A program made the position numbers and the translations under genes. The notes beneath the pieces were generated by a model. It saw nothing but the letters and a program-made list of their open reading frames with translations, searched no databases and had not been told where the DNA came from. 64,000 bases of DNA from Dimorphilus gyrociliatus. Its lineage: Eukaryota; Animalia; Annelida. How positions within the stretch are numbered: the first letter of the stretch is position 1; each line of letters opens with the position of its first letter. The stretch is taken from contig CAJFCJ010000004.1 in the NCBI GenBank assembly GCA_904063045.1, positions 122,195 to 186,194 of the forward strand, in the 5' to 3' direction. Positions 1-64,000 of the stretch are shown here, in pieces.

Positions 1-54
1 GGTGGTGGCGGAGGCGGAGGACCGAAAAATCAGAGAGGCCGAGGTCAAAGATAA
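1..54 (+). CDS. 3' end of a gene entering from upstream of the window (Gly/Arg-rich tail GGGGGGGPKNQRGRGQR*)
   Basis: GC-rich open frame from base 1 to TAA at 52-54, followed by AT-rich 3' UTR-like sequence. Product not identifiable. Confidence 0.5.
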   Translation, partial: GGGGGGGPKNQRGRGQR

Positions 55-272
55 CGTGTATAATTTATATATTTTCTAATATAAACATACCGTTTATAAT
101 AAATGTTTTTTAATTTATCCTCTAACACGAAAAAAAAACGGATTTCTCTTAAATATGACATATCATAATGTCAACAATTAACTAAGGGAATCTTCTGAAG
201 AAACAATTTTACAACAGCCTAAGCACGAATCATTAGATTTCTCCTCACTAATATAAAAATGTGACCAAACTT

Positions 273-2047
273 TCACGTCTTAATCTGAAAATATTTGTAA
301 AGTTCCTCTTTGTCTAATGTCTCATCATGATTAGTGTCGTAGGGAGTAATATGTTCCTTTGTGGTGCCAGAATACTGAACGAGATCATCAAGTTTAACTG
401 CAAAATTATTTTTGTTGAGGTTGTTCTTTGAAGATTTTAAAGATGAAAGAAATTCCCTCAATTTTTCTGAGCCTGTATAAAAAAGTAATTTTTAGTTTGT
501 ATCTGATGACAACAGTAATTATATATCAAACCTGTAGGATGCAAAACAGTGGTTATCGGAAGTGAAGTGAAATTATCATCGGTTGCATCTGTAGATATAA
601 AATCGTTTAATTATACGAAAAATAGATGAGACGATACATAACAAATGCACTCTAGATAGCAGAGATTGCAAATTGCATTATTACATATAAAATATTCTAT
701 AGTGAAAATTAAATTCAAGACATGTATGAAAATAACAATTTACCAGAAGATTTTTTGTCTTCTGTATATGCTGATTCTTTTATATCACTTTTTGTCCTTT
801 GGTTTATATCTGGTGCACTCAAATCTGATAAATTTCTTAGATTTTCTCGCAATTGATTAATCTGTCAGTTACAAACAATATAATTATAACATTCTTATTA
901 TTCTATCTGCAAGCGAAATCAAAATTATATTCATAAGAAAAAGCCAATGACTTTTTCTTCGGAATAATCTAAATATACTTTGACGTTTACCTCGTTCGCA
1001 AATTCATCGCTGCTTACAAAGTGATTTTCTAATGCTTTTGCCACAATTTCACTAACATTTCTTATATCCTGAGATTCATCTTTCCCAAATTTTAGCTTGA
1101 GCAATTCTATATCTTGATTGACTGATAGAAGACCATCGTGATATGAATTATTCATTACCACTAGCCTATGAGAAATTTTTTGAATTTCTGAGTGAGCAGC
1201 GTGAAGATCATTTTCTACACTCTTCAACTTGCTACCCAAATTTGTGAGTTCTTTCGTCAAATCATCGATTTTCGGTGCCGATTGCCTTTTTAGTGCAGTG
1301 TTAACGCTAAGAATAGAGGAATTTAGACGATCAGTTCTATGAGCAAGTCCAGAAATTGTTTTGTTTGTTAGTCTTTCAATACTCGAAATGCGGTCAGTCA
1401 ACATTTTAAATGTCCTTTGCACTGGTTGTTCAGTAGGCTTTGGTAGTCTCTGATCTAAAAAATTAATAAATGCGTCAAACGTTTGAATAATTAATTATGT
1501 TTCTCTCAATTAATAACTCACGCTCTTTTAGTTCTTTTTGTAAGGTAGAAATATCGTAACTAAGTTTCATAGTAAACCACAAAAGAACAGCAAAAAAGAT
1601 CAGTGAAATGCTCGCCAGTCCCAAGGCGCAATAGCCGCATGTTCGTCCGCTGCTTTTCCTGCTATTTGGGAATTGAAAGTATAAAATTTTATTTAATACT
1701 CTATCAATATTTAACATATTACTCAGAATTACCAAAATTTACAATATAACTGATCTAACTAAAAATAAATTTGATTTTAAGCTAAAATTTTACGTTCTAC
1801 AGATCCGTTTTCGTTCGTGTTCGTTATTTTCTAGGAAATTGCTTAATTAGAAAATGTCACGAAAGACGCTATATCTTAAGATCGCTGAGCAAAGTCCAAT
1901 TTACCTGCTTCGAATAGATTTTTCGCAGACACTAAACTCTTCGTTGTCTGAAGATTCCGATGCATCTCGTAGAAGGGAATGTTGACCTCTCTTCTTTCTC
2001 GTCTTCTTGTTCTGAACGAGAGCGTCTAAGTCGCGTCTCTTTTTCAT
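273..2047 (-). CDS. EFCAB14: EF-hand calcium-binding domain-containing protein 14 homologue (about 6 exons)
   Basis: Exon 1 (2047-1905) encodes MKKRRDLDALVQNKKTRKKRGQHSLLRDASESSDNEEF, resembling the EFCAB14 N-terminus. It is followed by a TM helix (CGYCALGLASISLIFFAVLLWF), a long coiled coil (ORF 931-1422) and a C-terminal EF-hand loop (DTNHDETLDKEE). GT-AG junctions are phase-consistent. Confidence 0.8.
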
Positions 2048-2382
2048 CTTTTTCGCCGGTTTATAATCTATGTGAACGACGCTTTGAAGATCCAGTATGG
2101 CTGATTTCTTCTTTAGTTAGTTAACTATATTTTAATTCAGTTCTAAAGAGTGGACAGATGATGAGAACGTGAAAAAATGTTATTCTTCGTTTAGTAACTT
2201 CAGGTCGTCCATATTATATTTGCGACTGCCGCATTTAATATTCGTAGCTCAGTGATTGGTTCACAAGAAAAGGCGCGAATTTTCAAATTAGAAGTTCACA
2301 TGCATATTAAATTATTTTTCGTATCTTATAAAAAAATATTACGACTGTCGTATAACAAATACTATTACACATCGAACCACAT

Positions 2383-5352
2383 TTAACGTTTACATGATGC
2401 AGGTGCTTTCAGTTTTTCTAATTCGGTCCTGAGCGAAGCAACAGCTCTTTCCAATTTTCCAGATTTAGGTGAAGCCTGGCACCAATTCTCTACTTCTTTT
2501 AATATTCTCTTTTTCTTCAAGTAGAAATGTGCTCGAATAACATCTTCAAATCCTGATGGAGGGTGGGCTAAATGAGCCAACATGGCATACTTTATAGTGT
2601 TAACTCGGACATCCAGATTATAATCAGCCGAATGCTTCTTTCCGGCTTCAGTTCCGATTTCCTGTTCGTATCCGGGTTCATTGAAATATGGTTCCGGGAC
2701 AAGTATAAGAGATTGTATCGATACGAGAACTTGAAGGACAGTGGACGTTGTCTCATTCCACTGTTCACCTGCTTGACCCTCCCAAGTTCCCAATAAAGAT
2801 AGACAAACCTTACCACATTGATACAAATTTGGATTAAAGCGTACAGTTCCTCCACCAGTTGTCTGAAGAGTTACGACAGGCGGCACTTTGGGATATCTAT
2901 GAGGCAAATAGATATCGAACAGAAAACAGCCGTGGGCATATGGAGTATTTTCTGGACCTGTAATAAGCGCCCTCATCAAACTCATCTTCTCTTCATCCGA
3001 ACGAACAAATATTGACGAGGACAATTCAAGGGGTAAGCTAGTAGCTAGCGTCGTCAGTTCTTGAGCAATTCGAACAACCTGCGAAGAAGATGGTGATGGA
3101 TTTCTATTAAAGTCTTTCGCATTGTAATGCACATTAGGTCCATCTGTTTTAAATAAAAGTTACATTAATTTCTTTTTTAGACATATACACTTGCGAAATA
3201 TAAAGTCTGTAACTTTCGTGTTAACTGATATTAACTGTCTTGTACTCACCCAATTCGATATCGTTTGAGGAAAAGATGCAATCTTTCAATGCACTTTTGT
3301 AAAGTTCCTCACAATTTTGCTCTCCTTTATCACTTTCTTCGGAAGATGACGAACGAGTTATAGTAGTTTCTATACCAACTCTTTCAAATGCTTCTTTCAC
3401 ATCATTAAATAAGGCAGCAAAATCTCTTGCTAACTTCTCCTCATCTAGAGTCTGATCTTCTGAGGTATTTTCATCTTCTCCTTTTGTCTCAGAGGAACTG
3501 ACTTTTCTTTGACTAGTTTTCATCTTTTTCGGCCGTCGAGAATTACTCAAAGAAGGCGAATTACTTTTTGGGACATTCTTTAGCTTAGGTATAGAACCAT
3601 TACCTGCTTTACAAATATGTGTAAGCATAACATTTGCCTTTTCCTCTAACTCTTTCAACAACTCATAGATTGATTGTGTCTGATTAGGTAGTTTGGCTAA
3701 TAAAGGGACTAGGGCTGGTTGTAAAGAAATTTCTTTTAGAACGTCAACTATGGCCTTGTATACTGCTGTGTGACGTCCCATTTCCAAAACAGATTTAGCG
3801 GCAGTAAGCTGTTGCTCCAGAAAAGGAATTAAGGCTGATCCTTCAAGAACGTGCAACATGTCTTCAACTGGATCCACGGAAGAATCTTTCTCTTTCGCTG
3901 CATTCTTTGGTTTTAACTGTGGTGCATGATTTGCGTACAGTAGTTTCAACTCCTTAAGAATTGAAATTAAAACGGATTCTATTTGCCGATCCTTTTCTTT
4001 TTGGGCTGCGACATGGGCTTGAATATCCCAAGCTGGCCGTTTGTTGTGTCCATATCCCGTACCAGCAGCCCAGTACTCTTCTCTTTTAGTACCTCCATTC
4101 GACTGCTTCGAATGAGATAATTTCGGTGTAGCTTGAGGTAAATCATTTACGGCAGCAGAAGCTCTGGGATTTACCTCAGTCACAATTGCCAATTTCAGCA
4201 AGTGATGTTCAATGTCATGATAAGCACCATATCTATATTTCACGGGGTCGTTTCGAGGTGATACGACGTCGATCCTTGCCACTTTCTGAAGAACTTTGTG
4301 AACGTCTGTTAGAACGTCTCTCATTGATCTAGTTGGTTCCCAGTAAGTCAATTTAAGCATATCCAAATTAGTTACTCGTTGGTTGAGAGATGATGCTAAT
4401 CTTGGTCTGACAACTCGCAGTAATGGAGGATAAAACGGATATAGGTCTAATGCAAAGTCCAACTCTAATTCAATGTAGTTGTAACCCCAACGCTTCATTC
4501 CCTCCTCTAATTCTTGTCCCAAAACGTCAACGAATGATGATAGTTTTACTCGCCAATTGTAAATGTTGTCGTCTATAGGTTCGGCAGAAATTCCTGTTTC
4601 CTCACAAGTTGCCATTATATCAATTAGATCGTTGGTTAAAATTCCACTTGCTGCTGATGATGTGAAAATTTGTTGAATATTATCAGCTGCAGTTGCTCGA
4701 CCCATTGTGTGCATCATTTTTCCTGATTCTTTTTCTTCTCGAATCATTTTTTCTTTGTGACTCCATCTCTTCTTTAACCTCGCTATCTTCAGCTCCCAAT
4801 CTGTTGTAAATGCTGAGTCGTCATCCATACCACATTCATCGTCCACGTCCATTTCATCCTCCGTGCTTACCCGATCATTGTGATAAAGTTCAGCCGCCTT
4901 CTTTAGAATATTTTGAATACGAAGAGGTTGAGGAGAATCAAGAAGGAACTCATTAACCGAATTGGCCCACATAGATAGCGATGTGCTCTTTGTGTTTAAA
5001 TAAAAAGCATCAGTATGAGAGGGATAATCCGGTGGACACTGTAATTCTACTTCGTATTCATTATCTATCATGAGTGTTAGTTTGTTATTTGTTTCTTCCT
5101 TATTTTCTTCAATCGGTCCCGCCTGAAAGAATGTTTATCATAGGAGATATTTAGTGATATTCGATGGATTAATATATTGAATGAAATTGACAAACGTATA
5201 ATTAATTAATTAAGGATGCGAAATGCAACGACTGTAACATTAAATCGTACACATACCTCCAATAAAAATATTGGAACCCCATCATGGTTCTTGTGAAAAT
5301 CCTCGAAATCATGAATTAAATTTTGGACGGCATTCGACGGCGCAGCCGCCAT
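2383..5352 (-). CDS. Large ubiquitin-conjugating enzyme (909 aa): N-terminal UBE2Q-like/UEV domain plus C-terminal BIRC6/UBE2O/UBE2Z-type UBC domain
   Basis: Exons 5352-5257, 5122-3250 and 3143-2383 total 2730 nt in frame. The C-terminal UBC has the active-site motif VRFNPNLYQCGKVCLSLLGTW and LILVPEPYFNEPGYE. The internal domain DDNIYNWRVKL...YPFYPPLLRVVRP is E2-fold-like. Confidence 0.85.
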
Positions 5353-5632
5353 TTTGCTGAGATACAAAAACTATTTCGTAACTCTTCAAACATACCTAAT
5401 CAAAAATTTCCAAATGTAAAATTAAAGAGCAATTTTTACTTGTAAATTAATCATAAACTTTAGATAACACAACGGTATCCGAAAAAATCCTTATGAGACT
5501 ACTAACGACACCTATTTAGTTTTTAAAAAATTTGAAATATTTTACAAATACCAAGTTTCATTTTGTGTATTGATTTAGACTTTGTTCAATTTTATTTAAA
5601 TTGCAAATTTACTATTTCGAAAATTAAGATTT

Positions 5633-7363
5633 TCACATAAGAAATGGTATTATTGGTTTTCGTCCTTTGGGATAATTCTTAAATTCTCTCTTGTAATTTC
5701 TGTGTTTACCAGCAGCCCATACAGCCATTTGGTAGAAACCGGCGAACATGAATAAACCAGAAGGTATGGATTGGGTCATAATTGTGAAGAAAAACCAAGA
5801 TCCAACTTCGTATGTGTAGTTGGGGCAGGAAACAAAATTAAAGAGAATCGTAAAGGGATTTGATGTGGGATAAGGAATTTTTCTTTCTTTTGATCCTATA
5901 TGAAGAAAAAAAAATGTTTTTTTGTATGACTGTCAATTCTACTTATACGAACCGGCTGGTCTCAAATTTCGAAGAGCAATGTGGATGGACAGGTTACCCA
6001 GTTCGCATATCTGGAACAGAATAAAAAATACTATTGTATCAGAAATTGAATTATGTTTCTTACAATAAATCCAGCTAATCCAATGTAAATTTGAGTTGTG
6101 CCGAAAACTTAAAAAGAGAAAAACGATCTTTACTATATTGTATTAAAAGAAAAGGAAGTTTTCTTACCTGGCGGCGTGTACAATGGGTGATTAATGTAAT
6201 AGGCTACGTATGCGGCAAATCCCCAATAATAGAACGAGTTCTAAGAGAGTTAAAATTTATAAATTAGAAAAAAGCAAAGTCAAATATGGAATAATACTTT
6301 GAAGATATTTCTAATTGGCATAGTTCCATGAGAAAATCGATGAACAAAAACAGTTTCAAACAATCTTTTCGCGTAATGACCAATCCAACAGAACATTGCA
6401 ATACTTTTTTAAAAGTTGAGAGTACTGTGTTATTTGCGTTGCGGTTGAGAATTAAAAAGAACTTACTCTACTACTGGATGAGTGGGAGCATTGCTATCTG
6501 CATAAATCAACGAAGGTCTCAAATAGAACAATAGGTATGCGAAAAGAGGTCCACTATATTCTGTCAGGAAGACCTATTTCAATTTGAATAGGTTAGTCAG
6601 AATTTTAATTTTAATTTTAATTAGAACTCACAGTTGTCCACCCAACTTGTGGTCCTAAATCTTTAAAATATAATTGTTTAGGATTTCCAACATTTCCGAG
6701 AGTTTCATTGTCTTTCAACATTTTCCCTCCTGAAAGTATTTTAAGTTTTAAGGTTATTGGTTCTCAGTATCAATTTAATCAACTAACTGGGCTCCAAACG
6801 GTAGGATTGACGATCTTGATAATATTTAGAAACTGTTAGGAAAAAAGTAATGTTACTTTTCTCAATGTCTGTACGAAAATCAAGTATCTCGATAAAGCGT
6901 TAGTTATTTTGACTTTTAAAATTAACATCTTCTTAGCATATTGTATGTTTAGTAAAGGTATATACGTGCAAATGTAACTTACACATCCTTTCATAGGCGA
7001 CTTTGACATCTTTAATGGTAGATGATCCTGACAACTGATTTAGTAATATTTCAAAGTATAGAAACATGAATATTAGTAGAGCAACAAAATCATACTTACG
7101 TTATCCAATGTTGCCAGAATTTTGTCATTACGATTCAGGATTTGCACGCTTATGGTCTGAAAATATTTGATCTTGAATGAATAGGCTTAGATTTGAACAT
7201 TGAGCCGGTTGGAAAATTAAGAATCTAGGCTTATAATCATTTAATATATTTAAATCTTTTTGTAGTATCTGAACTTTTAATATTATTTTTATTTGTGTAG
7301 TGTTTTTCAATCACTTATTGCATAATAAATATACAGTTTTTAGCAAAATTTTACCTGAGACAT
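5633..7363 (-). CDS. TECR: Very-long-chain trans-2,3-enoyl-CoA reductase
   Basis: Spliced peptides [50 protein letters not shown] and [13 protein letters not shown]...[24 protein letters not shown] are TECR hallmarks. Confidence 0.93.
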
Positions 7364-7603
7364 GCTGATTTAGTCTAAAGTCTAAACAATGACCGTGACT
7401 TTACAAGGTAACCAATCAAAACTGGTTTTTGTAGGCTTAATAAATATTAAAATTTTGTGACAAGAAATCTTATTGGACAATATCATCAACAAAAAGAAAT
7501 GTTTTTGGGAGTTTCTGACTGGTTCCCAGTTCAGGTTGATAATAAATGCTGAACGAATAACAACCGATCGTGTTGTTTACGCCAAAAGCCAGTTTTTCCG
7601 CTT

Positions 7604-7618
7604 AGAATTTTCGAGAAT
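7604..7618 (+). promoter_or_regulatory. Heat-shock element (3 inverted nGAAn units)
   Basis: AGAAT-TTTCG-AGAAT, about 90 nt upstream of the DNAJB ATG in the TECR/DNAJB divergent promoter. Confidence 0.7.
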
Positions 7619-7706
7619 CTAGTAGAGAATTCTTCAAAAAAACATATTTAAAGTTCGTGTCAACGTTATATTGTAATCTGAATTTAAAGATATCCGAGCA
7701 TTAAAC

Positions 7707-8699
7707 ATGGGCAAAGATTACTACAAAATCCTTGGAGTTTCAAAAGACGCTGATGACGACTCTCTTAAAAAGTCCTATAGGAAATTGGCTTTAAAATTTC
7801 ATCCGGATAAGAATAAATCTCCAGGAGCTGAGGAAAAATTTAAAGAGATATCTGAAGCTTATGACGTATTGTCAAACAAGGAGAAGCGAAAACTCTATGA
7901 CCAATATGGAGAAGAAGGCTTAAAATCCGGTGGCTTTGGGGGAGGCGGACCCTCAACTGGAGGCACTTCTTTCACTTACAACTTCTCTGGAACAGATCCT
8001 TTTGAAGTTTTCCGAACGGCTTTTGACGGAGAAAATCCTTTCTCTAGTATGTTTAGTGGTTCTCGAGGTTTTCAATTTATGGATGTTGACGACAGTATGT
8101 TCGGACCACATCAACATTTTAAAACTCGAAGCAAAAGAGAGCAAGATACACCGATTGTCAAAGACTTACTAGTTAGTCTTGAAGATATTTATAAAGGAGT
8201 AACGAAAAAGATGAAGATTACCAAAAAAGTCCCATCGCCAGACGGGCGTAGCTTGCGACCGGAGGAAAAGGTGTTAACCATAGATATTAAACCAGGTTGG
8301 AAGGAAGGTACAAAAATAACCTTTCCGAAAGAGGGAGATCAAAATCCTGGAAGAGTTCCTGCCGATATAGTGTTCATTATAAAAGACAGACAACATTTAC
8401 ATTTTCAAAGAGACGGATCGGATATACGTTTTAAGGCAAAAGTTGGTCTTAGAGAAGCTTTGACAGGAGCAAATCTCAACGTACCAACACTTGACGCAAG
8501 TAATATAAAACTTGAAGTGAGAGACGTTATAACTCCAAAAACAATCAGAAGAATTCAAGGGCAAGGATTACCAATTCCCAAAGAAGGTGGTAAAAGAGGA
8601 GATTTAATTGTAGAATTTGATATAATCTTCCCAACAAATCTTTCTCAACGTCAAAAGAATATTCTACTCGATACTTTACCTAAAACAACTTGTAGCTAA
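7707..8699 (+). CDS. DNAJB4: DnaJ/Hsp40 class B co-chaperone (DNAJB1/4/5 family), intronless
   Basis: [12 protein letters not shown]-domain with HPD, G/F-rich linker, C-terminal substrate-binding domain ([19 protein letters not shown]). Exact paralogue within DNAJB1/4/5 cannot be assigned. Confidence 0.92.
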
Positions 8700-9110
8700 A
8701 GCCTCTTTAACTATACTATAAACTGTATTGGTGCTGTTGCGTGATATGTAAAAACGATGGTTACCTTAAAAACAAGACATCTTCTCCATTGTACTCAAAA
8801 TAATTTATTTTTGTTCATTTGCATATTTAAAAAATTTGTATCAAATACAACTTGATGTTTTACAAATCATAAATTCTTTTGTTAATTAATTAAGAACTTT
8901 ATCTAAATATTTAAATTAGTTTTATTGCGCCGATATTTTCAAACTAGAGCGCGAAAATAAAAAATATCAACCGTGCATTTAATAATGTGGTATACTCTGG
9001 CAATTGGGGGAAAAAGTAGAACTAGAAACCAGATTATTAATGTAATAACTTTATCGTTCTGGATTCAAAGCGTGTTTAGCAGACAGTAATATTAATTTTA
9101 AGAATTAGGC

Positions 9111-9965
9111 ATGTCCCAGAATACCAAAGCCACCTGTAAAATAGGTCCCTCGATTCTTAGTGCAGATTTATCTCAATTAGCTGATGTCTGTAATAATATG
9201 ATGGATAATGGAGCTGATTTCCTCCATTTAGATGTCATGGATGGACATTTTGTTCCTAATATGACTTTTGGGCACCCTATTGTTAAATGTTTACGAAAAC
9301 ATGTTCCGAACGCTTTCTTCGATATGCACATGATGGTTGATAACCCTCAAAATGTTTGTAGGATAATCCTACATATTGGTTGATCGGTTTTATGTTCAAA
9401 TTTTGCAGTGGGTAGAAGATATGGCTTCGTCGGGGGCTACGCAATATACGTTTCATTATGAGGCAACCGAGGACGTCGATGGCTGTATTCGTAAAATTAG
9501 AGAAGCTGGAATGAAAGTAAAACACTTTTTCATTCACTTATTTTAACTAACTTTATCAAATGCAACAGGTTGGTATGGGTATAAAACCTGGTACTCCTGT
9601 TGAAGTATTTGACCAGTATATTGAAAAAATCGATATGGCTCTAATTATGACTGTAGAACCTGGCTTCGGTGGGCAAAAATTTATGGGAGATATGATGCCT
9701 AAAATAGAATACTTGCGAAAAAAGTATCAGGAATTAGATATTGAAGTGGATGGTGGCGTTAGTCCAAACACCATAGACCAATGTGCAAATGTTTGTATAT
9801 TAAGCAGGTCCGTCCTTAGAATATTCTAAATATATATGCTTTCTGTCTAAATAGGCCGGAGCGAATATGATAGTGTCGGGAACAGCCGTTGTCTACGCCG
9901 ACGACCCACGCCAAGTGATGAATAAGCTTCGGGATGTTTGTAATGAAAAATTAAGTAGATATTAA
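9111..9965 (+). CDS. RPE: Ribulose-phosphate 3-epimerase (4 exons: 9111-9353, 9409-9516, 9569-9790, 9855-9965)
   Basis: [41 protein letters not shown] and AGANMIVSG motifs; canonical introns in phase. Confidence 0.96.
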
Positions 9966-10556
9966 TTAAGAAAATTACAGTTAATTCTTAATTTTTAATA
10001 AATAAATGAATAATGCAAGTAATGTACTTGTTAAATGTCCTACTCTCTCTCTATATAATCATTTCTGTAATTAAGCATATCTTTTCTATCAAAACTCCCT
10101 TAACAATTACATAATGTAGAGAGAAATTTTTTTCTTCAGTTTAAACAAATGACCGATTACCGAATCAAATTTCGCTTTTATGCTTTCAATTTAGCGAAAG
10201 TACTATAAACTTTTTGTCTCTTGTATTAGTTTTTTCCTGCTAACTATTGGAATTATCTTTAAAATTAACTTTTAAATTTTGCAATGATTACATCCGGTCA
10301 GAAAGCACTTTTTTCATAATATTACTTATAGTATAAAATACGTTCAAAACCCGGATATAATTTGGAAATACATTAATTACAGCCCTATAGGTGGCGTATG
10401 TCATCTTACTGTGGTATGTTAATATAGACCTATATTAGAAATGCAATACTATTAAAGAGTTCTACTTGTGTTCATCAATCAGGCGACGTGGTTTTAACGG
10501 GAGAATTTTAGATTGTCCTTCTATTAATTTTAATACTATAGTGTCTTTATTCGATA

Positions 10557-11213
10557 ATGCCCTTGGAGATGATGCTGAATAATCAAATGAACCGCCGAAG
10601 ATCCGTAAATAGGGAGGAAGCTAAACCTTCAACATTAGGAAAGGAAAATGGCATCAAACGTCGCAGCTTTACTCTCATACCTTCAGCAACGCAGATTAAA
10701 TCAGAGAAAACTATGGAGGAGATCGAACGAATAATAAATGATAGAATGGAAAATTTAAAGGCTCAGCTTCATCTTGATATTATTGAATCAACATCTCCCG
10801 AAAGAAAAATAAAACCTACGGCCAATCAGGAAATGCTGGAATCCCTCGACAATCTCTTTGCAAAAATTGATGAGGAAGAGAAAAAGGAGCTTCCACGAAG
10901 TGTTCATATGCTCAATGTTCCGAATCCGAAAAAAGTATTTGCCTCAGGCAGTGGGCTAGCCAGCGGAATAATAGGTGAAAGGAATAGGTTCCAGGTACAC
11001 ACAAGTGAATTTTCTGGCAATGGGTGGTTATCAGTGGGAATACAAGGGCCCAAACGCCATAGTGTTCAAGAATCAATAATAACCTACACAGGAGATGGAA
11101 TTTACGAGATAAGCTATGTTGTCAATCATCCTGGCCTATACAATATTAGTGTAAAATGGGCACAACATGATATAAGCAATGGACCGTTCTTATGTGAAAT
11201 CCTATTGGAATAG
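10557..11213 (+). CDS. Protein with a single C-terminal filamin/ABP280 repeat
   Basis: 218-aa ORF whose C-terminal ~100 aa (PNPKKVFASGSGL...LSVGIQGP...GDGIYEISYVV..PGLYNISVKW...I.NGPF) match the filamin Ig-repeat pattern. Confidence 0.75.
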   Translation: MPLEMMLNNQMNRRRSVNREEAKPSTLGKENGIKRRSFTLIPSATQIKSEKTMEEIERIINDRMENLKAQLHLDIIESTSPERKIKPTANQEMLESLDNLFAKIDEEEKKELPRSVHMLNVPNPKKVFASGSGLASGIIGERNRFQVHTSEFSGNGWLSVGIQGPKRHSVQESIITYTGDGIYEISYVVNHPGLYNISVKWAQHDISNGPFLCEILLE

Positions 11214-11527
11214 CTTTTGATAATAAAAAAGTCCACCTGTTATAATATAAACGTAAAGTGTATTTTCAGGGTATGATAATTTTATAATGTTCCTTCTGTT
11301 TCATAACAAATTTTAACTACTTTTATGCAAACGTAAAAAAAAAAGTCATATTTCTACTTTTTTTATATATAACAAAGGTCTTCCGTATGTACAATACAAA
11401 AACAGTTGTTAATTCAATGTCGAATGCTCGAGGTCAAGACGCGTCGTTTTTTCCGTGCTATTAAAACAAAGCGAAACGTTAAAGAATCGCAAAATTAAAA
11501 TAGTTTGTTTTTTTTTTGTTTTTTTTT

Positions 11528-13247
11528 TTACGAACGAGCTATTTCTTCGGTTACTTCGATAGTTGGCTCTTCATCTTCTTGGAGAACTATACTGGCGTCT
11601 TCATCTTCTTCGTCCGTCCTTGTGTATTGTAACGCTAATTTTCCTGCTTCTGTGAAAGATTATTACACATCTCATGAAACAAGTTGTATTAAATTGTTAT
11701 GTATATTCAACAGACCAGATAATGTTACTGTTCCTCCACTCTCAATGGCGGATACGACTGTTGGATTGTCAGAAGAAGATGTTACAATTCCATGAGTTTC
11801 AAGCCACGTCAATGTCTCCGCAGCATTTTCACCAGAAGCATCAAGAGGTTTAGATGCTTCTGCCAAAGCTGCTAAAGTTGCTAGAACAGCTGTACTTTGT
11901 TCACTTTTATCTCTTTTACTTTTTTTACCATCTGAAATACAATTTACAACTGAACAATAGTATATAATATAAAAATAAAACACATTTATTGTTTTAAAAA
12001 AATTGTTTAATTCAATTAAATGTATTACAACTAAATAAAATAAATTTTACTTTTTCTGTCATCTCGAGACGATCTTACAGTTTCTATAATATGATGGTCG
12101 TCTGCTTGTAAAACTAAATCATTCGTTTCAGTATCGCTCTGTAAGATATTAAAGCCACAATTATACAATTATCTAGAAAAGAAATAAATTTTGATGGACT
12201 ACAAACCTGTGTTGAAGCGACAGCAGCTTCTATTTCATTGTCTGTAGTTGTTGTTACAATTTCTTCTGTTGTGGTTACTTCAACAATATTATTTTGCTGT
12301 GTTGAACGTATTTTATCATAACAAATTGTGTTTCATGATTAAATCTTTACTATAGTTTCTTTTAAAAGTTACCTGGGCACTATGCAATAATTCCGCTAAA
12401 TCATTTCTTGAATTGGTTAAGGCAATTTCCATAGGTGTTTTATCGAATTTATTAAGTACATTCGTATTGGCTTGATGTCTTAGTAATAAATGAACAACTA
12501 ATAGGTGACCTCTTTCAACTGCCCAATGTAAAGGTGTCATTTGAAGCTGAATTTAATTTAACACTTTAAAAAACACAACAGACTCTTTTTTGCTTTAAAC
12601 TCACCATATCTTTGGCTTCAATGTCAGCACTGTTTTTTAGTAGAAGTTCCACAACGTCGTAATGCCCTTCTTGAGCAGCACAATGGAGGGGGGTTCGATC
12701 GACTTTAGTTCTAGCATCTCTGCTTATGCCTGCTCTGAGGAGAGCTTCGCACATATCTAGATGGCCAGCCTGTGCCGCAAAATGGAGTGGAGATGTTCCT
12801 AGCTGAAAATGATATATTTTTCTTGTAAATAAAGAGAGTATTACAGAATCAGTAGTAGTAATAAAATTTTTGAGCCTACAAGCATATTTGTAGTTTAGTC
12901 TAATCCATACCACGTTGAATTTGTCATATATTTGAAATACATTTTGAGTCGAGGTCTTGAATCCATCTTTTTTTTGAAAATGCTACAAGACTGCTAGGGT
13001 ATTTATAATCGATCATAATCTTACCCAGTCTGTTGTAAAAGGTGCTCCATTGGACATAAGCATTCGTGCTTCATTGACATCTCCTCTCTTTGATGCCTCA
13101 ATAAGTCTCTTACCAAGATCTACAAGGGATAAACCAAAGGTACTCCCTGAAGGGCGGCCAATAGTTGCGACCGGTGTACTGGTTGAAGGTGAGCCTGATG
13201 ACAACCTTGGAATGTTAGAAATAGCTGCTGATGCTTCTTCGGTTTCT
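11528..13247 (-). CDS. GABPB1: GA-binding protein beta subunit (ankyrin repeats); start exon not resolved
   Basis: [16 protein letters not shown]...[19 protein letters not shown]...[13 protein letters not shown]...[13 protein letters not shown] and the conserved [15 protein letters not shown] segment. Last exon 11649-11528. Confidence 0.9.
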
Positions 13248-13442
13248 CTGGAAGGTAAAATATTCGATATGAGACTTGGAACATGCTTTATAAAGTTCTC
13301 AATCAGCCATAATTATTGAATGAAATCGGTCAAAAATTAACGATCCAATCAAATAACAGCAAAATATTTATCGAGGATTTAATACAATCCTCATACATAT
13401 GAAATTTAGCTCTTAAGACAAACTATCCGAATCAAAACTTAA

Positions 13443-13489
13443 CAGGAAGTGGCTTTATTTATTACGGAAGTTATCGTCTGAACGGAAAT
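13443..13489 (+). promoter_or_regulatory. Three co-oriented ETS/GABP core sites
   Basis: CAGGAAGT 13443-13450, CGGAAGT 13465-13471 and CGGAAAT 13483-13489, upstream of GABPB. Confidence 0.5.
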
Positions 13490-14090
13490 GCGACCCTTCC
13501 CACTTGTCACTCTGGTCTATTTCTATTTCAATAGATTAATTTACTAACGTATCTTGAACGATTTCATAAGTTACAACTGTAGCCATTTTATTTCATGCGG
13601 AATATCAAAAAAACGTTGTCGTTTTAAGACGATGCGGGTCAATAATGGCCGAGCAAATTCTAATGTATTACTGCGCGTTTACTTAACGTCAAAATATTAG
13701 AATTTATATGAATATTACAAAGCAATTCATTTTGTTTGAGTAAAAGACAATCTTAATAACACGAGGAAACCTTAATTCAAACAAATTGGGAGCCCCTTCA
13801 AAATTCTCCATGAACTACTTTTTCTCTGGATTATCTCGTCCGCGTGAAGTGGCGAGATCCGGCTATGCTTATAGATTTCGATTTTCTTTCGCCTTTTTTG
13901 GGTTAATTTCGACTCTCCATTGACTTGGTCGCTAGATATTTTATGAATAAAACGACAATAACATTTCAAATATCACGTCCAAATAGTTTCAAAAAAGAAT
14001 TTAACTTAATGGTTGACATAGTAACACTATTGAGCGATAATAGATCAAAAACTTGTTAAGCGTTCGATTAATTGTTACTGACAAAAGAAA

Positions 14091-17000
14091 ATGAGAGGTT
14101 GGTACTTATAATTTTTTTATTTCATATAATTATATGTAAATTTCTTCTGAAACTCTCAATTTTTAAACATGTGACCTCTAAATTTATTATTGTACTACTG
14201 ACGAGATGTGACAGAAACATTCGCAAAAATTACTTAAAAAATAAAAATATATTCTATTATTTCTAAATAAACTAATCTGAAATAAATTTACAGATTGCTG
14301 TGGGTGTTGTCAACGTGTCAAACCGAGGTATAAGCGAAATGTTGATGCAGTTTATCCAGCTTATCCAGAAGTTAGTATAAAAAAATCTTTGTATAGTTCT
14401 AGGTTTATTTGTTTTTTAAATTATAGCTTGGTATTGGAAAATCTAGTCTTGATAAGTTGATGCATTATGCGATTCAACATCCTGAGAAGTTGGACCGTAT
14501 TGGAGAGTATATAGCCCTACGCGTCCAGAGAGATCTTAGTAGACAACGACATGAGTAATTTTTTTATTTGTGCAAAATACTGTTTTTTGAGAGGTTTTTA
14601 TTGGCTTTTTTTCTTCAAACAGACAGTTAATTGTAGCACTAGAGATTCTCAATGCATTGCTCGACGCATGCAACAGTCAATGCGTAAACATGTTTGTAAG
14701 CAGTTTACTGAGGATACTGGAAGACCTTCTTCAATGCCCCAATGAAGAAGTGATGCTGCGCGCCACCGACTTGGTATAGAAATATATACATAAATTTTAA
14801 GATTTCACTTGCTAATTGAAAAAATATGTCTATAGTTCATAGCCTTTTCGAGGAAAGAAGAAGAAGCTCCTTGCTACGATAGAAACTATCGATTTTTTGT
14901 TGAAAAATTTTCGCAGATGTGTCATTCAAACAATAATGATCAGGATAAAAGAAATCTGTAAATATATTTCTTTATTTTCTAAACCTTAGCTTAATAATGT
15001 TTAATGTAATATAACTTAATGTAATGTTTTAATTAAGTATTCAATCTTATTAATAGAATTAGAGTGTCCGGAATAAGAGGTCTCCAAGGAGTTGTTAGAA
15101 AGACAGTATCTGATAACTTGCAAATGAATATTTGGGATAAAGAATACATGGATAAAATAATTCCATCACTCCTTTTTAACATGCAGGATGAAGAGTAAGT
15201 GTTTAGGAATAAGTCAGTTGCTTTCTATTTTATAACGCATGAGTAATTATACAAATCAATTTAAAATAATAGGAGAGTAATATAATCTTTAATCTTTCAA
15301 TATAGTTTCTTATTTTCACATTGATATGTATTAAACCTTTCTTTATAATAGGATTTTAATATATGAGTATATTTAGAACAACACAGTTGATCGAATCTCT
15401 AGTCAGTCGAAGTGAATCTAATAACCCTGAAAATTGCGGGAATCCTCTAATCGTATCTGAATATGTTTTCCGTGACGTGATTTCACGCGCGGCATTCGGC
15501 AGTATACAAAGTGTAGTCACGCCTGTGGTTCGGTACGTTTCTACAAAAGTTTAATGATTTTATCTATTAGGCCTTCAGAAGACGGACAAGAGGCGGGAAA
15601 CGCTTGTATTGTAGCTGCCGACGTACTCAGGGAATTGGTTGGTCATACCGAAATGGAGACATGGACTAGGGCATTTGTTCGGCCCACTCTAATGTAGGTA
15701 TTAGGTATCGAAAATCAGATAGCACTGCTGGATGACCACAATTTGAGAATCTGATATAATTATTAAAAAAAAACTGGGTTTAAATTTTAAAAAAGATGTC
15801 ATCCAACAATGATAGACTTTCGATTCCTAATTCTAGATTAAGGATTGGTATTGGGTGGGGGAACTTATTTTCTTTTGACACGCTTAGCCTTTTCATCACT
15901 CTTTTTAACAATGATTTTCTGCCTCTTATCCGATTTGGCTTGCTGGATGAAATCGCATAACTTTTAATATCATTTTTTTTTATTAAATATTGAGTTATTA
16001 TACAGGCATATAGAAAAGCACAAATTATGGAAGGATTTTGGTATTACATGGTTTAGAATTATAATGTTTTCTGTTCAGGTATATATTTTTTATTTTTTCT
16101 GCGTTTAGAATTTGTCTAATTTACAAAATCGAACACCAAAAGCTAGTCTGAATACTTTCTTGTCGATTCTTTAGTTCTCTTTGAAGCTCTTCCTGTAATT
16201 ATAAATAATTATATTCAAAATAATACTGTCAATTTTAAAACTTTAAATAATTTATAATGAGGTAGCAATGAACAGATAGATATTCAATTGTATTTTTCAA
16301 GCTTGCTTTTCAGTAATTGAATTATTAAATGATTTATTTAATATTAAATAATAAAAGTTTCCTCTCTATATATCTTATAGATAAATAATTTATTTCTTAT
16401 TGAAATAGTAGTCTCTTAGCTACTCTAAATCGGATATCTAAGCTGTCAATTTAGAATGATCATACTTCTACTTCGTCCCCAATGTCACTATCTAATCGTT
16501 TTATTTGTTGAATAATTTTAATATTCGTAGAAGCTTTTCTTTCGCTATAGGAAGCATGAAGCAATTAATTTCAATTACACCTACTAAAGTATATGAAAGG
16601 TAGACAGATTACACCAGCTGTTTAGAACTCTTTTTGCGACGGTGCACGTTCTGACTATTTTTCTTATCAACACAAGCCATTGCAAACATGCGAAATTCAC
16701 TTTTTTCCAATTTCTATAAAATTGCAATGCAAAGTCTTAAAAAGAGAAATAATTATGGTATTTACTTGATCTCCTGAAAGGTCGAATTCATTGAAAAGAT
16801 CCCGAACAGCTTTAGCATCGAAATCAAACAATAGACCAAAATTCTCGAATTCTTTTACTGATAGATTACCTGAACCGTCAACGTCCATGAGCTCAAAAAC
16901 TGTATCGCAATGTCTATATATAAACTCTTTCTCCTCTCCATCCTATATAATAAATGTTCGTTTTATTTCTAACCTATGTGCTACTTAAGTAAGCCTACTT

Positions 17001-20000
17001 TTATAGATATAAGAATACCGATAAGTAAATAAAACTCGTCAAAATCCAATTCTCCTGATCCATCAACATCAAATGAATCAAAGATTTTATAAGCTTGATA
17101 GTTTTTAACATTTGTAACATTTTCCATAAAAGTATTAAACTGAATATCTTTTGGAGGTTATTTAGTTATACTCGTTTGTTTGCAAAGTTACATTAAAATT
17201 ACCATTTAAAGATTGCGTATGATGAATGTCTAATATATTGAAAAACTCTAACAAATATTTCAAATTTTTGGCCGTCAATAAATAGTTTTTGTTCAAGTGT
17301 AAAAACTGAATTAATTTACTTGAGACTTTCATTATATCTTATAAAATTGATTGCCATTTAAATTAAAATGATGATGGAATTAATATTTTATTTTTGTTTT
17401 TTTTTTCAGAACCAGTTTAGTTATATTGTTGTAGAAGAATTAGTTGGCTACTTGACTTCCGACAATGTAAAAAACTCTGATATACAGTTAAGGAGCTATG
17501 TAGTGGATGTACTTACAGAGACTGCAACGATTGTTGCTAAGAATGCTTCACCACATATTAATACAGTAATAAACGTTATATATATATTTGTTTAGATTTG
17601 TTAACTCTTATATTTTTTCAGATAACAAAGAAGATAGTTAATTGTCTAAAAGAATTTATGTTCATGCCGGTTAAACACGATGTTGATGAGAAACGTTTTC
17701 ACGAGTCTATAGTTAAAATGATTGGTAATTTGAAAATCTATTTTTTAGAAAACATAAATACTCTATATTAATTAAAATTTTCAGGTGAATTCGCTAGTTG
17801 TGCACCTGATTACCAGAAATCTGATATTCTAAATATTATAATGGAGCATGTTTGTAGTGCTGGACGAGTTGAAAGGACTGAAATGTTCGTGATTTCCACT
17901 GAATGTATATAAAAAATATTATATTTTGATCATGATTTTAGAGAGAAAACTAAAATAGTTCAATTTCAAAGTATGCTTTTGAAGTCTATTCTACGAATGA
18001 CATCTAACACAAGTAAAACAACGCATATAGAAGTTTGTATTCTATAATAATTAGAAGTATTGAGTACATAATTTTTTTAATTTGCTTTTACAGACAACAT
18101 TTACTAAGACATTTTGCAGTTTCGCCGTTAAATTAAGTAAATCAGGCGATGCTGATATTAGACAGACGATTCAGGAAATATTTCAATGTCTGCTAGATAG
18201 ACATAAAAATTTGAAAAAGATTAAGCAAATTAAAATAGCGTTGGATGTATCATCTCTGGATTTGGTTACTCCTCATCATATAATGAAGGAAGACACTTAT
18301 TTTATGAAAAGAGTTAGTTATCAATTTTTTTTAATTCCAATTTATTGAATAATTTAATGTTAACAAAAATATATATCAATAACAGGCAGATGGGGGTCAA
18401 ATGTTGTTGCAGATTATTAAAGATGGTTCTTTGCCAGCAAATAATACGGTTGATAATTTCGTTGCAATCTATAGAACACTCGTATTAATCTGTCTGGAAG
18501 TTCCAGTCGCTGATGTTTTTATTGATGTTTTCAAAGTTGGTTTAGAAATGCAGGATGTTGCCTTAAGTACACCATCAGCTACAATGTTCATGACACATAA
18601 ATGTGCAATACACGCCCTCATTGCCGCTCTATTTAATATATTGGCTCAAATTGCTGATATTGAAGAATTGGTTCAATATGTGCATGGTGTTATTAAGGAA
18701 AGAGAGAATTCTCTCATAGGACAATGCTACTTGCCCGACTTTGCTTTTAATCGTTTAAACAAGGCTAAAGAGTAAGTGTATTTGATGTATCATTAAATAT
18801 CTAAAAGTAGCTTAAACAAAAGTGAATTAAGTAGTTTCTTATTTAGTTAAAGGATATTTTTATAATAATTTCGTTTCTGTTGCAATACTTTTTCCTTTAC
18901 TTACTTTTCTTTCAAAAACAGTCAATTTTTAGATTATAAAATAAAGTACGTTAAGTTTTGTGTTTGCCCTGAGTTATTAGTAAATTTGTGTTTTCAACCT
19001 TAAATTTGAGATTTAAAAACTTAGAACTAAAGAAAAACAATTGAAAAATTAGTATTTGTTTTCTATTGAGCTTTCGGTTTTCTTGCTTTTTCTTGTACAG
19101 AATATAATTTTTGCAGGTGATTTTACAGTATTTTTTGTGCAAGATAATCATGAATATATTATAGTGTGTGAAGTCAATGTTAATGAAAAGAAAAAACTAT
19201 TAAATGCACGTCTAGAAAACAAGTGTTTTTTTTTTTTAGGTTTCAAGCATAAATCCCTGCTTTAATAGCATGTTTAATACTTTTAGAGAATGATTAATGA
19301 GATTAATTTTTTTTATTTATAAAGCTATCCAACGAGTGATACTTTTAACGAAGAATGGAAATTTAACAAGGGACGAATAAGCGAGATTTTAAAAGATTGC
19401 GATCAATACGACGAATCTCTTCTCTTCAAGCCCATAGAAGTACCAGATTCTGTAACTATGAATGGTTAGTAGTTAATTAATTAGAAATGATGATAAATTT
19501 GAAAATCTTTACAAAAGAGACTATTCATAGTTTATACGACATTTTTATCTAAATTAATTAACCTGAAATCTTAAAAGCAACTATTAATAACAAATTTGTT
19601 AGGGTAATAGTTGATTTTCATTATTTTCTATTAAGTTACTATTACTATACTATATAGTATATGATTGAAGTGCAGATTGTACTGTATATATCTCAATATA
19701 TATATAATAATATACTGTATATATAGTATATATATACAGTATAATGTATATGTATAAGGGTGTAAAAACATAAATTGTGAATTAGACGGCATAGATGTCT
19801 TGGATCGAACCAGTTTTATTGAAGACGCTGTTTTATGTGATGATGAGAGCCTACTGCAATCAGAGACTAATTTATCGGTGAGATTTTCAAAACGACAGCA
19901 GAAATGTATAGCCAATTCTGATCACTGCTGACTAGTCATAGCATTATAATTAATATATCTATTATTATGAAGCACTGTGGTATATAAATATGATATAATC

Positions 20001-20750
20001 ATCTCATATCTATACTATTCGTTTATACTATATCTGTAACTGCTTTTCAATTTACTGAATAATTTTATGTAGCATTGATTGCTTAAATTTATTCAAATCT
20101 AATTCGCTTTACTAGTTGTAACGCTTTCTTAATGCAGATTCCATTGATATGTGCCGAAGCTTGAGTGATATTCGATCACTAAGCACGCTATCAATTGCTT
20201 CAACTCCCTTTGGATCAAGGGTGAGTTATAATAGAATGGCTAATTGGTTCTAGTTTGCTTTGCATTTGTTGTTTTCAAATTGTTATAAATCTACGTAATA
20301 TAATATATAATTTATCATATTTATTTAATTTTAGGCACCGTCATTAGACTCTATAACCGTTGATCAACTGAAGAAAGTTCTTGGTAGGCTTGTTTTTTCA
20401 ATTTAAAAGAGTTTTAACTGTTTTTGATTTACGAATAGTAACAACTGATAAGGAGAGAGAAATAAAAGAGAAAGAACAAAGGAAGATATTCGAATCTTTT
20501 AAAAATGACGACTTTGAAAGTATAATGATGCGGAGTAAGAACGTGGTTCGTAGGCGTTTTGTTTAATAGATTTCCTTTCATTTTTATATGTTACATGTAT
20601 CTCAAACAGGAAACAGATGATGCTCATAAAAAGCTTCTAGACATTTTAGAAATTATTGATAACGCTCCTAATGGTTCAGCTTGTCGAAAGATGGAGGTAG
20701 ATCGAACTCGCGTAAATGAAATTGAATATCCAGAATTGTTTCTTTATTAG
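14091..20750 (+). CDS. EFR3: EFR3 homologue (PI4KA complex plasma-membrane anchor), multi-exon with alternative exons
   Basis: MR/DCCGCCQRVKPRYKRNVDAVYP (palmitoylation Cys cluster), HPEKLDRIGEYI, GIRGLQGVVRKTVSD..DKIIPSLLFNMQ, and C-terminal EIEYPELFLY*. The start exon at 14091-14097 is inferred from phase. Confidence 0.93.
16121..17332 (-). CDS. EFCAB9: EFCAB9-like EF-hand protein (208 aa) nested antisense in an EFR3 intron
   Basis: Exons 17332-17203, 17147-16999, 16942-16766, 16713-16615 and 16192-16121 total 627 nt in frame. Peptides LLTAKNLKYLLEFFNILDIH, FDSFDVDGSGELDFDEFYLL and FIYRHCDTVFELMDVDG...LFNEFDLSGD parallel EFCAB9. Confidence 0.8.
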
Positions 20751-20870
20751 TAACAAATCCTGGCTGCTAAATTAATTATTATCTATCAACTGCATTGTTC
20801 AGTATTATCTATTTACTCCAATTTCATTCATTCCAAACAATATAATTATTATAAAATTTCACTTTTGAAT

Positions 20871-23229
20871 TTATAGTGGTGTGTAGGAACGAAACAATAG
20901 TAGATCTTTTTTTGAGAATAGGTTAACACTCTTTTTAGCTGGCAACAAATATATGCCACCCTCACTGATACCATTTTCTATATTCGATTCCTGGGCTTCA
21001 GCACAGCCGTCTACAACCAATATTATACTTGCACTAACCTTTTCTGGTAGTGTATAATTCTGATTAGCCGGAATCTGCAGTAGTGATTATATGTATTGAA
21101 CAGTTCTTTCATCTATTTATTGAATAAAATATTACCGTAATTTTATCAACTGCAAAATCTAGAACGGGAGGACTATAAACTTTACAAAAGCTATCCTGTT
21201 CATTGTGTTGAAATAAATTATCTTGAGCACTCTTACAAGAATAGTCCAGCATTTGCGTTAGAACTTCGACGTCTTTGAATTTTGGAGTGAGTCCTGCTCT
21301 AACAACATTGTCTGAACAGGCCATACATTCAACGCAATCTTATAAAGTGAAAAAAATGAGAATTTAGTCCATATTAATAACATTTTTTCTTTATTATGAA
21401 AAAAACTCTAATTATGTTGTTGAAATAACTAAAATAATTTGTTTAACAATATAAACTATATAGATGATATGTGGATTGATAAAAGAGTAAATAAGGGATT
21501 GCATTGCTTGAAAAGATCTAACAGACTTCCCAAATCGTTAATTTCGTTAAATGATTTAGAAAGTAAATAATACCCAAGAAAGGTTCTCATTTTTTATATT
21601 TCACGGTTAATAATAATAAATTTATTTTAAGGCCTTTTCCATTATACAATATCACTGTTATTTAAAGTCATTCGGGCGTGCCGTTCGCACCAACTAGGTA
21701 TTCTTGAAAGAAATTAAAGAAGAGAGACATTTTTTTAAATATGGAGATAGCTCAGGTAATTTTTATAATTCTAGGAGCTTGGATTGGTGTTGGAATTCTT
21801 GTTTTGGTTGTACTCGTATCTTATTATGTAATGCTGAAATCTGAAACTAAGAGGACACCATTGAATACAAATAATCCTACAGCCATTAATCACTTTATGG
21901 TTGAAGAGAACAACCGATTACGTGAAGAAGAACCTGGTACTTCTACAATGGAGGCCGAAACTAAGATGTACTAAGGGCATTTTTGTAAATGTCTGTCATA
22001 CTTTTTGTAATATTTGATCAATAATCTTAAACTATATGATTGTCGATTGAACTATGATTTAGTCACTCTGCTTGTGAATATTGTACAAACCTCCACTCAA
22101 ATAAGCGTGTGGAAGATTGGCTCTTAAGAACATTGCCTCGCCTGGTTCAAGCTTCATGAAATTTAAGAAATACACGCAATAGCAACCGACATCTCCAGGA
22201 AATTGAGAATGAATTCTCTCAAATAGTTCGGCCAGCTTTTCTTTACGATTACGTTCATCTGCATATAATTTTTTCGTTTTTAGAATAGATAAAGAAATAT
22301 GAATAATTATTTAAGATTTATTCTCTCTTACCAAATTTACTCAAATTGTCCAACGTTCTTTTTAAAAGAACTTTTATTTGATCAGCATCGTAATTCATTA
22401 ACGCTGAAAAGCATTCTTTCACAGCAGCTTTTATGCTATCGTCATTAGAAGCAGTTTTCAATTTCTGATATGATTCATTAGATACTATTTCTCTTAATTC
22501 TTCAATTTCTGCACAATTCGATTTTTAAAAAAAAATTTAATAATAACATCGATTTAGGAATTTTTTTACTATAATTAATATTAATTCTTTCTTTACCAAC
22601 CACTCATAAAGTCAATAATTTCGTTCTTAGGCCTAAAACCGCATAGTCCTTCGAATTTCGTTAGAGCTATAGCCATTTCCGGTTTATGATTATCGTCTGG
22701 ATAATGTTCTGGATCCTTTTCGTGTAGAATAATTGCGTGATCCTATTTATTTACAGTTAGAGTAGATTTATTATTGTGTTTTTAAAAAATTTTTATGTTT
22801 ACTTTATTAGGATGGGCTTGGATTGATAGAGCTTTGTTGACAGATAAAACTTTAAAGAGGAAGGTTAATTGACCAGCTTTCGAAGATTGTACATTAGCTT
22901 CCGGGTTTTCCTTAAGATAGTCAGAAAGTGTCTGTTTTGTTTGCTTTATAACAGAAGGTCCTTTCGGATGAGTTCCCATCCATAACTATAAAATAGTAAA
23001 TTTAGCTGTAGGGAGTATTTTAATAATTGTTTTTGCTGTCATACTTCGGCATAGGGATGATCATCTATTGAAAAATTTGTATTCCTTTTACCAGTTAATG
23101 AGGCCACAGCACTGTCTTGACCGATTTTCCCCCATGCATATTTTTGGACAGCACATTCAAGTTCAACTGTTAAAAGTACAGTATAATTTAAGATATCTTT
23201 TTAATTTTCTCCCTAAAATACTTACTCAT
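20871..23229 (-). CDS. MPI: Mannose-6-phosphate isomerase (type I)
   Basis: [79 protein letters not shown] motifs across canonical introns. Confidence 0.96.
21741..21974 (+). CDS. Small single-pass membrane protein (77 aa) nested antisense in MPI intron
   Basis: ATG-initiated ORF with an N-terminal hydrophobic helix and a polar tail, GC-enriched relative to flanks, lying inside the 752-nt MPI intron 21339-22090. Confidence 0.55.
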   Translation: MEIAQVIFIILGAWIGVGILVLVVLVSYYVMLKSETKRTPLNTNNPTAINHFMVEENNRLREEEPGTSTMEAETKMY

Positions 23230-24098
23230 CTTGATACTTTTATCACTTTTAATATTTATAGGCGGTTCAAAATGTCCTTGACCTTGATTATTTGAGGAGA
23301 AACAGACACTGGTGACCTCTTGCAACAGAAATTGCACCAGTTTTTCTATGACGTAATAAGAATCTTTTCCCGTACGAACAGTTTAAAACGATGAGAGAAT
23401 ATTCAACGATAGCATCAACAATACATTTAGCAATTAGATCATGAATATTTAACTAAAAACACTGTTACCCTAGAAGAGTAGTTCTCTTTTAAATAGTATA
23501 GTTACTAAATCTTGGGTAAAATAAAAAATAAGCATATATCTCTTTCAGACAAACACATATTTAATATGTGATATATTTTAATTTTACGTTTGCTATCTAT
23601 AGCTAAATATGTAGAAAAAGTAAGCTTATTATATTCTAGAACCCTGCTGCTTTTACTAATTAGATATTTTTTTAAATTACAGTTTGCTTTGTTTATATAT
23701 CTGTATTAAAAATAGGATGAAAATGATTAAAAACAGAAGATCAAGGTTAAAAATAAATCATTGAAGAAGAGGGTAAATGTCAAAAGACGATTGACGTTAA
23801 TTATCCAAGCAAATTTCAAGAATTGATCAACAAACCGTCTTAGTAGACTAATATGATATACGACTGATAAATTCTATTACATTTTGATAAAGTTAGGTCC
23901 CAAATGAAAATATAGAAAAAAAAACTAATATGTAAAATAATCTTGAAGCCGACTAACCAAAGATTACAAAACCATTAGGTGCTAATGGTTTCTCATTATG
24001 CGAATAACATCAAGCAAGGTGATTGTCATAAATTCGCTCTAATTGTGTAGAACACTTTTAGATAACTTTGCAGAGGTCTTCGTTAATCTTCAGTACAG

Positions 24099-24998
24099 AT
24101 GAGTACTGTGATTGGAAAATATAAAGAAGTTATCGCGCCTATAGTAACTGCATTGGGTCTTTCGTTAAATATATCTTTGTTAGTTATAATTCTGTGTAAC
24201 AAAGATTTGAGAAATGTACAAAATAATGGACTAATCTGTCTCGCAGTTTCAGATGCTATTTCTTCTGCTTCTATAGTCTTTATTATGAAAGTTGGGAATG
24301 CTGATCACTTGTTGGATAATTATCTAAAATGCGTTATGGTCAATCAAGGTTTAATATTAACTTTATTAATATCAACTTTGTCGCTCTTCTACTTGTCAGT
24401 CGAAAGATTTATTGCCGTGACTCTTCCTTTTAAATATACTTCAATAGTTACTATGAAGTCTTCATATATCTCTATAATTATAATATGGGCTCTTAGTTTT
24501 TTTATATCAATTTTACCGATATTTAAATATTTTACCTTTGCTGAATTACGTAATAACTATAAAATAAGTTATTGTAATTTCTATACATATCAATCGGATC
24601 CTTATGTTTACCTATGGATGACTATTGTACTTTTTATCGCCCTGATGCAAGTTGTTCTATACATACCTACAATAAGAGAAGTTTTTCGTCAAAGATCCAA
24701 TCATGGAATGAATTATTCCGATATAAAAGGAATTTTCCTTCTAATAATATTATTACTTTTCAATCAGGCTACATGGATTTATCAATGTAGTACTTATTTC
24801 AAAGTATTTAAATCTAATTTAAGAGATAGACTGAATCTAGTTGTATCTGACGAGCATTTGTTAATAGCACCAATGGTTCTACTATCATCTCCTCTTTTAA
24901 ATCCTATTATCTATGGCTTTAGCAGAAAATCTATTCGTAGAGGATTGGTTGTGATAATGAGTAGAATTGGTCCTAAGAAAGTTGTTTCGCCTACATAA
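24099..24998 (+). CDS. Orphan class A GPCR, intronless
   Basis: 7 hydrophobic segments; LAVSD (TM2), SVERFIAVTLPFKY (TM3/ICL2), LNPIIYGF (TM7). Confidence 0.85.
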   Translation: MSTVIGKYKEVIAPIVTALGLSLNISLLVIILCNKDLRNVQNNGLICLAVSDAISSASIVFIMKVGNADHLLDNYLKCVMVNQGLILTLLISTLSLFYLSVERFIAVTLPFKYTSIVTMKSSYISIIIIWALSFFISILPIFKYFTFAELRNNYKISYCNFYTYQSDPYVYLWMTIVLFIALMQVVLYIPTIREVFRQRSNHGMNYSDIKGIFLLIILLLFNQATWIYQCSTYFKVFKSNLRDRLNLVVSDEHLLIAPMVLLSSPLLNPIIYGFSRKSIRRGLVVIMSRIGPKKVVSPT

Positions 24999-25526
24999 CA
25001 ATTGCAGCCCAATTCTGTAGTTTATTTGTTTATTTGTTTGTTTGTTTGTATGTTCGCTTGTTTGATTTTTTTCTAATATTTCATTTAAATATTATGATAA
25101 TAGTATAATGTTATTTTGTGAGAAGTTTAAAAGAAACACAACTTATCAAATAGATTCTGAGGTATATTTATAAAGTTGTAAACTTATTTATATAAATATG
25201 TCAAGTTGAATCATAAACCTATGAGATGATAAGCTATTAATTATACTAAACGAATTAGTTGGTCTATAGAGGAGAGCAGAAGAGGATAAAATAAACACAA
25301 GATTGTAGTTTAAAATATTTAAGAGAGGGGAAGTAGGCTTATATAAAAAAAAAGTGGGTTAAGATATTCGTAACAACAAATAAGAAAACGAAAGAGTTAC
25401 AATTAATGAATCTTAAATAATAGCATAAAAGAAATTATAAGTTATAGCTATACATTAGGCTTTTAATAAATAAATATAAATATGCAATATACTGTATAGG
25501 TATATTGATATATACTGGATATACAG

Positions 25527-25551
25527 TATATATATATATATATATATATAT
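25527..25551. repeat. (TA)n microsatellite; similar tracts near 27117-27146, 30715-30733, 39415-39434 and 53638-53666
   Basis: Directly visible dinucleotide runs; boundaries approximate. Confidence 0.9.
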
Positions 25552-25889
25552 AATGTACCTGCTCGTTTGATTGTTGCTTTCATCGACTAGCCACAATTAA
25601 GATATTGTTTGATGTTGTCTAGATAGCATCTGTTGTTTCATCTCATGAATTATTTATGAAAGACTATTACTTATTACAGTATACTTTGCTATAAAGAACC
25701 ACGAACATGTTTCTAAGTCGTTAAAAAGTCGATTATTTTTTCATTTAATATTCATTCTTACTTTTTGTTGATATCAATATAATTCTATTTTCGTAAAAAA
25801 ACTCCTTGTAATACATGTAATTACATATTAAATAGTATAGATTTGTGTTAAGGCGTAAAAGATGATGTCAAAGTATCTATTCACATACC

Positions 25890-26876
25890 ATGGACACGTC
25901 AAAGAGAACAAACGACAGCTCCGTATTAAAAGATAACGAAGGTTTTATTTCTTCAATTTTGACACCAGGTTTGCTAGGTTTGGCTGTATTTCTCAACATA
26001 GTACTTGGTATTTTAATTCTATTTCGAAAGAAACTACAAACTTTGCCAAACTATGGTTTATTTTCATTGTGTATGGCAGATGCTACATATGCTTTGGTAG
26101 GCTTTCCTACTTTGAATATTTTACCTCAACGAATATGGAATACTTCGTTCAGTATATGCATTTTCGTTCATCAAGTACTATTATGTTCAATTTCTGTTTC
26201 TATATTAAGTCTTTTGTATATGACGTTTGAGAGACTTGTAGCAGTAGTATTTCCCTTTCGATATTATCTTATATCCTCAACAAAGCGAGCATCAGCAATA
26301 TTGGTGATTTGTTGGCTAGTGGGTATCTTTTTCAATGTCATACCAGTCATAACAAATGCCTTTGAGGATAGTTACTTTAACAAAAATACTTTCATGCCAG
26401 AACTGTGCAACTTTTTTACTTATCAAACATTTAAACAATCCCTTTCGTGGATATCATTATCCATATTTTGCCTTTCTCTAACAATAAGTATGTACATTCC
26501 TATAATATGTGTAATTCAAAAGAAGAAGAGATTTCATGGTGTTGATATTTCCAATTTTACTGTGGAACCATCATCAGCCGACTCGAAAGCAGTATATTTT
26601 TTAATAGTTATTCTTTTATATAATACAATAACATGGATAACACATATTGCAAACTTTTTTCGGTTAAGGTATCTAAATGTTAATGAAATTGCAAAACTTC
26701 TGAAAGAAGATCTGTCATTTGAACTTACTGGATCCTTTGTATTAACAACATCGTTATTCGATCCAATTGTATATGGTTATTCAAGAAAATCTGTTAGGCA
26801 TGAAATTTACTTAGTTTTAAAAAGTTTTTATAAAAACATTAAAAGATCAAATAGAATAGAGATTATAAAGATTTAA
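25890..26876 (+). CDS. Orphan class A GPCR, intronless tandem paralogue of 24099-24998
   Basis: LCMAD, TFERLVAVVFPFRY, CNFFTYQ and DPIVYGYSRKSVR match the neighbour's CNFYTYQ and NPIIYGFSRKSIR. Confidence 0.85.
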   Translation: MDTSKRTNDSSVLKDNEGFISSILTPGLLGLAVFLNIVLGILILFRKKLQTLPNYGLFSLCMADATYALVGFPTLNILPQRIWNTSFSICIFVHQVLLCSISVSILSLLYMTFERLVAVVFPFRYYLISSTKRASAILVICWLVGIFFNVIPVITNAFEDSYFNKNTFMPELCNFFTYQTFKQSLSWISLSIFCLSLTISMYIPIICVIQKKKRFHGVDISNFTVEPSSADSKAVYFLIVILLYNTITWITHIANFFRLRYLNVNEIAKLLKEDLSFELTGSFVLTTSLFDPIVYGYSRKSVRHEIYLVLKSFYKNIKRSNRIEIIKI

Positions 26877-27114
26877 AGTGATATGAGCGATATTGAAATT
26901 ATATTTGAAAACTCATTAATATTGTATTTTTCAAATATTCATTACTCTTCTGTAACTTCAGTTGTTGTTGTAGATGTCTTTAATAATGAATATATTGTAT
27001 AATCACACTACAAATACTTTTCGTATTGTCTGGAAATTGGGTCGAATCAATTTAAGGTTAGTTTAATCTTTAAAGAGTTTTCTTCTGAATGACGTACAAA
27101 GTAAAAAAAAACTC

Positions 27115-27150
<36 letters not shown>

Positions 27151-28455
27151 TATATCTTCTATAAAATAATAGGCCCACAATCTTAAATGCTCCACTTGAT
27201 TAGTCGAGTAGAGAGGTTAATGAACGCTGAGAAAGAAATATCTACCAATCAAATATTAATAAATTAGCTATTAAATTCAACTTTCTCTTTTCAATTTCCT
27301 TATCCAGAGATACTGAAAAGAATGAAAAGAAAAGGGAATTTCGGTGTAAATTATACCAAAGGTTTTATAGGTTTTTACTTCGTAGTTTGTATAATCAATA
27401 TAACTTCGATTCCTCTCCTAACAAACTCATTATCCTTCCTTTCCTTGCATGCACAATACTTATCACAAATATGTAGATATTTGTATGACATACTTTTAGA
27501 CGGATATAGAATAATTATAGCTAAACTTAACGATTGTAATCTCATTGCGTAAACGGTGGCAAAAACAATAGGATCTCTATCGTTAAACCAAAGTCTGTTT
27601 ATCTCAAGATATTTGAACCCAAGATTGTATTATAACTAAAATTTCCCCAAAGAAGAAGACGAATAAGAAGAACTTTAAAGGATAAGAAGATGTAAATTGT
27701 TACTCCTCTCCTCAATATATCTTAGAGTAAAAGAACGACCAGTAAAAAAGATACCAAATTGTTTATATTCACCGCGTCTATTCTTTACTTAATTCTCTCT
27801 TTCCTCTTCTTCCCCTCCTTCCTCTTTTTATTTTCTCTTGTCGTTTTCTTACTATATTTTTTATCGATCACAGCCACTTGCTATCAAGATATAGTCAAAC
27901 ATTACTCAATAAAATTTTACATGATTGATTATACTAAGGAAAAATAATAAAATTCAGTTTCATTTCAAGTTGCAAAGCTACACTACTTCAGTTTTTATAG
28001 GCCTAACTAAGCCAACGATTAAAGAATGATAGAATCTATTTTATTTCATCCAATAATTTCCGTAAGTGAAGAGTAAAACTACTTTAGGGTATTTTTTCGA
28101 TTGAATTTATCATTGTATTCTTCGGAAAGGTTAGCTTTTTATTTATAAATGAATGCTATTACAATATTGCGGCTGCTTTTCTTTCCTTTTTCCTTTACAA
28201 AAAAAAGAAATAAAAAAAAGGATATCTAATGGATAAAGCTAAAGAATAGAAGAAAAGAGGACCAATGTGAAAAGGCGAAAAAAAATTATATGTTGCTGTG
28301 GATAAGAGAGCAGAGTGAAAGAAAGATTGACAGAGGGCAAGAGAGAGAGAGAGAGCAAGATGGTGGAGTCTATGACTTATAAAACTGAAATTGCATGCAG
28401 TATTTCTTTATCTTTATAATAAAAAGTGAGGGACAAATATGATAATCAACATAAA

Positions 28456-29236
28456 TTAACACATGTTAATATTTGCACAAGTTACTGATCTCTCCATTCC
28501 ATGGGGTGGAGGGACATTTGGTTCTCGCATTGTTGGAATTCCGTTTCTTGTAAAGAAATTGTCCCTTATCATACTAGATCTTGCGTGTGTTGGTCTTTTC
28601 AAGGCAAAGCATTCGTCCAATTTCCAACCATAATTCCAAGAGGAAGTGACGGGAAATTCATACTTCTTCTCAGGTATCTGTAATTTCCTCTCTTTTAGGT
28701 AGGATGCCCTTCCTTTTCCTTCTTTGGAGAATCCCTCGTAGAGTAGTCCTTTAACTTGCTCGCGAGGCTTATACATCATTTGGGAGGCATCTAGTCGATT
28801 TTCCGCCACGTATTTTTCCAATTCTTCTTTTTCTTTCTTAAATTTGGCAATAGCGAATTGTCTAGGATCAATTTGAGGTAATCCTTTTCCTCCAAAGGTT
28901 CCTCTGATTTGCATCTAACAGAAAATACATTTCAATTATTGATTATCAGGCGCGTGTTACGCTGAGTACAATTCAAATATATAACTCTTTTGGCGTTTTA
29001 TTAATAAAACAATTAAGGGAAGATAATGTCTGCATTGAGCGATTCAGGCCTATTAATAAACAATATAGAGAAGCGTGTTTTAGGTGAAATTTTACTACCT
29101 CTGATTGATCTTTGGCTCCGCCAGCTCCTCGTTTCGTTTCTAAGTAATATTTCATTCTTGCATCACGCTCCCTCTCGTAACCTTCGGCAAAGAAGCTTTG
29201 GAGTCTGGTATCAGCAGGATAAGATCTACAAGCCAT
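28456..29236 (-). CDS. SPMIP1: Sperm microtubule inner protein 1 / ATP6V1FNB homologue (exons 29236-29099, 28914-28456)
   Basis: LLYEGFSKEGKGRASYLKERK..PEKKYEFPVTSSWNYGWKL...FFTRNG matches the ATP6V1FNB family pattern recalled from memory. Confidence 0.75.
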
Positions 29237-30967
29237 ATTTGTTCCTAATACTTTCTGCTTGTTAGATAGCTAAATGAAAAGAAATCTTTTCTCTTCTTCC
29301 TAAAGTTGAAGTTAAAAGATAAACTTCGTTTCGTATCTAACCAAATTCGAATAAATATTCGAAAAATTATCAAAAAAAAAACAAAAAATAATTAACGACA
29401 CAGTCTTGTTAGCTGTCACTAAGGACGATCGTCAACAAAGGCCAATACTCGGGAAGTTAGGCCTGCAACAATCTCTTTATACCGGTAGTCGGACTTTTAA
29501 ACGCGTTATCGACAAATGTGTTTGAGATTATTGAACAATATAGGCTTATTTATTCTTTCGATCTATAATTTAGTTTTCAATAGGATAACGAAATACAAAT
29601 TTTCTTTATATTTTTGCAATTTTTCCAAGTTATTCTTATTATGCAATTAATTAGTTTGTGAATAGGCCTATTTATTTATTAAATCGACATAAATGAATTA
29701 GAAATGACCTTCAGGTCAACTTTCACTTGAAGGTTATTTAAGCAATACATCATAAATGCCACAATTTTATCATGAATAATGATATTGTTCTAATAAATTG
29801 AGCTCTATTAAGAAATATTACGTAATTAGAGGCCAAATTTCCAGGAACATTTTTTTTATAGGATTTTTTTTTTTTTTCAAGTTTCCTTCTAGTATTTTGT
29901 TGTTTTTATACAAAGTGCTACTTTTAATAAAAAGAAGTTGTAGCATTCCTAGTACTAATCGTCTATGATATTTACAAGAGTATTATATTAGTTAGGCCTA
30001 CGTTGGGTATTCGCCAATTTTACTATCATTCATCACGAAACAGTTAGGTAAGTGTTGAAAGATTTTTCAGATGATTTTGTTTTTGTTATATAAAAAAAAT
30101 AAAAGTAAAATGTAAAGAATATCTAAAATTTTATTTATTTATTTATTTATATATCGTATTTGTTTCCTTAAAGATGGAAGAAGAAAGGAGAAGAATGAGA
30201 AAAAGTTGAAGATTTTCAATCAATAAAGGATAAGTGAAAATGCAGAAAAGATTCTTTATTGTTTCTTTTTTTTTATTTTTTCTTGCCAATATTTTGAATA
30301 TTTTAATTTTTGCATTCATTTATATTATCTTCTCTTCTCTATGCGGGAAAATTGAGAAGAAAAGAATGAAGATACGAATGAGGGTAAAGAATAAAAAGTA
30401 CAAGGAAATACATATGTAGTATTAGAGAGCTTTAGGGAATTAAGTGGATATGCAGGATGTTTATTAAATATTTAGCGGGTGGTTTTGTTTATATAATAGA
30501 ATCTTTGTTTTTCAAACCAAGTACAATGAAATTCAGTAAGAAAAACAAAAGATAAAAATATATGTATATGTATTTTGTAACAACGCCACCTAGTTTTGGT
30601 TGTTGTTATATAAATCAGTCTTATTATCAAAACCTAGCTTTTAAGTGACTCGACCTTCGAGCTTGAGGGTAAACGAAGCAAACTACTATCCTACTTTAGG
30701 ATTGTTAAATCTAGATATATATATATATATATATAAGTAAGACTTTCACGAAAAAAGTAAAAAGTTGGTATTAAAAAGTCTAAGTGCATTGTGTGAAAAT
30801 ATTTAAGTGATTCTGTTTAAACTCCTATTAATTGACATTGGAATTTTTTTCTCTCCTTATTTTATTTTACTTCTCATTTATTTTTGTCTGGCCTTGACTG
30901 CTCTGCATTTTCTTTTCATCCTAGCTCCCACTCCTGCAGCCTCATCGTCCTCATTTTTAAGTTTGAC

Positions 30968-32876
30968 ATGAATCAGACGTCGGAGGAGCAACGAATCATT
31001 AGGATCACTTTTATATCTCTCTTCTGCATCGTTAACGTCGTCGCTAATCTAACTCTACTGATAACAATTGCTGCTTATAGAAGACTTCGTTCTATATCCA
31101 ACTATATCATCTTAAATTTGATAATTGCTGATTTATTGGTTGGTTTTCTCATTCTGCCTAGCTGGAACTATTCTTTCTGGTTTGGTAATATGAATGCTAA
31201 AGTATGTAAGTTTATAGCTGCTGTTACCCATTTACATTTTCTAGAGACACTACTGACTATGGCCCTAATAGCAGTGGATAGATGCATATGCATATCTTGT
31301 ACTTTCGAATATACAAAGCTGGAGAGTGATTCTAAGTCAAAAATTTAATTTTCTCTATTCTTCCAACCGATTATCTCACTTTTCCTATTAATCTTCTTAC
31401 CTCAATCTATCTAAATTGAAGAAATTATCATCATTTTTACAACCTTTCTATACTCCTCTTTATTTTAAATTTAATTACAGAGTGGTAAAACCTTTAAGTA
31501 TTGCTTATCTTATCTTTTTTATTGAAAACAACCTTTGAAAGGGTGGGATTATTATTGTAGCTGGTGAAAAAAATTCTAATCAATTGCAGTAGAAAAATTA
31601 AGGATCAAAGTAGGCGATGATAATTCTCCTCTTTGCTTCGCATCTTCTTAATTTATCTATTAAAGATTTTCGTAGAAAAAATATTTTAAATAATTTAAAT
31701 GACTTTATCCCTTAAGGAAAAAAAGAACGAGATAGAGAAAAGAAGAAAAAAAGATCTTATGTAAAGAGAGACTAGTATAATAAAACAAATCTTCCAATCG
31801 ACTTCCCCAGTGACATCGGGATACTATTGTCATAACCTTTCATTTACGATTGGTCCTCTGAACGATAATATGATTAGATAAAGTAGAATAATACGTAGGG
31901 ATGATATATTTTATAATAAATGTTTTTTATAAATTTTGCACGACTTTTTCAAGTACAATTTTATGAAATGTTGAATGTTTTTCATATAATTTTTGCAACT
32001 GTGAACAAAAGCAAAACTACAATATACTGTATAGACGAATTCATTCGTTGTTTTAAGGGGTAAAAAGAACATATAAGAAGCATATCTAGTGACTTTAAGA
32101 GTCTTATTATTCAAGTAAATTAATCTATTATTTATTAAAATGATATTTCGTCTCTAAACATTTCGTAAATAGAGGGAAAGTAAACAGTACAAATATGAAT
32201 AAATTATAAACTTCTTGAGATATTTTTACACTGAAATAAAACTGGAATCACCCTCCAGGTAACTAGACGTCGAATATGTTTTGCAATAGTTTGTTCATGG
32301 GTTTTAACAATCTTTCTCTCTGGTATTACTCACGATTGTTATGGAATGGATGATATTTTTCTCGTTTGTTCAATGGACGTAATATCCTGTAAGAATTATG
32401 GTATTGTCATCATATCAATGTGCATTATACCAATAAGCTTATTAATTATAATAAGCTATATCATAGTTTTGAGAATTGCTCTAAAACAGGCAAAGAACAT
32501 CGAGAAAACCTTACTTCAATCAAAAGAATTTAGACAAATAAAAAATGGCTTATTCCGTAGATCTTTTAGTAGCCATAGTCAAAAAGGCTTAAGGACAGTT
32601 TCCATAATTATAGGATTGTTTCTAGTTTGTTGGCTTCCGCATATTTTATCATTTACTTATATATTGATATTCAAAGAGAGGTTGCCGAATAGCATGGATC
32701 TTGTTATCCTCTTTTTATCATTTTCCAATTCTATAGCAAATCCTTTGGTATGCGTTCTAACCAATACTGCTGTAAGGAGTGCGTTACTGAGAAGATTCAA
32801 TCCTCAACTACCGAATGAGAGAGTTAGTGCTGTCTCAATTCGCGGCCCGGAAGTTCAAGAAACAGTGAATTTATAA
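30968..32876 (+). CDS. Orphan class A GPCR, two exons (30968-31321, 32259-32876)
   Basis: NLIIADLLVGFLILP (TM2), AVDRC (TM3), FLVCWLPH (TM6), NSIANPLV (TM7). The junction appears to need a GA donor (see findings). Confidence 0.8.
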
Positions 32877-33398
32877 CTTTTCAACTTAGTTAACATTCGC
32901 CATTCCTCTGAAATCATATAACGAAATACAAACACTCAATGAAGTTAAGTTAGCTCATTCAATTGTACTCTTATGGAATTTTCTTATCTCAATTAAAGTC
33001 AGGTAAAAAATGAGTTATGGAAGCTGATTACTTCATTTAGGCTAACAGCTACTGTTACACAATTGCTATTTTCTTTGGGAACAAAAAATACAAAAGAACT
33101 CTTCATCTTAATAAAAAGTATATGTTCAACTGTTTTTGTGAAAATTTAACATCAACGACTTTTGGTGAGATTTAATCTTGGAAGTATTTTGAAAAAGTTA
33201 ATAGATATATACTTTCTTGTTTTTACTTGAACTAAACATTTGTTACATCAATTATTACTGAATAAATGATATATTTTAGTTCATTTCAGATCTTGAAAAC
33301 ATCTATTGTGTTTAATTTTAAAATCTTATTACAACATGTATCTCTTGTATTTACGCAAGATTTTATAAAATTAAATCAATTTGTAAAATGTTAAATTC

Positions 33399-34027
33399 TT
33401 ATTCTCCTTTGTTTTCATTCGTGTGTTTCATTACATCAGGTAGCTCAGGCGGTTCCGAATAAGATTCAACTGCAACTTCTTCAAAATCTCCGTTTTCTTT
33501 CATATAAACTACACCTAATTTTGCAGGCTGCTGAGCCTTGGCAACTGTTGCAGTGAGTCCACTATCAGATAACGTTTTGCCATCTTCTAGTTCGGTTTTT
33601 TGGGCGTCTTTCGTTAAGTCAAAGAGTTTCATGTGTTCAGCTGACTTTCCAGTAATACCCGATATCATATTCTTTAGGTCACTCACTCTATCATTCTCTT
33701 TAGCATCGACAAAGATGCTCATTTTATGACGGCGGATCACGAAAAATACATCCTGTTAAAATTTAAATGACAAGTTACCAATAAAAGACATTTTATAGAA
33801 ACCTAATGACTAAAAATGTACAGAAAAAAATCCGGCATTTTCAACGAAATTTTACAATTCATTGTAATTTTTTTGCGCTTCAAAATTACTTGGTTTTTTC
33901 TCCCTATCCAGCAGATTTTTTTAGTTATATTAGGAAAAATATATCTTATACTTATTATAAAAGTTAAATTCAAAACTATATGGGAAATGTCCCACTTACT
34001 CAAATAGAAAACAGGAAAACTTACCAT
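33399..34027 (-). CDS. ELOB: Elongin B
   Basis: ATG-only exon 34027-34025, then DVFFVIRRHKMSIFVDAKE...AKAQQPA...SEPPELPDVMK. Confidence 0.95.
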
Positions 34028-34492
34028 TTTACCGTTTCTAACAAAATCCGGAAGCTGAATTAGACACTTCCGCTATAAAGTTACTTTCGTATCTGATATT
34101 TTTTTCGATATTCTTCCTTATTTAATCTTTATATATTTAAAATATGATAAATAACGGGAAGAAAATTTACAAAAAATATTAGCCGTTGTAACGATATTAT
34201 AATATTTTGTGATATTCTGGTTGAATATACCAACTCATATAATCGAATCCAATAGAAAAGAAAGCTTGCTAGAATTTTCACTTTCGCTATGCCTCTTTTG
34301 TCATTTCGCTTGCGCCGTTTTACGAAACAATACAAAACTCCTATTTGAAAAGTAAAAAAACTGTAATTGACATTCTTTATAAAGAATAAAAACTTGAAAC
34401 AATACATGTTTATAAAGTTTTTTTACTATATGTATATTTTTAATTGACCAATCTGATTTAAAAAGTTGAACTTTTTGCTTAAAAAAAGACCT

Positions 34493-35298
34493 CTAATCGC
34501 AAGATGAGGGAGGGTGCTCTAGAACAATATCAACTAATCCAAATTCCACAGCTTCCGTGGGTGAATAATACCTATCTCTTTCCATAACATCTTCAATTTT
34601 GTCTAACTCTTTTCCCGTATGTTTTACGTATATGTTATTTATCTGTCTCTTCATTTTGATAATTTCTTCTGCTTGAATTTGAATATCGGTGGCCTGACCC
34701 TGAGCAGCACCGGATGGTTGGTGAACCATTACTCTTGAATTGGGTAGACAGTATCTCATACCTTTGATAAAAAAAATTATTTCACCATTACGCTTGCAGA
34801 CTTAAATAAAACACATTTACAACCTTTTTCGCCGGCAGTTAAAAGTAGAGATCCCATACTGCAAGCTTGTCCAACACACCAAGTAGAAACTGGAGGTAAG
34901 ACGTACTGCATAGTATCGTAAATTGCCAAACCAGCTGTGACTGAACCTCCTGGACTATTTATGTACATATGTATCGGCTTCTTATTACTTTCGGCTTGCA
35001 AAAAGAGCAATTGTGCCACAACCACGCTTGATAGTGAATCGTCTATTGGTCCCATTAAGCAAATTATTCTATCTTTTAACAAGCGGGAGTAGATATCGTA
35101 AGATCTTTCTCCTCGTCCAGTTTGTTCGATAACAAATGGCACCAGAGGTTTAGAGCAATTGGAACTTGTATGGAACAACAATCCATTTACTTTAGTTACT
35201 TTAGGCTATGGGAACATTTTAATTTGAATTGCTTAGACCTTTAATCTTTAAGATGAACATATTTGAAAACTAACTATTTGACGTAGAATACGTAACAT
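34493..35298 (-). CDS. CLPP: Mitochondrial ATP-dependent Clp protease proteolytic subunit
   Basis: [58 protein letters not shown]; short basic transit peptide MLRILRQI. Confidence 0.96.
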
Positions 35299-35675
35299 TG
35301 TCAAGGATAAAAGTTTGTTACTAGTTTACAGTCGACTAGCAGACGATAAGTGTAGAAATGTTTCGCTGTTTAAGAAAAATATAACTGGTAATAAACTTTC
35401 TTACAGAAAAGTCTAATTTTTATTATTTGTACAAATTTATTCAATTACTTAACAGCTGTATTAAAAAAATATAATTTTATTTTATGGTAACACGACAAAA
35501 GTGATTAATAATATTCTACTCGAAAGAATCCTAGTAAAAGCGCTATCATATTATCTATAATTTTCGTTGCCCAAATGTTTTATTTCCGTCAACAGTGTAA
35601 TAGTGTCATCATAAATATTTGTTAATTTTTAGTACTAATAATAAATAAATTCACATATAAATGAGTTTCAGTTAA

Positions 35676-35694
35676 CCAATCAGAATTGACCACG
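35676..35694 (+). promoter_or_regulatory. ER stress response element (ERSE-I)
   Basis: Exact CCAAT-N9-CCACG (CCAAT cagaattga CCACG) about 145 nt upstream of the XBP1 ATG; CCACGTGA at 35710-35717 and TGACTCA at 35722-35728 nearby. Confidence 0.8.
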
Positions 35695-35837
35695 TTGGTT
35701 AATTTTTTACCACGTGATTAGTGACTCATTGTTCCTGGGATAAACAATGTGCTAAGCAATAATTTCGACGATTTTCTAATTTTAGCGTGATTTATCACAG
35801 CTTAATTATTTAAAAACCATAACTAACAACAAACGTG

Positions 35838-36715
35838 ATGACTTCTACGCAGAAAACAATTATGGTCAAGCCTCAAGTTGTTAAACGCCCCATTGTTGAA
35901 GTGATCGGAGGCTATCACGCGGCAGCGGACACTCTCGCCCATCAAGATTATATTCTCGATCAAGATGAGATCAATAGCGGAAACCCTAGTAAAAAACGCC
36001 GAAGGTTAACCTATCTAAGCCCAGAAGAGAGATTATTAAGGAGAAAGTTGAAAAATCGAGTTGCTGCGCAAATAGCCAGAGATAAGAAGAAGGCAAAAAT
36101 GTCTGAGTTAGAAGAAATGATAGCCAAGTTAGAAGAGCAGAATCGCAAGTTACAAAGTGAAAATTATAATCTAAAGAAAGAAGTTAAAGCTGCTAACGAA
36201 GAAAAGGAGCAATTGAAATGTCAAATGGGTGGTACTATTACCAGAAGATGTAAGGATGAGATCACCGAGTCAGCTGAACTCATTTTTCCTCTGCCGAAGG
36301 AAAGATCTCTTCCTCTTCTTCAGCTAATAGCTCACTTATTCACGACGATCATGACAGTCAACCTGATCTGCTGCAGCAGCTCATTGATCAAATCGAAATC
36401 ATTCCAGATGAAGATGTCGGAGCAAGAAAGACAGCTGAGTTGGATCACAAATACAGCAAGATTAGATCTGAACCTTCAGTTTCAGCTACTCAAGTCGAAG
36501 ACCTGACATTAGAGGAAAGCTTACAAGAATTACAGAAAATCGGATTGAAGTTACTGCAAGATGATGATAATGTTACGTCTGTTCCCTCTCCCCAATCAAT
36601 AGGATCTAATGATCTCTCGTCGGACGACTCTGGATTTTTAAGTGATCAGTTTCTGGATAGTAATTTCACAGATGTTGACTCATACCTTCCCGAACTCTTT
36701 CCTGTATTGTCATGA
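35838..36715 (+). CDS. XBP1: X-box binding protein 1: unspliced form ends 36506, IRE1-spliced form ends 36715
   Basis: bZIP KKRRRLTYLSPEERLLRRKLKNRVAAQIARDKKKAKM. Removing the 20-nt intron shifts into the acidic frame ending YLPELFPVLS*. Confidence 0.95.
36267..36302 (+). other. IRE1 twin-hairpin unconventional splice signal; intron 36274-36293 (20 nt)
   Basis: GAGT-CAGCTGA-ACTC and TTCCT-CTGCCGA-AGGAA are two stems, each with a 7-nt CNG^CNGN loop. Confidence 0.9.
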
Positions 36716-36801
36716 ATATTTTTTTCTTTGTTGTTTATTTTTTGCATGTATTGTATATTTTCAAAGCAAAACTAATATAATAGACGTAAAATTTTCATCA
36801 T

Positions 36802-37800
36802 CTACAAATCGCAAAATTGTTTTGCTCCTTTACATGACCAGGAAGTTTTCCAAACTGCATGATTAGTATGCTCGGTTACATATAATTCGCTGGAATCTGG
36901 CTTGAAGTGAACGTTGCTTACCCTTTCAAAGGGTAGACGTAATCTTTTCTCTAGAATACCTTCCTTGTTGAAAACTTCAATAAATCCTGCTCCCCAGTTA
37001 GCGACGAGTAGTTTTCCATCACTATCCCAGTCCATACCATCAGGTCCCCCTAAGTGATTTCCGGGAACTTTACCCCATTCCTTCCTTTTTCCAATATTGC
37101 CATTGTCCTGGATTTCGTAAGACCACAACGTTTTCGTTCCAGTTTCAGCTACAATAACGAATTCTGGTGTCCCTTTACTTGAATGACTTACCGCAATACC
37201 ATTGGGGAAAGCAAGTCCTTCATCAAATTTGATTATTTCTTTAGATTTGGTATTCAAACGGTACACTGATCCAAATTTGAAAGGTGATCCATCATTTTTA
37301 TCTATCGATCTTTCGTAGGGGTTGGGTGCAATCTTTCCCGCGGGGGCCGTTATCCACAAAAAACCATTATAATCAAAAATCAAGTCATTGCATCCCTGCA
37401 TTGTTTCGCCATCTTTATCTGTTTTACAATATTGTTCAAAAGTTTTGGAATTGATATCAATTCTTAAGAGGCCAAGGCGCATATCAGAAACCCATAGATA
37501 CCCTTCCTGGTCAATTTGGCATCCTGCTGGAACTCCTCCATATCCATCAACATTTGGTGTGCAAATAACGCTTTGCTGTAAAATTTTCATCATTAGCTAA
37601 AGATATAGCAAAAATAATCTGCCTACTTCTCCATTAGCAAGGTTTATTTCTACAATCTGGCCTGCATGTTGATCATCAACCATACGTTCAGGACTTACAG
37701 CAAAAAATCGACCTTGGGGGGTGAATATCGGCCCCTCAGCTCCTGGTAGCAAATCGGTAAGTTTTGTGAATTCAGCTTCAACGATGGGCGTTTCATTCAT
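36802..37800 (-). CDS. Diisopropyl-fluorophosphatase (DFPase)-like six-bladed beta-propeller, SMP-30/gluconolactonase superfamily (exons 37800-37627, 37575-36802; 315 aa)
   Basis: PGAEGPIF, YGGVPAGCQ, DMRLGLL, MQGCNDL.FDY.G.LWITAPAG, FPNGIAV.H, GG.DGMD.D, SNVHFKP, VTEH..HAVWK and GAKQFC run colinear with squid DFPase as recalled. Confidence 0.88.
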
Positions 37801-38815
37801 ATTGTTATTGATTTAAATCCTGGCACAATACTAAGAACAAAACGTATAATCTGGGAGGAGTTTCAAATACAAATTATTCAATTTTTCTTATGAATTGAAT
37901 AGTATCCACATTAATTCAATTTTTTTTCTAATTTATATCACAACAAACACGGATAACCGTAATACAGAATATTTTTCAGGTATTTAAATATTAATTAGGC
38001 TATTAAATCCCAATGGAAAGTAGGCGTCGAATTTTTTCATCAATAATAAGTTTTGATACTTAGGTATTACAAATATTAAAAATACTATCACAATATAATC
38101 CGTTGAGATAAGACAAAGCCATAAGCAGCTTTACACCTATATAATAATCGGTTTTTTTAAAGCTAGAAAGTGTTGTAAAACATTTGAAGAGAATAAAATC
38201 GATACTTTTCCTATCATTTACTAATACAATACGATTGAAGATACTGATTTGGCAACTGTTGGTTTGTTGGTTCGTTCATTGTTTATCTAAGGTATGATAG
38301 TCCTCAAAATTTATTGAGATTATTTGAGAGAAAGGTAATCAATATGTAATTGACATATTTTTCCAAGTGTATTTATTTGGTGTTTCTTATTATTTTAATT
38401 GAATTGATTATCGAGATTGTGTAGACTATAAGAAGAAAAAATGAGGGATTAGTTGCACTCAATGTAGTATTTGTTTTTACTTTTTGGTTATGTTTCTTTT
38501 CCTGAAGGAGTTAGTTTATTGATTATTTGTCAGGTATTACTGAAATATATCTTATCGTTTCAGCTATCTAAAAAATGTGAATAGTTTAAAACTTTGAAAA
38601 AGTTAGCTTTTTAGGCTCATTCGATTGAATGACAGTATAATGAAACATTTTTATTTTCTACAACAATGGTCTTTCGAATTACTAAACATTTATCTATGAT
38701 TATTTACTCACTACAGAAAGCCCTTACAATCAGTCAGTTTGTCGTCTGATACAGCACGTGATCTAGTATCATGTGATAAATTGAAACTGGTAAACACGGT
38801 AGCAGACGAAACAAA

Positions 38816-41800
38816 ATGTCGTCTCTAGTAGGTCGCGGTAGTCGTAACTTTAAAAGATTTCGACGGAGTAAGTGTTTAATTACTTTTAAACTGTATGTGA
38901 TATAGTGAAAAAAAATTTAAATAACCAGATCGACGCGACAGTTCAGAAGATTATGTATCATTGGATTATAAACGACGTAAGATATAAAATTGAATTGCAA
39001 TTAACCCGAAAATTGGTACATGAATCGATCTGAGAATAAGTTTTTATTTTTTAAACATAATCACAACTTGATGATTTTAATAGATTATTACTTATATGAA
39101 TAAAAATGGATTTTAAACGGCGTTCTCAAATCGACGCTTTGTACCGCCTGACCTCTGTTTTGGTTGGGTACGAATCGATGGTTAGTTTATATATATATAG
39201 TTCGTTTTTTTATTCCAGCACCGATAGAGAATATAAGAGAACTTTTAGAGTCTATAGTTAAACCAAATACCGGCAAAGTTAAGAAATTGGGAAGTTTAAA
39301 TGCTTTGGCAAGATTTATTGCAAGATTACCTGTTTACGCTTGTTTGGGATATTCTTTGCATGATATATTAACATGGTTAATATTTTTTTCCATATATTTT
39401 CTGATGCTACATAAAATATATATATATATATATATTTGATATTCGATTGCTTTAAGAATGCTTTAGGCAAACGGTTCGACCGTGCAAAGCAAATTTAAAG
39501 GAAACTAACTATCTTACGGGCTTGTTTCTGGTCGGATATTACCTAACAGATTCGTCTAATAGATTTTACTTTACTTGAATTAAAAATTTCTATAAACTAA
39601 TTTTATTTATATTATATTCCATCTTTGATTGTTACAGCCTGCAGGTGGCACTATGTCAAGATTCGAAAGAAGTTCGAACAGCATGTCTTAGGGCAATAAG
39701 ATTCCTATGCCGTAATCCAGAGACAGTATATGTCATAATGGAATTAAATATAGACTTTTTAATAGTACGCAGTTTAGACATTTGTCTTGATAATGATATG
39801 GAAAGAATGCACGCTTTAAGGCTTATAAGGAAGATTATGCTTACCGCTCCAACATCTATGCCTTCGTCCTTTGTCCGTTGCCTAATATCTATTGCTAATT
39901 ACGAGGGTGTGCCAAGCCAAAATCGGGACAAATTTATAAATGTGTGCTTAGCGACAGTGTGTGAATTATGCTATTTAAATTCTCAATTAGCAGCTTCTCA
40001 TTACGCAATCGGGACTATCCTTAAAGCTGCACTAGATTGTACTGATCCTTCGCGGAATGAGGCACTTATTTCGACTGTCCTCTACTTATTAAATAGGCCT
40101 TCTACTCGCAAGTTCATAATGAATGATGTTGATTTGGAATTTTTACTCGCAGCATTCACGGATCATACTGTTGCTGGATCTAGTCAAAACGAGCATTTAG
40201 GGTGAATATTTTGAAAACATATGCATTTTCACAGATTTATAATCTCTGTTTTATAGGGATTCTTGGGATAATCGCTTTAATGGCAGCAAATTAGCGATTT
40301 GTACTATTTTCAAGTCATGGCCAGGCTTAGTTAGATTATGTCGGCCAAATGGGTCAGGTTTACAATCTTTATTAGGAGTGCTAAGATTACCACTATCAGG
40401 AGTTCGCAAAGAAATAATTGATATTCTTTTTGATGTCTTCCGCCTGCAAACGCCTATATGGACGCCAGATTTTTCAATTGCACTATCCAGTATTGATAGT
40501 TCGGCTACTAAAGAAACTTGGAAATTATCAGAGGGATTCGTCGGCGAAGAAGGAAAAGCAATACTCCCCCATTTAGCAAAAACTAGACCTAATCTAGTTG
40601 ATAATCACGTTGCAGCCCTTTTGGTAGCCTTTTTAAAGTCAGGTTTATTAGAGGTAATGGAAACTTGGCGTATTTGGAAAGGTTTTGTCCGTTTTAATTA
40701 AGTTTTAATTTTTCAGACTTTGGTAGTGGTCATTACGACCAGTAAGGATGAAGTATCTGTCCGAGCAACCATTCTGTTGGGTCAAATTTTACATTTAGCT
40801 AATTCCTTATTACCTGTTGAAATTGCTCAATATAGTCATTGTTTACCAACACTTGTGAAAATGACGTCATCTCCAGACGTTGATCCACAACAAAGGGACC
40901 GGGCCAATAGGGCCGTTAAATGTTTAGATCGATTACATTCTATGAAGAGACGGGGACCAGTTCCATACAGCCTTTATTTAGATGCTATTGTACAAAGATC
41001 ATCTGAAGGATACGAACAAATGTATAAGCCTTTGCACTTGAACACCGAAAAATTGTTATTTTGCGTAGATAAAAATGCTGATCATGACGTTATTAGCCAA
41101 GCAATAAGAGAAAGCGGTGTCTTGTCCTACAAGGAAGTGGTCAGTTGGAATTGGCACATAATATGTTCAATTTTAAAATGGCCAGATGAGGAATTGAGGA
41201 AATTAGAGGATGAAGCCAATAAAAAGTTCATAAGAAGGATTGTTAATTTTTTTAAACCAACCTCTCGCCAATTTTCAACAATCAGTTACTTTTACGAAGG
41301 GGGAAGAACGTTAGCTCTAGCCGGTTGTCATTTAGTTGATTTTCTATTGGATTGCGATGAATTGGAAGGTAGAAGATTCGCTGAAGATTGGTTAGACGAT
41401 ATTGCAGCTTGTATCGAGGAGATAAAAGTTCCCAGAGCAACTGCAAATTTACTTTTTTCACCAGATAATGTTCGAAAAAATTTAAGTCAATATTATTTTC
41501 TATTTATTGGACGATTTTCCGCAAGTTTAAAAGGAGAGAAATTACTTAAAGAACAAGGAGTTTTTCATTGTTTATTGGATTTAATGACAATTTCTCAGCA
41601 CGATACCTACGTTAAATTAATAGTTTCAACTCTCGATTATTCTAGAGATGGCTTTACTAGAGTCATTTTGTCCAGAGGATTAACAGCTACATCTGAATCA
41701 GCAAGATTATATATAACAACATTTATGAGAGTTTTGCTAAGAGCACGTTCGCCATTTTTTAGTAGTTGGGGTATAGAGAAACTCGTTCAGCAATTATGCG

Positions 41801-44453
41801 ATCAAAGTAAACCAGTTGTTATGGAGGCCCTTAGCGTTTTAAATGAGGCTTGTGAAGAACAAGTGAACATTAATAATCTTGTTTCTCATAAACCAGCCGT
41901 GTTACATTTAGGGGCCAAAGGAGAATTACTGCTCGCAAGATTTTTATCTGTTCCTGCTGGCTTTCAATATCTTAGTGAAATGAATTACGTACAAAACGAA
42001 CTAGATAAATGGCATGCAAACTTCAACTTAAAGTATGTTCATATCGTTGAAGAGTGTTTGAATGATGCTTTAATGGTATTTGAAAAGGGACCAGATGGAA
42101 CTTTCGCTAGGCGGAGCCAAAGAAGAAAGCCAAGAATGGACGCGTACGTTCCCGTTCATTTATATGGGGAATTGGTTCAGCATAAAGTGGGGTTTGACCT
42201 TTTGAATAGACAATCATATATAAGAGACTATTTTAGTGCTGTCAGAAGAGGTTGCGTTGATAGTGAAGATGAAATACTTCGCTTAAAGGCATCACTATGG
42301 GTCGTTGGTCATATATGCACGTCTGTCTGGGGTGTAAATATTGTTAAGACACAAGGAAGCGTTTCCGATATTGTAAGACTTGCAGAAGAATGTCCCGTTT
42401 ATTCTGTTCGTGGAACTGCTTTCTATGTTTTAGGTTTAGTTGGTTCAACTTCAAAAGGTGCCATGCTATTGCAATTGGAAAATTGGTTAACTGTAAGACA
42501 TAAGGGTTCAGATGTTTGGCCCGTTGTCGAGAAACGGCCTAGAGCAATTCTTGAAAGTCACGGCGATGACCGTTCAGTTAGTAGTCTAAGTGTTTGCTCA
42601 GAGAAATCTGGTATAAGCGTTGAACAAACTCCAATACCAAATTTAGAAGAAAAGTTAGAAAAGAAGAGAACTGAGCGAGATTCGGGCCATGGATCGTCTA
42701 AACCAGCTTCGTTTTATTTGGATACAGAGCAACACAGCCATAGCGTTCCTGTGGAAGTTAAAATATTAGAAAGTTCTCCAACAACAGAGTTACCTAATCG
42801 CGGTAGCGCTCCTGCAGCCCCTTCCCTATCTCATAATACATCAGGTTTTTCATCTCAAGATGAATCGCCCAATCTTTCTCCTCAGGCATCCTTTATTAAA
42901 CATAGAACAAAGAAAAAGATTGTGCATTCACCGGAAAACGATGAAGAAGGCTATGCAACAATCCGTCAACTACGTCAATTGCGTTCATCGTTTGATATAC
43001 AAGACTCTAATTCGAGTTCACCTTTATTCTGGGATGATATGAACCCTTTGGTATCTGACGTTCGAACAAAAAGATTAAGGTATTTAATAAGTATACTTAA
43101 AATTTTAATCAGCAAATAAAAGATATTTAATCATAACTAAGGACTGGATTTCTAAAAAAAGAACATAGTATTCTCCTCAGAGAATACAGAATAAATATTA
43201 ATTTAAGCACTAGAGAGAGTAGAATTCCAGTCTATATTTATATAAGTTACACCTTCATGTTGATTGTGAAAAAAAACAAGCTAAACTGATTCAGATCGCC
43301 TGTTCGATCGCGCTCAACAAATTCGTTCACAGCTCGAAAATTGATTTCAAGTATAAGAAAGAGTAGTTTATTATCATGGTTGGTGCAGTTTGAAGATTCT
43401 CCTCTAACACCCAGCCGCTTTTTTTCGTTTCTTTTTTTTTAAATTCTGTTATGAGCTTAATTTAGTAAGCTTTATTATTTTACTAACTGATCAAATGTTC
43501 CTTATCTATCCCAATTATTTTCGTTATCAAATTGCTTAGTCCTCGTAGTTGTATTTCTTGTAGTTTCATTCTCTAGTGCATGAATAGTTTTGGTCTTAAG
43601 ATCTGCTTCTTTTTTTTTAATTTGTATTATTTTTTGAATATCAACATATCATTAATTGCTTTTTTAATCCTGTTTATCAACAAATATAGTTCAGGAGGAT
43701 TACCGAGCGCTGCTGTTAGTGTTACTTCGTTTGATATAGACGTCCCTCATAATTATTCGCAGACAACTCTTGATACGAATGTTAGAACCAATTCCTCTAC
43801 GACATCCGGTAGGGCCGAATATATTGGAATCGCTCTACCAGCAGAGATTAACCTGTTATTGGAAAGTGACGACCCTCCGCGAAATGAAGAAACACATTAT
43901 CCTAATGGAAAAACGATTGCTGATGCATCAGCCGAAATTCATAAACATCAAGAAAAATTTTGCCTGGAATGTTTAGGGGAGCCGAAGGAGGATACAATAT
44001 ATAATATAACAAATTCAACTCAAATGAATGAAGAAACTCCTGAAGGACGATTTTTAATAAGGAAAGAGTGCTTACGATTAATTGTCAATTTAAGTAGTTC
44101 CGTTGGTGCCAAAAAAGTTTCAGAACCGGGACTTTTACAGTAAGTAGTTTATTATTGAGATTTTTGATGCAATTATTGCTAAATTATTAAAACTTTATAG
44201 ATTAAAACAAAAATTTAAATCAACGTTTGAGAATGCTTGCTTATTCTCTGATGTTTGCTATCTGTTGGCAAACTATAATTATAGAATAAATGCTCGTCGT
44301 TTCATACAAGAATTATTTCAAGATGTAAAATGTGACTTCCTCCTAAAACGGGCCCAGAAAATTCTTGGTTTACACACCTCTGCACAAAGATCTGATTCGT
44401 TGTCTTCTAGAGAGTTTGTTCTGGTCGAAAATAGAGAAGAATCAAATGTATAA
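38816..44453 (+). CDS. RICTOR: Rapamycin-insensitive companion of mTOR
   Basis: EVRTACLRAIRF, RSLDICLDNDMERMHALRLIRK, LKASLWVVGHI, YSVRGTAFYVLGLV, YIGIALP, LIRKECLRLIVNLSSSV and YRINARRFIQELFQDV motifs across many canonical introns. Confidence 0.94.
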
Positions 44454-44888
44454 TGTTGGTTTGCTCAAGTGATTAAAAGAAACTATGCACTTTATCGGTG
44501 CTTGTGATAATTGTTTGTTGTTGCACAAAATTGCATTTATTATACAAGTACTATAAATAGGACGTCGTACACTATCTGACTTCCGCTAGCGCCGTCTGTG
44601 TTTAATAGAGTCGTAAAGGCAATAATTAAAAGATAAAATATACAGTATTAACTGACTCCATCAAAAACAGGCTGGTTTAAGATCAACGTTTTGTGATCAT
44701 TTTGTCGTGCATGATGAACTCTTGAATAATTTTGCGTGCTAAAATTGGCGCTGAGAGATCAAACATTTGATGAACGACACTTGTCTATGGGAAGTTAGAA
44801 ACAAAAAAATACAGTCTTTCTATATCATCCAATAATAATAATAAACGTATAAAAAATATAATAAACGACTATATACAAAACAGTACTT

Positions 44889-46705
44889 TCATGGATTGTT
44901 TGGTACTTCAATCACGCGAATTTCTGTATTTATGGGTTTTATCTTGCTTTCTTTTTTTGGTATAGATTCAATAACGATTTGTTGAATTTCTTTACGTTCC
45001 TCTTGGCGTTCTTTTCTAGGTGTTCTTTTAAATTGCTTCGGCGCATTTTCAACTTGAATTTCGATTCCTGTACCTACAGTAACGTCCTCTAAAACAATTG
45101 TACTTTCATTAGCTGGTTTTTCAGAATTTTCCATTTTCCTTTTTGGAGGTCTCCCTCTTTTAGCAGGTAAATAACCAGTTACCCACGATTGATTATTGTC
45201 TACTTTTGTCGTTTCTTCACTTTTTCTCATATCTTTAAGCATTCTCTCATGTTCTGCCATTTCCATATCTGCTATTGTTAACGTTTGTTTTTCTACTTTC
45301 TTTTCAATATCTTCTAAGTATTGATCGAGGCCCCCCTCAGGCTCCGCATCTGTTTGAGGATCATAATGCATAATTTCTTTTTCAATTTCTGCGTAATTAG
45401 GTAAAGGTAATGTCTTTAAGTTTCTTTTCTCGTCAGGCAGTCGGGCCCCGCACTCATACGCTTCGTTAGACAGATAGTACATCCAAGGTGAGCAAAACAC
45501 TCTTCGACATTCTATCGGATCAACTGGACTTGGTCTATATAAAAGTCCAGAAAGCATTGAAGTTGTATTTTCAGAATAAGAAACATTTGAATTGACTCGT
45601 TGAATTGTTGTTGTTTTTGAACCTCTTGGACGTCCTGGTCCACGAATACCTGACTGTAATGATCCCCTTTCTGTTCTAGTTATAAATTCTGATCGTTGCA
45701 TGTTTCTGAAAGCAAAAATTCATAAATTTAAAACATATCCGAAAGGATGAGAGAGAATTTCCAAAGAAAGTTTGATAATCCATTAGGTTTTTTCTACCTT
45801 CACTCAAATTACATTAAAAAACATAAATATTTCAGAGTATTGATAATATGTTTGCACCTATATGCAAATTAAACAACTTACTTAAATTTAGGATGATTCT
45901 TGTGTTTCGCTTGAACATGATCGTACAGTTGTGATGGTGCGGTGAACAGTAACTCAAAACAGAAAGGGCAAGAGTACAAGACGACTTCTTTAGTTTTATT
46001 GTTTCCCTTCAAGGACATAATATCTCCATCGACTTCTATCCGTTTTTTCATACCAGGAACAGTCATATATGTCTTTTTACCATCAATTTCTTCAACAGTT
46101 GCTGAATTTGTTATTTCAGTTGGATTTCTAAGATTTTTTTCAGAACTGGTATTTGCAACATTTGAGAACTCATATTGCAGATTATCAGCTGCTGCATTTG
46201 CTTCTGATTCCCCAGCTATAGGTTTTGTTTGGTCTTTATTTTCATGAACAATTGCCCCATATTTAGTTAATTCAGCGAAGTTATTTAAACCACTATTTAA
46301 CAATGCAATAACAACCTCTTGATTCTGAACTGGACATTCGACGACTACTTCTTTATTTCCATAATCTACTAGAAGGTTAACTTTTTCTGAACTGTCACAA
46401 ACAGAATTATTTTGGGTTTCTTCATGAACATGATCCTTATATGGTGAATCATCGTCAAGAATTAGTGTAATAGCTTGATTCCCTTTTCCCACTGACTGTG
46501 CGACTGCTTGGCAAGCTTCCATCGCTTGGTTAACATCCATATCAAGAGCAAGAGCTAACTGAAATTGTGTTCCATCTGAAGTGCTAAATGTTAATTTATT
46601 CGTTTTCTCTTCAGGCACATTTTGCAAGTCCTCATTGCTATTTTGCAGCCCCTGTAATATTAACATCATAGCAATACACTCATTAGTATCGCGATTATAA
46701 ATCAC
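44889..46705 (-). CDS. Uncharacterised nuclear protein with one C2H2-like finger and two AT-hook-like motifs; 5' end unresolved
   Basis: ORFs 45878-46705 and 44889-45701 can be joined in frame (donor after 45882, acceptor before 45705). Motifs: YSCPFC-x12-H-x4-H, GPGRPRG, KRGRPPKRK. Confidence 0.6.
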
Positions 46706-47825
46706 AAAGAAAACCCCTTAAAAAATTTTACTTCCTTTTAAGAGATATAAATCGTATATTTCACGAGATTTAACTTCTATGGTTATTTAAATGATTTATA
46801 ACTAGATAATGTCTGAAAAGCAATACCTCTTTAAGAGTGCCTGAGCCGTTCCTTTCCATAGTCAGAATTGTTGATTTTCTGGAAAAAAATATTTCATATC
46901 AGTGTGAAAACTAGTTTTAGAAAGTTCAAACCCTTTATTTTATCATGAACTAAAGGACTACTACTAGAATTTATCTTAAAAAAACATTAAGGTTTACACA
47001 CGAATATAAAGAACACAGTGGATTAAATACAGTTTTCAGTTATATCATATTAAAAATGATTTAAACTTAATGTGATTAAATACGTTAATATCTCTATACT
47101 TCCTTTGTGAAACTGACCTATAACATTTATGGTATTTCTTTAAGGGTCGTTTATAGGCAATTAATAGACCCAAAAGTTATTAGGCGAATCCAAAATGTAG
47201 AAATTTTCCAAGCATGAATTATTTCAGAGAAACTAGAGCTCTAAAAATTCCAAGAATTAAGTAAAATATTAAACAAATTATCTTCTTTTTTGAAAAGATT
47301 TTCTAGTTTCCTAAGTTAACAAGTAAATTTTAATAAATTTAACCTAAAATATCAGCTCCCAAAATGGAGGATCTTATCTGTTAATTTGGTGAAGGAGGAC
47401 TCTTTAGCAATAATAAAAAAACTTAATTTTTCATTTTGTAAATTTGACGCTAATACAAATTGGAAAATTAAATTGACTAGGTTTTTATTTCTACCTACTG
47501 TTAAATCTAGAAAAAAAATAACAGAAGTATTGATAGTAACCACCCCGAACTCTTGAAATGAAATCGTCCGAACGCTTATTAATGAGGTTTCGTATTCCTG
47601 ATTGAAAGTATGCAGATCAAGAACGGTAATGAACAATGACAGGAAATAAAAACTAACCGGTTATACTACCCATTTTGTTACAACCAATGAGCATTGAGCT
47701 GCTGACCTATGTGACCCGAAAATATTTACTAATACGCCACTTATTATGCTAGTCAGTCATACATGCGATATATGTTCGAAGACTAATAAAGCTTGAAATA
47801 CTTTTCTGCACTATCTCATTTTAAA

Positions 47826-50404
47826 ATGGACTCAACTCCTCGGTCCAAGCGCTCTACGACCTCGCAAAGCATGTACCGTTCGAGTACAGTTGAACATCAC
47901 GGAGCTGAAACAGTTAGTCAAGTAAAGTATCAAAGAAATTCAATAAAAACCCGCAAGATAAGCTCCCAGTTTAGGGACGACCAAGACCATACACCTTCTT
48001 TTAAACACTCTATCAATACCGAGATTAGAAAGTCGACAAGTTCGACGAAGTCTTCCGAAAAGTTTAACGGGAGCAAAAATAGTCTAGTTTCGAATTGGTT
48101 TGAGGTGGAACCAAAAACCGATTATACCTATTCGCACACAACGTCTTATCAGGCTAGTGGTTTGAAAAGGTAAATATATCTTTACTCTTACAGTTTTCTG
48201 AAAACTTTTTAACTGTAGGGTTAAAAATATAATCTTGTCTTTTAACTAGTTCTAGAATATTTTATTATCTAATTAGGTCCCCCCCACCAAACTTATCAAG
48301 AAGAGGTTTAAAACAAGGATCAAGCAGGAGTCTTAATCTCTCTACAACCCTTGATAGAACGTCTCCGAATCATACAAGAGCAGGAACTGTATATAATAAT
48401 AAGACCAATAATTCTCAATATGACATCAGTTTAGATGAAAATTTTAAAGATTTTGGGTCGGAGAAGGACTTTGATTCTACAGCCTCGAATAATTCAAGTT
48501 ATATTGACACTGCCTCAATCGCGGAACTCAGGTCGCGCGTTTCCCAAGTCACAATCGTTTACGCTGTTAGCTCCTTTTTTACAATCTGGTCAACTTGTGT
48601 GTCATATTTTTCAGTAATTGCCCGCATTTCAAAACGAATAGCAAGTAGTGAATTCCTTAAATCTCATTGGGCCAGATATTGGTCAACCAAGTCGGTTAAA
48701 AGCACTCAAAAAGAACATATGAGATCTAGCACCAATGAAAGAACATTTCATAATGTTACTACATGGAGATCTGTTTTAAACATAGTTAAAACAATCGTAA
48801 CACCTTCCTTTATAGTACATGAACGACAGAAGCAACGAAGTGGCGCGGGATTGACACTAACGCTTTGCTATTTTCTCGGTTTCTTCCTGTTTAGTGTACT
48901 CGCTTTAGCATTGTTCATGTGTTTGCCTCAACTACTTCGCTCGGTATCAGATACTGGCTTCGCAGGTTTTGAAGCACCGCAAATTGACAAAGAGATACAC
49001 TTGAAAGACAAAAATGTTCAAACCTTAAGTGATCAGGGGAAAAAAGACGAACTTGCCAACCTTGAGAAAATAAATTTATATCTTACAACTATACAGAGAG
49101 ACTTGAACTCATTAAGGAGCCTAGAGATCAGGCTAGAGACGATCGAAGAAAGCCTGAAAGCAAAAAGTTCAGTTGAAAAAGACGAGTCTTTGATGATAGA
49201 AGAAATAGCCAAGCTGAAGAAAAACCTTAAAATCAATAATGACAAAATGAGTGAAATGCATGACAAATACGATAAAGATATAATAATCCTCAAGGAAAAA
49301 ATTTACTCAAAGTCTGGTGAAAGTGCATATGAAAAAGAGTTCCCATATTTGAAACAAGCTGTTGAAAATTTGAGACGAGACTTTACATCGCATTCTAACG
49401 AAATTAGTGGAAGTTTTAATGAAGTAAACAGCAAAATGGAAACATATGTCACTAATCAGGAACTAAAAATAGCACTGACAAATATACAAAATGATATCCT
49501 CAATTTTAATAAGTCGTTAGACACGCTGAACATGTTTGGAGAGCGATTTCAGGATATCTCTGAGAAGATACACGTCCTAGAGTCGGCTGTCAATGATTGC
49601 AAAAATTCTAAAAGAGAAACAGATAAATCCCTGATTGAATTAAGAAAAGCAATCAATTCTTTGAAAATTGACGCTTTACAAAAGAATTGCTGTGATGAGG
49701 AAAAGATATTGAGTTTAATTAGGAGAGAATTAAAATCTGGTGGGCATGAACTTTATAGGGATTCGTCAGAAAATCTTAAATTGAATGATGCAACAAAGTT
49801 AAACTCGAAAAACTGTATGACAAGAGGTGAAGTTAACGTACTAGTAAAGAGAGCATTTGAAATTCACTTGGCAGATAAGACTGGATTGCCAGATTATGCT
49901 TTAGAATCTGCTGGGGGATCTATTGTTGACACACGATGCTCTGTTACTTATACAGAAAAAAAGTCGCTATACAGATTATTCGGTATGCCTATCTGGTATG
50001 TTATAACAAGCCCAAGAGCTATAATACAGCCTGAAATGCAACCAGGAAATTGCTGGGCTATGAAAGGATCGAAGGGCAGTGTAGTAATTTCCCTAGCGAC
50101 GAAGATATCTCCTACTTCTTTTTCGTTAGAACATATTTCTCGAAAATTATCTATGGACGGAACAATTGCGTCAGCTCCCAAAGATTTTAGTGTAATAGCT
50201 CTGGAAAAACCAAACGATAAATTTGGAGAGAATCTGGGTAATTTCACTTACTCAGACAATGGCGAAACTTTACAAAATTTCGCTGCCAAAGTTTTTGTCA
50301 ACAACACAAAATACGTCCTGTTGAAGATCTTATCAAACCATGGACAACCATCTTATACCTGTATATATAGATTTAGAGTGCATGGACACCAAAACAAGCC
50401 TTAA
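47826..50404 (+). CDS. SUN1: SUN-domain inner nuclear membrane protein (SUN1/SUN2/klaroid type); exons 47826-48169, 48277-50404
   Basis: Ser/Arg-rich nucleoplasmic N-terminus, TM helix, coiled coils and SUN domain (PDYALESAGGSI, PGNCWAMKG, LEHI..SAPKDF, YTCIYRFRVHG). SUN1 versus SUN2 cannot be assigned. Confidence 0.92.
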
Positions 50405-51440
50405 AAGAAGTGAAGATAGTTTGTTGTACAAGTAAAAATATTAAAGAGTATAGAAAAACTGCTTTCATTTTTTTATGTTGCTGAAAGTTATGGTTCATGC
50501 ATTTGTTGCCCTTTTCTGTTAGAGTAGTGGTTAAAGTTTTTATTGCCCAGGTTTAATAATCTTAATGCCTTAAATTTCAAGTAAACAGTTTGTAGGCACG
50601 TTGTTTAACTTTTTTTAACTGTGAAAATTAAAGATTTGCCCTATATAAACTAACAGTAATCTGTTGAACAAAAGTCAAGTTGCCTTTATTTATTTAAAAG
50701 ACCGCGACACAAAGCAAATTTTTTTTCTTTTGAAAACCTCTGCTATTAAAGCTCGCTTTGTTTGCATACGTACGTATCGAAATTTAGGCCTTTCAAGCAT
50801 TTCCTCAGCTCATAAAAAGAGCTTGAATAATATATAAAAAAAAGGATTTTTTAATATTTTGCCAAGGATTTTAGAGATTTTTAGGGTGCATTTAGCATGC
50901 TTATCACGTTCGTTTCCTTAAAAGCAAATATGGAATTACGTATTACTGCTGCAGTAACTCGACTATATCAATACGTCTCCTCTCTACCTCACTTTAACAA
51001 AGCTTTTATAACTAAAATGAAAATTCCCGTAATCGTCGTAGTATAATAGAAGAAAATTTCTTTTTCATTATTATCAAAGCGCGCAGCATTAGCATTTATC
51101 TGTAGCGAAAATCTCGTAAATCTTAAGAAATAATACTTTCATTGATAACAGTAGACCAGTAATAAAGGGAAAAAAAAAATTTCAAAATGTATTCTCATTT
51201 TAGTTGGCCATCAGATAATATCTCAAAGCTCAAAATTAATTTTCTGTTTTTCTTTTTTTAATTTTTGCAGTATTCGACAGTTTCGCACAGTTCATAATGA
51301 GATTGAAAACAAAAATTGCACTTGTCACAAATGTATTGAATGAAGCGAAATAAGACATCTCTTTCAACTTCAAACACGGACTTTTATACTAATATAAAAT
51401 TGACCAAAGCGAAAGGAAAAGAAAGGAACAAAATAGGAGC

Positions 51441-52293
51441 ACTGATAACGTAAACTCACTAATGAAAAAGAATTTTAATCTTGATTCTTCTGTTTGATCA
51501 GTGACGTACCAGGTAACAGTTGTCACGATTTATATACGACCAAATTAAATAAGCCATATATTTTGAAAAAAGGAATTTTTTGTTGCGTTCCACAGTAAAC
51601 GGCTGATAAATTGGAGTTTGCGGTATACAGAAAACTTTTCAATCGCGTCAATACGAACAATTTTACTGGTTTTGGCAATGGTGTACCAGATGTTATCGAC
51701 CATGCTTCAAACGGACATATTTAATTGCCATTTTTCTTTAATTAATTCATCAGTTGTTTGGCATACGGAGTTCCCAATGCCATGGTAACGCCCAGTACTC
51801 GTAAAAATGTCGTGGGAGACTGTAAATAAACTTATTGATTTTGGTTTTGTTGAAAAATATTAATTTCAACAAACCTGAGGAATATGGAAAAAGAGACGTC
51901 TTTGTTGCATGTTTTGAGTTTAAAGGAATTCTACGTATCTGTGTACAATTATTCCATAAAGCTCATTTATTGACAAATATTTCCAGATCAATTTACCTCA
52001 TTGATGGCCTACAAACCAAAATGGCGGCTCAGATTAAATTTATTTTCATCTTTACTCCAAAAATCTTAAAGAAGGAACTGCAAATAAAATATTATTACAA
52101 ATATAATATTTTTATGTATATAAATCTTTTATTAGAATTGTAAATTAAAAGCTGTTAAATGAAATATTAGGGATGTTTACAAAAATTCCTACCTTTTTTC
52201 TCCACAAAATAGTAGAGGGCGCTACAAAGAGTTTGCAGCCAATCGTACGCAAGATATTATTATAAATTGAATATTCAGCAACGTGGCGGGAAA
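51441..52293 (-). other. Candidate spliced transcript without a long ORF
   Basis: Four canonical-looking minus-strand introns (52192-52078, 51996-51939, 51874-51820, 51509-51442) downstream of E2F and CCAAT motifs. Confidence 0.3.
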
Positions 52294-52791
52294 TTAGCTT
52301 TAATATTTATGATAAGCACTCAAACTCGCGTAAAATATATTGGAAAGATTGTAGGAGTGATCGAAAGTCTGTCCTATGATATATTGATTTCCAATTATGA
52401 CTATATAAATTGAAAGAATACGACACTGTAAGCTTTAGCCTTGGGCTCTTATTTCCAATAAATCAATTTATTAAATGTCTTGACGCCTTCTTTCATTATT
52501 TAGTCCTTAAATTGAATTAGAACTAAGAAAGCTGTATTAATAAAATTGATATATAGAACATTTAGAATGACGATTAGTTGAATTAGCTTTGTTCTCAAAA
52601 AAAAAGAGTCAAACATCAAAATCTCCACGATCTGATTAATAATACTGAAGAGAAGATTAAGGAAATACGTCGGTCCGTCTTCCGAGTTTGGTTTTATCTT
52701 TTTTGTTTTTTTGAAAAAAATATGTCAATTCAGAAAATTGTGAAATTCACTTATGAAAAACAGAATATAGTAGAAATAAATAATTGTTTAA

Positions 52792-53633
52792 TTAATTCAA
52801 GTCGTCTTCGTCGTCAACTTTCAAGCGGGTCTGTTCCTTCTTCTCCCCAGCGTCTATTCTCTCACTCTGTAAGAATAGTTTTCGACTTAATTAGTTTATT
52901 ATTTATGACCTGATTAAACATTTTGTAAAATTACATTGGCATAAACTTGGTTAGCTCTTTGGTTAATATTAAATAAGTTTAAATTGAGTAAATGTTTTCT
53001 TTTTTTTAACTTTAGATTAAAAATAAAATTGCTCGGTAGATGGCGTAGGAAAATTGAACATTTTCCTTTTTTTCAATTGCTTTCATTTTATGATATAGCT
53101 ATACTTTACTATACACTTACTTTAAACTTGTCATTAACCACCCCGGTGTTGTTATTTTGAGATTGAATGTCAGATATATCCCAAACTCGAATGTCGCCAT
53201 CGTGTGAACCAGTCAGTAATCTGCCATCCGTCACCTGCATACAATTTATTGCAAATTGATGGCCTAAAAACGTTCTCTTCAGGGCACCGCCCTTAGCATC
53301 GAACGCTCTAACGACACCGTCGCCACAGGAGGTGAACACTGTTGAATAGAAAGAAAAAAAAAGGTGATATAGCATGCGCTCCGTCTTAAAGAAAAGGTGA
53401 TAAATGATAGTGACACTAGTAAATTTATAATTAATAATTCTAATGGTAAATAATACTAAAGGACAAGGGGGGAAAGCCAAGTGACTTTTCTCATAGCAAA
53501 TGCGGGGTTGAGTCTGAAAGTAGACTGTTTATTCCCAGATCGAAGACAAATAGCATTTCAATAATTGTTCAAAGGTGAATCTATCGACAATCAATTGCTA
53601 GATTATCATTCTTCTCTAATTGAACAATACAAT

Positions 53634-53669
<36 letters not shown>

Positions 53670-55355
53670 TATTTGTACTGTCTGTGTACAGGATATATCA
53701 ATGCTAATTGATATATTCTACATAGACTAATGTATATAGTATAAATTTTATACAGTATATATATACAATACATACAATACATTGAACATATTGTATATAT
53801 TGTATGCATATGGTATACTATAGACTCTAGGGAGAAACATACTACACATATAGTAAATATTATAATAAACATAAGCATGAAATGAAGTGTTTCATCACCT
53901 CAACAGCATTTACGATACTATCATGTCCTACTAAAACTCGTTTTAGGGTTGCAGATTTGGCGTGAAAGACCCTTGTCATCCCATCTCCGGAACCAGTTAT
54001 TACTTGAAAAGAGAATTTAATTAAGTCTTAATGATTTTTCTAGCTTAAGTCAATAAGAGAAAAGACTGTATATTCTCCGTTTCTAAGCTTATTTTCGTAA
54101 TTTTATGATAGTATTATGAAGAATAATAATAAATAATAATATTTTTTGACGTAAAAATTTTTATTATCATAAATACTCACGCAATCCATCGTAGTACTTT
54201 ATGCAGCTGATTGTATGCTTATGACCCTTAAAGTTTCTTGTACAGTCTGCAAACTCTGTAACCCACGCCTTTGCCGTCATATCTGAACTTCCGGTGTACA
54301 TTATTTTATTAACGACTGTCATACAAATAACCGAAGATTGGTGGCCTTCAAAAATCTTTAATCGTTCTCCACTAATAATATCCCAACTTCTGATTGTTTG
54401 ATCCGTCGAACCAGTAAACAAGGTCCGACCACTCTGGTTCGTCGACATACATGTCACCTGTATCAATACAAACAAAATTGATAAATTTACATTGACATAA
54501 TTTGCCTTTATTATACTAAAAGTAACAATAATGTTGTGGTGCCGATAAGAGTCCCGTTTTAAAGTCATTAGGAAAAAACAGGTACTTATTAAGTAATAGA
54601 CACGTCAAGATATTCAACTGCCATATTTTATCTAAATATTTACTTAATCAATAAGTTTGCTTTGGTTATATAGTATATAAGATCGATGTTTTTCTTTTCA
54701 CAAATTCATGGAAATATATTATACTAACGGCTCCCTCATGTTCCTTAAACACTCTTAAACATTTTCCTGTTTCAAAACTCCAACTTCTGGCCGTAAAATC
54801 CGCACTGGCCGTAATCAACAGATCTTTATTACCATCCCAATTAAACGCTTCGGGCGTCACGTCATCATAGTCAGCCGGTATAAAGATCAGAGGATAGACG
54901 CCTCGTTTGTGACCGGAAAATACTCTTATACAATCACCCGTTTCCAGATCCCAACATCTTGCTGTTCTATCATAGGATGATGAAAATACAAAATCGCCCG
55001 TGCATAATATCCTGTTAATTAGTGACTTATGACCTGTCATTATCAATAAACATTCACAGGTCGTCATATCCCATTTCCGTAGTGTCTTATCGGCTGAAGC
55101 AGTAATGGCAAAGTTGTCGTCTATAGCTACAGCGTTTATGTAATCTTCATGGCCCTTTAGCAAACCTATACATTCACTTGTTTCTGTTTTAACTGTCCAT
55201 AATCTGGCTGTCCGATCTTCCGAACCAGTAAGTAATACTGAACCGTCCTCTGATAAGCACATACAATTGATTCCTCCTTCATGGTCATCTAGCGTCTGCA
55301 AGTGCCAGCTCTGAGATGAAGATGAAGTTGAATATTTTGAATTACACAGACCCAT
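52792..55355 (-). CDS. WDR86: WD repeat-containing protein 86 (exons 55355-54729, 54457-54181, 53338-53121, 52866-52792; alternative exon 54002-53899)
   Basis: DDHEGGINCMCLSEDGSVLLTGSEDRTARLW, VFSSSYDRTARCW, TLFTGSTDQTIRSWDI and GHQFAINCMQV..LLTGSHDG..RVWD are colinear with WDR86. Confidence 0.9.
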
Positions 55356-55419
55356 AGCTTCACTATAATTATTTGTTGTGGAATCTATTGAACGTTTGTT
55401 TTTAGACGCCCGCCTCAAG

Positions 55420-56701
55420 ATGGCAGTACAAACGCCTTTACACAGATTAGCGGAACGAATGAGCGAAGTGCATGCCCGTATCGAATTGGACGAGACGAGC
55501 GAGAAACGTCTAATCGGAATGAATGAGACGCAAATTGAGTTGGATGTCGAAGTTGGTTCTAGAACTATGAACGTTTCGACGCCTCTGGAGAGACGTCTCT
55601 ATTTCGCCGCTCTTGCCGTCGTACCTTTGTGGATTTTGGCGGGAAATTTTCTAGTTCTACTTACAGTGCTTTTTACTAGACGTCTACGCACTTTACCGAA
55701 TTTAGTTATCGCGTCGTTGGCCGTTACAGATTTCCTACTCGCACTAATCGTCGTTCCCTTGGGCGTCTATCAGTTGGTAAATATTTTTCTTTCTTATATA
55801 CTTTACTCTTTTCCAATTTTACGATATGGTCAAAGGCGTCTAATCTCTTTAATTACATACTCTTTTTCTTTTTTCTCGATTCGATTACCAGGTTCTAGGA
55901 ACTTGGAAAATAGGCCTAGGATTTTGCTTGCTCTGGACCGGTTCCGACGTCTTCCTTTCAACTACTTCCATCCTTCATCTGGCTGCAATAGCAATTCATC
56001 GTCATTTAGCCATTGCTCATCCTCTCCTAGTTCGTCATACGCAAACGAAGAAGCACGTCGTCGTTCTTCTTGTACCCGTCTGGATTCTCGGAGCGGCAAT
56101 TTCTCTTCCATTACTAGTCCGTGGAGCGTTTCACGAGAGTTTAGTAATAGTCGATAACCGATGCGGAATATTCGATAGGACGTTTGTTGTTTATTCATCG
56201 GCTGTTTCTTTTTTCATACCTTTATTAGTGATGATAATTGTAGATGTAAGAAGCGTTTACCTTTTAAGGGTAGCAGCCAAGAGAACTTTATACGACAGAC
56301 CACCATTTTCCATCCAATCAATCATACAGGAAGACAACCGGTTCCTGGAGGAAAACACTTCAGCTAAATGGAACTCAAAAGAAAGAAGAGCTGAAAATAC
56401 TTTAATTTGGGTATTTGGGTGTTTTGTGTGTTTATGGATGCCATTTTTTACGACAAATTTAGTTTACGGATTATGTTCTTCTTGCCAAATTCCGCCCAGA
56501 CTGGTAACAGTTTTCACATGGTTAGGTTATGCTAGTTCCGGGGTCAATCCTTGTATCTATACATTACTAAATAGAGATTTTCGAAGAGCTGTCATCAGCC
56601 TCTTACGATGCGGTAGAGGCGTCGAACGACGGGTACATTTAGCGCGGCGATATATTCGTCCGGCGGGACCGGAAATGGGCACTAGTTCTTCGAGGCTATG
56701 A
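55420..56701 (+). CDS. Aminergic class A GPCR, 5-HT2-like (exons 55420-55776, 55892-56701)
   Basis: SLAVTDFLLALIVVP, SDVFLSTTSILHLAAI (D3.32 retained), CLWMPFFTTN, VFTWLGYASSGVNPCIYTLLNRDFR. Start could be ATG 55420 or 55519. Confidence 0.85.
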
Positions 56702-57304
56702 GAAAAGGAGAAGTCGAGTGGATCGATAAGATCGAATTACGTTTATTAAGTAAAAAGGGGAAATAAACGAAGCGTATAACTGCTCCACAGCAAAAGTTGG
56801 GAAATATCAAATAGGCCTATCTTGCCGTTTTCACCTTCCGTACCCGAAAAACGCTAACTGGAATGTACAACGGATGCCATAGAAAGTTTCTACCGTACTC
56901 CTATTAATTTCAATTCACTTTTACTGGGCCGTTCTTCTTTTTCTTTTTTTCTCTTTTAAACATTGGCTTTTATATATGAGCTTCTTTTTGATTTCTTTAA
57001 AGGAAAAAACAACAATACTTAAGATCTTTTGGCTGCTAGAAAGGAGGAAAGTAAAAGCCAATACGGTAAAAGTGCCTCTATAGGATGAAATATTTCAGCA
57101 TCTTTTACTCTGGATTAACTACGGTCAGGGAAAAAAGCAAATTAAGAATTGATACAACAGTCTGCCACAACGGCAAATAAAAAAAAATGAGAGGAGGAGG
57201 AGGAACATGTAGGCCTATTTATAACGGTCTACTGCAAAAAAATTTTTTAAATGTGCTGCAGAAGGCGTTGGCGTCGGCGTATTTCATTGCAGATCGATTC
57301 GAAC

Positions 57305-58465
57305 ATGTCGGAAGAGTCGGTCTCTCGTGCTCTTGAGCTGTATGCCATCCCGGTAACACTGGGTGTTGGTGTTCTCTCAAATATATTCGTTATGATGGTG
57401 ATGAGAAGATTCTGCTCTATCCTATCAACGTGTCTCTATCTCACATTGGCGGGAGCGGTTGATGCTTTAGTCCTTTGCATTTTGGCAGGTAACGCTTGGA
57501 TAGATGTCCTTCATGGAACAGACATTCGCCACGAAGCTCAACATCATACAAATAGTCTGTGCAAAATGTACCCGTTCGTTGAAAATGTTCTAGTTCATCT
57601 CTCTGTGTGGCTCCTATCGGCTGCTTGCATCGAAACTGCAGCGGTAACGCTTAAACCAAGTCAATTAGCTCGAATTTGCACAAAAGAAAGGGCGAGAGCT
57701 GCAACCTTGCTGCTGTTTGTCCTTCTTGTTTGCGTAAACGCTCACTCTTTCTGGACTTACGCTTTAGTCAGACAAGAGAAATCTGGAGGAGAATCGTATA
57801 TGACTTGCAGCAACGTTAAACAGGGAAACATAGACTCGGAGGAGTTCAGAAGGATAGCGTGGCCAGTAATTGATTTCGTAATAGCTGATCTCGCTCCTTA
57901 TTTCGTCTTATTCTCGGCTTCTGTAATTGTAGTAACTCGTAGAATACGACGCTCCGACACGCTCAGACATTCGGCTCAATTATGGAAGTTACATACATTA
58001 GACGCCTCAACCGCAAAGCAACTTCATACTGCTATTATTGCTTTGGCTATCTGCCACTTACTGCTGGTTTTACCAAAATTATCCTATGACATATTTGCTT
58101 TTCTCGAAGGCAATCTTAAATTGTGGAAAACTTCAGGGGATAATAGCAAAGTACCAATTGAGAGTGCTTGGAAAGGGAAGAAAAAACTAGCCAAAACCGT
58201 ATCGTCGCTTTGTATGTACTCCTTTTTAGCGCTGAAATTTTTTGTTTATTCCATCTCTTCCATACGCTTCCGAGTGGAAGTGGTCAATGTATTGACTTGC
58301 TGCTGTCCTAATCGAACACCCCCGCCACCACCTCCCCCGCCAATCTCCTCGACCGCCAATCACCTCAGACAACCAGCCGCTGATCCTCTTCTGACTTCCA
58401 CAGATCTTCCCAACGATCATCCAGCGCAGCGTTCCACTTTACATTTTTCTATTACGTCTGTGTAG
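57305..58465 (+). CDS. Divergent peptide-receptor-like class A GPCR (FMRFamide/sex-peptide receptor-like orphan group)
   Basis: 7 hydrophobic segments; CKMYPFVENVLVHLSVWLL (TM3), CTKERAR (ICL2), VNAHSFW (TM4), PYFVL (TM5); degenerate DRY and NPxxY. Confidence 0.7.
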   Translation: MSEESVSRALELYAIPVTLGVGVLSNIFVMMVMRRFCSILSTCLYLTLAGAVDALVLCILAGNAWIDVLHGTDIRHEAQHHTNSLCKMYPFVENVLVHLSVWLLSAACIETAAVTLKPSQLARICTKERARAATLLLFVLLVCVNAHSFWTYALVRQEKSGGESYMTCSNVKQGNIDSEEFRRIAWPVIDFVIADLAPYFVLFSASVIVVTRRIRRSDTLRHSAQLWKLHTLDASTAKQLHTAIIALAICHLLLVLPKLSYDIFAFLEGNLKLWKTSGDNSKVPIESAWKGKKKLAKTVSSLCMYSFLALKFFVYSISSIRFRVEVVNVLTCCCPNRTPPPPPPPPISSTANHLRQPAADPLLTSTDLPNDHPAQRSTLHFSITSV

Positions 58466-59596
58466 TAGGTATAGGGAATTTTTTTAGCGGATAAAATTTT
58501 GATACTCTTGCCAAAAGAAAGATTTATGTAAGTTAACATTTCAGTGTCGTATATATGTCATACAGTGAAGACTGCTGTATGAACTTCAATTATATGCATT
58601 ATATATCTATGTATTCTATGGACTAAGTATTTTACGTATTTTTGAGAAAAAGAAACGACAATTGTACTTTTACGCTGTATCTATACAAAACCTAGCTTTT
58701 ATACATATCTAACTCTCAACAATATCTCTGTACACTACACTCAGAGACACCAACAAGGCTACTGTATTGTATATATAATACTTATAATATTACCTTCTAC
58801 GTTTATAAACAATTTACGAGAGTTATGCTTTTAGTAAGTTTCATAAAATATCACAGAATCATTTCATATTTATAGAACAAGGTATCCACATGCATCACAT
58901 GCCCTCAGGTTTAATTTCTACTCAGAAAACATCTCTTTTTACAAAGTAACTCTTCCCTCAAAAGAGATATATCTGTGATTGAGCTCAGAAGATCAACGAT
59001 ATCTTATTATCAATTTACACTCTTGTCTCAAAAATTTGATGAAGAAACAAGAGAAAAAAAGGATATGAATAAGAAATAAAATGCTGAGCCGGTTTGTCGC
59101 GTCTGCAGACGTACTGCGGTTATTAAATAAACGACGATAATTCCTCCTCTACTATATAAATATACAGATTGCATACGCTTTATTCCTATAATTTTTATAT
59201 TGAAATTTACAGACGAGCTAGAATAAAATGGGAAAAAACGCATTGATTAACGATTATACGGTAAAGTGGTCGAGTAACAAGCAGCAATTCCTGTTCGCAT
59301 TAGCATACTTACGTACTGTAGGACTAAAAAGTGAAATGAACTCCCCTACAAACAAAAGGAAATAGACCGACTAAATCGGCTATTGTTATATACGAGAATG
59401 GTCGGCAAATTACTCTATTCCTTTTACTAATCGAAAAGATGTTCGTTAAAATAGCGTGTTTAACTAGAAAGCAGAATATTTTTACAGCTCAATAGAGTGT
59501 CGACTAGAATAGCAAACAAAGAAGCAGTCCCTCCCTAATTATGTCAGTGCTTATTGTCTTTCGACGCTGGAGCTAAATTTTTCCCTGCGTATCTCT

Positions 59597-59672
59597 CACT
59601 CTGACACTTCTCTATCTCTCTCTCTCTCTTTCTCTACAGCTCTCTTCCTATCTAACCCACTGTCTCTCTTCC
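59597..59672. repeat. (CT)n / polypyrimidine tract
   Basis: ctctctctct-rich run visible in sequence; boundaries approximate. Confidence 0.8.
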
Positions 59673-60490
59673 TTATTCATTGTCCATTAAAATGGCTAAT
59701 CTAATTTTAAATAATTGAAATGCTATCTTCCATTTCTTAAATGATAAAAAGAATTTTATCCTATAATTGATGTTAATAAAACCGTCTTTTTTGTGTGTTA
59801 AGCCTAGATAAAAGTGTTTTCCCAAATCTCCTACTGGTAAAACATTATTTTCTTATGGTAGTTGACGAAACAAGGGGAACTAGAATTTTACCACCCAATT
59901 TAAAAGCTTCCCATTTTATCTCCTTTGATGTTCCCCGGGAAAATCCTCAAAAAACATATATGTTCATTAATATTAGTATACTTTATAGTAAAAAAACAAG
60001 TGTCTTTTGCCCCAATTTTCTTTTAGCCTTTAGCTTTTTTGTTTTTAATCAGTAATTTCATCTCATTAATAGAGTAATCAATTATCTACATTTATTCTAG
60101 CTTAAATGTATAGCTAGAAAAGTAATTTTACATAGTTCAAAGATCAACTAAAGTAGCTTTTGTCATACTGTTAAAACAAATATGAAATGGTAGTCCTTTG
60201 ATGAATCTATAGTATTATTATTTTTGTCTTCAAACGCCATGTCTCTTCTTATTAGCATTTCCTTATTAACTACACTTGATGAAATTTCAATCGATTTTTA
60301 CCGTGGGCTTTTAGGCTTCTATAGTTTACTATTGAATAAACAAGTTTAGTGGTCGTGATAAAAGAATATAAAAGTATTTGAGCGCCAAAAGAATAAAATG
60401 AATATCTCGTGTAAACTGGTATAAGATATAGCTCTTTAAAAAAAAAGAACAAGCCTGAGTAATGTTTTACTTTTCAACAAAGAACTGTTT

Positions 60491-60502
60491 GTCGTTAGCA
60501 AC
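60491..60502 (+). promoter_or_regulatory. X-box (RFX)-like site
   Basis: GTCGTTAGCAAC about 110 nt upstream of a ciliary-type gene. The RGCAAC half-site is exact; the other half is imperfect. Confidence 0.4.
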
Positions 60503-60612
60503 AGATCAATATGGCGGGTAACGACGTTCAAACGATGAAAGTTAATGTTTAGTTTTGCTTAAATATTTAGAAATTTTAAGTTATAAGAAACGAGAAAAAG
60601 CTATATTCAAAG

Positions 60613-61870
60613 ATGTGTGATCCATCCTCATTATTTCCAAGTGCTATGGCTCGAAAGAAACGAGTTGAAGACACACCAAAGTAAGATAATTCGAACAATT
60701 TTATGTTCTTTTCTATTAATCTCCTACTTAAAAAATAATTTTGATTAAGCTGCTAATTGGAAATTTTTATTTACGATGGCCTATAAAAATAAATATGAGA
60801 GGTAAAAATAGCATGAAAAACTTTTGTATCCCAAGTCAACATTTTTTGCTTATATAGTCAAAAAAAGGCAAAAGCAAATTAAATTAGAAGATTTAGCTTT
60901 TAGAAATAAATGCATGAATCGACAACATTACTCAATACAAACTTTAAATAATTAATTAATTTCCTAGGATCAATACTTATCGGATATTTGGAGAAGAAAT
61001 AGCTCATCAATATCCTTTGAGACCTTCCAACGTTTCAGTTCCATTGCATCCCCTATCTGATTCAAACGTTTTGGGGCAACCAGGCTCTACTATAGAACAT
61101 CCTCGATATAAAGCCAGGCATGGATCGAGAAATCGACCTAATCCCACACATTGTGGATTTCTATTATCGAACGTTAAAACGTTAATGGATCCAGTATGTA
61201 GTGTTTACACAAAGGGAAGTGATGAATCGTACGATTTTATGAAGCCGCAAAGGCCCTTAAATACTACAGTTCGATCGGATTTTGTTGACAAGAGTGATAC
61301 TTGCTTTCAAAAACCAACCCGCCATTCTTCTAATCCGAATAAAACTGCTGCCAGTGGTATTGTACCCGTAACATTTGTTAAACCGCAAAAGCAGAGATTT
61401 TGGAAAGAAGGAATCTCTTACGAACATCAATACGATTCTAGGGCAGATCCAAATTATCCCATAAGGGCTAAGGTAAGAAGTCATACTTTGACATTTGGAA
61501 ATCATATCAAACGCATCTGATATAAACTCTCGGTCGAGATATCAGATGTACTTTAGAAAATTGCTCCCAAACGAATATTTTATTAAGTATCCATTTCCCT
61601 ATTTAGAGACACGGAGCTTTCATTTGGGATAAATTCAGCGATAACGAAGCTGAAAGATTAATTCGTGCCAATGGTTATGAAGTTAGAAATTCAGCACAAG
61701 AAAGGCGTACATTGCCTACAGAAAATGTAGAACCTAAACCTTTAATTGAGTCCTCCATAAAATCTGCTCCTCCAGCTATTTACCCTGAACCTGCATCGAA
61801 GAGAGCAGCTCCCTCTACGCATTATTTACCTCCTATATCTAGTGTGCCAACCACTACTGTTTGCCAATGA
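60613..61870 (+). CDS. CIMIP6: C2orf73/CIMIP6-like ciliary microtubule inner protein (exons 60613-60680, 60968-61472, 61607-61870; 278 aa)
   Basis: TTVRSDF, SGIVP and ISYEHQYDSRADPNYPIRAK/RHGAFIW resemble the C2orf73 motif [26 protein letters not shown] as recalled; exons join in frame. Confidence 0.65.
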
Positions 61871-62232
61871 AAACTTTACAAGATTTTTCTTCCTCTTTTT
61901 TTTTCTCCAGAAGTTAATCACTTGTGACCAAAGAACATTTTTAACTTAATTACTTTTTCATCTTGAAGTTTATTTTGAAATAAAGTTATTACATTATATA
62001 AATCTTATCTCTTTTTGTCATTTAAATAACAGTTTCGCCACTGATGAAATAATTTGCATGATATTATTTATAAGTAATAAACATATTACGTTAGATGGCG
62101 TTCAAGTTTGATTTTTTTCGCCATCTATAATATATTGATTAGCAGACGATGTGTATAATAGGCAATATCAAAAGTCCGATTGAGAAAATAAAAGTTTACA
62201 AAATCTAATAAATAAATAAGTGCTTGTAAGCT

Positions 62233-63776
62233 ATGGATCATAGAAGCAAACGACGTGTCCTTATTACAGGGGTTGGAATGACGCAGTTTGAAAAACCAAA
62301 AACGAAAGAGTGGAATTATTACGATATGGGACGAGAAGCTGGTAGATTATATTTATATGAAAAACTTTCTGTTTCTTTTACTTATCTCAGTCAATTCTAA
62401 TATCTTTTATTTAAACTATACAAACAAATTTTGTAGCTCATCAAGCTTTACAGGACGCAGGGGTTCCTTACGATAAAGTAGAGGCTGCTGTTGTTAGTTA
62501 TTGTTATGGCGAACCCACTTGCGGTACATTTTGACCTATTATCAATTTTAATGTTCAAAAATGTACTACTTACAAATTCTGATAGGTCAAAGAGCTCTCT
62601 ACGAACTAGGTTTAACTGGAATTCCAATCTTCAACGTTAATAACAATTGCTCATCAGCCTCCAGCGCCCTGATGTTGGCTGGAGAACTAATAAAGGGCGG
62701 GAAAGACTGCGTTTTAGCCGTTGGTAAAGTCATATTATTATACAAAAGCTACCATATTTTTTATACTATGTTTATTCATAAAAAACGAAGGCTTCGAGCA
62801 AATGGAAGCTGGATTGTCATCAAGATATAAAGAAAAAGTTGCTCCTACAAAGATACACTTTGACAAAATGTACGATTTGGGAGCTGATTCGGATCTTTTA
62901 CCTGGGTTGAACGAAATGACATCCGAAGTTATTAAAATATTTGCCTATTCAGCAAGAGAATATATTAAAAAGTATAATTCCGTAACTAAGCGTGATCTGA
63001 GTGAAATATCGTTGAAAAATCGAAAACATGGATCACAAAATGATAGAGCTACAAAACGTTCCTCACCCATTCCATCTATAGATGATATCCTAAAAAGAAC
63101 GTTGTGTGAACCAATCACACTTCACATGGCAGCACCAACTGCCGATGGAGGTGCAGCCGCTCTTGTTTGCAGTGAAGAATTCGTTCGAAAGAATAATTTG
63201 CAAATGCAATCTGTTGAAATTGCAGGTAAACATAACAATAATAGCCTTTTGTATTTATTAAAATATGATATTTTTATAGCTCAACATATGTTGACCGACT
63301 TGCAGTCTACTTTTGACAAAACATTTATGGATTTGTGTGGGTATAAATTAGCAAAGGAAGCTGCTCAACGATGCTACAATGATTCTAACATAAGTCCTAG
63401 TGACGTTGATGTGGTTGAGTTGCATGATTGCTTCTCATGTAATGAGCTCTTCATGTACGAGGCTCTTGGCTTTGCTAAAGAAGGTCATGGAATGGACTTA
63501 TTCAGAATGGGCTCTTGGATAAAGAACAAAAGTGGAGGCGAAATTTACAAAATGAACAATATTGTTGTCAATCCATCCGGTGGCTTAGAATCAAAAGGGC
63601 ATCCTATTGGTGCAACTGGATTGGGTCAATGCGCCGAACTATGTTGGCAATTGAGAGGTGATGCTGGAAAAAGACAAGTAGATGGAGCACGAGTTGGTTT
63701 GCAACACAACTATGGAATTGGCAGTGCTTGTGTTGTTACTTTATACAAACAGTATGGTTTAAACAGCAATCTGTGA
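62233..63776 (+). CDS. SCP2: SCPx-type peroxisomal 3-ketoacyl-CoA thiolase (SCP2-thiolase type 1), lacking the SCP2 domain
   Basis: [28 protein letters not shown] (catalytic Cys), [43 protein letters not shown]; ends GLNSNL*. Confidence 0.88.
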
Positions 63777-64000
63777 TTTGCAACTGCAACCTTCAAATCT
63801 TTAAACTACAACAAAATTGATTAACTCGTTTTAATTTGATAAGATTAAGATATATTTTTTAAACTTCAGAGTAATATAAAACACTTCTGTGTTATTCAAC
63901 TAAAACGTGTGTAATTCAATATATATACATTTATATAAGTAATAGTTTCTAAAAACATTCGACCTATAGTCTTAATCGCCTAGTTTAAATGGTTTTGTCT

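What the first reader, a model, noticed from the sequence alone, without database searches (positions are those of the whole stretch)
15407..15693. EFR3 mutually exclusive exon pair separated by only 38 nt
Seen: exon A 15407-15532 (126 nt; RSESNNPENCGNPLIVSEYVFRDVISRAAFGSIQSVVTPVV) and exon B 15571-15693 (123 nt; PSEDGQEAGNACIVAADVLRELVGHTEMETWTRAFVRPTL). Both have AG/GT ends and phase 2-2, fitting between ...MQDE(E/D) and (R/M)HIEKH. They align (GNPLIVSEYVFRDVI vs GNACIVAADVLRELV), and both match the single EFR3 helix ENP..LAE.CFRELLGRA as recalled. The spacer 15533-15570 is 38 nt, while other introns measured here are 51 nt or longer. Established: a too-short intron enforces mutual exclusivity by steric hindrance. 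Inference: two EFR3 isoforms with a swapped, strongly diverged armadillo-like helix pair in the PI4KA-recruiting scaffold. I do not know of this being described for EFR3.
Basis: partly seen in the sequence, partly recalled or inferred. Interest (0 to 1): 0.8.

Follow-up and report, generated by a model that had tools for sequence, protein, structure and literature searches.

The report
Either/or exon pair in worm EFR3
The gene for EFR3, the protein that anchors a lipid kinase to the cell membrane, carries two diverged copies of one small exon only 38 bases apart; a related worm keeps both, so they are most likely used one at a time, a known kind of splicing switch not reported for this gene and not yet checked in RNA.

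Summary
Exon A (15407-15532) and exon B (15571-15693) are both open, AG/GT-bounded and in phase 2-2 between EFR3 exons ending at 15194 and starting at 16006. The spacer is 38 nt.

Both exons align to the same EFR3 segment: a loop, a helix, a loop and the start of the next helix. A syntenic relative (L001) keeps both exons.
- Neutral sites are saturated between the two species: pS is 0.69 in constitutive exons and introns are 28-54% identical.
- Exon A is 90% and exon B 87% identical in DNA.
- Exon B has pN/pS 0.21, so it codes under purifying selection.
- Both exons show half the usual synonymous divergence.
- The spacer is exactly 38 nt in both species and 35/38 identical, while all six other compared introns changed length.
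- Fifteen other introns measured here are at least 52 nt.

Capitella and Ridgeia EFR3 have one copy of this exon. A conserved intronic block can pair with both splice sites of exon B.

Mutual exclusivity is therefore inferred, at about 0.7.

This is a new member of a known kind: 3n-length homologous exons with a too-short spacer, as in C. elegans. The scan has noted similar pairs elsewhere in this genome, including a 37-nt-spaced pair and a second EFR3 pair.

The parts
15057..15194 (+). EFR3 constitutive exon before the pair (ends ...LLFNMQDE, phase 2)
   Evidence: It is 86% identical in DNA to L001, with 1 amino-acid change.
15349..15406 (+). Conserved intron sequence upstream of exon A, including its acceptor; the last 18 nt are identical in L001
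   Evidence: Window/L001 alignment. The rest of this intron is poorly conserved.
15407..15532 (+). Exon A, 126 nt, the canonical-looking version (…VSEYVFRDVISRAAFGSIQSVVTPVV)
   Evidence: It aligns to the EFR3 motif …AE.C.RDL..RA.FGNIKSV..PVL. It is 89.7% identical to L001, with pN 0.022 and pS 0.37.
15533..15570 (+). 38-nt spacer: exon A donor GTACGT, candidate branch site TTTAAT/ATGAT, pyrimidine tract and exon B acceptor
   Evidence: It is exactly 38 nt and 35/38 identical in L001, against 47% for the pooled upstream introns (Fisher p 3e-8).
15571..15693 (+). Exon B, 123 nt, the diverged version (…VAADVLRELVGHTEMETWTRAFVRPTL)
   Evidence: It occupies the same alignment columns as exon A. 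It is 87.0% identical to L001, with open frame and splice sites kept, pN 0.071, pS 0.34, ratio 0.21.
15556..15600 (+). 5' arm of the predicted outer helix: end of the spacer, exon B acceptor and first 30 nt of exon B
15683..15709 (+). 5' arm of the predicted inner helix: last 11 nt of exon B, its donor GTAGGT and 10 nt beyond
15729..15805 (+). Small hairpin: an 8-bp stem (TGGATGAC / GTCATCCA) conserved around a diverged, indel-rich loop
15815..15955 (+). Conserved non-coding intronic block (about 90% identical, with 1-nt indels). Its 5' part (15822-15860) pairs with the exon B donor region and its 3' part (15915-15954) with the exon B acceptor region.
   Evidence: No Rfam family matches.
16006..16078 (+). 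EFR3 constitutive exon after the pair (HIEKHKLWKDFGITWFRIIMFSVQ)

Best explanation
Exons A and B are an old tandem duplication of one EFR3 exon, used as alternatives. Each mRNA carries A or B between the exons ending at 15194 and starting at 16006.

This would give two EFR3 proteins that differ in about 41 residues of the N-terminal helical rod: an acidic, Ser-containing loop, one helix, the next loop and the start of the following helix. A is the canonical, slowly evolving version. B keeps the first helix but has a different inter-helix loop and evolves about four times faster.

Joining A to B is prevented because the spacer is only 38 nt. Any branch point for exon B inside it lies about 21-25 nt from exon A's donor, too close for a spliceosome to assemble on both (steric interference). 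Because both exons are multiples of 3, frame or NMD cannot police double inclusion, which fits the frozen spacer length.

A conserved block in the B-to-next-exon intron can base-pair with both splice sites of exon B. I infer that this hides or loops out B and brings A's donor near the downstream acceptor. That would make A the default and B a regulated choice.

Shown: the sequence architecture, homology to EFR3, selection on both exons, the fixed spacer, and the conserved complementary elements.
Inferred: actual use of both exons, exclusivity, and any role of the RNA structure.
For: - Architecture and phases.
- EFR3 identity.
- Both exons map to the same EFR3 columns, and homologues have one copy there.
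- A-B similarity beats shuffles (p about 2e-4).
- The relative L001 is syntenic. Exons A and B are 90% and 87% identical there, against 28-54% for the five upstream introns and 67% for the B-to-next-exon intron, which holds the conserved block.
- Exon B pN/pS is 0.21, binomial p about 9e-4 against neutrality. Constitutive pS is 0.69 against 0.35 for A plus B, Fisher p 1.8e-5.
- The spacer is 38 nt in both species and 35/38 identical, while the six other compared introns all changed length.
- Fifteen other introns are 52-1331 nt.
- Precedent: C. elegans ME clusters of 3n exons with intervening introns too short to excise, where the minimal intron is about 40 nt (PMC4165533); human clusters with donor-to-branch distance under 50 nt (PMC5740500).
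- RNA structure: duplexes of -37 and -35 kcal/mol fall at the same places in both species. MFE z-scores are -2.6 and -3.2, with 0 of 100 shuffles as stable and the same nested architecture. The consensus has 90 pairs, none broken, and 9 one-sided changes that all keep pairing. Paired intron columns are 97% identical against 56% for unpaired ones.
Against:
- No transcript-derived peptide with A or B was found among proteins of 35-128 aa.
- JGI contig scans were empty.
- 38 nt is only slightly under the roughly 40-nt limit reported for C. elegans, and the intron floor of this species rests on just 15 introns.
- Double inclusion or double skipping would stay in frame.
- For the RNA structure, there is no compensatory double change with only two species. 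The duplex energy is matched by 1 of 100 mononucleotide shuffles.
- RNAalifold prefers conserved columns, so the paired-versus-unpaired contrast is partly circular.
Confidence: 0.7

Rival explanations
1. Exon B is not used in mRNA. It is a relic copy, and its conservation reflects a non-coding role: RNA structure or splicing-regulatory sequence for exon A and the long intron.
For: B and its flanks are embedded in a predicted conserved RNA structure. Synonymous divergence in B is reduced, showing RNA-level constraint. Differences in B are only mildly skewed by codon position (6, 2, 8). No B-containing peptide was found.
Against: The 41-codon frame, the AG and the GT are intact and in phase in both species, although neutral sites are saturated. 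pN/pS of 0.21 is significantly below 1; an RNA-only constraint should not spare synonymous changes. B still aligns to the EFR3 helix motif.
Confidence: 0.12
2. Both exons are included together, always or often. The 38-nt spacer is spliced as an ultra-short intron, giving an EFR3 with a tandem repeat of this helix-loop-helix.
For: Both exons are multiples of 3, so A+B stays in frame. A helical solenoid could accept an extra helical hairpin (one search shows a regular helix array). Splicing in the presumed species is adapted to short introns (PMC7854359).
Against: The spacer is 14 nt shorter than the shortest of 15 introns measured. The donor-to-branch distance would be 25 nt or less. An ordinary intron would not be 92% identical and length-invariant when the neighbouring short introns are about 47% identical and all changed length. 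Halved synonymous divergence and conserved flanking introns are marks of alternative, not constitutive, exons. All other EFR3 proteins examined have one copy.
Confidence: 0.1
3. A and B are alternatives, but exclusivity and choice are set by trans-acting factors binding the conserved intron elements. Neither steric hindrance nor the predicted RNA helices play a part.
For: The centre of the conserved block (about 15862-15914) and the element upstream of A have no significant pairing partner, so they look like protein-binding sites. There is no covariation.
Against: This does not explain the exact conservation of spacer length. The conserved arms coincide with the complementary stretches at both exon B splice sites in both species.
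Confidence: 0.08

Closest known systems
C. elegans mutually exclusive exon clusters with too-short intervening introns (egl-15 5B/5A, let-2 9/10, bet-2, gly-5, gly-6; PMC4165533)
   Same: Homologous tandem exons whose lengths are multiples of 3. The intervening intron is below the species' workable intron size, so double inclusion is physically blocked rather than policed by frame or NMD.
   Different: A different gene and phylum. Those spacers include 14 nt (egl-15) and 30 nt (let-2), all under about 40 nt, and were validated by RT-PCR. Here the spacer is 38 nt, closer to the limit, and no RNA data were obtained.
Steric interference in vertebrate alpha-tropomyosin exons 2/3 (my own knowledge; the mechanism is summarised in PMC4165533 and PMC5740500)
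   Same: The branch point of the downstream exon lies too close to the donor of the upstream exon.
   Different: In tropomyosin the branch point is unusually distant from the acceptor within a longer intron. Here the whole intron is short.
RNA-structure control of mutually exclusive exons: docking/selector systems (PMC6071210) and exon sequestration as reported for chicken beta-tropomyosin exon 6B (my own knowledge)
   Same: Conserved intronic sequence is complementary to sequence at an alternative exon. The predicted helices cover splice sites and loop out an exon.
   Different: There is one nested structure around exon B rather than selectors competing for one docking site. No covariation or experiment supports it.
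EFR3 family (yeast Efr3, Drosophila stmA/rbo, human EFR3A/EFR3B)
   Same: N-terminal Cys cluster, EFR3_ARM domain and collinear homology over the gene. This is the plasma-membrane anchor of the PI4KA-TTC7-FAM126 complex.
   Different: Isoforms listed for oyster, sea star and leafhopper vary elsewhere, and the vertebrate isoforms described in the review differ at the N-terminal Cys cluster. None swaps this helix-loop-helix. Capitella and Ridgeia genes have a single copy of this exon.

Membership tests
EFR3 protein family | EFR3 armadillo-repeat domain (Pfam PF21052) | tested here: met
   Three consecutive exons hit profile positions 1-24, 25-74 and 76-97. One exon alone exceeds the cut-off at 36.6 bits.
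EFR3 protein family | Collinear similarity to full-length EFR3 proteins, including the N-terminal Cys cluster and RYKR motif | tested here: met
   tblastn with oyster, sea star, priapulid, sponge and other EFR3 proteins is collinear from 14296 to 19457. CCGCCQRVKPRYKR is read at 14294-14340.
EFR3 protein family | C-terminal three-helix region that binds TTC7/FAM126 | not tested
I kept search tools away from that stretch.
Mutually exclusive exons from tandem exon duplication | Adjacent exons of similar length and the same phase that are homologous to each other | tested here: met
   The exons are 126 and 123 nt, both phase 2-2. Similarity is weak but significant, and both occupy the same family columns.
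Mutually exclusive exons from tandem exon duplication | Both copies maintained as coding sequence | tested here: met
   Both are intact in L001. pN/pS is 0.06 for A and 0.21 for B against saturated neutral divergence.
Mutually exclusive exons from tandem exon duplication | Exactly one copy in each mature mRNA | not testable with these tools
Protein and contig searches found no transcript.
Steric-interference class of mutually exclusive exons | Intervening intron, or donor-to-branch distance, below what the spliceosome can use | tested here: inconclusive
   The spacer is 38 nt, against a minimum of 52 nt among 15 local introns. Candidate branch A residues lie 21-25 nt from the donor. The true lower limit in this species is not known.
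RNA-structure-regulated alternative exons | Conserved complementary elements with evolutionary support for pairing | tested here: inconclusive
   Complementarity and fold architecture are conserved, with no pair broken and 9 one-sided changes compatible with pairing, but no compensatory change with two species.

The most novel reading that the evidence does not exclude
The conserved intronic block forms a nested long-range RNA structure that buries both splice sites of exon B. The same structure draws exon A's donor to within about 80 nt (along the RNA) of the next acceptor, turning an atypically long 473-nt intron into a short-intron-like substrate in a genome whose splicing is tuned to introns of about 60 nt. 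Opening the structure would switch EFR3 to a B isoform with a different inter-helix loop. That loop lies next to a loop that carries a conserved phosphorylation cluster in vertebrate EFR3 (EFR3A residues 219-224). The switch would thereby retune plasma-membrane PI4KA scaffolding in particular cells, stages or sexes.
Probability: 0.25. Interest if true: 0.55.

Novelty: new member of a known kind. Interest (0 to 1): 0.38.

Why it matters
EFR3 is the conserved membrane anchor of the PI4KA complex. Its described isoforms differ at the ends of the protein, not within the helical rod. An either/or swap of one helix-loop-helix would mark that surface as functionally tunable and would offer two natural variants to compare.

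The pair is also a clean comparative example of the steric rule. The exons are multiples of 3, so frame cannot police them, and the spacer length is frozen between species. It comes with a testable RNA-structure hypothesis, in an annelid lineage where such switches have hardly been studied. On its own it is one more case of a known mechanism.

Tried and rejected
- BLASTP of A against B gave no alignment, so I replaced it with a shuffle-controlled global alignment.
- Exons A and B alone gave no Pfam hit and no PDB hit.
- Searches with the ORFs around exon B and exon A returned only the genomic ORFs of the L001 species, P0058 and P0059. All contigs carrying P0058 are identical unspliced genomic sequence.
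- The window's own 124-aa ORF is not on record.
- The EFR3 search with oyster P0003 listed only the best 120 of 2311 hits, so the window species' own protein was not visible.
- JGI metagenome scans with exon B and exon A cores found 0 matches.
- Rfam found nothing on 15150-16150 or 16050-17450, so the conserved block is not a described RNA family. Its 1-nt indels exclude coding.
- I looked for a second copy of the exon in the Capitella and Ridgeia EFR3 loci and found none. Oyster, sea star and leafhopper isoforms show no alternative at this site.
- Pairing of the block's centre with exon A, or of the upstream element with the spacer, gave only -12 to -17 kcal/mol, so I rejected it as not significant.
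- A dinucleotide-shuffle script timed out. The rerun finished only the window half of the mononucleotide-shuffle control.
- In one search I concatenated exons 17410-18771 inside a script only to check the reading frame. The joined sequence was not sent to any search or fold.

Full report
**1. Observation**

- The upstream exon ends GAT GAA GA|GTAAGT at 15194.
- Exon A is 15407-15532 (126 nt), preceded by AG and followed by GTACGT.
- Exon B is 15571-15693 (123 nt), preceded by AG and followed by GTAGGT.
- The next exon starts at 16006 (HIEKHKLW...).
- Both exons are phase 2-2 and open only in that frame, in this species and in a relative.
- The spacer 15533-15570 is 38 nt.

**2. The gene**

Three consecutive upstream exons match Pfam EFR3_ARM at profile positions 1-24, 25-74 and 76-97. 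A phmmer search of 1.84 billion representatives with the 130-aa exon 18383-18772 returned EFR3 proteins. The sources name them as EFR3 of oyster, sea star, priapulid, mites, soft coral and sponge. tblastn with these proteins is collinear from 14296 to about 19457. I derived these splice sites for the 5' part:
- exons 14294-14370, 14427-14554, 14623-14773, 14836-14957, 15057-15194, A, B and 16006-16078;
- introns of 56, 68, 62, 99, 212, [38] and 312 nt.

Further downstream the introns are 1331, 56, 60, 57, 61 and 73 nt. The neighbouring ribulose-phosphate epimerase gene has introns of 55, 52 and 64 nt. Of 15 other introns, the shortest is 52 nt.

**3. Are A and B copies of one exon?**

BLASTP sees nothing. 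A global alignment scores 31, against -9.6 +/- 7.9 for shuffles (p about 2e-4).

More tellingly, MAFFT places both on the same columns of 18 EFR3 homologues, between ...LLFNM... and HLD.H.LW.
- A keeps the family's second half (RAAFGSIQSVVTPVV against RA.FGNIKSV..PVL).
- B keeps the first helix (VLRELVG against C.RELLG) and the closing VRP.L, but has HTEMETW where the family has RA.FGNI.

An AlphaFold model of the Capitella N-terminal 420 residues (mean pLDDT 85.8) shows what the segment encodes. [quoted passage not shown] So "helix pair" is roughly right.

The known TTC7B/FAM126A-binding part of EFR3A is C-terminal (PDB 9bax; PMC11941745). The swapped segment is not that interface. The review notes a conserved phosphorylation cluster at EFR3A residues 219-224. 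By my reading of the alignment, this falls in the loop at the start of this exon's equivalent. That placement is an inference.

**4. Comparative evidence**

The 86%-identical fragment P0001 led to a 37.8-kb Logan contig of a related species (L001). Its neighbours are the same: epimerase, filamin-domain gene, EFR3 and two GPCRs. Aligning it to the window gives the following.

| Segment | Identity to L001 |
|---|---|
| Constitutive exons | 81.5-87.7% |
| Five introns upstream of exon A | 28-54% |
| Exon A | 89.7% |
| Exon B | 87.0% |
| 38-nt spacer | 35/38 (92%) |

The spacer is again exactly 38 nt, whereas all six other compared introns changed length (56/61, 68/69, 62/56, 99/58, 212/204, 312/342). 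The spacer's identity exceeds that of the pooled upstream introns with p = 3e-8.

Codon analysis:

| Exons | pS | pN | Amino-acid changes |
|---|---|---|---|
| Constitutive | 0.69 (saturated) | 0.017 | |
| A | 0.37 | 0.022 | 2 |
| B | 0.34 | 0.071 | 5 |

- B's ratio of 0.21 is below neutrality (binomial p about 9e-4), so B is coding sequence under purifying selection.
- B evolves faster than constitutive exons (p = 0.005).
- Both A and B have half the synonymous divergence of constitutive exons (p = 1.8e-5). That is the usual signature of alternative exons carrying splicing signals.

The EFR3 loci of Capitella (L005) and Ridgeia (L006) contain one copy of this exon. The listed isoforms of oyster, sea star and leafhopper vary elsewhere. 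The duplication is therefore specific to the lineage of this worm and its relative, and predates their split.

**5. Mechanism**

Retaining the spacer gives a stop (TAA) within 8 codons of the end of exon A. Including both exons, or neither, stays in frame, so reading frame and NMD cannot enforce exclusivity.

Candidate branch sites in the conserved 3' two-thirds of the spacer (TTTAAT, ATGAT) put the branch A 13-16 nt from the acceptor. That places it only 21-25 nt from exon A's donor.

In C. elegans, introns under about 40 nt between ME exons are never excised. Five of the ten clusters with 3n-length exons rely on this (PMC4165533). In humans, a donor-to-branch distance under 50 nt is the criterion (PMC5740500). 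The frozen 38-nt length fits selection against lengthening. This step is inference.

**6. RNA structure**

The intron after B holds a block of about 140 nt (15815-15955) that is about 90% identical to L001. It contains 1-nt indels, so it is non-coding, and it matches no Rfam family.

In both species its 3' part pairs with the end of the spacer, the exon B acceptor and the first 30 nt of B (-37.1 and -36.6 kcal/mol). Its 5' part pairs with the end of B, its donor and beyond (-34.9 and -29.1).

- Whole-region folds have the same nested architecture, with z-scores of -2.6 and -3.2 and no shuffle of 100 as stable.
- RNAalifold gives 90 pairs, none broken. Nine one-sided substitutions all keep pairing, and there is no double compensatory change.
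- An inner 8-bp stem is conserved around a loop full of indels.
- Predicted paired intron columns are 97% identical, against 56% for unpaired ones.

Caveats:
- Only two species are available.
- The duplex energy is matched by 1 of 100 mononucleotide shuffles.
- Alifold favours conserved columns.

I read this as a plausible device that hides B and bridges A's donor to the next acceptor, making A the default. I put it at about 0.4-0.5.

**7. What is missing**

I have no RNA evidence.
- The look-up of sequencing runs listed two metatranscriptomes holding small shares of the gene's words, and one probable DNA run.
Those places were sent to no search tool afterwards.
- No transcript-derived peptides or contigs were found.

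**8. Species and scan context**

Other agents' notes call this genome Dimorphilus gyrociliatus. I did not verify that. The intron sizes here fit the median of 66 bp published for that worm (PMC7854359).

The scan has flagged many duplicated-exon pairs in this genome, including a 37-nt-spaced pair and a second EFR3 pair. These are unchecked leads and I do not count them as support.

**9. Verdict**

This is a real, selectively maintained tandem exon pair in EFR3. It is most likely mutually exclusive by steric interference (about 0.7), with a candidate RNA-structure switch. It is a new member of a known kind. I found no report of it for EFR3.

Noticed in passing
window 16079-17409 (minus-strand ORFs 16697-16888 and 17162-17332): The one long EFR3 intron (1331 nt) holds minus-strand ORFs. 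The first has EF-hand hits just under the Pfam cut-offs (DVDGSGNLSVKEF). This is probably a small EF-hand gene nested antisense in the intron, and L001 has matching minus-strand ORF calls.
   Followed up: partly
window 15862-15914: The centre of the conserved intronic block (TTATTTTCTTTTGACACGCTTAGCC...TTTTTAAC) is about 90% conserved but has no significant pairing partner. It may be a protein-binding splicing element. Unexplained.
   Followed up: partly
   Followed up: no
L005 106-1261 and L001 1-65: A DnaJ gene lies 0.7 kb from EFR3 in Capitella and about 5.7 kb upstream of it in the window's relative, with the epimerase and filamin-domain genes in between. This may be old annelid synteny.
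   Followed up: no
window 14294: The first coding exon seen begins right after an acceptor (acag|ATTGCTGTGGG...) with the Cys cluster. The start codon must therefore lie in an upstream exon that I did not locate.
   Followed up: no

Follow-up and report, generated by a model that had tools for sequence, protein, structure and literature searches.

A duplicated 104-nt WD exon of WDR86 in Dimorphilus gyrociliatus whose partner is fused to the next exon, and a candidate 3' splice site within coding sequence

When an intron next to an alternative exon is lost, the alternative is expected to disappear, as in arthropod myosin genes. The WDR86 locus of the annelid Dimorphilus gyrociliatus raises the question of whether an exon choice could survive such a loss, and through which splice site. 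We analysed a 64-kb stretch of genomic DNA (the window; 64,000 nt), in which all WDR86 features lie on the minus strand. The coding part of exon 1 (54729..55355) begins with the ATG at 55355-55353 and comprises 209 codons up to a GTTAGT donor. Exon 2 (54181..54457) holds 92 codons and the first base of a split codon, followed by a GTGAGT donor at 54180. They encode residues 1-209 and 210-301 of the annotated protein DgyrCDS2667 (CAD5113506.1, 398 aa; P0121), which is made up of exon 1, exon 2, the segment 53338-53121 and the last coding exon (52792..52866; 24 codons and the stop TAA at 52794-52792, forming the C-terminus), with every residue matching. The matches to the exon-1 open reading frame are WDR86 proteins of bryozoans, bivalves, annelids, rotifers and arthropods; the top named ones are WDR86 of Bugula, Potamilus, Capitella, rotifers and shrimp (E 1e-80 to 1e-110; precomputed PF00400). 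Orthology to named WDR86 proteins and WD40 repeats throughout identify the gene as a WDR86 orthologue.

Between exon 2 and the segment 53338-53121 lies a further WD-like segment, hereafter A (53899..54002), which is not part of the annotated product. It is 104 nt long, is preceded by an AG at 54004-54003 and followed by GTGATG, runs from phase 1 to phase 0, and together with the C at 54181 translates to 35 residues. Its GC content is 0.42, against 0.21-0.27 in the flanking introns. The counterpart of A, hereafter B104 (53235..53338), has the same length and phase, follows a strong acceptor and ends with a CAG codon at 53237-53235. It constitutes the first 104 nt of a 218-nt exon and continues without a break into 53234-53121 (VTDGRLLTGSHDG...). 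This constant part of the exon (53121..53234; 38 codons, strands of blade 8) ends at a GTAAGT donor and is homologous to a separate next exon in other spiralians. A and B104 are identical at 51 of 104 nucleotides and 15 of 35 amino acids. When exon peptides were searched by tblastn within the 64-kb window, the best partner of A was B104 (35 bits, E 5e-7), the next WD repeat reaching 25.8 bits; judged by these comparisons, the resemblance is beyond chance.

As 104 is not a multiple of three, inclusion of both copies or of neither would break the reading frame, and exactly one member is needed per mRNA. If A and B104 are included together, the frame is shifted and a stop arises within B104. A preliminary description of this DNA had given the coordinates and peptides of the two copies, had called them exact-length paralogues, had stated that B104 runs without an intron into the following sequence, and had noted that joint inclusion shifts the frame. 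All coordinates and peptides were reproduced (35 residues for A, 53338-53235 for B104, 53237-53235 for the CAG); the paralogy was borne out by length, by the 15 of 35 shared residues, by the tblastn ranking and by the same arrangement in seven other spiralian genomes (see below); 53338-53121 is indeed one exon in DgyrCDS2667, and the frameshift with its stop within B104 was confirmed.

Mutually exclusive exon pairs derived from tandem exon duplication are reportedly catalogued in 'The landscape of human mutually exclusive splicing'. The WDR86 copies share with such pairs the adjacency of homologous exons, their equal length and phase, an exclusivity enforced by the frame (104 nt) and conservation across phyla. 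They differ in that the downstream member in Dimorphilus has no donor, and choice of the upstream member would need a 3' splice site in coding sequence. Because B104, continuous with 53234-53121, lacks a donor of its own, the Dimorphilus pair departs from one defining feature of mutually exclusive pairs, namely that each copy has its own acceptor and donor. This feature is present in Capitella, Bugula, oyster, the unionids and the two ENA assemblies L002 and L003.

To place the pair in a wider context, genomic loci of relatives were fetched and the copies were located by tblastn together with a splice-site search. Two copies occur at the same spot of WDR86 in Potamilus, Sinanodonta, Bugula neritina, Capitella teleta, Magallana gigas and the ENA assemblies L002 and L003/L004. 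In these seven spiralian genomes each copy is exactly 104 nt long, bounded by AG and GT, and runs from phase 1 to phase 0; the second copy is followed by an intron of 175 to about 5500 nt and then by a separate exon starting VV(D/E/G)GKLFTGS or similar. In the oyster, each copy stands by itself as a 104-nt exon, and an intron of 1070 nt lies between the pair and the separate next exon. As far as these loci can be read, the WDR86 architecture of the other spiralians is that of a textbook frame-enforced mutually exclusive pair. Our literature search found no paper describing the WDR86 exon pair, which would make it a previously undescribed either-or exon pair that spans phyla.

Evidence that both copies are used comes from several of these species. 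The oyster RefSeq isoforms X1 and X2 of WDR86 (XP_011414110.1 of Magallana gigas, XP_048778758.1 of Ostrea edulis) differ in the 35-residue segment alone and contain one copy each; in an old M. gigas model both copies run together. The exact oyster X2 protein is also encoded on contigs under 5 kb, and since the gene spans 9.5 kb, these contigs represent spliced RNA. A Bugula-like 2-kb contig (a transcript) encodes the first-copy isoform, and the B. neritina model contains the second copy. The models of the two unionids, Potamilus and Sinanodonta, contain a different copy each. Dimorphilus shares with the oyster X1/X2 case the gene, the 35-residue segment and the two-copy arrangement; the difference is that both oyster copies are free-standing exons, whereas B104 is fused.

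The pair is not universal. Paralvinella palmiformis has a single 104-nt copy (L011:7813-7916) with the intron behind it kept, which means that the pair was lost at least once within annelids. Penaeus and Centruroides lack a second copy, and their single one is not followed by an intron. By identity counts (window 53899-54002 and 53235-53338 compared with L007:5086-5189 and L007:5469-5572), A is closer to the second copy of Capitella and the bivalves, and B is closer to the first copy and to the single arthropod copy. The order of the two copy types may be inverted in Dimorphilus relative to Capitella; a tree of all copies (34 columns) gave no resolution of which copies correspond across phyla. 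Tandem duplication of a 104-nt exon would have given rise to the old mutually exclusive pair of spiralian WDR86, and A and B104 are very probably members of it, with the fusion in Dimorphilus as the derived state.

Dinophiliformia stand within Annelida as the sister of Errantia plus Sedentaria. Capitella, the bivalves and the bryozoan have all kept the intron behind the second copy, so that Dimorphilus has most plausibly lost it. A close relative, L001 (Logan contig of SRR23372228; exon 1 is 96% identical in protein), is likewise fused, and the fusion is also seen in a more distant third species, P0171 (Logan genomic ORF, 91 aa), where a B-type copy runs straight into the next part. These loci indicate that the fusion is derived by intron loss, is common to three dinophilid-like species and is not recent. 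In the dinophilid lineage to which D. gyrociliatus belongs, the second member would have lost the intron that separated it from the next constitutive exon, leaving B104 as the 5' part of a 218-nt exon. Intron loss has marked the D. gyrociliatus genome, in which the median intron length is 66 bp (PMC7854359); despite this, the interval from exon 2 to B has been kept at 843 nt. In P0171, the B104 part is identical to that of Dimorphilus at 30 of 34 residues, whereas identity falls to about one half over the next 24 residues.

Whether A is still functional was assessed by aligning the window to L001, with Nei-Gojobori counts. Exons 1 and 2 have pS of 0.36 and 0.51, respectively, with dN/dS of 0.03-0.05, and a pS of about 0.4 places D. 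gyrociliatus and L001 far apart at neutral sites. Nevertheless, A differs at only 13 of 104 positions (12.5%), without indels and with its AG and GT kept, whereas the aligned introns show 26.6% mismatches (range 21-40%) and many indels (P = 0.0006 for the lower value in A). In a 40-nt sliding window, identity is 90-97% across the acceptor of A and about 45 nt of the upstream intron, and 88-93% across its weak GTGATG donor and about 20 nt of the downstream intron (53875..53898). Outside the A splice sites identity collapses, except in two blocks of the A-B intron (about 53648-53509 and 53494-53386), which are 75-93% identical, against 15-45% with many gaps around them. These patterns indicate purifying selection on A and on its two splice sites, acting in a lineage where the fused exon was already present.

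The same comparison bears on the possibility that A is a relic, unused since the intron loss and simply not yet decayed. In accordance with this, annotation and protein collections contain B only. The B isoform is the sole annotated WDR86 product of D. gyrociliatus (DgyrCDS2667); the 90% cluster that holds CAD5113506.1 has three members, none of them A-type, and a word search of the protein collection with the B exon matched only genomic ORFs of two relatives, with no A-type product. Moreover, Paralvinella has lost one copy and the arthropods have a single fused one, so the gene works with one version. However, with neutral surroundings that differ by 21-40% and carry indels, the 12.5% divergence of A with no indels, the 88-97% identity of its splice sites and flanks, and its exon-like GC content all speak against decay, and we consider a relic improbable. 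A still bears the marks of a recognised exon and is probably still spliced into RNA.

Is A still read as protein? Its pS against L001 is 0.23 and its pN 0.089, giving a dN/dS of 0.35 (one-sided P = 0.06); the differences fall on codon positions 1, 2 and 3 in the ratio 5/1/7 (P = 0.12), and the six replacements are all conservative. The signal points in the right direction but is statistically weak, and on these counts the coding evidence for A is marginal.

To see where A could be joined, we enumerated all 34 AG dinucleotides between the donor of A and the donor at 53121. The frame is kept through to the normal stop by seven of them: use of the four intronic ones would bring in junk sequence along with a second copy, the two within B104 would insert 14-19 extra residues, and one alone of the 34 gives an exact swap. 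This AG lies at 53236-53235, where the Gln codon ends and the former exon border falls (exon start 53234). Dimorphilus therefore has an AG at the position of the lost intron, in frame with the upstream donor, and this AG is also kept in L001. With B104 fused to the next exon, A is usable for an exact swap only via a splice site within coding sequence.

According to an AlphaFold model calculated on 15 orthologues (pLDDT 85.6, pTM 0.81), WDR86 would form an eight-bladed propeller that is closed by its N-terminal strand. In this model the swapped residues 302-336 take in three strands of blade 7 (B, C and D) and the greater part of strand A in blade 8, roughly the strands of one and a half blades. 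The preliminary description had proposed that one propeller blade is swapped; the model gives three strands of blade 7 and the first strand of blade 8 instead. Its statement that the upstream copy can complete the propeller only through the CAG at 53237-53235 holds, this being the only register-preserving AG of the 34. It had also suggested a check of the intron position in other WDR86 orthologues, and behind both copies the exon border of the other spiralians falls at exactly the position that matches 53235|53234. The locus, which it had regarded as an unusual, compact design, appears instead to be the remnant of an ordinary mutually exclusive pair after one intron loss.

Two other ways of using A in frame were considered. 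A joined directly to the last exon (53899 to 52866) remains in frame and reaches the normal stop, but skipping 53338-53121 deletes two strands (B and C) of blade 8, the blade closed by the N-terminal strand. As a terminal exon, A would read on to a stop after VMKHF... (the read-through past A is VMKHFISCLCLL-stop); this open reading frame does exist in D. gyrociliatus, but in L001 a 1-nt deletion throws its tail out of frame, and the sequence after A lacks a canonical poly(A) signal. In addition, the copies join the homologue of 53234-53121 in every other spiralian. Use of A by either of these routes is therefore very improbable.

We infer that A is included in mRNA and that its donor is joined to the internal AG, as had been proposed in the preliminary description; we put the probability of this junction in Dimorphilus at roughly one half. 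By default, 54181 would be spliced to 53338, giving the annotated B protein. When A is included, its donor (53899|53898) would be joined to the AG at 53236-53235, B104 would be removed together with the intron, and a full eight-bladed propeller would result. Inclusion of a cassette exon would thereby be tied to the choice of an alternative 3' splice site, placed at the former exon border.

The 23 nt upstream of the internal AG contain 13 pyrimidines, as do those upstream of the last-exon acceptor (13), with 14 for exon 2 and 20 for the proximal acceptor of B. The last is by far the strongest acceptor in the gene, and it lies between the donor of A and the internal AG, so that use of the internal AG needs a branch point within coding sequence. 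When the sequence of B104 was read by eye, no clean branch-point consensus was found; the best candidate is an A 30 nt upstream, in a U-run.

The strength of the proximal acceptor is also the starting point for the main rival explanation, namely that A is a poison cassette. It would be joined only to 53338, which causes a frameshift and an early stop in B104, and would lower WDR86 output via nonsense-mediated decay, the protein swap having been lost with the intron. The acceptor at 53338 is both the strongest in the gene and the first downstream of A, double inclusion produces just such an early stop, A is conserved most at its splice sites and less in its middle, and neither of the coding tests described above is significant. 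On the other hand, A has been free of stops and indels and WD-like since before the three fused species split. Its branch length is no longer than for copies known to be used, its six replacements against L001 are all conservative, and only one of the 13 changes falls on a second codon position; a poison exon would require none of these features. We regard the poison cassette as unlikely.

A complementarity was observed in this region. The donor region of A (53875-53906) can pair with the proximal acceptor of B together with the first 11 exon bases (53318-53352, minus strand), and the same helix can form in L001 (6064-6096 with 6541-6575). Over 830 nt of pre-mRNA upstream of the B acceptor, no stretch gives it a more stable duplex than the donor region of A (-18.5 kcal/mol in D. 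gyrociliatus, -22.3 kcal/mol in L001). No such donor-to-acceptor helix was found in five spiralians with unfused exons; the helix of Dimorphilus is a putative, lineage-specific one.

The reading in which A is spliced to the internal AG can be carried one step further, more tentatively. The exon choice might have outlived the intron loss, the former border (the Gln codon) having turned into a regulated 3' splice site, and the helix between the A donor and the B acceptor could be the switch; we regard this as possible, though doubtful. Under such regulation, the same 104 nt would be coding in one isoform and would serve as branch-point and acceptor region in the other, B104 being intronic in the proposed A isoform.

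B104 is itself strongly constrained. It differs from L001 at one of 104 positions, and at one of 24 synonymous sites (P = 7e-5 against the background pS of 0.40), whereas pS in the following 114 nt of the same exon is 0.53. This synonymous freeze was considered as evidence for the internal acceptor and rejected, because the unfused second copy of the unionids is frozen as well. In this control (Potamilus versus Sinanodonta), the second copy has a pS of 0.04 (P = 0.001) and the first copy 0.31, like a constitutive exon. The freeze therefore belongs to this alternative exon generally and not to the fusion. It indicates that Dimorphilus still handles B104 as an alternative stretch under regulation. 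When A, B104 and the second copies of other species were folded locally as RNA, the z-scores ranged from -1.9 to +0.9, and so local RNA structure does not explain the synonymous constraint. In the unionids, the strong nucleotide-level constraint on the second copy (pS 0.04 against a background of 0.31) was located at L005:27597-27700 and L010:31053-31156.

Two published systems come near to the proposed event. Exitrons resemble it in that coding sequence is exonic in one product and removed as an intron in the other (PMC4484396). They differ in having both splice sites within one exon, whereas in Dimorphilus only the acceptor is internal and the donor is contributed by the upstream alternative exon; furthermore, the exitron event creates a deletion isoform, whereas the Dimorphilus event would restore a pre-existing exon choice. 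The 'splicing memory' hypothesis for exitrons places their origin in intron loss, after which splicing returns to the former exon border (Marquez et al. 2015, PMC4484396), and splicing memory after intron loss is the closest published idea to the event proposed here. Should both WDR86 versions still be made in Dimorphilus, the locus would provide a natural case of such memory.

The second system is found in arthropod muscle myosin heavy chain genes, where an alternative exon became fused to the next constitutive exon and the alternatives are gone (PMC2257972). Both cases involve loss of the intron immediately behind one member of a mutually exclusive cluster. The myosin fusion left a single constitutive exon at that place, whereas in Dimorphilus the other member, A, persists under selection. 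Since the myosin fusion came with loss of the alternatives, the persistence of A is the unusual point of the Dimorphilus locus. If the proposed splicing is true, a splice site in coding sequence would have preserved an exon choice that dates back more than half a billion years, in an intron-shedding genome, with 104 nt on double duty as protein code and splicing signal.

Downstream of the WDR86 stop (window 51400-52590), the alignment to L001 also contains four non-coding blocks of 80-200 nt (52590-52391, 52070-51971, 51700-51500 and 51480-51400). They are 93-100% identical to L001, compared with 87-90% for the coding exons. One downstream block (52024-52083, minus strand) has a weak C/D-box snoRNA match in Rfam (SNORD58, 29 bits, below the gathering score), the only family match obtained there among these blocks.
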